From the NCBI GenBank assembly GCA_001600815.1, contig BCKZ01000017.1, positions 160,390 to 218,147 of the forward strand: a stretch of 57,758 nt of DNA, written 5' to 3'. Of this stretch, positions 1-57,758 are shown one piece after another. This stretch comes from Alloascoidea hylecoeti (lineage: Eukaryota). The notes under the pieces are model-generated. The model was not told the origin of the DNA. It searched no databases and saw only the letters and a list, made by a program, of their open reading frames with translations. Position numbers and translations under genes: made by a program. Position 1 is the stretch's first letter; every line of letters starts with the position of its first letter.

Positions 1-2
1 AA

Positions 3-1319
3 GAAGCTTATTATAGAACTGGTAGAATTTTAAATATAACTGTATCACCAGCAAGTGTTCATGAAACCCCAAGATTGTTAAATTATTTAACAGCTCCTGA
101 TGTTTTAATTTGGTCTGCTGTTTGTGCTTCTTGTTCATTACCTGGTGTATTTGAGTCTTCAATAATTTGGGAAAAAAATGCAACAACCGATGTATTAAGT
201 GAATGGAATCATGAATCTGTCAAATTTGTTGATGGTTCTGTTGATAATGATTTACCAATAACAAGAATTTCTGAAATGTTTAATGTTAATTATACGATTG
301 CTTGTCAAGTTAATCCTCATATTGTTCCATTTTTAAAAATGTCTGTACAATGTGTTGGTGGTGAAGAAGAATATGAATATTCTGCAAAATTAAAAAATTT
401 AATGAGTAAAATTTATGAATTATCATCAACTGAAATAATTCATATATTAGAAATGTTTTCAAATTTTAGTTATTTTAATAATTTTCAACAAAATATAATT
501 TTAAAATTAAAATCAATGTTAATTCAAAATTATAGTGGTGATATAACAATTTTACCAAATATGAATTCAATTTTAATTGAATTTGATAAATTATTAGCAA
601 ATCCTGATCCTGAATTTTTAATGAATTCAACTATACGTGGTGCAAGAGCAACATGGCCAAAAATTGGTTTAATTAGAAATCATTGTGCTATTGAATTAGC
701 TTTGGATAGATCAATTACAATTCTTAGAACAAGAATGATTTCAAATAATACAAAATTATCAAAATCAATTTCAATCTATAAAACTCCAAAATTAAAATCA
801 TCATCTAAAAATTTACAAAGAAATGTAGCTATTAATGTTAATTCAAATGATGAAGATTTGGAATCATTAAGTAATATTTATCATAATGATAATGAGAGAA
901 AAAGACATTCAATAAATTTATCAAGTTTATCATTAAATACAAGAAAATCAATTCATGAATTCAATTTTAATGATGAACAACAACAAAATAATTATAATGA
1001 AACTGATGTTGATAATTGTTCAGAATCAGTTAAACCAATACGCTTGGTAAGAAGTCATAGTTCAACACTTTTTAAAACTTATAAATCTAAAAATGGTTCA
1101 AATTCAAGCTTAAATTTAAATAACCTAAAGAAAATCAACAAAAATAATAAACAAAGTAATACTAGAATGAAAAGATCAAAATCAAATCTTGAACAACATG
1201 AATTCATGTATAATTACAATAATGATGACAATACTAATAAATACAACACCAATATAAAAATTTTAAAACCCAACAATTATAAAAGACAACCAACAATATC
1301 AATATCAATTGGTAATTAA
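3..1319 (+). CDS. TGL4: Patatin-family triacylglycerol lipase (Tgl4/Tgl5-like), 5'-partial
   Basis: Frame is open from base 3 (EAYYRTGRILNITVSPASVHETPRLLNYLTAPDVLIWSAVCASCSLPG) and contains FVDGSVDNDLP and GARATWPK, typical of Tgl4/5. The gene starts upstream of the window. Confidence 0.9.
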   Translation, partial: EAYYRTGRILNITVSPASVHETPRLLNYLTAPDVLIWSAVCASCSLPGVFESSIIWEKNATTDVLSEWNHESVKFVDGSVDNDLPITRISEMFNVNYTIACQVNPHIVPFLKMSVQCVGGEEEYEYSAKLKNLMSKIYELSSTEIIHILEMFSNFSYFNNFQQNIILKLKSMLIQNYSGDITILPNMNSILIEFDKLLANPDPEFLMNSTIRGARATWPKIGLIRNHCAIELALDRSITILRTRMISNNTKLSKSISIYKTPKLKSSSKNLQRNVAINVNSNDEDLESLSNIYHNDNERKRHSINLSSLSLNTRKSIHEFNFNDEQQQNNYNETDVDNCSESVKPIRLVRSHSSTLFKTYKSKNGSNSSLNLNNLKKINKNNKQSNTRMKRSKSNLEQHEFMYNYNNDDNTNKYNTNIKILKPNNYKRQPTISISIGN

Positions 1320-1371
1320 TTGAACTTAAATGTTCAACATTAAAATCAAAATATCACTATAGCTATGATTG

Positions 1372-1390
1372 CTACTACTACTACTATTAT

Positions 1391-1428
<38 letters not shown>
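1372..1428. repeat. (CTA)n microsatellite downstream of the lipase gene
   Basis: Near-perfect CTA run with a short TTA interruption. Confidence 0.9.
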
Positions 1429-1922
1429 ATACAACTGATTTTAATTAATAATTTATATTATCAATTTAAAGATTTGATAAATTAAAACGTTACGAATAGC
1501 ATAAAAACATAAAAGCATACTAACACAATGGCATAAAGACAAAAGAAAATAAAATGAATTTTTTTATATAATGATAAAAAGGAAAGAGGGTTATAATTAA
1601 TCAGTTATAATAAAAAAAGGGAATGAAATATATGCCAACATAAACATTAAAAAGATAAAATAACTAGGTGTAGCATTAATTTTAACAAAAACAAAAATGT
1701 ATGATATATATTTTTCATGATATTACACATTACCATTAATATTCACCTGTTGAGATAATTATCTCGAAATTAGGGTTGAATACAATTAATTTTCTATATG
1801 GCTATAGCTAATTATGGTAGTCTTGATCGAAATAATGTGATCACATGATCTGTTACCCTGCCTTAGACATCTTATTAAATTTCAAAATAGTGGTGAATTA
1901 TAAGATTATAGATTTAAAAATA

Positions 1923-2458
1923 ATGTCATCACTAGGTTCTCAATCACAAAGCCGGAAAGAACGATTAGCACAACTTCGATCATTAAAACGGAAAAATGAA
2001 AATAGCGATAAAGATGATGTTAGGATTCAACAAGAAGCAAAAAGTGAAAGGTGAGTAGTTTATGAGACAGAAATAAAATATAAGAATTATGTATACTAAT
2101 TGTAAATAGTCCAATTACGATAAAATCACGAAATTATGACCATACATTAAATGTCCCTAAAACTGGGTTTAATGAAAATCCGACATACCAATTATCAAAT
2201 AGTGAGACGGTTGAAGTAGTTGGTAAAGAACTCGAAGAATCAACATTGAATAAATTAAAGGAACAAATCCCAACATCGATAAATTCCGATGAGTTTCAAC
2301 TGGAAATTAATAACCTGAAACCGAAAAAGGCCAACTGGGATTTGAAAAGAGATCTTGAAGGGCAGCTGGAAATTTTGGAACAGAGGACAGATGAAGCCAT
2401 ATACAAACTGGTGAAGGAACGACTGCAACAAAAAAGTAGAGAACAAGGTGTAGCTTAG
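1923..2458 (+). CDS. cwf18: Splicing factor Cwf18/CCDC12; exons 1923-2050 and 2110-2458
   Basis: MSSLGSQSQSRKERLAQLRSLKRK, then intron GTGAGT(2051)..TACTAAT..TAG(2109). Splicing joins in frame to IKSRNYD...LKPKKANWDLKRDL...LEQRTDEAIYKLVKERL, the Cwf18 family signature. Confidence 0.88.
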
Positions 2459-2594
2459 GTAATATACTGGTCATCCTGTAAACACGGCGTAGAAACTATC
2501 ACGTGTAAGCGTAACATTCAGCACGGGTGTAGTTCCCGTGGCCCGCTCAACGTCGGCAACTTTGCAAGTTTCGAAACCTCCATCCAAATCGAAA

Positions 2595-3728
2595 ATGAGC
2601 TCAAGACTTATTGCTTCTCGTTCATTGCAGGGTACGTTATTTGCCTTGGAAGCAGCTTCTTCGGGGAGATTTATTTCAATTGCTGACTGTTACTGCTTTT
2701 TTTGTTATTAGCACTTCGCCCATCTGTTAGAATCGGAATTCAAGCATTACCGTAAGTCTTTCCATGAAAACTTTCCATGATTTTTCAACACACACCTTTT
2801 CATTGATCGATAATTATATTCAACGGGAATATATCTTGCTTATACAACTATTTTTCCTTTTTGATGTTTGTGGTGTTCCCAGAATATGCGTGAAATATTA
2901 AATTCCGGGTTGTGTCTAACCATAGCTGTATTTGCTGATCACTGATTGGACCTCTACACCAATATTCAACACTTTCCTTCAACTGACTTTTTAATCTTTT
3001 ATGAAGTTGTAGATGGAAACTCTGTTGCATATTAAGTGTATATGGAGCTCTAATTATTGATCAATCTTATACAAATGCCTTGTTAATCTAGATCTTGTAC
3101 CCGTTTTCTTTCAACAACCCCAGAAGAACCAAAAGCCAAAGCTGCTTCAATCATTGATGCTATCCCAGGCTCAAACCTCATTTCAAAGACCGGTATCCTC
3201 GCAACTTCAACTGCTGCTGCCGTCTATGCCATCAGCAACGAATTATATGTTGTAAATGAAGAATCAATTTTACTAGTCTGTTTTGGTCTTTTATCATACG
3301 GAATTGCTAAACTTGTTGCTCCAGGTATCACAGAAGCTGGTGATGCTAAAGTTAATGAAATTTCATCAATTTTAAACTCATCCCGTACTAAACACGTTGC
3401 TGCTGTTCAAGACCGTATCAATTCCGTTTCTCAATTGAAAGATGTTACAAAAACAACATCTGTTCTTTTTGAAATTTCAAAAGAAACTGCTCATTTAGAA
3501 GCTGAAGCTTTTGAATTAAAACAAAAAGTTGATATTGCTGCTGAAGCTAAAGCTGTTTTAGATTCATGGGTCAGATATGAAGCTTCTGTTAGACAAAGAG
3601 AACAAAAACAATTAGCTGAAGCCATTATTGCTAAAGTTAATAAAGAGGTTGTCAATCCTGACTTTCAACAAAAACTTTTGAGACAATCTGTTGATAATAT
3701 TGAAAAAATCTTCTCAAAGGCTAAATAA
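2595..3728 (+). CDS. ATP4: Mitochondrial ATP synthase subunit b (4); exons 2595-2631, 2712-2751, 3092-3728
   Basis: Introns GTACGT(2632)..TAG(2711) and GTAAGT(2752)..TAG(3091). Spliced product has an Arg/Ser-rich presequence MSSRLIASRSLQALRPSVRIGIQALPSCTRFLST followed by PKAKAASIIDAIPG...ISKTGIL...LDSWVRYEASVRQREQ. Confidence 0.92.
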
Positions 3729-5257
3729 ATAAATTTGCAATGAAGTTGAATTAATAATGGGAAAAGAATATAAAAGAAAATTGAAAGGAATGTTTATTGT
3801 TAGTTATTCCAACAATTTGTAGTACAGATTTAAATTTTTTCATAGAAATAAACAATTGAATACATCATTATTAATCGTACAAGTAGGTAGTAAAGCAGTT
3901 GTAATAGTTCTTGATTATATAATATTAACAAGTATTTTATCATATCAATTAAGCTATACACAAGTGAATTATAACTTATAATGAAAATGAGAATTCATGG
4001 TCATAATTGTACTCTATTCGTTACCTTGTATCTAAGCTTACAGCTGATATAACTCTATAGGCCTATAGATATAATATCTTATAGCTAAAATGGTTCCTAT
4101 CGTAGTTTATAATCTTCTATTGGTCAATAATATTTAGGTCCTCAACAAAATTACAAATTGTCTTCGAATTCTCATCAAATTTAACCCATTCAGTTCTACT
4201 CACTAAAAAATCAATTTATGTTCCTCCACTCGATATACCGTACATGTATACTTAATTATTAATTAATTTATAACTAAATTATAATCACGAATTCCAAATT
4301 TCATCTTTTTGAGATACAAATTTAGCCAGTTTTGAAATGTATGGTATGTATAATTAGCACTCATAATAATGATCAATCGCAAATAAGTTGTTATATGGGA
4401 AAATATTTCTTCTTTTTACTTCACTCTTGCAGACAAAATATGGAGTAAAATACTTATTATCCTATATATTATTAGTTGGAAATGAAAATTGTCGAGAAAA
4501 ATGATTCTTTGTTGAATAGTCTGGGCTTTATCAACATCCTGAAGGAACATAAAAAAAAAGGATTTTGTTTATTTTTATTTATTGGAATACAATTTAACAT
4601 CCGAATATATTCTCGTAGATGCTATCATAGTCGGCGCTTATAACGGTGTATGCATTATATTAGGACGAACAGTAAGCTTACACTTCACAATTTATGTTAA
4701 ACCCCAATAGTTTCGAATTTACCTTAGCAAATAAATCTTCAATCTGTATGGCGTTTGTAACTATTATTCATGGGGGCCGTCGCAAATTCGCCTTTTATTT
4801 GGTGAGGTTTTTATCATCATTTTCTTTTTTAACTTCACTCAATCTTATTTTGCTGAATCTTGGCCAAAACTAGCATTAGTAATTTAAATTTCAAAGAAAA
4901 TGAAATCATATATACCCTTAACCCTTTCTGTTAACGAGAAGACCTCAATAAAAGTCTTCTACAATAGTGTTATTGCATCCTTGGCATATCATTCTAATAT
5001 GATTTTAGAATTTCTATTCGAAGATTGAAACCATCTCCCAAACCCGTTAAAGAATGTTGTAATGGTGATCGTGGTGGAGGTTTAGAAGTTAGTATTAGGT
5101 AAAAAAAAATTGCCTTTTTCTTTGTTCACTTTCATATTAAAATATTTCCCATTATTTTCTTCTTAAGTATCTGATGGTTTGTCAATAAAATCATCTGCAA
5201 ACAATTTCGAGGAACATTGGAACTTACAATTGTGTTCTCTTCAATCTCCTTTTACAA

Positions 5258-5340
5258 CGTCATTGCTGGAATTTCAACAAGTATCACGAAGAAAGAGTAG
5301 GAAATTTCTTGTGTTTAACCTCCATTAATGTCAAAATGTT
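5258..5340 (-). mobile_element. Possible degenerate hAT transposase C-terminal (dimerisation) fragment
   Basis: Minus strand reads NILTLMEVKHKKFPTLSS*YLL, then EIPAM in a shifted frame. This resembles the hAT motif DILxWWxxxxxxFPxLSxxARDYLxIPA. Short and broken. Confidence 0.3.
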
Positions 5341-5848
5341 GACAAGGGCAACCGCTGTATATTTACTAAAGTTATTTGTGACCTTGTAAAAATATCTAGT
5401 ATTTTTGGTTTAAAGTCTAAGTATTCTAAGATTCCTTTTAGAAATTTATAACTTACTAAATCGAAGTCGTTAGATCTATTTTACAGATTGCAGCAACTAT
5501 CATTTCCACTGTCAAGATCAGTACTAAATCAGCATCAGTTTTTATACCTGATTGAGTTAAGGGAAATACGATTCTTAATCACTAAAAACCTCCTTGAGAC
5601 ACGAGATTTAACTTTTTTTTTACTTAATAATATCTGATAAGGAACAAATTCGTATTTTAGAAAGTATCTTCTTTTATTTGTATTCAAAAAAATTATTATT
5701 TTTCTCCCTCTTCACCATTTTCATAATTATCTCCTTGTTTGTTCAAGATTTACACATTATCACTAAATCTTCTATGAACTCAGATATATATTCAACCACT
5801 GGGCCACGGAGAACCCAATTGAAAAAATTGGTGAAATTATAAAAATAA

Positions 5849-5922
5849 CGACCTCGGAGAGGATTGAACTCTCGATCTTGCGATTAACAGTCGCACGCCT
5901 TAACCAGCTTGGCCACGAAGTC
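5849..5922 (-). tRNA. tRNA-Asn(GTT)
   Basis: Reverse complement GACTTCGTGGCCAAGCTGGTTAAGGCGTGCGACTGTTAATCGCAAGATCGAGAGTTCAATCCTCTCCGAGGTCG folds as a cloverleaf with anticodon GTT, close to yeast tRNA-Asn. A T-rich terminator follows. Confidence 0.97.
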
Positions 5923-7974
5923 TCTTGCATGTGAAATATTTCTATTCGGGTCTTTTCTTTAATTTCCCATTTACCCGAAAACTAGCTATATAATTTATTT
6001 AATTGTGTATGAAAAGTTAAAAAAAAAACTAAAGTGCTTACGGTGAAAACATCTGGGGAGGGGGGGGGTTAGTGGGTATTTTCCGGGATCTTGGATTTAT
6101 CCAGAAGAACCGAGTCTATACACTGTTATCTTACTAATGTAAGACTTCGTCCCTGAATAGGATTTCTTCCCAACTGACTACCTATAAAGTTAAAAACAAT
6201 TTACTGCATAAATCTTACTTTATCCACTGTATGCATATGTACATGTTTTGATATTTCCTCATAGCGTATTTGGTATAGATGCATGCATACTCTCGAGGCA
6301 TAAAAGTAATAATAGGCCTGGTTTCTGTATTAATATTGATTTCCTCAATATATATTAAAAGATATCATTTAATTATAACATTAAGTGAACTAATATTAAG
6401 TACTTATCACATAAGTAGAAATTATGCGTGTCAAAAAAGTAGGGAATAGTTAGAACTTTGTAAAAGGGAAAGAAATAACACTACTAAGAACCCAAGTGAA
6501 CACCATACCGAAAAAAAGTGGGGGTTTTATTATTTTGTTTTTAATTATATTTTTTACTATATAGTAACAAAAATTCCCAATAATGATGATAGTATTTATT
6601 CAGGAGCTTATATAAATTATATAACGCGAGGTGTCTGTCACAGAATGTAATGGAGAGCAAAATAATTTTTAGTTGACTAAATAATGAATAAGATGAAGTC
6701 GTTTTATCTCACATGATAAAATTAAGTTAGAGCAACAAAATGGATCATTTTTGTGTGTGAGACACAAAGAATGTTGTCTACTTTTACCGATCTGGTAACC
6801 ATGCCTGAATTAGTTCCCTCTCTTTCTTCCCATTATAAAATTGTTATCTCAATAGCAAATTTGGTAATGAAACTAAACATTTTATTTTATCATTGAACGA
6901 CTGAAGAGAATTTCAAAGGAGCTAATTAGCAATTAAACACGTCGACTAAAAGTACAAGAATAGCGTGTGAGTCGCCAGCTGGAGTTAGGAAGAAAAGTTT
7001 AAGCTTATAATTAAGTCTGATTAATTTTATATCTGGTTATCGATCTGACTTTTTTTGAACAAAAGATACACTTATTTTAGAGTAGACTTTATTTAATCTT
7101 TTCCACTCTCATGACCATATATAGGTATAAATTTATGACTGAAAAATGAGCATTCGAAAGTTCTTCAACATAGCCACTGGCCAGTGATCGAGGTAAGCTT
7201 GTGCTCGTGGACTTGACCATGATGAATATTTCAGAGGAATAACCATGGAAATAGCATGGATTAAAAAAATCAAACATTTAAATTTACAATTACGTATACC
7301 AAATTATTACCGATCAGTTTACGACGGAAATAGCTAAAGGATATAGATAAACAATTTTTATAGCAATAGATATTTAAGGAATTGGATTGATATTTATATA
7401 ATTATCGGAGATGTGAATAAATGAATTGCCGATATACATACATTAATAGAATTATTCCAGGAAGACATTTTTCGACTTGTGATTTTTATTTATACAATCA
7501 TAGTTTGTAGCTGCCATTTACCAGTTATAACATTACTACGTATATTAATGTCAATAATACACAAATGGAAGCAGTAGGCATATTTTAGAGACTTAAACTT
7601 TAAGTAGTAGCCAATGAGCTTGAGTAGCATTAAGTACTATAGCTGGTTGGTCCTACTATTTATAATGATATTATTGATATAACATCATATTAACATTTAC
7701 ACCGTTGGTTCGTAATAACTTCGTATTAGTGTTCTAGATCAAAAATTCTAAACTCTAGCTAGACCTAGTGACTGCCACACAAGCCCGAGTTCATTGTTGT
7801 TCTCGTGCATCCAGGGTTACACTATTATTCATTTATATCTCTATATTTAGAAATGCATTCATGCATCCCATATATTCTGTAGCATAATCTTAATTATCTT
7901 CCATATAAATCTAACCAATTATCCTTTTACTTGACTTATTAACCTCTATAAATATTTACGTTCATATATTTAAG

Positions 7975-8877
7975 ATGCTTTTCCAATCATTGACTTCCCT
8001 TTTGGCGCTTGCCGTCTCTATTCAGGCTTCTCCAATTCGTGTAATCAGAGATGTCGATATTCCTGATTATGCGAAGGGTTTCTTAGGAACAGTTTATACT
8101 CCTTTTGACCAGAATAAAAACTGCAGAACTGGTGATCAAATTAAGGAAGATATTTCTGCTCTTAAAGATTTCTCTTTGATTCGTCTTTATTCAAATGACT
8201 GTGCTGTTGTTCAATATGCTTTAGAAGCAATGGATGTGTCTAAACAAAAGTTGATTGTCGCTCTTAATGATATTTCATCAAAGGATGCCTTACAAACAGA
8301 TATTAACTCTATTGCTACTAGCTGTGGTCTTTCTGGCCATGAATTTAATGATGTTGTCGATACAGTTGTTGTCGGTAATGAATTAGTTTACAATGGTTGG
8401 GCTACAGCCACTGAAGTTGGTACATACATTCAGCAAGTCAGAGAAATCTTAAGTGCTTTCCCTGGTAAGATCATTACTGTTGATACTGTTTCAGCTTTTT
8501 ACGGAAATCCAGAACTTTGTGAATATGTTGACTACATTGGTACAAACTCACATCCTTACTATGATAGTTCAACTGCTGAGGATGCCGGTGACTATGTTCT
8601 CAGCCATATTCAAGCTGTTTGGGCTTTCTGCAATGAACATGGATATGCTAAAGATGTTCGTGTTATGGAAACTGGCTGGCCATGGTCTGGTGATGTGTTC
8701 AACCAAAAAGGTGTACCTGGTGTTGCTGAGCAAGTAACTGCCCTTAAATCAATTAATGAAAAAGCTGGTTCTGCCTCAATTGTCTTTTCTGCTTATAATG
8801 AATTATGGAAAGATGAAGGAGTGTATAAGGTTGAAAGAAGTTTTGGTATTTTGGGTAACGCTCCATCACTTGCCTGA
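7975..8877 (+). CDS. Secreted GH17 beta-1,3-glucanase/transglucosylase (Scw4/Scw10/Mp65-like), copy 1
   Basis: Signal peptide, IRLYSNDC, VVVGNE (acid/base Glu) and VMETGWP (nucleophile Glu), C-terminal VERSFGI; 300 aa. Confidence 0.92.
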   Translation: MLFQSLTSLLALAVSIQASPIRVIRDVDIPDYAKGFLGTVYTPFDQNKNCRTGDQIKEDISALKDFSLIRLYSNDCAVVQYALEAMDVSKQKLIVALNDISSKDALQTDINSIATSCGLSGHEFNDVVDTVVVGNELVYNGWATATEVGTYIQQVREILSAFPGKIITVDTVSAFYGNPELCEYVDYIGTNSHPYYDSSTAEDAGDYVLSHIQAVWAFCNEHGYAKDVRVMETGWPWSGDVFNQKGVPGVAEQVTALKSINEKAGSASIVFSAYNELWKDEGVYKVERSFGILGNAPSLA

Positions 8878-11800
8878 ATGTATATATACACTGTGATGAT
8901 TGAATTATGGATTATTTCATCATTTGGAATTTTCTTCAAAAATAAAAGGTAATGATCATGCTAGTTGAATTGCTATATTTTATATTTGGCATTTTGCATA
9001 CGAAAGATGAGTTATGTTGAAGTTAGTATTTCTCCTTTTGGCAATTAATCATAGATATATATTTTGGTTCTTATTATAACTATTTATTTTCATCTTTTAT
9101 AAAACATATATGGGTCAATTCATTTTAAAAAAGTTTCATTTTTCATACTTAAGTTTAATAGTAATGCTAATATTGTAAGCTTGGGTTCTAATTGGTTCCA
9201 AGCATGCAAATTTTACAAATTATAATTGAATATGGTCAAAATTTAAAATGTAAAAAATATAGAAAATCTTGAAGCTAAATATGATTACAATTGTGTAAAA
9301 GAGGAACCGGACAGTGTAAATTAAACGAACATGAAAAAGATCTAGATAAAGGAGATCTAGTAGCATATTTAAATGGGGCTATAACATATCGGTAAGCTAT
9401 GCTTATTACTTAAGTAAGACAATAATTAATAAATAATAAATCTAACTGAGTAAAGACGTAAAATATTTTTTTGAATTGGGTCTTCACGACCTATAAGGAA
9501 TTTAAATATAGCGTGACTTCAACGGTTTAACTTATTCAAACTAGAGAAAACAATTCGTTTTGTATGATGGGAGTAGATTCTTGTTCTATAGCCGGGCATC
9601 GATCAAGCTTGCATTTCTTTTCAGACACCATTTCAAAAAAATTGATATTATAACCGCTCTACAAGACCTTAAACTGTTCTTAAGATAGTTCATATTACTT
9701 CAGAATATTCCGTAGATGCTAGAACTTTTATATGCCACTCTACGTAGTCGGAGTCAATCATATTATCAATATAATGATACAGGTATACCGATCCATGAGG
9801 TCTTAATATTTTGAAAAAGACTCAAAAAATAGATATCTCTTCATTTCTACACCATGTGAAAGGCTCACAATGACAATTATTGCCTTGTGATAAGCTTTTT
9901 CGAGGAGATCACACATGTGCCCAATTGGATCCAACACCTCTTTCTGTTTCTCAGGAGACCAATTCATCATAATTCCACTTTTATAGATTGATGTGTTACC
10001 CTGAATTAATATAGCACACTCATGAATCTCATCAAAGGCTTGTTACAAAGGTTTTATGAGGGAACGTGCAGTGATTCTATTTTGTGATCTGCATATTAGG
10101 ATCCCAACCACTAGCTACGCGTATACTCTATATGGTGAAGTATGAAGTCTCCTTTCCAATCTTCATTTCATACCATAACACTTACAAACCCAAAACTTTT
10201 TATATTATAAATATTTTGAGGTTCAAAGACATGCCATGACTGTTTTCGAACATTTACTTTTCGTGTGTGCATTTTATATTTATGTATTTTCGGAAGGATT
10301 CTTGCTACTTTAGGTGGTTTTTGATATATCAGCGTTTAACTTCGAAGCTATATCATCAAAAGTATTCAAAGGGGAAGCTTTACAACCCCTAGAATTTGAT
10401 TTATTGCCATTTTAGAAGGTGTTTTAGGCTCTTTTGTTAGAGGAGGCGTTTACAACAGAAGAGTTGTTCGTATATATTTCTTTACAGTGAATCCCAGAGT
10501 TTCGAAAGGTTAGTATGATTTCTTCTGCCTATTTCAGAAGTTGGAAAGCCATGCTTACTCAGATTACATATCTCAATCCGCTTAGATGGTTGAAATTTCC
10601 TTTGAGAGTTTTAATTACCTGAAATCTCGCTTAACGGAATTCTAGAAGTCTGTCTATGTATGATGAGAGTTTTTTGAGCGGTCTGAAAAAAAGTTCAATC
10701 TAGGCCCAGCCACTGTATTAAGTGCTGTATTAGTGAATTTCTCGGAGTATCCAGTTTATCTATATTAAATATGGTGTTTGCAACTGAAATTACGTAGACT
10801 ACGTCATGAGGAAATATCACAGTATGCATATGCATGCACTCATCTAGATGAAGTACGTATTGTTGCTGTTATGCATGCAAGCGTGACACTATTTGTTATG
10901 GGCCCAAAATCTGAAGGCCTACATGAGACAAAATATTTGACAGAGAATTGCAAAAGTTAATTAGAAACAAAACGCTTTACACTTTACATCGCGTGGGTGT
11001 TGAAATTTATCGGATTTCCCGAAATGCTCATATGCATGTTCAGTGGGACACACCATATAACTTTATGAAAGAGAGGTATTCTCTCGGGAGTCTCCTCTAC
11101 CTTCTACTAATTATCATTATAATTATTTGGTCATCCGAAGACCTAAATGAAGTGAGGATGTAGATCTAAAGCTAGGTAGTAGGTATAGAGATATCGATGA
11201 TGCAGTTTTATACATTTAGCTAATTATGACGTCGACGAATAACTGCAGAAATACTAAATATATACCGGTATAACTTAAGATAAATTAAATACCTAGATTG
11301 GAAGAGAGACTATAATTGATTAATTAATATATGTAAAGGAAACCTTCTCCTATTTATAGATATTTACGGTTATAGTTAGCTGTTTAAGCAGATACCATGG
11401 CTATATTGTACTGGTGTAGAAACTTGTAGTTATTCTTCAATATAACTTAATATAACTTTTCACTTATATTTAAGGAAATATCATCACAATGGTCAAAACA
11501 CATAATTGGAAGCATTTGAATCCTAATTAGCGAAACATTAGCGAAATGTTTCGAAAATAATTGGATCGATTTAAGCGGGTGGGTTAGCCCTTTCTTTTGG
11601 AATAGAAATAATATTAAAAGATTACTTGATGGTTGTAGAGAAATTATTTGCCAATCATGTTTCAAGAACAATAACTAGCGATTAGTCTACAAGTTATATA
11701 GCGATAAATATTAACTGTTTACTTCTAATTTAGCAATTTATATAGTCTGGGAATTAATTAGCAATTTTGGCGATGAAGACACAACTGAAGAGATGAATGG

Positions 11801-13029
11801 TAACAGTATCGGATCTAATGGTATAGTGGTCAATATTGTTTATATTTCACTTTCATCGCCCTAATTAATAGAAGAGTTAGACAGACATCAACTGGAATGA
11901 AAGCCTTGGTTATATAATATAGTCATGCATATATATTTAGATCCTTAGTTTAATACTCCTCAATGATAGAACATTTATTAGAGGAATAGATGCGCATTCT
12001 TAGCTATTGGATTCGGGTATTATAGTCCAGGGTTTCCTTATCCTTAAGCTTTGTCCGTTGAATAGCTCTAGTTTTATTAAAGAACCAAATATCGATATCC
12101 AGTTTAATAAAAATCGGGTTCATTCCTAATGTAACACGTATCTCTTTAATATCCTCACCCCTTCCAGAACTCAATCCATCAATATTGTCCTGGATGTGCA
12201 CATGTGCAGTTAATATTGAGAAAAACAAAAGTTGATTAAAAGGTTTACCGATGCTTCTGAAGTTCCACATATAAGTTTACACAATTGGCCAAGAATATTT
12301 CAAACACTCTAATATGTTTTTTCGAGAATCGTATATGAATATGAAAAGAACTGCTAGCACTGTATACTGTATATATAGCATTATCTATTGAAAATCTAAT
12401 ATATCAAGTATTCAGGTATAGTACTATAGATCTTATATTTAAATGAGGCCTCGAGGATCAAGTTAGTGCTCGAGATATTTATAGATTGGATTAATAATTA
12501 TATAATTACCGGAGACGTGAACAGATTAATTGCCAAGAAATATTAATAGAAAGATTGCAGGAAAACACTTTACGACTGGTGATTTTTAATTAATAAATTA
12601 TATAATCTCAGTTTGCTGCTATACAATTACCACTACGTGTATAGACACGCCTGTTGTGGAAGGATTTGGCACATCTCGGATATAGATCACTGTTTTCTAA
12701 AAGCTGAGAAGTGCAACGAGTTTATTCTGACAGCTATATAGAAATATAAGATGTACCACCGTTGGCTCGTATGAGTGTTCTAGAACCAAGCGCCGGTGCT
12801 ATTAGTACTGCAACTGGAGGTTAGGCGGCGAACCCGCAGTTCCTCTGGGGTCATTTATTTATTTTATTCGCCTATATTTAGAAATGTATGCAGTTATGCA
12901 GCCCGTTTATTCTGCATCGTAATAGCTGATATAATTTTAAATTTATACGATTTTTTCTATATAAACCCATCCAGTTCTCCTTTGTTCACTAACCTCTACA
13001 AACATTTACTGATCGTTAATATATTAGAG

Positions 13030-13932
13030 ATGCTTTTTCACTCGTTAACTTCCCTTTTGGCGCTTGCCGTCTCTATTCAAGCTTCTCCAATCCCACATGA
13101 GAAAAGAGATGTGACTATTCCTGATTATGCAAAAGGTTTCTTGGGAACAACTTATACTCCTTTTGACCAGAATAAAAACTGCAGAACTGGTGATCAAATT
13201 AAGGAAGATATTTCTGCTCTTAAAGATTTCTCTTTGATTCGTCTTTATTCAAATGACTGTGCTGTTGTTCAGTATGCTTTAGAAGCAATGGATGTGTCTA
13301 AACAAAAGTTGATTGTCGCTCTTAATGATATTTCATCAAAGGATGCCTTACAAACAGATATTTACTCTATTGCCGCTAGCTGTGGTCTTGCTGGCCATGA
13401 ATTTAATGATGTTATCGATACAGTTGTTGTCGGTAATGAATTAGTTTACAATGGTTGGGCTACAGCCGCTGAAGTTGGTACATATATCCAACAAGTAAGA
13501 GATCTCCTAAGTACCTTCCCTGGTAAGATCATTACTGTTGATACTGTTTCATCTTTTTACGGAAATCCAGAACTTTGTGAATATGTTGACTACATTGGTA
13601 CAAACTCACACCCTTACTTTGATGATTCAACTGCTGCAAATGCCGGTGATTATGTTCTTAGTCATATTCAAGCTGTTTGGGCTTTCTGCAATGAACATGG
13701 TCATCCTAAAGATGTTCGTGTTATGGAAACTGGCTGGCCATGGTCTGGTGATGTGTACAGAAGTGCCGTACCTGGTGTTGATGAACAAAAGACTGCCCTT
13801 AAAGCAATTAATGAAAAGGCTTCTTCTGCTTCAATTGTCTTTTCCGCTTATAATGAATTATGGAAAGATGAAGGTAACTGGAAGGTTGAAAGACATTTTG
13901 GTATTTTAGGTAATGCTCCATCACTTGCCTAA
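13030..13932 (+). CDS. Secreted GH17 glucanase, copy 2 (tandem paralogue)
   Basis: True start is ATG 13030 (MLFHSLTSLLALAVSIQASP), by alignment with copy 1. Same catalytic motifs, 300 aa, KR site after the pro-peptide. Confidence 0.92.
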   Translation: MLFHSLTSLLALAVSIQASPIPHEKRDVTIPDYAKGFLGTTYTPFDQNKNCRTGDQIKEDISALKDFSLIRLYSNDCAVVQYALEAMDVSKQKLIVALNDISSKDALQTDIYSIAASCGLAGHEFNDVIDTVVVGNELVYNGWATAAEVGTYIQQVRDLLSTFPGKIITVDTVSSFYGNPELCEYVDYIGTNSHPYFDDSTAANAGDYVLSHIQAVWAFCNEHGHPKDVRVMETGWPWSGDVYRSAVPGVDEQKTALKAINEKASSASIVFSAYNELWKDEGNWKVERHFGILGNAPSLA

Positions 13933-15952
13933 TTATATATACAGTGTTATGATTGATTTGTGGATTATTTCATCATCTCATGCTAGTTGTATTACTATAT
14001 TTTAAATTTAGCATTTTGCATATGAAAAAAAAAAAAAGTTTGTTCTTCTCTTGGTTATTAATCGATATGATATATTTTGGTTCTTATCATATCCATTTAT
14101 TTTCATACTTTATATAGTTTAATGGAATGGGTCAAGTCATTTTAAAAAAGTTTTACCTTTTGTAAGTAAGTTGTACATGTAATTATTAGTGGTATTTCAA
14201 TATTGTAATCACAAACTTGGGTATTGAATGCATCTAATTGGTTGAAATATGGTCTACCATATTACGTGGTGCATATGACAAAAGTATCCGGATCATCCAG
14301 AATCCAGATTTTGTATAAATACCCTTATTGAAGAGTTATATATAATTAACTTTATTCTCACTCCTCAGGACTCAGGAGGAGTTTTTCTTCTCCAAGCTTA
14401 ATTCCTAAATTACTTGGCGTAATATTGCAATTTATAAATTTCATTACAATTATTAATATTACAATTATTGGTGTAATAAATGTGGTGTGTATTTTACAAT
14501 AAATTATAATTAAACATGGTGGCCCCCACAAAATTTAAAATCCAAGAACTATTTATAGATATTTTATAAAACATTAATATTGCAAGGAAACAGAAATTCT
14601 CGAAGCTAGATATGTTTGGAATTAATTGTATATTGAAAAGATCATCTGGGTAATGAGAATTAAAAGAGTATGCAAAGATAAAGGAGATTCAGAAGCGCCT
14701 ACTATTATTTATATATTCTTCACTGAATTTTGCGGAGTATTTTTGTCACTTTAAAACGGAAATTTGCGACATTGTGGAAACTAATAATTGGTTTTTCAGG
14801 TGACTGACTAGTCGCTATTATTCTTAAGAGAATATCGTTACATACATGAAATTTATTTTAGCGATTACGTTTCAAAGTGTGTATTATGACATTTTCTAGG
14901 ACATATTACATCCACTGGCAGATCATTATTGATTGTTTTGGAAAGTATTAATTCGCCACTTTCTAAACTTTTATTGCATCATTCAAATTTAAAGTTGATA
15001 TAGTTTTTGAGATACAATACGCGAAATGTTTGGAAATTAAATGGCGATTATATGCATATAAAGGTTAAACCATTTGGTGAAAATTTGCTAATTAAATCCC
15101 ATTCAAATAGTTAATTTTAATCGCTAAATATTGTCTTGATGCATGACTAACAAATAATTTACCAAGTCACTAAATTGCTTTAATTATAATGGATGGATGT
15201 ATTTCCAGATCGCTTGGCTAGTGTTTGATAAAATCTCCAATTTCAAGGGCGAATCATGTGAGCTCTGTTACTCTTAATTTAATTTTATTTTCAATTGGCT
15301 TACATCAGCTTATTGTTAGGATTTAAATGCGATTCTACTGAATAGGTTCAATACATTGTAGTTTCTAGGTCTAATAACATATTACCTAGAACGACAATAT
15401 ATAGAGCATCCGATCGATCGCGAGGCCCCTTATTCACATTTACCTCCAGAACTATATGCATTGAGTATAAACTTTAAGTTATAAATTAATATCAAATCTT
15501 GCAATTGTAACTCTATATAATTACATGATTGTACAATTAGATCTAGAAGATAGTTTAGCTATAGCGCTATATATATATATATATATATTCGATTCTATTC
15601 ACGGTTCAATAATCATAAATTTTTCCGGTTATTATTAATTATGATTCTATCTTTAATTATGCGATGTATAAATATTTGAGACATACATTTATAACATATT
15701 ATAACTTATAAATACAACATCCACATGTATAAAATTAAACTTCAAACTAGGAAAGGTAGGTGGCTTTATGGCATTTCTTATCTTATGATTTATTATATAA
15801 ATACCCACGATAGCATACCATCAGTTCTCTTCTATTTTTTTTATTCTGTTTTAATCTTTTTCGAATTTTCCAATCAGTTAAAATTAAAGTTGATTCCAAT
15901 TAACATACAACATTAACAACTGGAAATATCTTATATAATAAGTTTTATAAAT

Positions 15953-17053
15953 ATGGCATCAACCGACATTCCGAAAACTCAGAAGAGTTTAGTATACCTA
16001 GAACATGGAGGTAAAATTGAAATTCAAACAACACCAATTCCTAAACCAGATTCCAATGAACTTTTAGTTAAAATTGAATATTCGGGTATTTGTCATTCTG
16101 ATGTTCATGCATGGGTTGGAGATTGGAATATGCCAGGTAAAGAATTACCACTTATTGGTGGTCATGAAGGAACAGGTATAGTAGTTGCAAAAGGTTCAAA
16201 TGTGGATGATGAAGATTTTAAAATAGGTGATTCTGCTGGAATTAAATGGCTTAATAAAACATGTTTAAGTTGTGAATTTTGTAATAAAGGGGAAGAGACT
16301 GTCTGCCCCAAACAAGCAATTACCGGGTACACTATGGATGGTACTTATAGACAATATGCTATTGTTAATGCTTCACAGGCTGTTAAGATCCCCCATGATG
16401 TGAATAAAGCTGAATTAGCACCAGTTTTATGTGCCGGACTTACAACGTATAGAGGTTTAAAAGAAACAGGATGCTTACCTGGGGAGTGGGTAGCTATTCC
16501 AGGAGCTGGTGGTGGTCTTGGAGCATTTGCAATTCAATATGCTAAAGTTATTGGTTTGAGGCCTATTGCAATTGATGGTGGTGAAGAGAAGGGAAAATTT
16601 TGCAAATCATTAGGAGCTGAGGTTTACATTGATTTCACAAAAGAAGATGTTATTAAACGAATATATGAGGTTACAGGATGTGGTGCTCATGGTATTCTTA
16701 ATGTTTCTTCTTCGGCTAAAACATTAGAATATCTGGGTGACATATGCCGTCCTTCAGGTACAATTGTTCTTTGTGGTGTTCCAGGTAAAGGTGCTGCCAA
16801 TCCAATGCCAGTATTGACTTATGTTGGGAAAAAGCTTACAGTTAAGGGATCACCAGTTGGTAATAGGGCAGATTCACAACAAGCCATTGGATTATTTATC
16901 AGAGGTTTAATCAAATCACCTGTTAAAATAGTTGGATTAAATGATGTACCCAAGATCTTTAATATGATGAGACAAGGTAAAGCTGTAGGAAGATATGTTG
17001 TTGATATGTCTAAGCTTGGTAGTGTGTTAGACTTTATTCCTTCAAAATTATGA
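15953..17053 (+). CDS. Zn-dependent medium-chain alcohol dehydrogenase (Adh1-family) with C-terminal PTS1 (SKL)
   Basis: GICHSD, GGHEG, structural-Zn CxxCxxC...C, APVLCAG, GAGGGLG, and NAD-type Asp in AIDGG. Ends GRYVVDMSK-LGSVLDFIPSKL*. Confidence 0.95.
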   Translation: MASTDIPKTQKSLVYLEHGGKIEIQTTPIPKPDSNELLVKIEYSGICHSDVHAWVGDWNMPGKELPLIGGHEGTGIVVAKGSNVDDEDFKIGDSAGIKWLNKTCLSCEFCNKGEETVCPKQAITGYTMDGTYRQYAIVNASQAVKIPHDVNKAELAPVLCAGLTTYRGLKETGCLPGEWVAIPGAGGGLGAFAIQYAKVIGLRPIAIDGGEEKGKFCKSLGAEVYIDFTKEDVIKRIYEVTGCGAHGILNVSSSAKTLEYLGDICRPSGTIVLCGVPGKGAANPMPVLTYVGKKLTVKGSPVGNRADSQQAIGLFIRGLIKSPVKIVGLNDVPKIFNMMRQGKAVGRYVVDMSKLGSVLDFIPSKL

Positions 17054-17333
17054 TCATGATATATTATTATCAATATTTAGAAATAAATTATATGGCTATA
17101 GAAGTTAATAGAACTATAAAATTTAGACTTGTTTTGTAAAATTGCACAAGGATGAATGATATTGTGAAGAATACATCTTAGCTGTAGTATTATATATATA
17201 CAAGGTTTTAGTATAAGTTATAACTAGACTGTAAAAAGTTAGGTCTAATAATTTTATAATAGGAAAATGATTTTGCTTGGGTAAAAAACAGGTATCAGAT
17301 GAGGGGAGAGACACTATATCTTATTGTGATTCC

Positions 17334-17370
17334 CAACTTCGCAACTTCGCAACTTCGCAACTTCGCAACT
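17334..17370. repeat. Tandem 8-mer (GCAACTTC)x~4.5
   Basis: caacttc gcaacttc gcaacttc gcaacttc gcaact. Confidence 0.9.
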
Positions 17371-19286
17371 GCACCAAAAATCTATATGACAACGGGATCA
17401 TCAATTTTGGAGTGTTTACTTTGAAATCTGTCAACTTTTTCCTATTTGGTGATTTAGAGGCGAGAGGTGTTTCATCATGTAGACTTTTCTGTTTATTCTT
17501 CAATAAATTATAGCTATAGAAAAAGGAATTAGATCCTTCTGGTTCCCGTGCTCTTAATCACAACATCCCTAGGTTGTACTGTACTGTACCAAAGGCATAA
17601 TTTCAGGCTCAGATAGCGATTCAGGATTTTCAAGGACGACACCATATCACATCAATAAATATGAACATTCATTTCATTTGGACTAGAGAACTCTATATAA
17701 ATTATGTCTAAAGTATTGCAGAAGTTGCTGTGAACCGTGAACAATTATCATGATTTTTTGGCTCGAACTTGCGGGAATTCCATTTAATTGAGGATGTTTT
17801 GATTCATCATTCGGTTTGAAAACTTTTCTATTACAGTTAGCTATTTTGCCATATCATATGCATAGTAGAATCTGTTTTTTACTGATTTCCGTTAATTAAG
17901 CCATCAAATGGTATGATATGCATAGTATTGCATACCAATATTTGATGGGTACCAACTAATTATGCTTAACATTTTACTTTTTACTTTATAGCAACAGTTG
18001 TCAATACATTTTCCGTATCGATATCGATAGCCCGAATTTAACAAATATTGAATGTATTAATATTTAAATGAAATTTCTCAACAGATTTTGTTAATTTTAT
18101 TATATAAAAATTATGTACCTGAACGTGGGGGAACTTGAGGGTTCATTCAATCGGTAAGCACATTCTAGAGATTCAGATTTAGACTATACGTTATTCTAAA
18201 GCTGGTAAGTCATTTCAGTTAGCCATTTCAAGCCTAGTTGATATTAATTAAACCCTAAATGATGGAACCTAATGTTTTTGCTGGTGGGCAGAATTCTATC
18301 TTAATAAGTTATGTTGTAAATATATGACTTACATTTGGAAGATAATCCGAATTTGACTCAGATGTTCGTATTTTTTATCATACAATGTATTACAAATTTA
18401 CAATATTACATCATCCAATACTAAATGGAAATTATAATTTACCGGTTTTATATATTTTTCTTTGTAACATATCAAGTTTGTTCATGAGACTTGAGTTTGA
18501 GTTTAGTAAAGAAAGTCTGATCGATGATGATTTTCAAATCATTGTAAGTAATCCATCCTAACTAATTATAAATTGAATCGGGTTCCGAAATATTATGTGA
18601 TAACCAAAATTAATTCACCATATCTCAAACACGTTTTTGTATAAAGTTATTGTTAAAAAAATAAATTTTCAAAATAGTTTAATTCAATAAACAATATAAA
18701 AAGAAAAAAAGAAGGAATTAAGCTTTATGAGAAAACCCGACAAGCATTAATTATAATCTTAATGTTTTTAGATTTGAAAAATTAATATATATATATCATA
18801 TTCGTTTAAATTTAAAAAATGAATGGGGATATTCGTATATGGTTCCCAATAGAAATTAAAAGTTAAAACATATTAGGTTGATGGGGGGTACCAGCCAGAG
18901 TCAAGAATCACTGAAACAAACCGTCAGGATATATCATATTAATGTTATCGCCTTATAATTAATACTACAACAAATTAAATGTATATTTAATACTTTATAT
19001 ATAAATAAATGTATAATACTTTTTTTTTTTTTTCATAAAAGGACATATAAAAGATATAAAAATGTAATTTGATAATCATAAATGAGAAATAAGATATATA
19101 TATTATTCTCTAGAGATAAATCAATCAATCAATTAAATAATTAACAAAACAAGTAGAAAATGTATGATGATGATATTATATAAATAGTAAATATAAGAAT
19201 GGAATAAAAAATGATAATATAATGTAAGTCAAATCAAAAAACAACATTTTTTCTTTCTTTAAAATTCTTTAAAATTCTTTAAATTT

Positions 19287-20381
19287 TTACATAATAATTG
19301 ATTCTTTTTCAACATTTTCACCAATTGATTTATGGGGTAAAACTTTACCACCATTAATATAAACTTCATCTTTAACAGTAACATCATCACCTAAAACAGT
19401 AACATTTTGTAAACGACACCATTGACCAACAGAAGAATTCCAACCAACGATTGTTGATTTAATCCAAGCATGATTTTTAATGACAGAATTTGATAATATA
19501 ACGGATCTTTGAATTCTAACACCTTCACCAATTACAACATTTGGACCAATAACTACATTTGGACCAATTTTAGCAGAAGGATCAATTTTAGCAGATGGAT
19601 GAATCATCACATTACCAGCATGTACAAAAGATTCTTTTGTTGAAGCTAATTCAGTAGAATTTTTTCTTGTTAAAGAAGATAAATATAAACAAGTACCAGA
19701 TAAGAAATCTTTTGGTTGACCAACATCCATCCAAAAACTTTCTAAATCAAAAGAATATAAAGAATGTTGATCAACTAATTGAGGGAAAGTTTCCTTTTCG
19801 ATTGAAGTTGGTTTTAAATCGATTAAATCAATAACAGAAGGATTTAAGATATAGATACCAGCATTTATTCTATTACCAACAAATTCTTTTGGTTTTTCAA
19901 CAAATCTATCAATTAAATTTGGCTTGTTTATATCATGCACGATAACACCGTATTTGCTTGGTTCATCGACTTTTGTTGCAACGATTGTGCCTTGACCACC
20001 GTGGGCTAGATGGAAAGCAGCCAATTCTTTAAAGGGATATTCGCAAATGACATCAGAATTTAAAACGAAAAAAGGAGTATCGTCCTTTTTGAGAACGTCT
20101 TCGGCCAATCTCAAAGGGCCAGCAGTGCCCAAGGGCTCAGTTTCGACGGAAAAAGTGATCTTGACGCCAAACTCTTCCTCGTAGTTTTTCAGAGTAGCCA
20201 CCATGACCTCGGGCCTGTAGTTGACGGCCAGCACGATGTCCTTGACACCAGCCTCGGCCAGGGCCTCGATCTGGTGTCTGATCATGGGCTTGTTAGCGAA
20301 CTCGACCAAAGGCTTGGGGAGAGTGAGGGTCAGGGGTCTGAGACGGGTACCGTAGCCACCGACGAGAATAAGAGCTTTCAT
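19287..20381 (-). CDS. PSA1: Mannose-1-phosphate guanylyltransferase (GDP-mannose pyrophosphorylase)
   Basis: Starts [28 protein letters not shown] (ATG at 20381); also [20 protein letters not shown] and a hexapeptide-repeat C-terminus. Confidence 0.97.
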
Positions 20382-20659
20382 TGCGAGAGTAGGTAGCGAG
20401 AGACAGGGGAAGGGAGTCAAAGAGGGAAGGAAGAAGAAACGAAGAAACGAAGATATTTATATTTAATTTATGGAGTTACACACCGCCAAAAGGGAACACC
20501 GTGGCTTAACTCGACACGCACGCCGACGCACCCGCGCGCACGTGTGGAATGGACCTGCATCTGGGGTTCTATTTTTAGCAGCCCTCTCAGTTCTCAGGCT
20601 GTGCTCGAGGCCTGTGCTCGAGGCCTGTGTGCTCCAGGCCCCCCAGGCCCCCCAGGCCC

Positions 20660-20989
20660 CTACAGGCCTCTGCCGATTTCCGCCAGAAGGTCCACGGAGT
20701 TGCTGCGCTTGCCGTGCGAGTTTAGGTTCGACGTCCACCCGCCGCTCAGGCTCGTGAACACCCGCACACCGCCACCCGGGTGCTGTCTGGCCTGCTGGAC
20801 GCTCTCGTCGTAGGCGTCGTTCAGGTACTTGCTGATCTCGTCCGCGTTGAAGCCGTTCACCGCCTCGTAGCTGCGGATCTCGTGGGTCTTTGCGTGGCCG
20901 TAGCTGGCCCTGGGCTCCCTGGGCTCCCTGGGCTCCCTGGGCTCCCTGGGCTCCCTGGGTTTGCCCCCGGCTCGTCGTTTTCTGCTCAT
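20660..20989 (-). CDS. Small protein of unknown function (109 aa) with a PRE repeat
   Basis: ATG start, strongly G/C-ending codons matching the local bias, and a protein-like core (YEAVNGFNADEISKYLNDAY). Lies divergently to YSF3. Confidence 0.6.
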   Translation of the reverse strand: MSRKRRAGGKPREPREPREPREPREPRASYGHAKTHEIRSYEAVNGFNADEISKYLNDAYDESVQQARQHPGGGVRVFTSLSGGWTSNLNSHGKRSNSVDLLAEIGRGL

Positions 20990-21237
20990 CTTCGGTTACT
21001 ATGTGTCACATCTCGGCTGCGTCCGTGTAGTCCATCTTACCTCTCGTCCTGTGCCATCCTCGTGCCTGTGCCCTGTCTGGTCTCTCGTAGCGTGGTGGCT
21101 GAACGACAGCCCAAGCCCACACGCCCGTTCTCAAAAAAAATCTCCTCAAAACACCCACACGCCCGTTCTCAAAACACCCACACACCCGCCGCCACCCCTA
21201 CATCCTTACGCCCGCCACACCTCTCCTCCGCCACATT

Positions 21238-21498
21238 ATGACCGACCGGCTGAGAGCAAAGCAGCAGCAGGAGTTGTTGAAATCCAGGTACATCGGCGTG
21301 GGCACCTCGGACACGACAAAGTATGAATGGGCCACCGATATCAAAAGAGACACTTATGCTTCTTTAGCTGCCCATTCCGGTTTACTGGAATTGACTGCAA
21401 TTTCACTTGCTGAATCTCCACAACTAACAAGACAAAAACTGGTTGAAAAAATGATTAGACCTTTAGGTCCTCCGAAATCTGATAAGACAGCTCTATAA
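21238..21498 (+). CDS. YSF3: SF3b complex subunit Ysf3/SF3B5
   Basis: MTDRLRAKQQQELLKSRYIGVGTSDTTKYEWATDIKRDTYAS...KMIRPLGPP matches the SF3b10 family. Confidence 0.93.
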   Translation: MTDRLRAKQQQELLKSRYIGVGTSDTTKYEWATDIKRDTYASLAAHSGLLELTAISLAESPQLTRQKLVEKMIRPLGPPKSDKTAL

Positions 21499-21823
21499 TA
21501 TTCATATCTCCACAGCCCACAGCATTATGGAATGAACAAAAATTCTGAAGGTTTCAACAAAAAACTTTTAAACTTATAGGCCTATATTCGAGCCTGGATA
21601 ATTTCAATTTATATTATTATAGTTGTTATTATTTATTTTTGTTTTGTTAATCTTTTTCATTTCGATTTTTCTTTGCACAAAACATAGTAAATCTTCTCAG
21701 CTATATATATAATTAAAAATTAATGTATTATCTAGATCTATTTTTAATATAATACTAGTACTTTTATATATTAATATTTATACTCCCATCATTATAATTC
21801 ATTTATATATATATATATATATA

Positions 21824-24328
21824 TCAATTATTCAATTCAAACTCAATTGATTTAACACTAGCATCAACTTTATAAATCTTATCTCCAAAATTATCACATT
21901 CAAGTAATTTAAATTTTTTATTATTATCTTCTTTAACTCCATTATTATTATTAATAATTTTAAATTTCCAAGAATTAATAATTTCTCCTTCAATATTAAT
22001 TTTAATTTTTTTAGAAATTGAATTAAATAAAATATTAATAATTGTTGAATATTCACCAATTTTTTCAAAATTTGGTATCTTAACTTTAATTGATGATGAT
22101 AAATTATAAATATTTAAAAGAAAATTTTCATTATATAAATAGTCAGTTGTTGAATCTTTATCACCAGTAATTATAACAGAATTTGGTTTTATTAATAATG
22201 GTAATGACATAAAATTATGATTTTCTTTATACCAATTACCACCAGTTCTAACTTTACCATCTAATAATCCAAACCATTCATTATTTGTGTTCGTTACATT
22301 GGGGACATAATATGTAACTTCCCCCTTTTCACCACTGAATACTGGTGCAACTAAAAGATTTGAACCAAGCATAAATTCACTATCTGTATCCCATGTTGTA
22401 ATATCATTTGGAAATTCAACAAATAATGCTCTCATTACAGATACTAATGATTCATTTGATGTTTCAATTGCATTACTATAAATATAAGGTAATAATCTTA
22501 ATTTTAAATTTGTAAATTTCTTCAATACTAGACTTGCTTCATCACCAAATAACCAAGGAACCCTATAAGATCCTGATCCATGAAGTCTTGAATGTGATGA
22601 TAATAATCCAAAAGCACACCATCTTTTATAAACCGCTGGATCTGGAGATCCTTCAAATCCACCAATATCATGTGCCCAATAACCAAAACCTGAAAGTGAT
22701 AAACTTAAACCACCTCGTAATGATTCTGCCATTGCTTCAAATGATGATTCACAATCACCACCCCAATGAACTGGGAATTTTTGACATGTTGCTGTTGCTG
22801 ATCTTGCAAATAAACATGCATTATTTTTACCTTTTTTCTTTTCTAAAATTTCAAAAACTGCTTTATTATATAAATAAGTATAATAATTATGCATTTTTTC
22901 AGGATTAAAATTATTATAATATTTAATATTTTTAATTGGAATTCTTTCACCAAAATCAGTTTTAAATGAATCAACACCAATATTTAATAAATTTTCTAAA
23001 ATATTTTGATACCATTTAATAGCATTAGGATTTGTAAAATCAACAATACCCATTCCTGCTTGCCATAAATCAGTTTGCCAACTTGTTTCATCATTTAAAT
23101 TTTTAATTAAATAATTTTTAGAATCAGCAATTTCAAATAATTTAGATTCTTGTGCAATATATGGATTAATCCAAACACATATTCTAATACCAAATTTTTC
23201 TTTTAAATTTTTTATAAAAATTTCTGGTTTACCATTAAAATATTCATCATCAAATATAAAATCACACCATTGAAATTGTTTCATCCAAAAACAATCAAAA
23301 TGGAAAGTTGATAGAGGAATTTCTCTTTTTTGCATACCTGATATAAAAGAAGATACCGTTTCCATATCATAATTTGTTGTAAAACTTGTTGTTAACCATA
23401 ATCCAAAAGTCCATGGTGGTGGTAAACTTGGCTTTCCAGTTAATAAATTATATCTATAAATGATTTCTTTTGGTGTTGGACCTTTTATAATATATGCTCG
23501 TAGAATTTGTCCAGGTACAACAACATTAACTCTTGTTGTTCTTTCAGATTGAACTTCAAATGATACTCTATCAGTATGATCAATGAAAATACCATAACCA
23601 TTATTAGTTAAATAAAATGGAATATTTTTATAGGCTTGTTCTGATGATGTACCACCATCTCTATTCCAAATATCAATATGTTGACCATTTTTAATTAAAT
23701 TTCCAAAACGTTCTCCTAATCCATATACTTTTTCACGAACTCCCAAGTGAAATTGTGCTGTCATGTATGGACTAAATGGTAATGAAGAAGTGATATTTGG
23801 TGGTGTTCTTGAATCTTCAACAAACCCAATTGATCTAAATCCTAATTTAGTTAATTCTTTATTTGTTGTTGTATCTTTAAATGATATATTGAAAGAATTT
23901 GGATTTGTATTAACATCCGCCAATAAACCAATTGTTTTAAAAATTGCATTATATTTTTCTTTATTAATTTTAATATTAATATCTTCTGTTCCTAATGAAT
24001 TTGAATCATTTAATTTGAATCTTGGTTCATTTTTATTAGCACTTTTATGATGAAATGATTCAATACAAATGATTCCTTCATTTGGTGATGATAAATTAAT
24101 ACTTATTGTTGGCGTATTTAACGTATTACCCCTATCATAAATATGTGATGTTGTTGTTAAAATATATAATGATTTTTCATTAGAATTGGTAATTTTAGAT
24201 TCACATTTAACTGATTCAGTAGCCCAATCGATTTTAACATTTGGTTTGATTTCCCACATACCATTGGAAAATCTTGTATCTTTATTATCATCTCCTAAAA
24301 GTGAGATTGAACAATTATTTCTTGACAT
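21824..24328 (-). CDS. GH31 alpha-xylosidase (YicI/AgdD-like), probably intracellular
   Basis: YGLGERF, GLWLTTSFTTNYD, FHFDCFWMK, FKTDFGERIP (nucleophile), HWGGDC (acid/base), HDIGGFEG, SSHSRLHGS. No signal peptide. Confidence 0.9.
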   Translation of the reverse strand: MSRNNCSISLLGDDNKDTRFSNGMWEIKPNVKIDWATESVKCESKITNSNEKSLYILTTTSHIYDRGNTLNTPTISINLSSPNEGIICIESFHHKSANKNEPRFKLNDSNSLGTEDINIKINKEKYNAIFKTIGLLADVNTNPNSFNISFKDTTTNKELTKLGFRSIGFVEDSRTPPNITSSLPFSPYMTAQFHLGVREKVYGLGERFGNLIKNGQHIDIWNRDGGTSSEQAYKNIPFYLTNNGYGIFIDHTDRVSFEVQSERTTRVNVVVPGQILRAYIIKGPTPKEIIYRYNLLTGKPSLPPPWTFGLWLTTSFTTNYDMETVSSFISGMQKREIPLSTFHFDCFWMKQFQWCDFIFDDEYFNGKPEIFIKNLKEKFGIRICVWINPYIAQESKLFEIADSKNYLIKNLNDETSWQTDLWQAGMGIVDFTNPNAIKWYQNILENLLNIGVDSFKTDFGERIPIKNIKYYNNFNPEKMHNYYTYLYNKAVFEILEKKKGKNNACLFARSATATCQKFPVHWGGDCESSFEAMAESLRGGLSLSLSGFGYWAHDIGGFEGSPDPAVYKRWCAFGLLSSHSRLHGSGSYRVPWLFGDEASLVLKKFTNLKLRLLPYIYSNAIETSNESLVSVMRALFVEFPNDITTWDTDSEFMLGSNLLVAPVFSGEKGEVTYYVPNVTNTNNEWFGLLDGKVRTGGNWYKENHNFMSLPLLIKPNSVIITGDKDSTTDYLYNENFLLNIYNLSSSIKVKIPNFEKIGEYSTIINILFNSISKKIKINIEGEIINSWKFKIINNNNGVKEDNNKKFKLLECDNFGDKIYKVDASVKSIEFELNN

Positions 24329-24376
24329 TTTTTATTTTCTTTCTTTGCCTAATAACTAAAAGATTTATAGTTGATT

Positions 24377-24412
<36 letters not shown>

Positions 24413-24838
24413 AGGAAATAAGGGTAATATATATCCTTCATTCATTAATAATATACATTTAAATTAAAATGAAGAACTATTTTTCCGTTCATGGAATAAT
24501 CTTAATAACCGAGATATTCGGTTGAACTTTTAAAAAAAAATATTAATTATTCAATCTAAGCGAAGTTTAACCAAAAATTCAAGCTATCATAAATATATAA
24601 TATAATAGACTTCTACCAAAATAAAAATAAAAAAAATATCCTCGTTCATTTCCGTTTTGTCTTGCGATCATGATCATCGCCAAAGAAATATTAATGATGC
24701 TCGGTAAGATATATGCATATTTTGTCTTATTCTAGATCTCATTACGTAAATCCTCCAAAAAAAAAAAAAAAATTTAAAAGTAAAAGTGTATGTGAAGAAT
24801 AATAAAATCAAAAATAGAACAAAAAAAAAAAAAACCCC

Positions 24839-24871
<33 letters not shown>

Positions 24872-25159
24872 ATGATAAGCTTATCAAATTTAAAAAATCC
24901 GCGGCTATGATTAATATTGTGATTTCAAATCTTTAAAATATAAAGTGACTATTATACAAACAGGATCCCTAATTCACAATATTTAAAAAGGATAAAAAAG
25001 TTGCATTTTATCAATCCGGGTAAGCATATATAACCAAATCCTTTATGTCCCTTATATTTTTCACATTTATTTCGCTGTGTTCTTAATCGATACGAGAGCC
25101 AAGAGATCCGCTGTTGTTATAACTCTCACTTTATTTATAAAAACTACTGATAATACGCG

Positions 25160-25490
25160 ATGGACAAACCAAAACGGAGACGCTACACTGAAGCTGAAAA
25201 AATACAAACTTTGCGAAACAATGCTAGATTTCCGAAAAAGTAGACGCGTCCTACAATTCAGTGGCCTTGTATTTTACGCGTTTAAAAGGTTGAAACCCCA
25301 CTATTCCCATTGCTGAAACTCGTGGTAGAAAGCCAAAAATGCAGCTAGGTCTACAAGGCACTTGGCAACGCTTAGCACTAGCTAACCGTGATTAACAATC
25401 GCCGGTGAGACAGTGCAGAGAAAAATGCCGAAAAAAAAAAGGTTCCCTTGAAGAAAAAACAGATTGACAATTGCAAAAAAGGTTTAGGCC
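25160..25490 (+). mobile_element. Degenerate Tc1-like transposase N-terminal (DNA-binding) region
   Basis: Pieced across frameshifts: MDKPKRRRYTEAEK...ETRGRKPKM / ARSTRHLA / RLALANR / LTIA...KKKVPLKKKQ. This follows the Tc1 pattern GRPRKLTxRxxRxLxRxxxxNRxxT...KKP. Confidence 0.5.
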
Positions 25491-25850
25491 CAAAATAATC
25501 AACTGCCAAAGTGAAGAACATGTAACAAAACTGCTCGAATTGGCTACAACGTCTCTCCACAGCATTAATGGAGATTTCTATTCCAAAATTATGGTGGAAA
25601 TATTCCAAGTTAAACTACAAATTTAACTCTTGATAAAATGTAAATGATCATGATATAACTGGATCCGGATAGGGAAATTCAGATCATTATTTTCCTAATT
25701 TTTAAATTTTTGTAATGTGAATTATGTGATTGAATTAATATCTAATATTTGACCTGCTTATCTGTACGAACTTTCCCACTGTTTTTCTTTTGGGGAGCTC
25801 TGGTATATCCTAAGTGTAATTATTCGCTATGCTACAAACGTAAGTGACGT

Positions 25851-26116
25851 TGGATTGTATTGATTAAGATATACAGTGATCGAAGATTCCGCCAATTTTA
25901 CGCTGGATCCTGATCCAATCAAGTTAAAAAATAAACTCGGATGAAAATATCAGATGTTGTTGACATTGAACTTCACTCCCTCACAGATTTTACATATTAT
26001 AATTATTATTAGCTTAAACATTGAGGGTAAAGAATATCATTACGTATCGATATCTGCAAGAATTAATATTGTAACCGTTTCAGTTGGTGAGATAGCAACA
26101 TAGAATTGTCATTATA
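25851..26116 (+). repeat. Dispersed degenerate repeat, copy A
   Basis: Shares gaaaatatcagatgytgttgayattg, ttaaacattgarggtaaa, aaagaatatcattacgta and tagaattgtcat blocks with 45612-46000 (-), and the last two with 52417-52585 (+). Confidence 0.75.
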
Positions 26117-27338
26117 CATATCTTTTTGTTGTATCATACTCCTAGAGTATATAAAGTTGTAAATACCATGCATTTATCTTAAAAAGCGAATTTCTCGAAA
26201 GTCTTTTGATAACTTTCTTCAAATTGGAAATAAGAAATATTGAGATAAGAGGAATATATCTTTGTAAAATTGTTATGATTATCCATAGGGGTAGTGTTAC
26301 GAAACTTACTATATTTGTAACAAAATATATTTTTCTATCATCTAAAAAATTGGTATGTTTGCCTCTTTTTTGGTTCAAAGCTGCTCTCGGCAGTGAAATA
26401 GGCTGGCAATAGGATCGTCAGAGGAACTGTTCTTGTATGAGTATTAATGAGTATTAAGGTTTTAATGATAAATCTTCAAAAGACGATCTCAGCCGTGACC
26501 AACTTTATTTTTTTTTTTGTCTTATAAAGAGGAAAGCAAGGTGAGGCTTTATATTAGAGGGGAAATAAACGAAATAATAATGTAAGTAGTGATAAATTTA
26601 GAGTATCATATGCTTTTGTAGTAGTATGTTTGATCTGACCATTAAGCACTAGTATCAAATCCTGAATCATTATTTAAAATTCAATTTAAGCTAACCATGA
26701 CAAGTAATGGTAGCTTTACTTATTAGTTTTATTGATATTTTTTTTGGTAGATTTAAATTGAGGATGGATTCTATATCGAATTAGTACATAAAACAAACAG
26801 GAATTTCCAAAGTCAGATTCTATTATTCTGCTTTGTCATTTCGTTATCCATTGTCACAAGCTTTATTCAGCCTACATTATTCGTCCTGGAATATCCTACA
26901 GTATTAACTACCGAAAAAACTCTGATGAAGGTTCTTATATAGATATAAATTAGTATGAAAGAAATAAATCAAGCAATAAATAATCTTAAGAAGTAAAAGG
27001 TATCTCGGCGGGCATTAATGGATGCTCAATGCGCTTGATCAATGAGCATAACATGTCAAGTTAACCGCTATTAATATTATGAGTTCAAGACACAAACCTT
27101 CCAGGAAAAAAAAGGGGGGGTTTCGGAATATGAATAAATCATCACCATCTTTACATTTTATATATTTTAAGCCTGAACTTGTAGCTGACAATTACATAGT
27201 ATCTATTCCTCGATGTAATACCGCGGGAAGGAAACACAGCTGTAACCTTATAGTAAGGATATAAGATGGATCACCGGTTATCACTCCACTTATAGACTCC
27301 CTTAATGGGAAAAGGATCCAGAAATTATAAGACACGGC

Positions 27339-27530
27339 CATTTTACTTAATTTCGGCCAGCCTCATAAATGGTTTTTGGTCGGGTTTAGCACCCGAAGTT
27401 GTTTTATATTCCCTGCATATTAACGGGTGGTCATACCAGTAATAATACGGCTGAAAATTAATTATGGTAACTTAAGGTTATAGGGATAGCTGATAATTAG
27501 TACTTATAATGGCCGAAATTAAGTGAAATG
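27339..27530. mobile_element. MITE-like element with 21-bp terminal inverted repeats
   Basis: CATTTTACTTAATTTCGGCCA (27339-27359) versus TGGCCGAAATTAAGTGAAATG (27510-27530): 20/21 complementary, no ORF inside. A third end copy lies at 28481-28500. Confidence 0.7.
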
Positions 27531-28283
27531 ACTATTCTACTTAATAATTAATATAAATAGACGACTGAACCTCGCTGGATTTATATAGTAGTTCAATTAA
27601 ATTCACTTAGATCGCGAAATTTGTTCTCTTTATAACCATGTATAACAAATATGTAGAATAGAGCATACAATCAAATGAAATATAAAAGCAATTATATATA
27701 TAACCTGCTTTTTGGGGATTGTTTAACAGTGTGGGAGTCTTGGTTATATATATTATCGTAACTTCACCCCTAAATTTAGTTAAGGGGTTTAAATAAATTT
27801 AACAAAATGATAAAGAGTGATAATATGATCAGTTTGTTATAGAATTGATTAATTGCTGAGTATAAACCTAAGTATTGAATGATTTAATTGATGTGGTGAA
27901 ATTAAAGTGATGAACAGATGGATTATTAAGGTACGTATACGTTGAAGAACAATAAAATTATTTGAAAATGAGCCAGCATATAATAGTTCAAACCATGTAA
28001 GGAAGGAGTAGAAACTTCAGAATTAATGGCATTATGATCACGGCTGAATTTGAAAAGTGCGAATAATATTCGTGAGTAGATATCTTATTTATCTTGACGA
28101 GTCAAATTTAAAGTTTAATCATAAACATTAATTACCTTATGATTATTGATGTCGTGTGTCAGTGACGCACCATCAAGCTGCTGTCGCAGGCTTTCATTCC
28201 ACATTGATAACCATGTAGAAAGAATTGTTGAGAATCCGAAGAATTCCATAAATTTACCTTCGTGACCATTACAATCAAAAAAT

Positions 28284-28307
28284 TGCGAACTCTGTGGATC
28301 GAACACA

Positions 28308-28349
<42 letters not shown>

Positions 28350-28356
28350 AGTCCGC
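28284..28356 (-). tRNA. tRNA-Phe(GAA), intronless
   Basis: GCGGACTTAGCTCAGTTGGGAGAGCGTCAGACTGAAGATCTGAAGGTCCTGTGTTCGATCCACAGAGTTCGCA, followed by a T6 terminator. Confidence 0.97.
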
Positions 28357-28370
28357 CGGAGAAAACAATA

Positions 28371-28444
28371 TGGACGACACCGGAATCGAACCGGGGACCT
28401 CTCGCATGCTAAGCGAATGTGATAACCAACTACACCAGACGCCC
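28371..28444 (-). tRNA. tRNA-Ala(AGC)
   Basis: GGGCGTCTGGTGTAGTTGGTTATCACATTCGCTTAGCATGCGAGAGGTCCCCGGTTCGATTCCGGTGTCGTCCA; G3:U70 Ala identity pair and anticodon AGC. Confidence 0.95.
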
Positions 28445-28855
28445 AACTTGATATCTGGAGGAATAATTAGTCCACCATGCGGCCGAAATTAAGTGGATTG
28501 AAATTTAGAAACCCAATCACGAACCTCCTAAATCCCTTAACTCTCAACGGTGCTCTCAAAGCCGGATGAGAAAGTGAAAATAGGAAGAGTGAGATAAAAC
28601 ACGTGACTGTTGGCGAGAAGCAACAATAACACAGCATGACGTACGCGTATAACGTTAATTGTATTAAATAATTCCGATGGCTGCAGATCTTTTCCCTGAG
28701 ACGATTACGTAAGACATATTCCCGAGAGTTGTAGCTGGCAAGTGCCGGATCTCTTTTCTTTTTCCTGCTGTCGTTTCTTTTTCTGACCCCAATTTGACTT
28801 TAAAAACAGCCATTTTCCTCTTCTTTCGCTTTTTCTCAAATCCCAAATCTTCCAA

Positions 28856-31800
28856 ATGGCGACAGACTCGGCTCCGAACGGCCAACCGAGTAGTCTCCCG
28901 GGTGGCCTTCCGAGCCTCCCGAGCCTCCCGAGCACTGGTGCTTCCAACCCTGCTCCCGCCACTGCTACCAACTCTGAAGAACTGCCTCAGTCATATAAAG
29001 ATTTGCTTACCACCAACTCTGAAACCTGGCTGTCTGTTGGCTCTTTGGCCGAACTGCTATCCGATGCTGACAAAGCGGTCCAATGCTATGAAAACGCTCT
29101 GAGGCACAGTCCTTATTCAGTGCCTGTCCTGACGGCCGTGGCCAATCTTTATCGCTCAAAAGACATGTTTGACAAAGCCGCGGAGTATTATCAAGCTATT
29201 TTAAATGTATCCCAGGATTCTGGTGAAGTTTGGGGTTTACTAGGTTATTGTTTTTTGATGCTCGATGATCTACAAAGAGCTTATACCGCTTATCAACAGG
29301 CCTTGTATCATTTGAATAATCCAAATGTACCCAAGCTGTGGCACGGAATCGGCATATTGTATGATCGATATGGTTCTATTGAATATGCTGAAGAGGCTTT
29401 TTCAAGAGTTTTGGAAATGGATCCAAATTTCGAAAAGGCAAATGAAATTTATTTTAGATTAGGTATAATTTATAAACATGAACATAAATATCAACAATCT
29501 TTGGATTGTTTTAAATATATTTTGAAAAATCCTCCTAGTCCCTTAACTGAAATTGATATTTGGTTTCAAATTGGTTCCATTTATGAATTACAAAAGAATT
29601 TCATGAGCGCTAAAGAAGTTTATGAAAAAGTCTTGGATCAAAATAAAAACCATTCAAAAGTTTTATCACAATTGGGTTCTCTATATTCTCAACCTTTGAA
29701 CTCTTTTGCCAATAATGAAGTTGCAATTCAATACTTGACTCAATCTTTGGAGATTGATTCAACTGATGCTCAAGCATGGTATCAATTGGGTCGTAGTTAT
29801 ATGGCTTTGACTAATTATAATAAAGCTTATGAAGCCTTTCAACAAGCTGTTAATCGTGATCAAGCGAATCCTACTTTTTGGTGTTCAATTGGTGTTTTAT
29901 ATTATCAAATTAATCAATACAGAGATGCTTTAGATGCTTATTCAAGAGCGATCAGATTAAATCCAAGAATTTCGGAAGTTTGGTACGACTTAGGTACTCT
30001 ATATGAAACTTGTAATAATCAAATTGATGATGCTTTACATGCTTATAGGCAAGCTGCTTCTTTGGATCCATCAAATCCTCAAATTAAAGAAAGATTGGAA
30101 AGATTAACTCAAGCTCAAGCACAAGGTAATCAAATACAACCTCCTCCTCAACCTCAAGGTCAATTACAATTACCTCCTCAGCAACCTTCTCAACAAACTT
30201 CAGCTCAAGGACAACCTGGGACACTACAACAATATGGTTTACAAGCACAAGCACAAGCACAAGCTCAGGTTCAAGCTCAGGTTCAAGCTCAAGTTCAAGC
30301 TCAAGTTCAAGCTCAAGTTCAAGCTCAAGCTCAAGCTCAAGTTCAAGCTCAAGTTCAAGCTCAAGCGCAGAATCAGGCACAAGTACAAGCACAACAAATT
30401 CATCAAATTCAACAATCTCAATCTCAAACTCCAGAACCACGATTACAACCAACAAGCCATTATCAATCGATTACCTCACCTGCTACTTCATCACAGAATC
30501 ATGGTTGGAATTTTGATAATATTAATCTAAATAATAATTCAAAATCTCAAACTCCCGTTCCTGCTCCTGAATCTATGCAGAATGGTAACGGTAGTACAAA
30601 TGCAAATGGTAATGGAAATAAAAAGAAGGAACGTAGTAAAAAGGAAAAAAGAAAACGAAATAGTAGTAATAAAGTTTCTAGACAAAGTACACCTGTTAGA
30701 TCAAGAGTTTCAACTCCCCAATTACAAACATCAACTCCTGTTCCTGAACCACAATCACAACCACAATCACAATCAAAACCACAAACAAGTGGCCCAATAA
30801 GCATTTCAAGTTTAACTTCTAATGAACCAAGTTCATATCCTGTAGTTACTATTCCAAGTCAATCACAAGCGCAAACCCAAACGCAAGGAACTTTAGCGCC
30901 GCTGATAGCGCCTATTCATTCAAATTCAAATTTAAATTCAAATTCTTTACAATCAATTTTAGGTACTACACCACCAGTACTTTTATCTACATCAACTTCT
31001 ACTTCACCCACTACTATAGTGTCCGAAACTAATAGTTTAAAAAGGACTCGTGAGGAAACTTTACCAAGTGCTTATGAACCAAATTCTAAAAAAATCACTT
31101 TAAATAAACTAGAAGAAACTTTTACAAATAATGTTGAAAACCCCAAAGAAGATAAAATCAAACAAGATGAAAAAGAAACTGAAACTGAAACTGAAATTGC
31201 AAATAAACGTGAAATTGCTCCTAAAGATATAAATGCAATGGATATTGATTCAACTTCAAATCATGAAAATGAGAATGAACATGAGAATGAGAATGAGAAT
31301 GAAAATGAAAATGAAAATTCTTTAGCGCCTGTTAATGTTGTTTCTGAACAACCACAAAGGATAATTGAAGAGGAAGATAATTATGATGATGAGGAGGATG
31401 AACAAGATCAATTGAAACAAACTGATTCAAATTCAAAAGTTAAAGAAAGAGAATTAACTGAGAAAATTGAGAAAATCGATATTAATAAAAATGATACAAT
31501 TGATGAGGAATCTAAATCATTAGACTTGAATGAATCAAAGCAATTACAAGAAAGTGAAGAAATTAAATCAAATGGTGATATAAATCATGAAAATGAAAAT
31601 GAAAATGAAGAAAACAAAATAGATACAGGTAATAATAAAGATGTTAAAACAAATGATGATGATCATAATAATAAAATAATAAAAGAAACCGAAACCACAA
31701 TTGAAAATAATAATGAACAGGATAAAATAAATAAAGGGGAAGATAAAACTGAAACTGAAACTGAAACTGAAATTAAGGAAAATGAAAGATCTGTTATTAC

Positions 31801-31924
31801 TAATACTAATACTACAATTTCAACATCAATTCCATCACCAAAACTTTCTGATGTTAATGGTAATGACGTTGATAAAGCTGAAGAAACAAAAATGAAAACA
31901 AACTTAGAATCAGAAGAAATATGA
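28856..31924 (+). CDS. CYC8: General transcriptional co-repressor Cyc8/Ssn6 (TPR repeats, QA/QV repeat, acidic tail)
   Basis: TPR array with LWHGIGILYDRYGS, EIYFRLGIIYK, FWCSIGVLYYQINQYRDALDAYSRAIRLNP, followed by (QA/QV)n. Confidence 0.96.
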   Translation: MATDSAPNGQPSSLPGGLPSLPSLPSTGASNPAPATATNSEELPQSYKDLLTTNSETWLSVGSLAELLSDADKAVQCYENALRHSPYSVPVLTAVANLYRSKDMFDKAAEYYQAILNVSQDSGEVWGLLGYCFLMLDDLQRAYTAYQQALYHLNNPNVPKLWHGIGILYDRYGSIEYAEEAFSRVLEMDPNFEKANEIYFRLGIIYKHEHKYQQSLDCFKYILKNPPSPLTEIDIWFQIGSIYELQKNFMSAKEVYEKVLDQNKNHSKVLSQLGSLYSQPLNSFANNEVAIQYLTQSLEIDSTDAQAWYQLGRSYMALTNYNKAYEAFQQAVNRDQANPTFWCSIGVLYYQINQYRDALDAYSRAIRLNPRISEVWYDLGTLYETCNNQIDDALHAYRQAASLDPSNPQIKERLERLTQAQAQGNQIQPPPQPQGQLQLPPQQPSQQTSAQGQPGTLQQYGLQAQAQAQAQVQAQVQAQVQAQVQAQVQAQAQAQVQAQVQAQAQNQAQVQAQQIHQIQQSQSQTPEPRLQPTSHYQSITSPATSSQNHGWNFDNINLNNNSKSQTPVPAPESMQNGNGSTNANGNGNKKKERSKKEKRKRNSSNKVSRQSTPVRSRVSTPQLQTSTPVPEPQSQPQSQSKPQTSGPISISSLTSNEPSSYPVVTIPSQSQAQTQTQGTLAPLIAPIHSNSNLNSNSLQSILGTTPPVLLSTSTSTSPTTIVSETNSLKRTREETLPSAYEPNSKKITLNKLEETFTNNVENPKEDKIKQDEKETETETEIANKREIAPKDINAMDIDSTSNHENENEHENENENENENENSLAPVNVVSEQPQRIIEEEDNYDDEEDEQDQLKQTDSNSKVKERELTEKIEKIDINKNDTIDEESKSLDLNESKQLQESEEIKSNGDINHENENENEENKIDTGNNKDVKTNDDDHNNKIIKETETTIENNNEQDKINKGEDKTETETETEIKENERSVITNTNTTISTSIPSPKLSDVNGNDVDKAEETKMKTNLESEEI

Positions 31925-34900
31925 TTTAAATTTTGAAATTGAAAACATTAATTGAAAAATAGTTTGTAAATAATTGATGAATCAAATCAAAGAATCAAAG
32001 ATTTAAAAAGGGTTAAAAAAAAAAAGAGATCAAAAATTATTATTTTTATTGTTTTATCGTTTTTTTTATTTTTGTTCTATACATTTATCTTTCACTTTTT
32101 TGTTTTTTGTTTTTTTTGTTTCTCGATTCACTCATTTTACATCATTTGTTTTTAAGATATCGATGTATCGATTTATATTTGATACACAAGAAAAAAGAAA
32201 AAGAAAAAAAAATTTTATAATTTTTTCACAGATAAATTAATAGATTGATGATTATTGTAATTGTATTTTTTTATTATTTCATTTTTACTATTCACTTACC
32301 TTATTTTATTATAACTTTTACTGCTTAAATTTACTGTTATAATTATTATTATATCATATATATTACTTCACCTTTATTGATGAATTTTAGTTATATTTTA
32401 ATTTAGCTATAGCGCTGATATTATGATATGGAATCTGGATATCGTAATATTTAGTAGATTTAGTAGATTAGTAATAATTTTATTGTGATTGCAATCAATT
32501 ATAAGCCTTATCGTCATTACATAATACATACATGACTTATAACTTATAGGTTATAACCACGCGTCAATTATCAATTATATAGATGAAACAGATCCGGATC
32601 TAGACTAAAATATATATGCTACTATTCATTATTAGAATTGGGCATTTCATGGGTTGAATCAACTTGAATGCTTGAATGCTTTATAATTCTAATTATAATT
32701 GTATTATGTGTTTTGCTGACATAAAAACCTCTTATTAATAAGACTCATTTGGATCATATGATTTATGATTTTCTTTGCAGCCTGTGGGGAACTTAAAATT
32801 ATAAATAAAACCTTCCACTCCTCATGATTATAAATTTTCATGTTTTTCTATAATAGAGCGATATGCATATTCTTCTATTAAAACCCTGGTAATGGACTGT
32901 ATATCGTTTTCTGGTGGCTGGAAGTTAGTGTATCAGTCAATTGCAAAGTGTGGTGTCGGTGGGCTGGTGGGTGTTGCCTCGGCATATGACGGAATTAATT
33001 TCGTTGTGTTAGTGTCAGGGTGATAGAAAAGTTGTCTAAGAATCATTCCCAGACATATGTGTACCGGTATATGCATACGTAGAATGATTGTTTCCATATC
33101 AATCAGTGACTAATTAATATTTTGTAAAATAACCAAATAAAATCACCCAATAAATCGGAACATATTACCCAAATTATATGCTAAAACAAACGACGACTAA
33201 ATAAACAGAAACGTTAACTGATTGTCAAATCTCTTATAAGTTTTTGACCTTGACACCTTAACTTTTAACTTCTCACACGTGCTTAGTTCTATCCAATTGT
33301 AGTCCAAATCTAAATCTAAATATAACAACAACAAAATGCCCCAACAGAGCTCGAAAAATCTTATTTCCACCTATCCTGAAGGGATACACACTCCACACAA
33401 CAACACACGCCGACCGATTTCATACGGGGAAATAAGGTCCTAAAGGATCAGAAGAGTTTACAGAACTAGAAAATAAGTATATCAACACTAAATATAGCAA
33501 AAAATATAAAGTTAAGTTTACCCGAAATCTAAGCAAAACAATATTCATAGATTTCTCCTAAAACTCTCAAAATCTTCAAAATCTTAATTTCGCAGATAAT
33601 CAGAGATAAGTCCCTAAACTTATTCGTTATTGGGAATTTTTTTCCTTTTTAGAATAAATGATAATGAGTTAACTTTCCCTCATATTGAGAATAATCAAAT
33701 AATGAACCGTCTAAAACAATGGTACAAAAGGAATAACTGCCCAGTCCTCACCCACATTGAAGTATCAACATAGATCCGAGATATTGATCATATAAGTAAA
33801 AATTTATATACCAGTATATGTAGTATATCACGGGCTTATATAAAAAGATAAACCTTTAATCCATATCTTTTAATTTGCTTCTTGAGTATAACTTATACGA
33901 AGTATTACCAAGTATTACGCACTCCCCGTGTAGAAACGGTGAGTGCTATTTAATTTGTAGATGCCCGTTAAAAGATCTTGGAGCTCTCTCAATCCAAACA
34001 GAAGATATAAGCTCTATTTATGAATACAGAATTGCAATTGCCTCAAGAATCGTGACACTAAAGATTGGTCAATTGGATTTCTGGTGGTGGTGGAACGCGA
34101 GGGTTCTAGCTACACCGAATTTGCCTTCATCCTAGATCTGTCATCGTATTAAGTAAATTGAGGATATTCATTCATTGACAACAAAAGGATACATGAACGA
34201 TAACATAACTAGTGGAGTCAGTGAGAAGGGCGGCCAATTTCGCTAAATTAATGATTTAGAGATGAAGCTCTAGATTGTCCCCTTGAAAAACGAGTTAACA
34301 GTGCAATGATGCAAAGTAGGTACTAGTATTGAGGACGAGAGAAAAATCAACGTTTAACCCTGAGCAGAGAGTGTTAGTATGAAAGAATCTATTTACATGT
34401 ACATACTGGGTGATCCTATAAATGTACTCGGCCCAAGAGTTACACCAACTGAAGAACATATATCAAAGATTGGTCAAAATGTAGTAGTAGGGATGAACTA
34501 CGTAGCCAATATAGTGAGATAATTGGAGTTGCAACAGGAAGCAATCGATTAACGCGGTAAATATATTATGTATGCAAAAAAGTATCAGTTCACAGAACAA
34601 ATGGCTAAAACTAACTATCAAAGTTCCTGCTATGTCTATCTTCAAAACAGCTGTTGTCCTATGATCAAAAGATCAATTCTAAAAACTCCATGTTATGCTT
34701 GAAAAAGAAGTTAGCGAAATAATTGTGCACTCAATAGCTCCAACCAGAAGTATCATATACAAGGCATGGTCCAAAGCTGGAACATTACCAAATAAGGTGC
34801 TCATTTGCTTGACTGACTGATCAACAAGTTAAGGTATATTGACCCAAATAATCGTATTAAAGGTGTTGTTTCACGGTACCGGTATATCAGAGCAGTTTGA

Positions 34901-35877
34901 CGTGCAAACATTAAATATATCGAGGAAGCATATAATATATAATTTTTATCTTGTGTCCCCAGATCATTTGTATCCAATCATACAAGGCCTTATAAGGAAT
35001 CTCACTCGATCATCATTTAAAATTTTCCTTCAAGGACATGAATAGTTACCAAAAATCAAGAATTAGTATTGTTTTTATTTCTATTGAGCATAAACGTCAA
35101 CTTATACAAAAACCAACAAACAAATATATTTAACCTTTTGGCTTACAGAACTAAAATTTCAACCTTCAACTTTGCAGTTGAAAAAACAGGAAGCGCCTTC
35201 AATCAACTCCAAATCATTGGAGGAGAAACACATTGGGGTATCAGCTTTATTAATATTAATAGGACAAGTGATATCAGCTTATTCATACTTTTCTTAATAT
35301 TATAATATTAATTCATCCGTTATCACTACAATATTATACCGTTGGAACAATCTTGAACTAATTGTATTTAATGGGATAGATAACCATATTTATAAAGTGA
35401 ATCAATATTTATGACCAATTGTGATTGATACCAATGGAAAACGTTAATAATTTATATTTGAATACTCGGATCGGGGTGTAAAAACGTGGGCTGTTGCGAT
35501 ATCGTGATTGTATGTGAGGGTAGATCCTACCATGTACAGCGTTTCAGATCCTAAAACGTCCGTATTTCAACTATAAAGGCTTACAAACCTTTAAACGTCC
35601 GGTTGACCGGTTGATAAAAAACGCGCTGGACACCTTTTAGAGTATATAAATAGGAAACGTCCGGGCTGAATGAGGCATTTCCGACACGCTCCGGAGGCTG
35701 TTTTCCCGACTGCAGGATCTTGTCTGTGATTGGCTGGTATAAAATAACCCTTCGGAAAGCAGGAATATTTATAATGATTATAAATACTCCGCACTGGTTC
35801 GTTTTTCTTTTACTTGTCCTCTTCATCAACAAATTATTTATTTATTTAGTTAGTTATTCATTCAATTTGAAAACACA

Positions 35878-36933
35878 ATGTCTACAACCGGTGGTTTTAT
35901 TGATGATGTTGAAACAGACATCATTACCCTTTCTCGTTTTATCCTTCAAGAACAACACAAAGTTGGGGCTAAAGCAAGTGGGGATTTTACATTATTATTA
36001 AATTCTCTTCAATTTGCTTTTAAATTCATTGCTCATAATATAAGAAGATCAACTTTAGTTAACTTAATTGGTCTTGCTGGTGCTCAAAATTCAACTGGTG
36101 ATGACCAAAAGAAATTAGACGTTATTGGAGATGAAATATTTATTAACGCAATGAAAGGTAGTCACAATGTTAAAGTATTAGTTTCTGAGGAACAAGAAGA
36201 TTTAATTATTTTTGAAGGCAATGGAAAATATGCCGTTGTTTGTGATCCAATTGATGGATCATCAAATTTAGATGCTGGGGTTTCCGTTGGTACTATTTTT
36301 GGTATTTATAAATTATTACCTGATTCAAAAGGTTCTATTAAGGATGTTTTAAGACCAGGAACTGAAATGGTTGCTGCTGGATATACAATGTACGGTGCTT
36401 CAACGCATTTAATGTTGACTACTGGTGTTGGTGTGAATGGTTTTACTTTGGATACCAATCTTGGTGAATTCATCCTGACCAATCCTTCCTTAACACTCCC
36501 TAAGATTCGTACAATTTACTCAGTTAATGAAGGTAATACAAAATATTGGGAACAATCTACACAAGATTTCATTCATTCATTAAAATTCCCAGCTGATCCA
36601 AAGGCAAAACCTTACACTGCAAGATATGTTGGATCTATGGTTGCTGATATTCATCGTACTTTATTATATGGTGGATTTTATGCTTATCCAGCAGATAAAA
36701 AATCTAAAAAAGGAAAATTAAGAGTCTTATATGAATGCTTCCCAATGGCCTTTTTAATAGAACAAGCTGGTGGTTTAGCTGTCGATGATCAAGGTAATAG
36801 AATTATGGAATTACAACCAACAATGATTCATGAAAGAAGTGGCATTTGGTTAGGTAGTAGAGGTGAGATTGAGAAGTTCTTAACAACTATCCCAAAAAAA
36901 AACTTTTTGAAACTTCATCAAGATCCTCACTAA
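35878..36933 (+). CDS. FBP1: Fructose-1,6-bisphosphatase
   Basis: GDDQKKLDV, LVSEEQE, DPIDGSSNLD, RYVGSMVADIHRT, GKLRVLYE. See finding on a possible frameshift extension to 37136. Confidence 0.97.
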   Translation: MSTTGGFIDDVETDIITLSRFILQEQHKVGAKASGDFTLLLNSLQFAFKFIAHNIRRSTLVNLIGLAGAQNSTGDDQKKLDVIGDEIFINAMKGSHNVKVLVSEEQEDLIIFEGNGKYAVVCDPIDGSSNLDAGVSVGTIFGIYKLLPDSKGSIKDVLRPGTEMVAAGYTMYGASTHLMLTTGVGVNGFTLDTNLGEFILTNPSLTLPKIRTIYSVNEGNTKYWEQSTQDFIHSLKFPADPKAKPYTARYVGSMVADIHRTLLYGGFYAYPADKKSKKGKLRVLYECFPMAFLIEQAGGLAVDDQGNRIMELQPTMIHERSGIWLGSRGEIEKFLTTIPKKNFLKLHQDPH

Positions 36934-39534
36934 TTATTGATAATAATGGTAAAAGATCTAGATTTAAAATAGAAAATGAAAATGAATCAACAAAGACTTT
37001 AAAATCAATTAAAATGTCTAGATCTAAAATGATAACAAAACCAAGATTTTTAACAATTTATGAAGATGACAATGATAATTATATTGACGTTGATGATGAA
37101 AAATATCTAAAAACGAGAAAAAGGCCTAAAACTTAAGTTTGCTTGGACTTTTAAAAAATTATTATGGAAAATAGGCTCTTAAAATTAAAAAAAAAGAAAA
37201 AAAGTTGGAATCAAGGGGTATTTTTACCATATATTTATTATATTTAAATCCATTTATTATTTATTTATTTAACAAAAATCTATCATAATCATATAATGTG
37301 TGTGTGTTCCTTCACGACTACAATAATTAAAAATCAAAAATGCGATGCGTAAAATTTACTTTCTTTTTAACCAACCACTACTGGCAGACGAAGACTTGAG
37401 CAAGGAGTGATATTTGAAGAGTGTCGGATATAATTATAAGTTAAGTCAATGATTAAAAAAGCGTTAGTTTGTACTGGCATGTAAGCTTGAAAAAAATAGA
37501 GAAAAAGATCCAACGTCTCTGAGAATTAGCAGTTTCGAACCTGTTGGGGTTTCCTTTATCTAAATTTCGATGAATAAATAATAACATAAAAATTTGCAGT
37601 AAATATAAATTAACTATGCATAGTTTATAAATAAGGGTGTATCTACGGACGGACCCCTCTTTATTAAAGTCATTTCGCCTGCTTAAGGTGCTAATTCATG
37701 CACTAACGTTTGTCCATTCTTTTGGATACTTCTAATGCTCTATACACCAGATATTCGGCTCTTTTTTAACTTAATGCGGCCAAGGGAAATGGTAAGCAAT
37801 TGTTATAAATTTTGCTGAATATCTAGTCATTATATATATTATTATATAAGTCAAATAAACCGCCGAATTACGTAAGCCAAAATGGCACACCCTTCTTATT
37901 ATCATCTACGGTGGGAAGGATTTGATGATGGCTTCCGTATACCATTATCTAGGCGAATACTGGGAAAACGGTCAAACTTATTCCCTTCGTTTTTCAAAAA
38001 TTTAATGACCTCTACCACAAATTGGTATCAAGTCGTATAAAGATTTTAAGATAATTTGGGTTTAATCGGGTTGGTTATTCATTACAGCAGCTTAAATTGA
38101 TAATCTCTATTTATCACAGATTTTGATATAATTGAGGTAAGACACAATGCCATCATTTTCTGTTTTCAATAAATATCTTGCTATTTGGTTTATTAACTTC
38201 CACCCTTTTTTACTGTAACAGTAGATACTGTTTACAGTCTGAAACAATCAATTAACGATGAAATCCTAATCAACTCAATCAACTAGAAAATGAATGAAAT
38301 AAAGAAAAAGTATCACACTTTGTTCAACGTATTAACAAGATACATGTGAAATTGTTTAATTTTACTAATATCTGAGTTTTTACTGATCATTGGTGATTTT
38401 CTCTTGTTCATATTTCATCAATTAGTTGTTGATTAAAATTCTGAATACTGACTTTATAAATATATTTATAACTATATCAAAATCTTAGTGTTTGGAAAAG
38501 GATGTATATTATTCAATTTATAATTACTTCTACTCGACACACTTAATGCATTATACATCTGTACTGAGGTTTCATTGTGAGATTTATGTTACTGGCATCC
38601 ATGTAAGTTATAATTATGAATTACTATTCTACATTTACAATTGTAATGGAATACATAAAGGAAAATTTAAGAGAACGGCCACTCATTTCATTCTTCACCC
38701 TTAACTTTAATCGATCTGATATAATAAGTATGTCAGAAATGTTTGAAAGCTGCACTATCCCCTTGTGGTCCTCTATTTGATTGCTGGAATTCTGTGGTTA
38801 ACAAACTGTTCTTGTTAATCAACTTAACGAATCTTTGAGAAGTTGGATTGGAGGACGTGGGGATAAAGCAGGAGTATCAGTTTTCCCAGTATTGTAACAA
38901 TCAAAAGCTTGTTCAAATGAGTCGGTTGCCGTCGAAGGTAAATTCAAGTTGCATAAGTTATATGTCAACAAGTAGGAGGAAGTTGCAATTAAAACATAGT
39001 ATTTTACGGTATAATAAGCTGCGAAATTCGCTTATATTTAACAGAGCTCGTCGTTTCATATTAGTACAGTTAACCCTACCATAGTATTACACAACGAATT
39101 ATATTTATAATATTCACTAATTGTTCAACCTCCCATGAGACAGTTTAATTTTGTAAACCTTCTCATTATACTAACTTCACGATATGAATAATATAATAAT
39201 ATAAAGCCTTTTAGGAAACTTGGAATTTTCGTTGCCTATTTTAAAACATGACTAGTGATATTGATAAACTACTCCGTAAAAGGGTCTACAGAAAACTTTA
39301 TAGATTCAAAATATGTCTGACTGCTAGTGGTTAATGTTAATTGTAAAAAAATTCTGATATTAACGTTAAACGCACAAAACGAAATAGTATATATACTAGT
39401 TACGAAGTAGTATCAATATAGTTTGGTGGTGCCGTCCCTGTCCCCATCTCGAGAAATTACTCTTTTTCCTTAACCTTATTCGTTCAAATCAATACCCAAT
39501 AATACTACTCTGATAAATATTTAATAAAGTAATA

Positions 39535-40500
39535 ATGGCGATTTTTGCAAGGGAATACCTTATGACAGGTCCATTAAACTTGGTTCTAAGATACTTTAAT
39601 AGATCATTGCTACGAGTTTTAGCAGGAATTTTTTCAATTATTGCATGTGCAACGACAGGATTTATATTTTTATATTCAATTTTTGCAATTTTTTTACATC
39701 ATGATTTATCATTAAATGAAAGACAACTTCAAACAATTTCAGCATCGAGTGAATTAGTTATGTATATGTCAATTCAAACCATGCCATGGATATTGTCATT
39801 CGGTGGATCGGCTTCATTTTCATTGGTATCGGGTGTAAGTACATTATTTGGTTATCATCTTGTTTCTACGGCATATTCAAGTATGGCTAGTAGTAATTTG
39901 GATGTTGATGGGTTGGGATATCCAAAAATATTAATTGGATATTGTTTAATTGGATTTGGTAATACATCAATGTACATTGGATCAGTTACAAATTTAATTG
40001 AAATATTCAAAAATTATACGGGTACAGCAGTAGCAATTGGAATAATTTCAAATAATAGTTCATTTATGTTTGCCAGATTTTTATTAGAAAAATTTATATT
40101 ATATTCATCTGGTCAAAATGATTTAACAAATTCATCATCAATTGTTTTTAATCTTGGTGATTTTTATCCAAAGATTTTTAAATTTTATTTGGTTATTTGT
40201 TCATTGAATTATTTTTCATCGTGTGTTGTCAATCTTGATAAAAATATTATTGTTGAAGAGTCGGAGATTAAGAATGAAACTACGAATAGATTTTTCTTGA
40301 ATCAAAATAGATCACTGAGATTATTTCTCATTAGTTTTATATTAATTATTAGTCCTATCAGTTCATTATTCGGGAGTGAGATTAGTGGTGAATTTATGAA
40401 ACCAGGATGGTTTTATCCATTATTTCCAATTATTATGATGGCTGATTCCATTGGAACGAAACCTATGGTATCGGAAGTTGCTGGGAGTGAGGTGAAGTGA
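39535..40500 (+). CDS. Divergent, C-terminally truncated Mch1-like MFS protein (possibly a pseudogene)
   Basis: Colinear with neighbouring Mch1 (LLRVLAGIFS, QLQTIS..SELVMY, IGFGNTSMY, IFKNYTGTAVA, SLRLFLISFILIISP) but stops at 321 aa. Confidence 0.6.
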   Translation: MAIFAREYLMTGPLNLVLRYFNRSLLRVLAGIFSIIACATTGFIFLYSIFAIFLHHDLSLNERQLQTISASSELVMYMSIQTMPWILSFGGSASFSLVSGVSTLFGYHLVSTAYSSMASSNLDVDGLGYPKILIGYCLIGFGNTSMYIGSVTNLIEIFKNYTGTAVAIGIISNNSSFMFARFLLEKFILYSSGQNDLTNSSSIVFNLGDFYPKIFKFYLVICSLNYFSSCVVNLDKNIIVEESEIKNETTNRFFLNQNRSLRLFLISFILIISPISSLFGSEISGEFMKPGWFYPLFPIIMMADSIGTKPMVSEVAGSEVK

Positions 40501-40764
40501 AGTAGTTAGCCGCCCTAACAGAGTTGATAGGAAAGAGAAAGTTGGCTAATATTAGATTAACTAATAAAAATTAAAGCCCTTGCGTACATCCCTGTACGCC
40601 AGCATAAAATTAGATTTATTTAGATGTGACTCAGTTATCAGTTTCTCCATACTTCGGTATAAATTTGTTTAATCCCACCTTTCTTCTCCATATATTTCAC
40701 TTCACATTTATTGCATTTTTTATCTTTTTTTTTTCATTTTTTTTCCATCTTAACATTTCAACAG

Positions 40765-42394
40765 ATGAGAACAAGAATAGAACATCACCTTACAGTTCAT
40801 CTTCGATCCGTTTTAGAAAAATACGATCATAATTTCTTAAGAGTAACCGCATTTTTCTTATCTTTATTTTGTTGGTACGTGTTTATCCTCTATTCCGGAT
40901 CAGATCGGTTTTTAAAAAACGAATAGATTATTAATAAAAATTTATACATTTTGATTATAATAATTCACGACATATTTAGCTTTCAGCTAGTTAACTAATC
41001 TTCATAATAGTCTTTCAGCTGGTTCAATAGTTGTTATATCATTATTTGCACCATTATTTCAAAGTCATTTACATTATACACAAATTCAAGTCAATATAAT
41101 ATCAATATGTGGAGAACTAGGAATGTATTTACCATTACCAATACTAGGATATTTAGCTGATATTCACGGGCCAGTTATATTAACATTATTATCAATGTTA
41201 ATGTTTTGTCCAAGTTATTTTATAGCGGCTTTATGTTTTCAAAATGAATGGGATTTTAGAATTATGGTTGTTTGCTATACATTTATTGGAATCGGTACAT
41301 CATCATTATATTTTTCATCAATGATTATTTGTGCGAAAACTTTTAAAAATTATCAAGGATTAAGTATTAGTGGGCCTGTTGCTTGTTATGGATTATCATC
41401 CTTGATTGAAGCACAAATCATTAAAAAATGGTTTTTGAAAATTGATACCGATGATGAAGTTGATATTGATAATAGAGGCAAAATTGTTGATGTTTATACC
41501 AGTTATATGTTTTTTGCGATACTTTATTTAATTACGGGAATTTTCAATTGGATTAGTTCTAGTGTCGTTGCAATTGAAAGAGAAATATTACAAGAAGATG
41601 ATGATATTCACAAACCAACTGAACAACAACCATTATTAGAAGGGGAAGAAAGAGAAACAATTACAACTGATACAGAAAATAGAATCATAAAACCTTTAGA
41701 ATTAACACAAAACGAAAAATTAATATTATTTTTAAAAGATAAATCAATGTGGTTATTTATGTTATCATTCTTACTAAGTATTGGACCATTAGAAATGTTT
41801 ATAAATAATATGGGAACGATTTTATTTACTATTGGTAAGAAAGCACCATCTACAACAACTATAGTTTCATTGCATGCGTTATTTTCAACTATTGCTAGAT
41901 TTGCAACTGGTGGATTTTCTGATTATTTCTCATCAGAATCGCGAAAGACTTTCCGATTATCACGGGTTCATTTCCAATTAGTTGCTTTCGTAATTGGTGG
42001 AATAGGACAATATTTAATCAGTAATGGATTTGCATTGACAAAAAATGGAGAAAATTTCAATATAATTGCAGCATTAAACGGTACAAGTTATGGTATTTTA
42101 TTCACAATCTATCCAACTATAATTGCGAGTGTTTGGGGTGTTGAATCAATAGGTACAAATTGGGGTATGTTTATGATCGCTCCTGCGATTGGATCCTTGA
42201 TTTATGGGGTTCTATTTGCGGTGAAATACGATAAACAGAACTGTGCAGGGCTTGTTGGCAAAAACGTCGAAGAGATACAAAAATGCTTTTCGACTACGTT
42301 CGACGTAACTTTTCTTGGATTTGTTATTGCGTTTGGAGTTGTTTTGTTCATTTGGCGGGTTCTGTGGAGAAAACGAGGAATTCCCGTATATTAG
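40765..42394 (+). CDS. MCH1: Mch1 (nodulin-like MFS transporter); exons 40765-40874 and 41011-42394
   Basis: MRTRIEHHLTVHLR N-terminus like Mch1. Intron GTACGT(40875)..AACTAAT..TAG(41010) joins in frame to LSAGSIVV...ELGMYLPLPILGYLADIHGP. Confidence 0.88.
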
Positions 42395-42442
42395 CTACAT
42401 ATTAGGATAGACTTATGTAATCGAGCAAACCTGAAGCATACT

Positions 42443-42455
42443 TACGTGTCACGTG
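42443..42455 (+). promoter_or_regulatory. Overlapping UPRE-2-like (TACGTGTC) and Cbf1-like (TCACGTG) sites upstream of SEC61
   Basis: TACGTGTCACGTG about 140 nt before the SEC61 ATG. SEC61 is a known UPR target in yeasts. Confidence 0.4.
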
Positions 42456-42586
42456 TGTGAATACCGGGTAACACTTTCTTCGCTGTCCTCCACGAACACC
42501 TTTTCTCAATTTCCATCTCACTTGCTTTTTCACTTCTTTTATCTAAATCATTTTTTTCTCTTGTTGTTGTTTCTGTTATAATCACA

Positions 42587-44243
42587 ATGAGTGGAGGTAT
42601 GTCTGTTAATATTTTTGCAACTTTCGATGCAATTTGGATTGAAAGTGAAACGTTAGGCGTTCAAGTGGGGTCCCTCATCGATGCGTTTTTTTGGAAGCCA
42701 CGTCACAATGTGTCAACCCATTTAATTCCATAATGGTATCCCATGACAATCACAATACTTTAAATACACGTTTGAATTTCTATAGAATGTCCATTGACCT
42801 TTTTTAAATTTTATAATTTTAGTTCGTGTGTTGGATCTTGTGAAACCTTTCACGGCATATTTACCTGAAGTAATTGCACCTGAACGAAAAGTAGCATTTA
42901 ATCAAAGATTAATATGGACTGCTATCACTCTTTTAATTTTCCTTGTCATGTCTGAAGTTCCATTGTATGGAATTGCTTCCGCAGATAGTTCTGATCCTCT
43001 TCTTTGGTTGCGTATGATGCTTGCTAGTAACAGAGGTACTCTGATGGAATTAGGTGTTTCTCCAATTATCTCCTCTGGTATGGTTTTTCAATTATTGAGT
43101 GGAACTCAGATAATCTCCGTTAATATGGAAGTTAAATCGGATCGTGAATTGTTTCAAACTGCTCAAAAATTGTTTGCAATTATTTTATCTATAGGACAAG
43201 CTACTGTTTATGTTATGACTGGAATGTATGGTCCACCAAGTAGTTTAGGTACTGGAGTTTGTGTATTACTTGTTTTACAATTGGTTTTTGCAAGTATAAT
43301 TGTTATATTATTAGATGAATTATTACAAAAAGGTTATGGTTTAGGTTCCGGTATTTCTCTATTTACCGCAACAAATATTTGTGAACAAATTTTCTGGCGT
43401 GCTTTTGCTCCAACAACTGTTAATACAGGTAAAGGAGAAGAATTTGAAGGTGCTGTAGTTGCTGCAGTTCATTTATTATTCACCAAAAAGGATAAAAAGA
43501 GAGCACTCGTTGAAGCTTTTTATAGACAAAATTTACCAAATTTATTCCAATTAGCTTCTACAATTGCTATTTTCTTTATTGTTGTTTATTTACAAGGTTT
43601 CAGAGTTGAAATTCCTGTTAAATCAACTCGTCAAAGAGGTCCTTATGGTCTTTATCCAATTAGATTATTTTATACCTCAAATATGCCAATTATGTTACAA
43701 TCTGCTTTAACATCAAATATTTTTATTGTTTCACAAATGTTATTTGGAAAATTCCCAACAAATCCATTTGTTAAGTTTTTAGGATCTTGGGAAACAAGAC
43801 AAGCTACTTCTCAATGGACAGCAGTTGGAGGATTGGCTTATTATATTCAACCACCATTTAGTTTTACTGATGCATTACTTGATCCAATTAGAACTGCTGT
43901 TTATATTGTATTTGTGCTTTCTGCATGTGCTGTTTTTTCAAAAACTTGGATTGAAATTTCTGGAACATCTACAAGAGATGTATCTCAACAATTTAAAGAT
44001 CAAGGATTAGTTATTGCAGGACATCGTGATACATCAGTTTATAAAGAATTAAACCGAATCATTCCAGTTGCTGCTGCTTTTGGTGGTGCAACTATTGGTG
44101 CGTTATCAGTATTTTGTGATTTATTAGGAACTTTAGGTAGTGGAACATCAATTTTATTGGCAGCTACTACAATCTATGGTTATTATGAAACAGCTGTTAA
44201 AGAAGGTCAATTGGGTAAACCAAGTGATTTGGTTACCTTTTAA
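42587..44243 (+). CDS. SEC61: Sec61 translocon alpha subunit; exons 42587-42596 and 42823-44243
   Basis: ATG AGT GGA G|GTATGT..CATTGAC..TAG|TT CGT gives [13 protein letters not shown]. Also [28 protein letters not shown] and GSGTSILLA. Confidence 0.96.
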
Positions 44244-45611
44244 CTAACTAAAAAGAAAGATAATCAATAATAAATAATTAATGTCATAATCAATAATGGA
44301 AAATTTTCATTTAAATTTCTTTCTGGTGCTGATAATGATTGTATTATTTTTTTATATATACTCTGTAATCATATATTATAACATTTATATTGAGATAAAA
44401 AAAAGAAAAAGAGAAAAAAAGCAAGAACAAGAACAATGTAAAAAAAGAGAAGAGAACTTAAGGATGGAAAAAAAATTGTGATTAGAGGGAGTTCATTTGG
44501 AATGATATCCTCGCGCTTATATTTATAAGGTTGTAACTAATTTTTTATTTTTTTATTTTATATCGTTTTCTTTTTGTTTTTGTCTGTTTGTTTGTTTTTT
44601 TGCAATTCCAATAACATATTTTAAATAAGTAAATAAAGAAAAGTAAAAATAGATTTCAATTAATGTGAAAATCTATTTTCATATCAATAAAAAATCCGAT
44701 TCTAAACTTATTTCCACAAACAAGAGAACTTCAGCTCAGGCGCATATTAGCGTTGTAACCAAACATCTTCAACAACGTTCCGTCATTAACAAAAAGAAAA
44801 CTGACCAATTTAACATTGCAGTGAATCTTTCATGAGCCAAACATTGTTAAACTCTGCACTATCTATCGTGACATAATTAATTGCAGCCATATTTTCGACA
44901 ACTCAATCGTCCCCGCCCTTGTAACTAGTATACTCATAACAAAACCGTGACCAATTTTGGATGAAAATTTCTTCAAAACTCCGTTCCTATTGGAGCCTAA
45001 GATCATAAATAAATCTTCAGCGGGGTATATGATTAATTATGTCATGAAATTTGTTCTTAAAATAGTGTATAAAATCCAGATATTTTACTAGTCATCTTAC
45101 GGTTATAATACCAGAAATGACTCTCGGCATTGAGTCTACAAGGAGTATTAGGAATAGGAACCCCCACACTAGGCAACCACTATTTTACAATATGACCCAG
45201 ACTTTCGTAGAGGATCCTGTGTTGACTGAGTATTCGTTACTGAATTCAACACTACTATCTTAAATGTCATGAGACCACTCTAGAGTCCAGTCGCGTCTAT
45301 ATTTAGACTATATCATTCTGTTCCCTTGGTTCTTCGCATTCAGAAAAGGCCTTTTACACTCCGAGCATATTCCATATTCATGCTTTCTTAGAGGTATTCT
45401 TTTAGGGTGTGTTTTCAGAGCGGTGCCCGAAAAAAAGCGCCAGTTTAATCTTGACCCACCAGGTGCTATTTGGGAGACTCCAGTCCGGTGCAAACACACA
45501 AAATTTCCAGAATAATTAGTTTGAATTGTAATAAATTGTTTTTAGGGAGTTGACATTTGAAATAAATACCCAACAATTGTTTGTAGGTTTTCCTATGACA
45601 AGGAGAGTAAG

Positions 45612-46000
45612 CTTTCGTGAGGACTCGATTTCTCCTGTCAAACCAAGTGCTTCAAAGGTATCACAGATTATGTCATTTCTATGTTACTTCACCAGTTGAA
45701 ACAGTGATATTTTTTTGATATTTGTGGATACGTATTACGTAATGATATTCTTTAAATATATATAATTATTTATTTACCTTCAATGTTTAAATTAACGAAC
45801 AAACATATTGTGAAATGGCCAATCAATTGCAATATCAACAGCATCTGATATTTTCGTTTCTACACAACTAGACTTTTTAACTTGCAATTGATTGAATCTA
45901 GGGTATAATTGCTGGAATCTTTGATTCAGGTATGTCTTAATTAAAAACCACCTACAATGTGTTTGGTTCAAACCCCAATTCATCAACCCCCCTTTATAAG
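45612..46000 (-). repeat. Dispersed degenerate repeat, copy C (longest)
   Basis: Reverse complement carries tataaaggggg..tgaattgggg, ccctagattcaatcaa, aaagaatatcattacgta and gtttgacagga..aatcgag, shared with copies A and B. Confidence 0.75.
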
Positions 46001-46897
46001 CTATCACCATTAGGGCTTTTGCTAGTCTAAATGATGAATTGTTATGTTTTTTTTTTCAAAAACTTTAACATAAATTATGTGTATTAATCATTTTAAATTT
46101 TGAAATCGATATTAATGTATTCAAATGTCTGTGTCATTTTGCATGCAAATGACATTAATATCCATACATAAGCTCTGACAAAAAGATAGAACCATGAGTT
46201 AATAGTTAAGAATTCATTAACATTCCATTCTCAGTACTCCGCTTAAAACTTCCAGATATCATCTAATTCATCATTCTTGACTCATATCAGTCAATAATAT
46301 AGTGAATTTCCATAGATTAGTCTTCATCTGATTCGTTTAAATTTTTAATCTACTAACTTACAAGCACATATTGACTGCATGCGAATGATTAATATATTCA
46401 CATACATAGACCAAGGTTTATCAATGATTTTATCAATTAAGCTTTACATTCTGTTACAGGTAGTTAATGTATGGAAACATATTTGAACTTTGAAGAGTTA
46501 AAGAAACTAAAATATGATTGAATACTCTAATTTAATTAACAATTGTTCGAGCTCTATCTCCAACAATTTTAAATGATAAGCGCTCTCTCATATTTACTTC
46601 TACACTTAAATTTAAATTTAAAAGGTTATATAGCTATTGTTACAATTGTAACATTTGAATATCAAATCCCAAAAGTATTATATTATGATTATGATAATGA
46701 TAATCGATATCATGAGAAATTTTTTATTTATATACCTACTAGAAACTAGTTAAATGCATTTTTCTTTTTAATAACTTAACCCAAATTAATTGCAAATTAA
46801 TAATAAAAAAAATAGAAAAAAAAAAGGAAACAAGAAAATCTGTGCATTGAAAAAAATTAAAAGAATAAATATAAAAGAATGAAAGAATAAATAAGTG

Positions 46898-46988
<91 letters not shown>
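46898..46988. repeat. Long poly(dA) tract (A54-T-A36) downstream of HCM1
   Basis: Directly visible homopolymer. Confidence 0.9.
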
Positions 46989-46989
<1 letters not shown>

Positions 46990-47114
46990 AGAAAATTGGA
47001 AACAATCTATACTAGTAAAACTAATATTGAAGTAGAAATGAGTAAAAAATAAAAGTCATAAAGTAACAATGAATACAGTACTTTTATTTTTTTTTATATA
47101 TGTCAATTAATGAA

Positions 47115-49460
<2,346 letters not shown>

Positions 49461-49700
49461 CGGAGTCTCAATATCGATACCAATACGAATATTCTCAGGA
49501 AAGAAGGAAAAGATCCAATTTATCCCAAAAGCGCGTTCGAGCTGCGCGTAATGCACGGCTGCAGACACCCACCGAGTCCCACGTGTGGCCGCATGCATCT
49601 GCGCTGGCCCACCCGGTCACCTGACGCGCGCCGGTTACCCGCCCTCCCCTCCTCCTTTGCTACCTGTCAACTCCGTCTTCACCACCCCCATTCCGGAAAA

Positions 49701-50989
49701 ATGTGCCTGAAATATCTTGCTCTGTCCCTCCTTTCCGTGGCTGGCTGTCTGGTTTCTGCCGAGGAGGAGCTGACGGCCGACGATATCCTGTATGTGTGTC
49801 CGCATTTGCTGTTTCGCCCAATTTTCTATTTTCACACTTTTCATACTAATATTCTAGTGAGCCTATAATTGATTCCGTCTCCGCAACCGCATCGGCCGTA
49901 GCTTCATCCGCCGCTGGAAGTGCTCCCAGCGTCTTGTCCAGAGATGAGTTGCTGAAAATGACCATCCTCGAAAGAGTCCTTGCCTATAACTGGACCCAAG
50001 AGTTTTACATTTTGGGAATGATCTTCTTTTTCGTTGCTCTTTATATCGGAGGTTCATATTGGAATAGAACAAAAGCAACCACTTGGATTGAAAAACATAA
50101 AGAAATGTTGGGCCAACAATTTCATCAGCTTGGAATCGATTCTAAAGGGAAACTTTATTATTCAGATGAGCCAAAAGAATTTATTACTTATGCTACTGGT
50201 CGTCAAAATATTGATAGTTTCAAAGCTACTTTAACTTTACCTGCAAGACATACTTTCATGCAATATATTATTGAATTAATTGTTTCTTTCTTTTTTGAAT
50301 CTGTCCCAACTCCACAAGAACATATTCAAATCATTTTAACTCCAAATAAATCTGCTGAATTTGATAATTTTATCTTTGCAATTGTTTCAAAAGAAGTTAT
50401 GACAAAAGCAAGAAATGAAAATTATTATTTATCTTTAACTAAAACAACTGATTCTTCAAAATTACCAATTAATTTTGTTTTTATGTCTGAAGCTGCTGAA
50501 ATAACTGATCTTTTATTTGATGTAAATTCAAAATTTAAAGAAGTTTTTGATTCTAATAATTCTGTATTAAATTATATTTCAATAACTGATCAAAATAATG
50601 AAAAACCTGATTCAATTGAATCGTTAACTTCAAATAGAAAAATAATTATTGATTTAAAATTTCCAAACAATTCAACCGAATATGAAGAATCAATTAAATT
50701 AATTGATGGTTCAATTAATTTTGTTGATTTTATTATTGAAAAAGCTCATTTTAGAAATGATATTTTGAAAAAAATTAAATCAACTAGACAAGTTGAAATT
50801 AATAAAATTCAAAAATTATTAGATGAACAAAAACAAGAAGAATTATCTGAAAAGAAAGCAGAAGAATTAAAATTAAAAAAGAAAGAATTATCTAAATTAA
50901 GTTCTTCTGAACAACGTAAAATTGAACAAAAAAGGAGAGAAAAAGAACAACGAAAACAAAGAAATAAACAACAAAAAAGAGTAAGATAA
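49701..50989 (+). CDS. CCDC47/YNR021W-like ER membrane protein (DUF1682); exons 49701-49789 and 49858-50989
   Basis: Signal peptide MCLKYLALSLLSVAGCLVSA. Intron GTATGT(49790)..TACTAAT..TAG(49857) is in frame. One TM segment, YATGRQN, FIFAIVSK, FVFMSE and a basic coiled-coil C-terminus. Confidence 0.88.
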
Positions 50990-51543
50990 ATTAATCAATT
51001 AATCAACCAATATTTAATGCCATTAATGAGATTGACACCAACGATGATATTACATTCAATATTTTTACATTTAGAATTTTAAAAAACATAATATTTATAA
51101 TTACAGTTTATATAGTTTAAAAGGTTCACTTACTACATTTATAATCTTCTCATTGTAATCTTCCCATCTTGATATCTATTGATTTTAAAAAGTAATTTAA
51201 TCATAAAAATATAGGAACAAACTAATGCTGATAGATATGGCTAACTAAAAATGAAAAAAAAAAAAAAACATTTGACACGACGCTAAAATCACTTCAATTA
51301 TAAATTAAAGAGGTAGATAAATAGCAAATGTGAATCTTTTCTGTTCAAATTAATTTTTCCACTTCCCTCTTAAATATTTTGTCCCTATTTCTTAACTATG
51401 TGTAGTATTGTGTTAATATGCATAGTAATATTAATGATTATGAAAGATACGAAATTTCCTTATAGCGTAGTATGTGTTTTCTAGACGCCAAAATTTTGAT
51501 CCAGAAAAATATTGTTCATTTTCAGTGTTCCGGGTCCCTCACC

Positions 51544-52585
51544 ATATAAAGGGAGAGGGTGAATTGGGGCTTGAGCTAATCAGTATATTAATAATGATAT
51601 ATGTAAGTAAGGGGATGTAAGCGGATTGTGTTGATTATCCCTGCAGTTACACCCTAGATTCAATCAAGCTTAATATAAACTTTATAAACTTAGGAATGAA
51701 GATAACAGATAATATTTGATATTAAAACTTCATTCCCCCACGCATTTTACATTCTTCTCTTATAATCATCATTTATTTAAGAATTTTCTTATAATTTTCA
51801 TGTTAGAATTATATTCTTGTATGATTAGAATGTCAGGATAGGATTAAACCTTTTAAAAAAAATTTAGAATTATTTTTTTAAACTACAGGATATTTAGTTC
51901 TTTAAATATCAAAAATCACATGTTATTATAGGGATCGGTTTTTTGTGTCTGTGAAGCATTCGTCTGCCTATCAATTCTATCCGGCTGGTTTCTGTCTCTC
52001 GTTTGTCAGCTTATTGTTTGTTTTAAGCAGCCCTAGTCTTATTTTCCTCATCCTATACAGGTTCTTTCATAATAATTTCTATTCAAACTATCTGTATACT
52101 AAGCACGTTAACATCCAATTACATATATCTAAACTGCCAACTTGAACTCGTAAACCAGTTGTAAATAAATTGTAATAATAATACATTCGATTGTATTGAG
52201 AAGATTTAGAGCAGATGTACTAAATTGTACTGTTTTTTTTTTCCATCCTTTGATGACGATTATTACAGGTCTTTTATCCCATTCGAATAATGAAGGACCA
52301 GGTATTTTGCTAGATTAATATTCCTTTATGAACATTATATATAGTCATTTGGAAAGTTATTCTCTAGTGCCACTGTGCCGAGGATAGCAGTAAGATCTAC
52401 AAGATTATTTCAATATGTTAAAGAATATCATTACGTATCCAAAAATATTTTTTAACGGCTTCAACTAGTGACAAAGGAATATTGTTATTCTTCTAGGTGA
52501 TCGTGATAGAATTGTCATAATGATTGATAAATGAGGACAATACCCGTGAAGTACAGTTTGACAGGAAATCGAGCTACCACGAAAC
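51544..52585 (+). repeat. Dispersed degenerate repeat, copy B, split (51544-51670 and 52417-52585)
   Basis: tataaagggagagggtgaattgggg and accctagattcaatcaa, then about 750 bp later aaagaatatcattacgtatcc..tagaattgtcataat..gtttgacaggaaatcgag; colinear with copy C. Confidence 0.7.
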
Positions 52586-54280
52586 GAAATGCTAGAAGCA
52601 ACGTTAACTCAATTCTGTGAAAGATGTCTGCAGCAGTCGGTAAAAATCTAATTATGGTGTTTAGAATAACTGACGGGTGTTACATTTGTTTTTAATTTAT
52701 ATTTGTTGAGCTTTAATTTGTTTATCATAAAGATCAATCTAGAGTTCAACCTTAGATTTCCTTATTATAAAAACAGCAAATATGTTACATACTCGGCCAT
52801 ATATGTCTTCTCGAAGCTTCGACCACTCGATCACACATCTTGTGGATCTCACGAGAAGCTGTGATCTCTCATAGAAGATCATGAGATCTTCTAAGCATGG
52901 GATCATCTCCCGACCATAAAAGGACTTGTGTCCCACTTGTCAGGGAAGGACCAAACTTTAATCGGATAATAATACACAGTAAGATTAGTATCACGATTAG
53001 TACGCCACTATAACAAAATATCCCATATAATTTAATACAATTATAATTAATCATATTTTACACTTCTAAAACTATCTATAAGTTATACATAGTAAATAGA
53101 TTAGTATAAATAGATACAACTATCGTTCATTTAAATATTATAAATTCTTGATCTACCATATCTCAAAAACAAATCAATACATATGTAGTACGTATGCGTA
53201 TCAGACCCTGAAATTGGTGTTAACCAATTACTTTATAATCTATTAATCAGAGAATTAAATATTATTTTAACTGAGTTGACATTGGAATATTGTGAAAAAC
53301 AACCATATGCATTTCCATCATAAAAAACAAATTAACTAAAATCTTCTTTAAAACTTAACAAAACTATTTTTATTATGCTTATATGAAATGTAATCTTTGA
53401 TGAGATGCAGAAGACACTGGCGGTTTTTTTATAGATTTTAGAAGTATTTGGTGCCGTTCAGCAGGTGGTATAAAAGATAGAGGCATGTAATGTTCTTCGC
53501 CATTGCCACAATTCATATTGATATCATCTAGATTAGTAAGGGATAGCGACTACGGTAACGATTGGTTATCAGCGCTTTAATTGTGAGCTACTCATTATCT
53601 AGACTGCGTAATATTATAAGTGATTAAAGATAAATTCTTAAATTGAAATTGAAGGATCCTCTAGTTATCTATAGGCCTATATATATACATTTGTGATGTT
53701 GATATTAATATTATCAGGTATAAATAATATACAATCAATAACAATGTCTCAGCTTAAGGTGCTCGCTTATCTATCTATATATATATAGGCTTAATTCTCT
53801 TAAACTTGATACTTGAATAAACGTTGAACATCATCCAAGTACTAGTTGTAGTTGCAATTATACTTAAACGATAATATATATATCTATATCCGTTTAATTA
53901 TTTTATGAAGTTGATACAATGAAATCATAATTAATTCTAGTTAGCTTAATTATAAACTTAGGGTAGGGCTTCTTGATTGTGTAGTGTAGAATCTGGATTA
54001 TTATGGAAAATATTATATAATGCAACATGATATTTAGGAACTTTTTTCTTAATCTAAAGTTAACTGGAATATAACCACAATCTTGTAGAATAGCATTAGA
54101 TCGCCTTCTTAACTTGTTTGACACCCTTTGATTTAACCCAAGAGAAACCCTAAGCGATGTACTCGTTTTGATTTAAATTCCGTTTAAATTCTCTAATTGT
54201 TCTAATTAATTAATCTTTCGTTTACATATTGAGATTATAAATTAAATTTACACTATTAATGAATATTAATACTATCTAGA

Positions 54281-54885
54281 ATGTCAAACTTCAAAAGTGA
54301 GTTCAATAACTATAGTGAAAAAGTACAGTATCAAACATCTATCAAAGGGCCTGAATATAACAGTGACTAATGAGCATGTAAAAAAAGGCGAAATAGAAGA
54401 TCGGGAACAAAAGATAATTAGCCAAGTTGATCCAGAATCTCGAATTGAGGTGCTTCATGAGGGGTTGAAAAGTAGACATGTTCAACTAATTGCACTGGGT
54501 GGTTGTATTGGAACTGGTATGTTCGTTGGTTCAGGATCTATTTTGGCGAATGATGCCAAGGGGATTAGGTATTGGAATAATCTAAGGGCATTCGTTGAGC
54601 ATCTTACAGGAGGAAGTACTGGAAAAATTTTAGGTGTAATAGTATTCTTAATTATTTTGACCTTAACAAATGGCTGTCTTCTTCTCTTTCAATGCCTCTG
54701 ATTTCTTTGCTGCTTATGTTACAATTCCAATTTTTGCTGTACTTTATTTTGGTCATTATAATTTAAGAAACCAATTGAAAGTGTAGATGTTACTACAGGT
54801 AAGGATTTTTCTGATGCACAAGAAGCTAAATATCCACCAAGGATCCCAAGAAATATATTGGAGAAGATCTGGTTTTGGGTTTTAG
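54281..54885 (+). pseudogene. Put4-like amino-acid permease pseudogene with large internal deletions and frameshifts
   Basis: Fragments in order: MSNFKSEF.. (stop/frameshift), LHEGLKSRHVQLIALGGCIGTGMFVGSG, GIRYWNN.RAFVEHLTGGSTGKILG, LTLTNG, ASDFFAAYVTIPIF..LYFGH, VDVTTGK...PRNILEKIWFW. Only ~600 nt of a gene family that normally needs roughly three times that. Confidence 0.88.
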
Positions 54886-55689
54886 ATTACTTAAGATCAA
54901 TTGACGAGGATGTTTATTTAGAAAAAATACTTATGTAAAAATTTTATACAGAGATATATATGATATAACCAATGACCTGAGCAAGACCAGGGTTCTAGTC
55001 AGCTTAGAAATAAGTACTTAATCGTTTACTAAAATAACGGCCAACAACACAAAATTATATAGATATTATGTATTTATAAACTACTTATCCTAATAAGTTC
55101 TTCTGACATGCTTTTTACAAGTTCTTTATCGGGCTTAAACAAATTATCTTGTGGTGTATCTATAGAAACAGATTTCACCTCCATGCTCGGATCAAGCGGC
55201 CAAACACGTCTTTCTGAACCCCTATATTATAGTAGAATAAATTAGTCTTTTAGTCCTTGCATATATCATCGTTGGTATAAAGTTTATTTTTTCAGCAGGA
55301 GACTTTGCTGTCTAAAGGATCTTTATGTTGAACCTATGGAAGGCCATATTCAACGGACCAAACCCGGTAACTTCCGAAACCTGGATTAGTTGAGTTATAT
55401 TACCAGAAAATATCCATTGGCAAACTTCGATTAAAAAGGACGGAACAAGTAAAAACAGACTATCAAATGAGGTGGGGAATTCTGCCACCATATAGTCCAA
55501 TTGAGCTCTTCCGTGGATGAAAACAGAACTAGCTATCCATAGTCAGATTGTGATCTGGAAATTTAAAGGAAATAAAGTTCCTCTATCATCTCCTCCATAA
55601 GTTGGGTCTTAGTTGCCTCATCTTTTCCCCTTGACATCTCTCACACTCTAATTAACCGCAAGTTTTTTTTCATGGTTCGTTTTATCAAG

Positions 55690-56210
55690 TTGTTATTCTG
55701 GGCCTTTTTTTCACCCAGAATGTTTCCTTATCCTGTAGCAGGTTAAGGAAAACCGACGGCTATAGTGGTATAAATTTAAAAGCAAATATTTACTTAAGGC
55801 AATTTTTTTGCAGGGAAGCAAAAAACATCAAGAGCATCTGGAAGAGGCGCCGAGGATCTAATATTCACGAACGATAACACGCCTATCTAATAATATATCT
55901 ATAAAGCTGGAATCACGATGAATTGGTCTCCTGAGAGGGAGATAGGTGTCGGAGTGGCCGCTTTTTTCGTCGGATCTGAATCCATATGAGCGCATTTGGT
56001 ATCCCCTCAAAAAGTGTATCACAAGGCAGGAATTACGATTATGAGTCTTTCACGCGGTGTAGAAATGAAGAAAGACATATTTTTTGAGTCTCTTTCAAAA
56101 TATTAAGACCTAATGAATCAGGATATCATTGATATTCCGAATGACTCCGGCTTCGTAGAGTGGCAGCCATTTATATGGTTAAGAGCTCGAGTGCCAACAC
56201 TCAATGTATC
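55690..56210 (+). mobile_element. Tc1/mariner (DD34E-type) transposase pseudogene, catalytic domain
   Basis: WAFFS, then IFTNDNTPI**YIYKAGITMNWSPEREIGV / EWPLFSSDLNPYERIWYPLKK, then QDIIDI..DS / RRVAAIY. Matches Tc1 IFxQDNAPxH...EWPPxSPDLNPIENLW..LK and SMPRRxxAVI. Confidence 0.85.
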
Positions 56211-57097
56211 CTTATACTAGTTTTAAAATTTCATTTTATAAACACTATAGCTAACAGAATCTTTAATTTACGGAACCTGCTGTATCTAATTATAGTGTCA
56301 AGAGTGGTGTTACATTTGTAAGCTTAACACATACCAGCCTGGGCATATGGTTACCAACTTACTATATGGCCTTATATCAATATAATTAATGGTGCCATAC
56401 CAAACAATTTTTTATAACAGAATTAAATATTATTTTAATTTTACAATTTTCTTTTCCACCAAACATAAGCTTGGCATCGGGAGAAGATATATATGCCATG
56501 GTGTGTGCAGTGTATGGAATCTATGTATCTCCATGGATAACCGTTCAGATATTCGCAAGTATCAGAAAAATTAAAACACTTTTTACAATTATACAGATGT
56601 TGAACGACACCAAAGACTTCTAGAATTTGTAAAAACAAACCGCCAGATTCTCCTGTATCTTACCAAAGGTGTATAAATTTTAAATAATAAATAATTTTGT
56701 ATAATTTCAGTTTTCTGATTCTTATGATATATATATATATATATATGCAAATGTGTGCGTGTGAAAGGTTATCCACACACAAACGTTAACGGTTGTTATT
56801 CAACTCATCATATAAGCCTATATATCTGTTATGTCCTTATCACATAAAATAAATCAGTTTGTAAAGATATACTAAAGACCATATTGAACCAGTTAGGCCA
56901 AAAAGTCGCACCACATCTCGTCAACTGCTAAAGAAAATACTATTGATATCATCTAGATCTAGCACAGGCTACCGGCTACCGGCTACAGTCACTATTGGTT
57001 ATCACCACTTAAGTTGTGAACTACTTGCTATCTACTATCTATCACATACCATAAATTCGTAAAACGAAGGGACCCTTAAGTTAATTATGTTTACAGT

Positions 57098-57758
57098 TGT
57101 GATTAAGTATGGTGATATTATAATTAAATAATCAATAACAATGTCTCAGATTAAAGTGCTCGCTTATCTATAGGATTAAATCATTTGATACTTGAATTAA
57201 CGTTTAACATCAGTCAGCTATACTTAAATGATAGCGTGTAAATATATATCCGTTTCATTTTCATAAAGTTAACTAATTGAATCATTATAATTCACAAATA
57301 ATTCCAGGTTTAATTATAAGCAGAAGGTAGGATATCTTGATTTTGTGGTTTGCATTATGATGCTACCGGTAATTAATAATAGAATGAAAGTGTAAGATAA
57401 CCTAAAAGATAATGCAACACGATAACTTGGCACTTCTTTATTCTAAAGTTAACTGGAATATAACCACAATCTTATATAATATTATAACATTGACCTCTTA
57501 ACTTGTTTTGTAGATTTTGAATTGACCGAAAAGAAACCCCAAGCGGTGGATTCACTTTGATATAAATTCAGTTTAAATTCTCTAATTGTTCTAATTAATC
57601 TTGCGTTCACACCTTGAAATATTGATATTATAAATTAGTTTTACGCTATTGTTTATGAATATTTATAGTATCTAAAATGTCAAATCTCAATAATGAGTTC
57701 AATAGCTCTAGCGAAAAGTTACAGTATCAAACATCTTTAAAAGGGCCTGATCATGACA
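57098..57758 (+). repeat. Duplicate of about 53690-54370 (permease promoter and 5' CDS)
   Basis: Shared blocks include aatcaataacaatgtctcag.ttaa.gtgctcgcttatctat, tctaaagttaactggaatataaccacaatctt and gtttaaattctctaattgttctaattaat. Confidence 0.9.
57677..57758 (+). CDS. 5' end of an amino-acid permease (sister/parent of the 54281 pseudogene), 3'-partial
   Basis: MSNLNNEFNSSSEKLQYQTSLKGPDHD aligns with pseudogene MSNFKSEFNNYSEKVQYQTSIKGPEYN and runs off the window. Confidence 0.65.
   Translation, partial: MSNLNNEFNSSSEKLQYQTSLKGPDHD

Follow-up and report, generated by a model that had tools for sequence, protein, structure and literature searches.

A coding-like open -1 frame behind the A9 tract of FBP1 in Alloascoidea hylecoeti, possibly a displaced C-terminal tail

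In Alloascoidea hylecoeti, the reading frame of FBP1, encoding fructose-1,6-bisphosphatase, runs into a tract of nine A's close to its 3′ end, and the -1 frame behind this tract is statistically like coding DNA, resembling the real genes of the window (the whole 57.8-kb stretch of DNA analyzed here) in codon usage and in three-base periodicity. We tentatively favor the view that this frame is a lineage-specific Fbp1 tail, lying one base out of frame through a change in A-tract length. The evidence for this reading, and the rivals against which it has to be weighed, are set out below.

FBP1 and its product

The zero frame of FBP1 (positions 35878–36933, forward strand, from the ORF list) encodes 351 aa, including a 10-codon tail after the tract (NFLKLHQDPH), and closes with a TAA at 36931–36933. 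The product is an ordinary class-I fructose-1,6-bisphosphatase. Residues 16–202 correspond to the Pfam FBPase domain (PF00316; score 272.6 bits, cut-off 34.8) and residues 208–335 to FBPase_C (PF18913; score 148.8 bits, cut-off 27), the N- and C-terminal domains both scoring above the Pfam cut-offs and being present in full. Fructose-1,6-bisphosphatases of the PDB cover residues 10–342, the similarity to solved enzymes stopping at residues 333–343, and yeast Fbp1 chains (PDB 7ns5, 7ns3), in which both domains are likewise full, match at E = 1e-148 to 7e-149. The closest homologue other than the protein itself is from a yeast, at 81% identity. Unlike 15 aligned relatives, which carry 3–11 residues past a conserved KFL position, the zero-frame protein carries 16. 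The 351-aa sequence is already on record, unchanged, and is the product that the gene encodes.

Tract length would set the length of the protein, at 344 aa for A8, 351 aa for A9 and 419 aa for A10. The A tract sits where homology to the solved enzymes and to relatives ends, and changes of tail would therefore be cost-free for the enzyme, the core of which is unaffected by whichever tail follows.

The A9 tract

The tract, C3A9C, lies at 36891–36903 on the forward strand, with the nine A's at 36894–36902, and is read in the zero frame as ATC CCA AAA AAA AAC (36889–36903). It holds two heptamers phased with the FBP1 ORF, C CCA AAA (36891–36897) and A AAA AAC (36897–36903), so that the X XXY YYZ pattern of programmed -1 frameshift sites is present in zero-frame phase. 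An earlier note on this DNA had described the tract, its in-phase heptamers and the zero-frame stop, together with a -1 frame of 87 codons from 36873 to a TAA at 37134–37136 that adds 78 aa; all of these were confirmed from the sequence, and our translation is identical to the one given there.

Contigs spanning the tract were found in three contig sets from three studies (35869–37700 in X1 and in X2, 36458–37698 in X4; word depths at the locus of 7.9, 21.5, and 5.7), each keeping A9 with 0 gaps. No A10 allele was seen in these three sets, in which contigs hide minor variants. One synonymous SNP (36138 A>C) marks the X1 contig as that of another strain, so that the length of the tract is identical in two strains. 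Since three contig sets from three studies align over A9 with 0 gaps, the assembly indel that the earlier note had kept as an alternative is largely ruled out, and A9 is genuine genomic sequence. Within the 20.5 kb of confident coding sequence of the window it is the sole homopolymer of at least 8.

The open -1 frame and its coding statistics

The -1 open stretch extends over 36873–37136 (forward strand; translation and stop-to-stop list) and comprises 87 sense codons followed by the TAA. With a -1 shift, or with A10 in place of A9, 78 of these codons (36900–37133, KLFETSS...RKRPKT; an orphan, coding-like segment) would be joined to the first 341 of FBP1, giving the 419-aa protein. By an exact order-2 Markov calculation, the probability that 77 codons stay open in one frame is 6e-5 if the segment itself serves as training set, 6e-4 if three other A-rich 3′ flanks do, and 3e-3 if the 3′ flanks of all 12 other genes examined are used; all null models were drawn from the 57.8-kb window. 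Past the stop, alternative frames are open for 68 codons at FBP1 against at most 37 in 12 other genes, and stop-to-stop stretches of at least 87 codons make up 61 of the 8046 in the window, mostly in or over real genes. As a single test, the -1 frame is thus open beyond chance. However, it came to notice in a very large scan, selection accounts for part of this improbability, and a probability of about 1e-3 is therefore unremarkable by itself. What adds weight is the phase structure of the codons.

Codon usage separates the -1 frame from its neighbors. Over 77 codons, the tail has a sense-only codon log-likelihood ratio (LLR) of +16 to +17, whereas the two remaining frames score -14.5 and -14.0; its value of +16.2 is close to the average of 17.1 found over 5524 in-frame windows of real genes. 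Stop-free Markov simulations gave a mean of -4.4 (sd 6.6), and 0.2% of 1500 reached the tail's value; with training on other A-rich flanks 0 of 1500 did so, and the 2331 A-rich noncoding windows all scored lower. In view of the simulations and the noncoding windows, we rejected the idea that A-richness produces the codon score. Among open stretches of at least 60 codons outside the 13 genes, only a true gene (3087–3728) beats the tail per codon. Base composition by codon position also mirrors that of the genes, with G enriched at position 1, C at position 2, and T at position 3. The three-base periodicity of the tail has a chi-square p of 1e-4 when taken naively and of 0.005–0.024 under the fair stop-free null, where it is modest. 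Coding statistics are therefore found on either side of the A9 in offset frames, in the FBP1 CDS and then in the -1 frame, as a homopolymer indel would leave them.

Much of the tail's codon score is due to two acidic, repeat-like blocks; once ENENE and EDDNDNYIDVDDE are removed, the LLR falls to +3.8 over 59 codons, and the periodicity persists. Two 21-nt direct repeats within 36950–37030 (forward strand; 36950–36970 and 37010–37030) are 86% identical and 60 nt apart, hence in frame. The full 60-nt repeat units are 52% identical, against 37% in shuffles (p = 0.007), and other 60-nt unit pairs of the tail are at shuffle level. With only the 21-nt pair and units 52% identical, recent tandem duplication was rejected as the main cause of the open frame.

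The rival that survives best is chance, in which an A-rich 3′ untranslated region happens to be stop-free in one frame and A9 is an ordinary run in AT-rich DNA. The window is 32% GC and contains 38 homopolymer runs of at least 8, 3 of the 12 other 3′ flanks are as A-rich as that of FBP1, and the SEC61 flank has one frame open for 63 codons. The selection of the finding in a very large scan, the orphan status of the tail (see below) and the drop in codon score without its acidic blocks point the same way. Against chance stand the low probabilities of openness and, more directly, the coding-like character of the frame even given that it is open, as seen in the simulations, the periodicity test and the noncoding windows. 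The one other strongly periodic flank in the window is explained by an (ACT)n microsatellite, whereas TRF found only a 21-nt AAAATG array in the tail and no (ACT)n-like array over it. Chance is, on balance, an unlikely explanation.

Homology searches and elements of the tail

Word-indexed searches returned no homologue of the tail, whether among proteins of near length or longer ones, and neither the 5.8e9 clusters nor the 1.84e9 representatives searched contained a protein with this tail. Against the same 1.84e9 representatives, phmmer returned only the 40-aa ORF of the window itself, besides a protein of 946 aa and low complexity (E = 1.4e-6). No Pfam family was found in the tail, and the ESM Atlas gave no usable match. 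The best tblastn match against 80 fungal FBP1 loci had E = 0.19 and covered 19 residues, 9 of them identical (YIDVDDEKYL vs YLDSDDEKLL), in a gene just downstream of FBP1 and on the same strand in a metagenome locus. The pairwise E of this match, 6e-4, is post hoc. In the Atlas, the clusters closest to this gene consist of hypothetical proteins with Basidiomycota as the commonest phylum. The gene matches neither a Pfam family nor a PDB entry, and the matching motif occurs nowhere else in the 80 loci; we treated the match as a chance low-complexity one.

Relatives of FBP1 gave a similar picture. Among 119 listed homologues other than the window's own protein, the nearest 81% identical, none has a long C-terminal tail, and all are 330–378 aa long, a fish protein excepted. 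At 7 other distinct yeast FBP1 3′ ends no long alternative frame is open (3–28 codons), and a conserved -1 ORF, which the earlier note had proposed to look for in related species, does not appear at these ends. No in-frame version of the tail was seen in the three contig sets, all A9, or in the protein searches. By these searches the tail is an apparent orphan. Because it has no homologue whatever, its translated past is argued from statistics only.

The earlier note had also pointed to a nuclear localization signal (NLS)-like end of the tail. A putative basic motif of the form K[KR]x[KR], RKRPK, is indeed present at the end of the -1 ORF (37116–37130, forward strand, by codon-by-codon reading and motif count). 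The core of a classical monopartite NLS is K-(K/R)-X-(K/R) in an exposed region, and it directs nuclear import; KRPK and KRSR in the tail both match the core in sequence. The motif is nonspecific. It occurs 12 times in ordinary proteins of the window, in 6 of the 13 checked, and RKRPK therefore carries little weight.

Slippage and recoding

A transcriptional slippage site calls for a homopolymeric run of A or T of about 7–9 or more in the template, and the FBP1 A9 falls within that range. A run of 8 A's in human APC is a slippage example that partly supports this threshold, and the same source, in the passages drawn on here, counts A runs among known slippage sites and A_AAA_AAC among the heptamers most shift-prone for mammalian ribosomes (PMC5009743). 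Ribosome sliding is associated with about 11 or more consecutive A's, and the FBP1 tract is shorter, with a C on either side. Loss of frame on poly(A) runs of lysine codons has been reported, and FBP1 likewise has consecutive AAA lysine codons in its CDS; in the portion of that work used here, reporters with 9, 10, 11, and 13 A's showed that robust sliding needed A11 (Koutmou et al., 2015; PMC4363877). Given an A9 flanked by C, a weak effect at most would be expected at FBP1.

The RNA downstream of the site folds like its shuffles. The 72 nt past the site have a predicted energy of -7.9 kcal/mol (z = 0.00, with 86 of 200 shuffles folding as well) and the 120 nt past it one of -11.3 kcal/mol (z = +0.58, 147 of 200), both for pseudoknot-free folds, and the sole predicted hairpin begins 13 nt after the slippery site. 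A stable stimulatory stem-loop, as accompanies programmed -1 frameshifting, is thus missing from the predicted folds; the earlier note had seen no strong stimulatory pseudoknot. Its suggestion that recoding or tract-length switching could yield a second isoform divides accordingly: the tract-length half fits the data better, and recoding as a programmed event finds no support in the folds, in the orphan status of the tail or in the relatives searched, which lack any such tail. Programmed recoding to a nuclear isoform is therefore improbable. To our knowledge, slippage has not been described in a yeast as the source of a cellular isoform of any central gluconeogenic enzyme.

The closest fungal precedent is the Rab-GDI displacement factor (YIP3) of Pezizomycotina, described in the passages of PMC5009743 drawn on here, where a conserved -1 frameshift near the end of the gene uses a U_UUU_UCC site with a pseudoknot 2 nt downstream and has been conserved for about 400 million years. 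Like YIP3, FBP1 is a fungal chromosomal gene, and its shift would fall late in a widely conserved ORF and carry translation into a less conserved, lineage-restricted ORF that extends the C terminus. Unlike YIP3, FBP1 has no predicted structure and no conservation was found for its -1 ORF, and it belongs to a different fungal subphylum.

Under selected dual coding, the idea of the earlier note, slippage at A9 / A AAA AAC would yield, beside the 351-aa enzyme, a small amount of a 419-aa Fbp1 whose tail is basic and NLS-like. Its strength is that the heptamers are in phase, the second of them shift-prone in mammalian systems, that the -1 ORF is open and coding-like, that two strains share the same A9 and that Pezizomycotina provide a precedent, with a -1 shift late in a conserved ORF that leads to a less conserved one. 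These points are offset by the shuffle-like folds, by the A11 needed for robust sliding in the reporters, by the lack of conservation among the relatives examined and by the nonspecific basic motif. We consider dual coding doubtful, and it is no less doubtful that the A9 is, in this AT-rich budding yeast, a maintained polymerase or ribosome slippage site giving a minor 419-aa isoform with a basic nuclear-targeting tail.

Other origins of the -1 frame

The -1 frame could also be unrelated to Fbp1, either as the rearranged 3′ end of another gene or as an independent ORF. For the latter there is a candidate, an ATG-started 40-aa ORF within the -1 frame (37014–37136, forward strand, from the ORF list; MSRSKM...RKRPKT), of which an identical called protein is on record (P0122). 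Gene callers would give only this separate ORF and the 351-aa product. For the former, FBP1 and SEC61 are linked here in an order and orientation unlike those of five other yeast loci, which makes a breakpoint near FBP1 plausible, and the tail is followed by a 2.4-kb stretch that has no ORF of at least 87 codons and contains a dispersed repeat. The coding-like signal of the -1 frame, however, starts right at the A tract, and the part that precedes the only ATG is the stronger one, with an LLR of +11.3 over the 37 codons before it and of +4.9 over the 40 codons after. The -1 ORF is therefore tied to FBP1 rather than being an independent ATG-started ORF. No GTATGT-type 5′ splice-site hexamer occurs in 35600–37140 that could supply an upstream exon, and we rejected an intron near the end of FBP1; the only branch-like ACTAA in that interval is at 36928, and no tRNA or Rfam features lie near the tract. 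In addition, a tblastx search with 36934–39516 against the 80 fungal FBP1 loci gave no match at E ≤ 1e-2, and the A9 at the junction would be left as a coincidence. A relic or small gene is accordingly quite improbable.

A sequencing or assembly error that hides a true A10 and a single 419-aa ORF can be set aside as very remote: homopolymers are classic sites of 1-nt indels and of indel sequencing error, and the downstream frame looks coding, but three contig sets, one of them from another strain, all read A9.

A proposed displaced tail of Fbp1

We return to the reading preferred here, that of a displaced tail. The 78 codons of the -1 frame would be a present or recent C-terminal tail of Fbp1, lineage-specific and probably disordered, which a change in homopolymer length shifted one nucleotide out of frame. 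In the genome as it stands, a long form could arise only at a low level by unprogrammed slippage of Pol II or of the ribosome at A9 / A AAA AAC, or through an A10 revertant. The tract, the open frame, its statistics and its orphan status are direct observations; the history, in which an indel struck a tail that was once in frame, is inferred, as is whatever expression there may be today. A homopolymer indel would directly explain why the sole coding-sequence homopolymer of at least 8 sits exactly at the junction. Against this reading count the lack of such a tail in the relatives searched and of any homologue of the tail, the large share of the codon score that comes from the acidic blocks, the modest periodicity p-values, the selection of the finding in a large scan, and the fact that no A10 was seen in the three contig sets.

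Indels in poly-A runs that truncate or alter protein tails, with low-level rescue by slippage, have been described, for example for the A8 of human APC, in the passages of Atkins et al. (2016; PMC5009743) used here. As in these cases, the FBP1 A run lies exactly at the frame junction with coding-like sequence on either side, and both replication and transcription slippage are physically plausible at the tract. Unlike in APC-type rescue, no in-frame allele or relative was seen for FBP1, and slippage at its tract would be a prediction from the sequence. Nothing would be "rescued" at FBP1, because the upstream enzyme is complete either way.

If FBP1 does carry a recently displaced tail, it would be an ordinary but clean snapshot of how homopolymers remodel C termini in AT-rich yeast genomes, with a conserved enzyme that tolerates three tails (A8, A9, and A10). 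If the long form were made and used, a metabolic enzyme would gain a second, possibly nuclear, isoform by slippage, and FBP1 would make recoding at an A tract without a stimulator tractable in a yeast model. Maintained slippage, if true, would be a very young, lineage-specific case of the birth of dual coding.

The FBP1 Gene and Its A9 Junction

With a GC content of 32%, the window therefore comes from an AT-rich budding yeast. Its FBP1 ORF (35878..36933, forward strand) encodes 351 aa with two Pfam FBPase domains (residues 16–202 and 208–335); the closest non-self homologue of the product is a 341-aa yeast protein (81% identity), followed by those of Saccharomycopsis, Wickerhamomyces and other budding yeasts (71–78%). 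On the same strand, the junction codons ATC CCA AAA AAA AAC (36889–36903) contain a run of nine A's (A9, 36894–36902), which takes up codons 340–341 and one flanking base per side. The zero frame, that of FBP1, stops at TAA 36931–36933, and the −1 frame is open from 36873 to TAA 37134–37136 (87 sense codons). A −1 shift or one added A gives 341 + 78 = 419 aa, and one A fewer gives IPKKTF-stop, 344 aa by direct reading. The coordinates, A9 tract, open −1 frame and translation of the earlier note match the sequence in every detail.

Query residues 10–342 are covered by alignment to solved FBPases, among them the yeast Fbp1 chains in 7ns5 and 7ns3, and mammalian FBPase chains stop 3–4 residues past their aligned part. 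The C terminus lies 3–11 residues past the conserved KFL position in 15 aligned yeast relatives, versus 16 in the window zero-frame product. Among the 120 FBP1 homologues listed, lengths are 330–378 aa except for one 608-aa fish protein, and the extra length of the 378-aa homologue is N-terminal. Alignment ends and homologue lengths therefore place the A tract exactly at the end of the conserved fold, and the zero-frame product is an FBPase of normal length. Because a genuine homopolymer sits at the junction, with a coding-like frame running from there and a complete enzyme upstream, we tentatively take the best explanation to be a lineage-specific Fbp1 tail displaced by a 1-nt change in tract length.

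Coding-Like Character of the −1 Frame

An order-2 Markov model, solved exactly, puts the chance of 77 successive codons without a stop in a given frame at 6e-5 if trained on the segment, at 6e-4 if trained on three other A-rich 3′ flanks and at 3e-3 if all 12 other genes examined supply the 3′ flanks. Past the FBP1 stop an alternative frame runs on for 68 codons, versus at most 37 in either such frame of those 12 genes. In other yeasts, the alternative frames are open for only 3–28 codons at seven distinct, complete FBP1 3′ ends from nine metagenome loci (L001, L002=L003, L004, L005, L006, L007 and L010=L016; L022 and L080 were left out because the match was incomplete or broken off before the true end).

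Codon scores were log ratios over sense codons alone, so that the absence of stops contributes nothing, with a codon table from the 12 other window genes and a background of strand-symmetric trinucleotides from the non-genic remainder. Trained entirely on one 58-kb window, they amount over 77 codons to +16.2 to +16.9 bits for the −1 frame and −14.5 and −14.0 for the remaining two frames, and 77-codon windows taken in frame from real genes have a mean of +17.1 (sd 16.0, n=5524). Stop-free simulations from an order-2 model of the segment average −4.4 (sd 6.6), 0.2% of 1500 scoring at least the observed value; with a model of the other A-rich flanks, 0/1500 did so. Among other open stretches of at least 60 codons outside the 13 genes, only 3087–3728, evidently a real gene, exceeds the tail's 0.21 per codon; its antisense frame scores 0.15 and all remaining stretches at most 0.06. 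Noncoding windows with at least 44% A never reach the tail's score (0/2331), the maximum of 0.202 coming from an (ACT)n microsatellite. This (ACT)n/(TAC)n repeat lies at 1370–1430, directly past the stop of a 438-codon ORF ending at 1319; its strong three-base periodicity and top coding-like score among A-rich noncoding windows are a caution for periodicity tests.

The base composition of the tail by codon position parallels that of genes (C at position 2, G at position 1, T at position 3), with a periodicity chi-square p of 1e-4 when taken naively and 0.005–0.024 against stop-free simulations; the excess of C at position 2, picked after seeing the data, is reached by at most 0.1% of simulations. 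The codon signal starts directly past the tract, where the first 19 codons contribute +6.7, and totals +11.3 over the 37 codons before the only ATG (37014) versus +4.9 over the 40 after it. With the acidic repeat-like blocks ENENE and EDDNDNYIDVDDE removed, +3.8 is left over 59 codons and the periodicity persists. We rate a frame open by chance as unlikely.

Slippage, Nuclear Targeting and Known Systems

The earlier note envisaged selected dual coding, with slippage at A9 yielding a nuclear isoform. Both of its slippery heptamers are in phase with the FBP1 zero frame, and PMC5009743 lists A_AAA_AAC as one of the sites at which mammalian ribosomes shift most readily. The phasing and the coding-like −1 frame speak for such dual coding; the RNA fold, no better than shuffles, speaks against it. 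Pseudoknot-free folding gives −7.9 kcal/mol for the 72 nt 3′ of the site (z = 0.00; 86/200 shuffles as good) and −11.3 kcal/mol for 120 nt (z = +0.58; 147/200), and the only hairpin so predicted starts 13 nt past the slippery site. Koutmou et al. (PMC4363877), who compared runs of 9, 10, 11 and 13 A's, report robust ribosome sliding at A11. The NLS-like motif proves a weak argument, since K[KR]x[KR], present twice in the tail, also occurs 12 times in 6/13 ordinary window proteins. An intron joining the two frames was ruled out, as 35600–37140 contains no 5′ splice-site hexamer.

Among the systems described in PMC5009743, the closest programmed fungal analogue is a −1 shift in Pezizomycotina, located close to the 3′ end of the gene for the Rab-GDI displacement factor. 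That shift is deeply conserved and is followed 2 nt downstream by a pseudoknot, whereas the FBP1 cassette shows no predicted structure and no conservation in the relatives covered, and therefore appears to lack two defining features of programmed −1 frameshifting. A nuclear isoform from selected dual coding is doubtful. The closest known kind there is the human APC run of eight A's, a homopolymer-indel frameshift with possible low-level slippage rescue, and the FBP1 junction shows features of a homopolymer-indel junction.

Origin of the Tail and Surroundings of FBP1

Searches with the tail returned no Pfam family, no match of near or greater length in word-indexed protein searches and no usable match in the ESM Atlas; phmmer hits among 1.84 billion representatives were limited to a single low-complexity protein and the 40-aa ORF of the window itself. 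No FBP1 relative above 75% identity emerged from a metagenome scan, and tblastn against 80 fungal FBP1 loci gave a best E of 0.19. That match is a 19-residue acidic motif in the gene 3′ of FBP1 in one locus (L008, 1262–2455, same strand as FBP1): KRKRKPNKRYLDSDDEKLL is 9/19 identical to YIDVDDEKYLKTRKRP, from the end of the −1 ORF in the window (post hoc pairwise E of 6e-4). The nearest Atlas clusters of the L008 gene are hypothetical proteins, most commonly of Basidiomycota. Being post hoc and low-complexity, the motif was set aside as a relative, and the match is probably chance. By the searches made, the tail appears to be an orphan, related to nothing.

SEC61 (42798–44243, same strand, 5.9 kb downstream) is a linked neighbour of FBP1, a linkage shared with other yeasts (L002, L003, L004, L005, L016 and L022). 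There SEC61 is found upstream, oriented opposite to FBP1 in L002–L005 and L022 and like FBP1 in L016. These differences in placement therefore indicate that the region was rearranged locally, with a breakpoint close to FBP1. That the −1 frame is left over from a different gene, or forms a small ORF of its own, would suit both the FBP1–SEC61 order and orientation, changed from those at five other yeast loci, and the 2.4-kb stretch 3′ of the tail, which is poor in ORFs and carries a repeat; we nevertheless rate it improbable. Within that stretch (37137–39516, up to the next gene), about 50 nt at 37325–37382 recur with 3–6 differences in several further contigs of this organism (runs X1, X2, X4 and X5), as a dispersed repeat.

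Upstream, three copies of the 9-mer AAACGTCCG (35554, 35593 and 35655; span 35554–35663, within 35460–35760) lie about 215–325 nt 5′ of the start of FBP1, and the rest of the window has none (expected count 0.06; 0/100 shuffles with three copies), and the copy at 35593 continues into the palindrome CCGGTTGACCGG. We take these CGG-containing repeats to resemble carbon-source-responsive, zinc-cluster-type promoter elements.

Elsewhere in this 32% GC window, two GC islands stand out: 20001–21000 (57% GC), at the 5′ end of a GMPP-like gene (19287–20456, reverse strand), with GC-rich short repeats read as PREPRE... or QGAQGA... in open frames of 111–180 codons, and 49001–50000 (59.5% GC), between the 5′ ends of a forkhead gene (47115–49616, reverse) and a CCDC47-like gene (49850–50989, forward). 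Long intergenic A tracts comprise A54, one other base and A36 at 46898–46988, and A30 and A31 (24381–24410, 24840–24870). Reverse-strand tRNA-Phe(GAA) and tRNA-Ala(AGC) genes lie 13 nt apart (28284–28445) just upstream of a TPR-repeat gene, and tRNA-Asn(GTT) is at 5849–5922.

Tract Length in Contigs of Three Studies

Logan contigs from three runs in three studies span the A tract with zero gaps, and no indel is listed there: X1, a wood-decay metagenome (one contig, 35869–37700, word depth 7.9), X2 (one contig, 35869–37700, 21.5) and X4 (same organism as X2, another study; one contig, 36458–37698, 5.7). A single synonymous SNP (36138 A>C) separates X1 from the window; X1 is therefore taken as a second strain and not as the source. 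The X2 and X4 contigs show no difference from the window, which may derive from either. A fourth run, X5, has fragments identical to 36982–37175. Since contigs mask minor variants, a rare A10 subpopulation may exist; a wrong majority tract length is unlikely, and assembly error, the indel alternative of the earlier note, is very improbable given A9 in three contig sets including a second strain.

Implications for Fbp1

The finding is real and non-trivial, though it concerns an orphan sequence in a single species, and as read from sequence it is a candidate, not evidence of recoding. Homopolymers are where 1-nt indels occur, and the enzyme core is indifferent to which of the three tails is present. 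If a lineage-specific tail was displaced by a tract-length change, the default product would be the 351-aa enzyme, and the 419-aa form would arise solely from A10 variants or when the polymerase or the ribosome slips, without programming, at A9.
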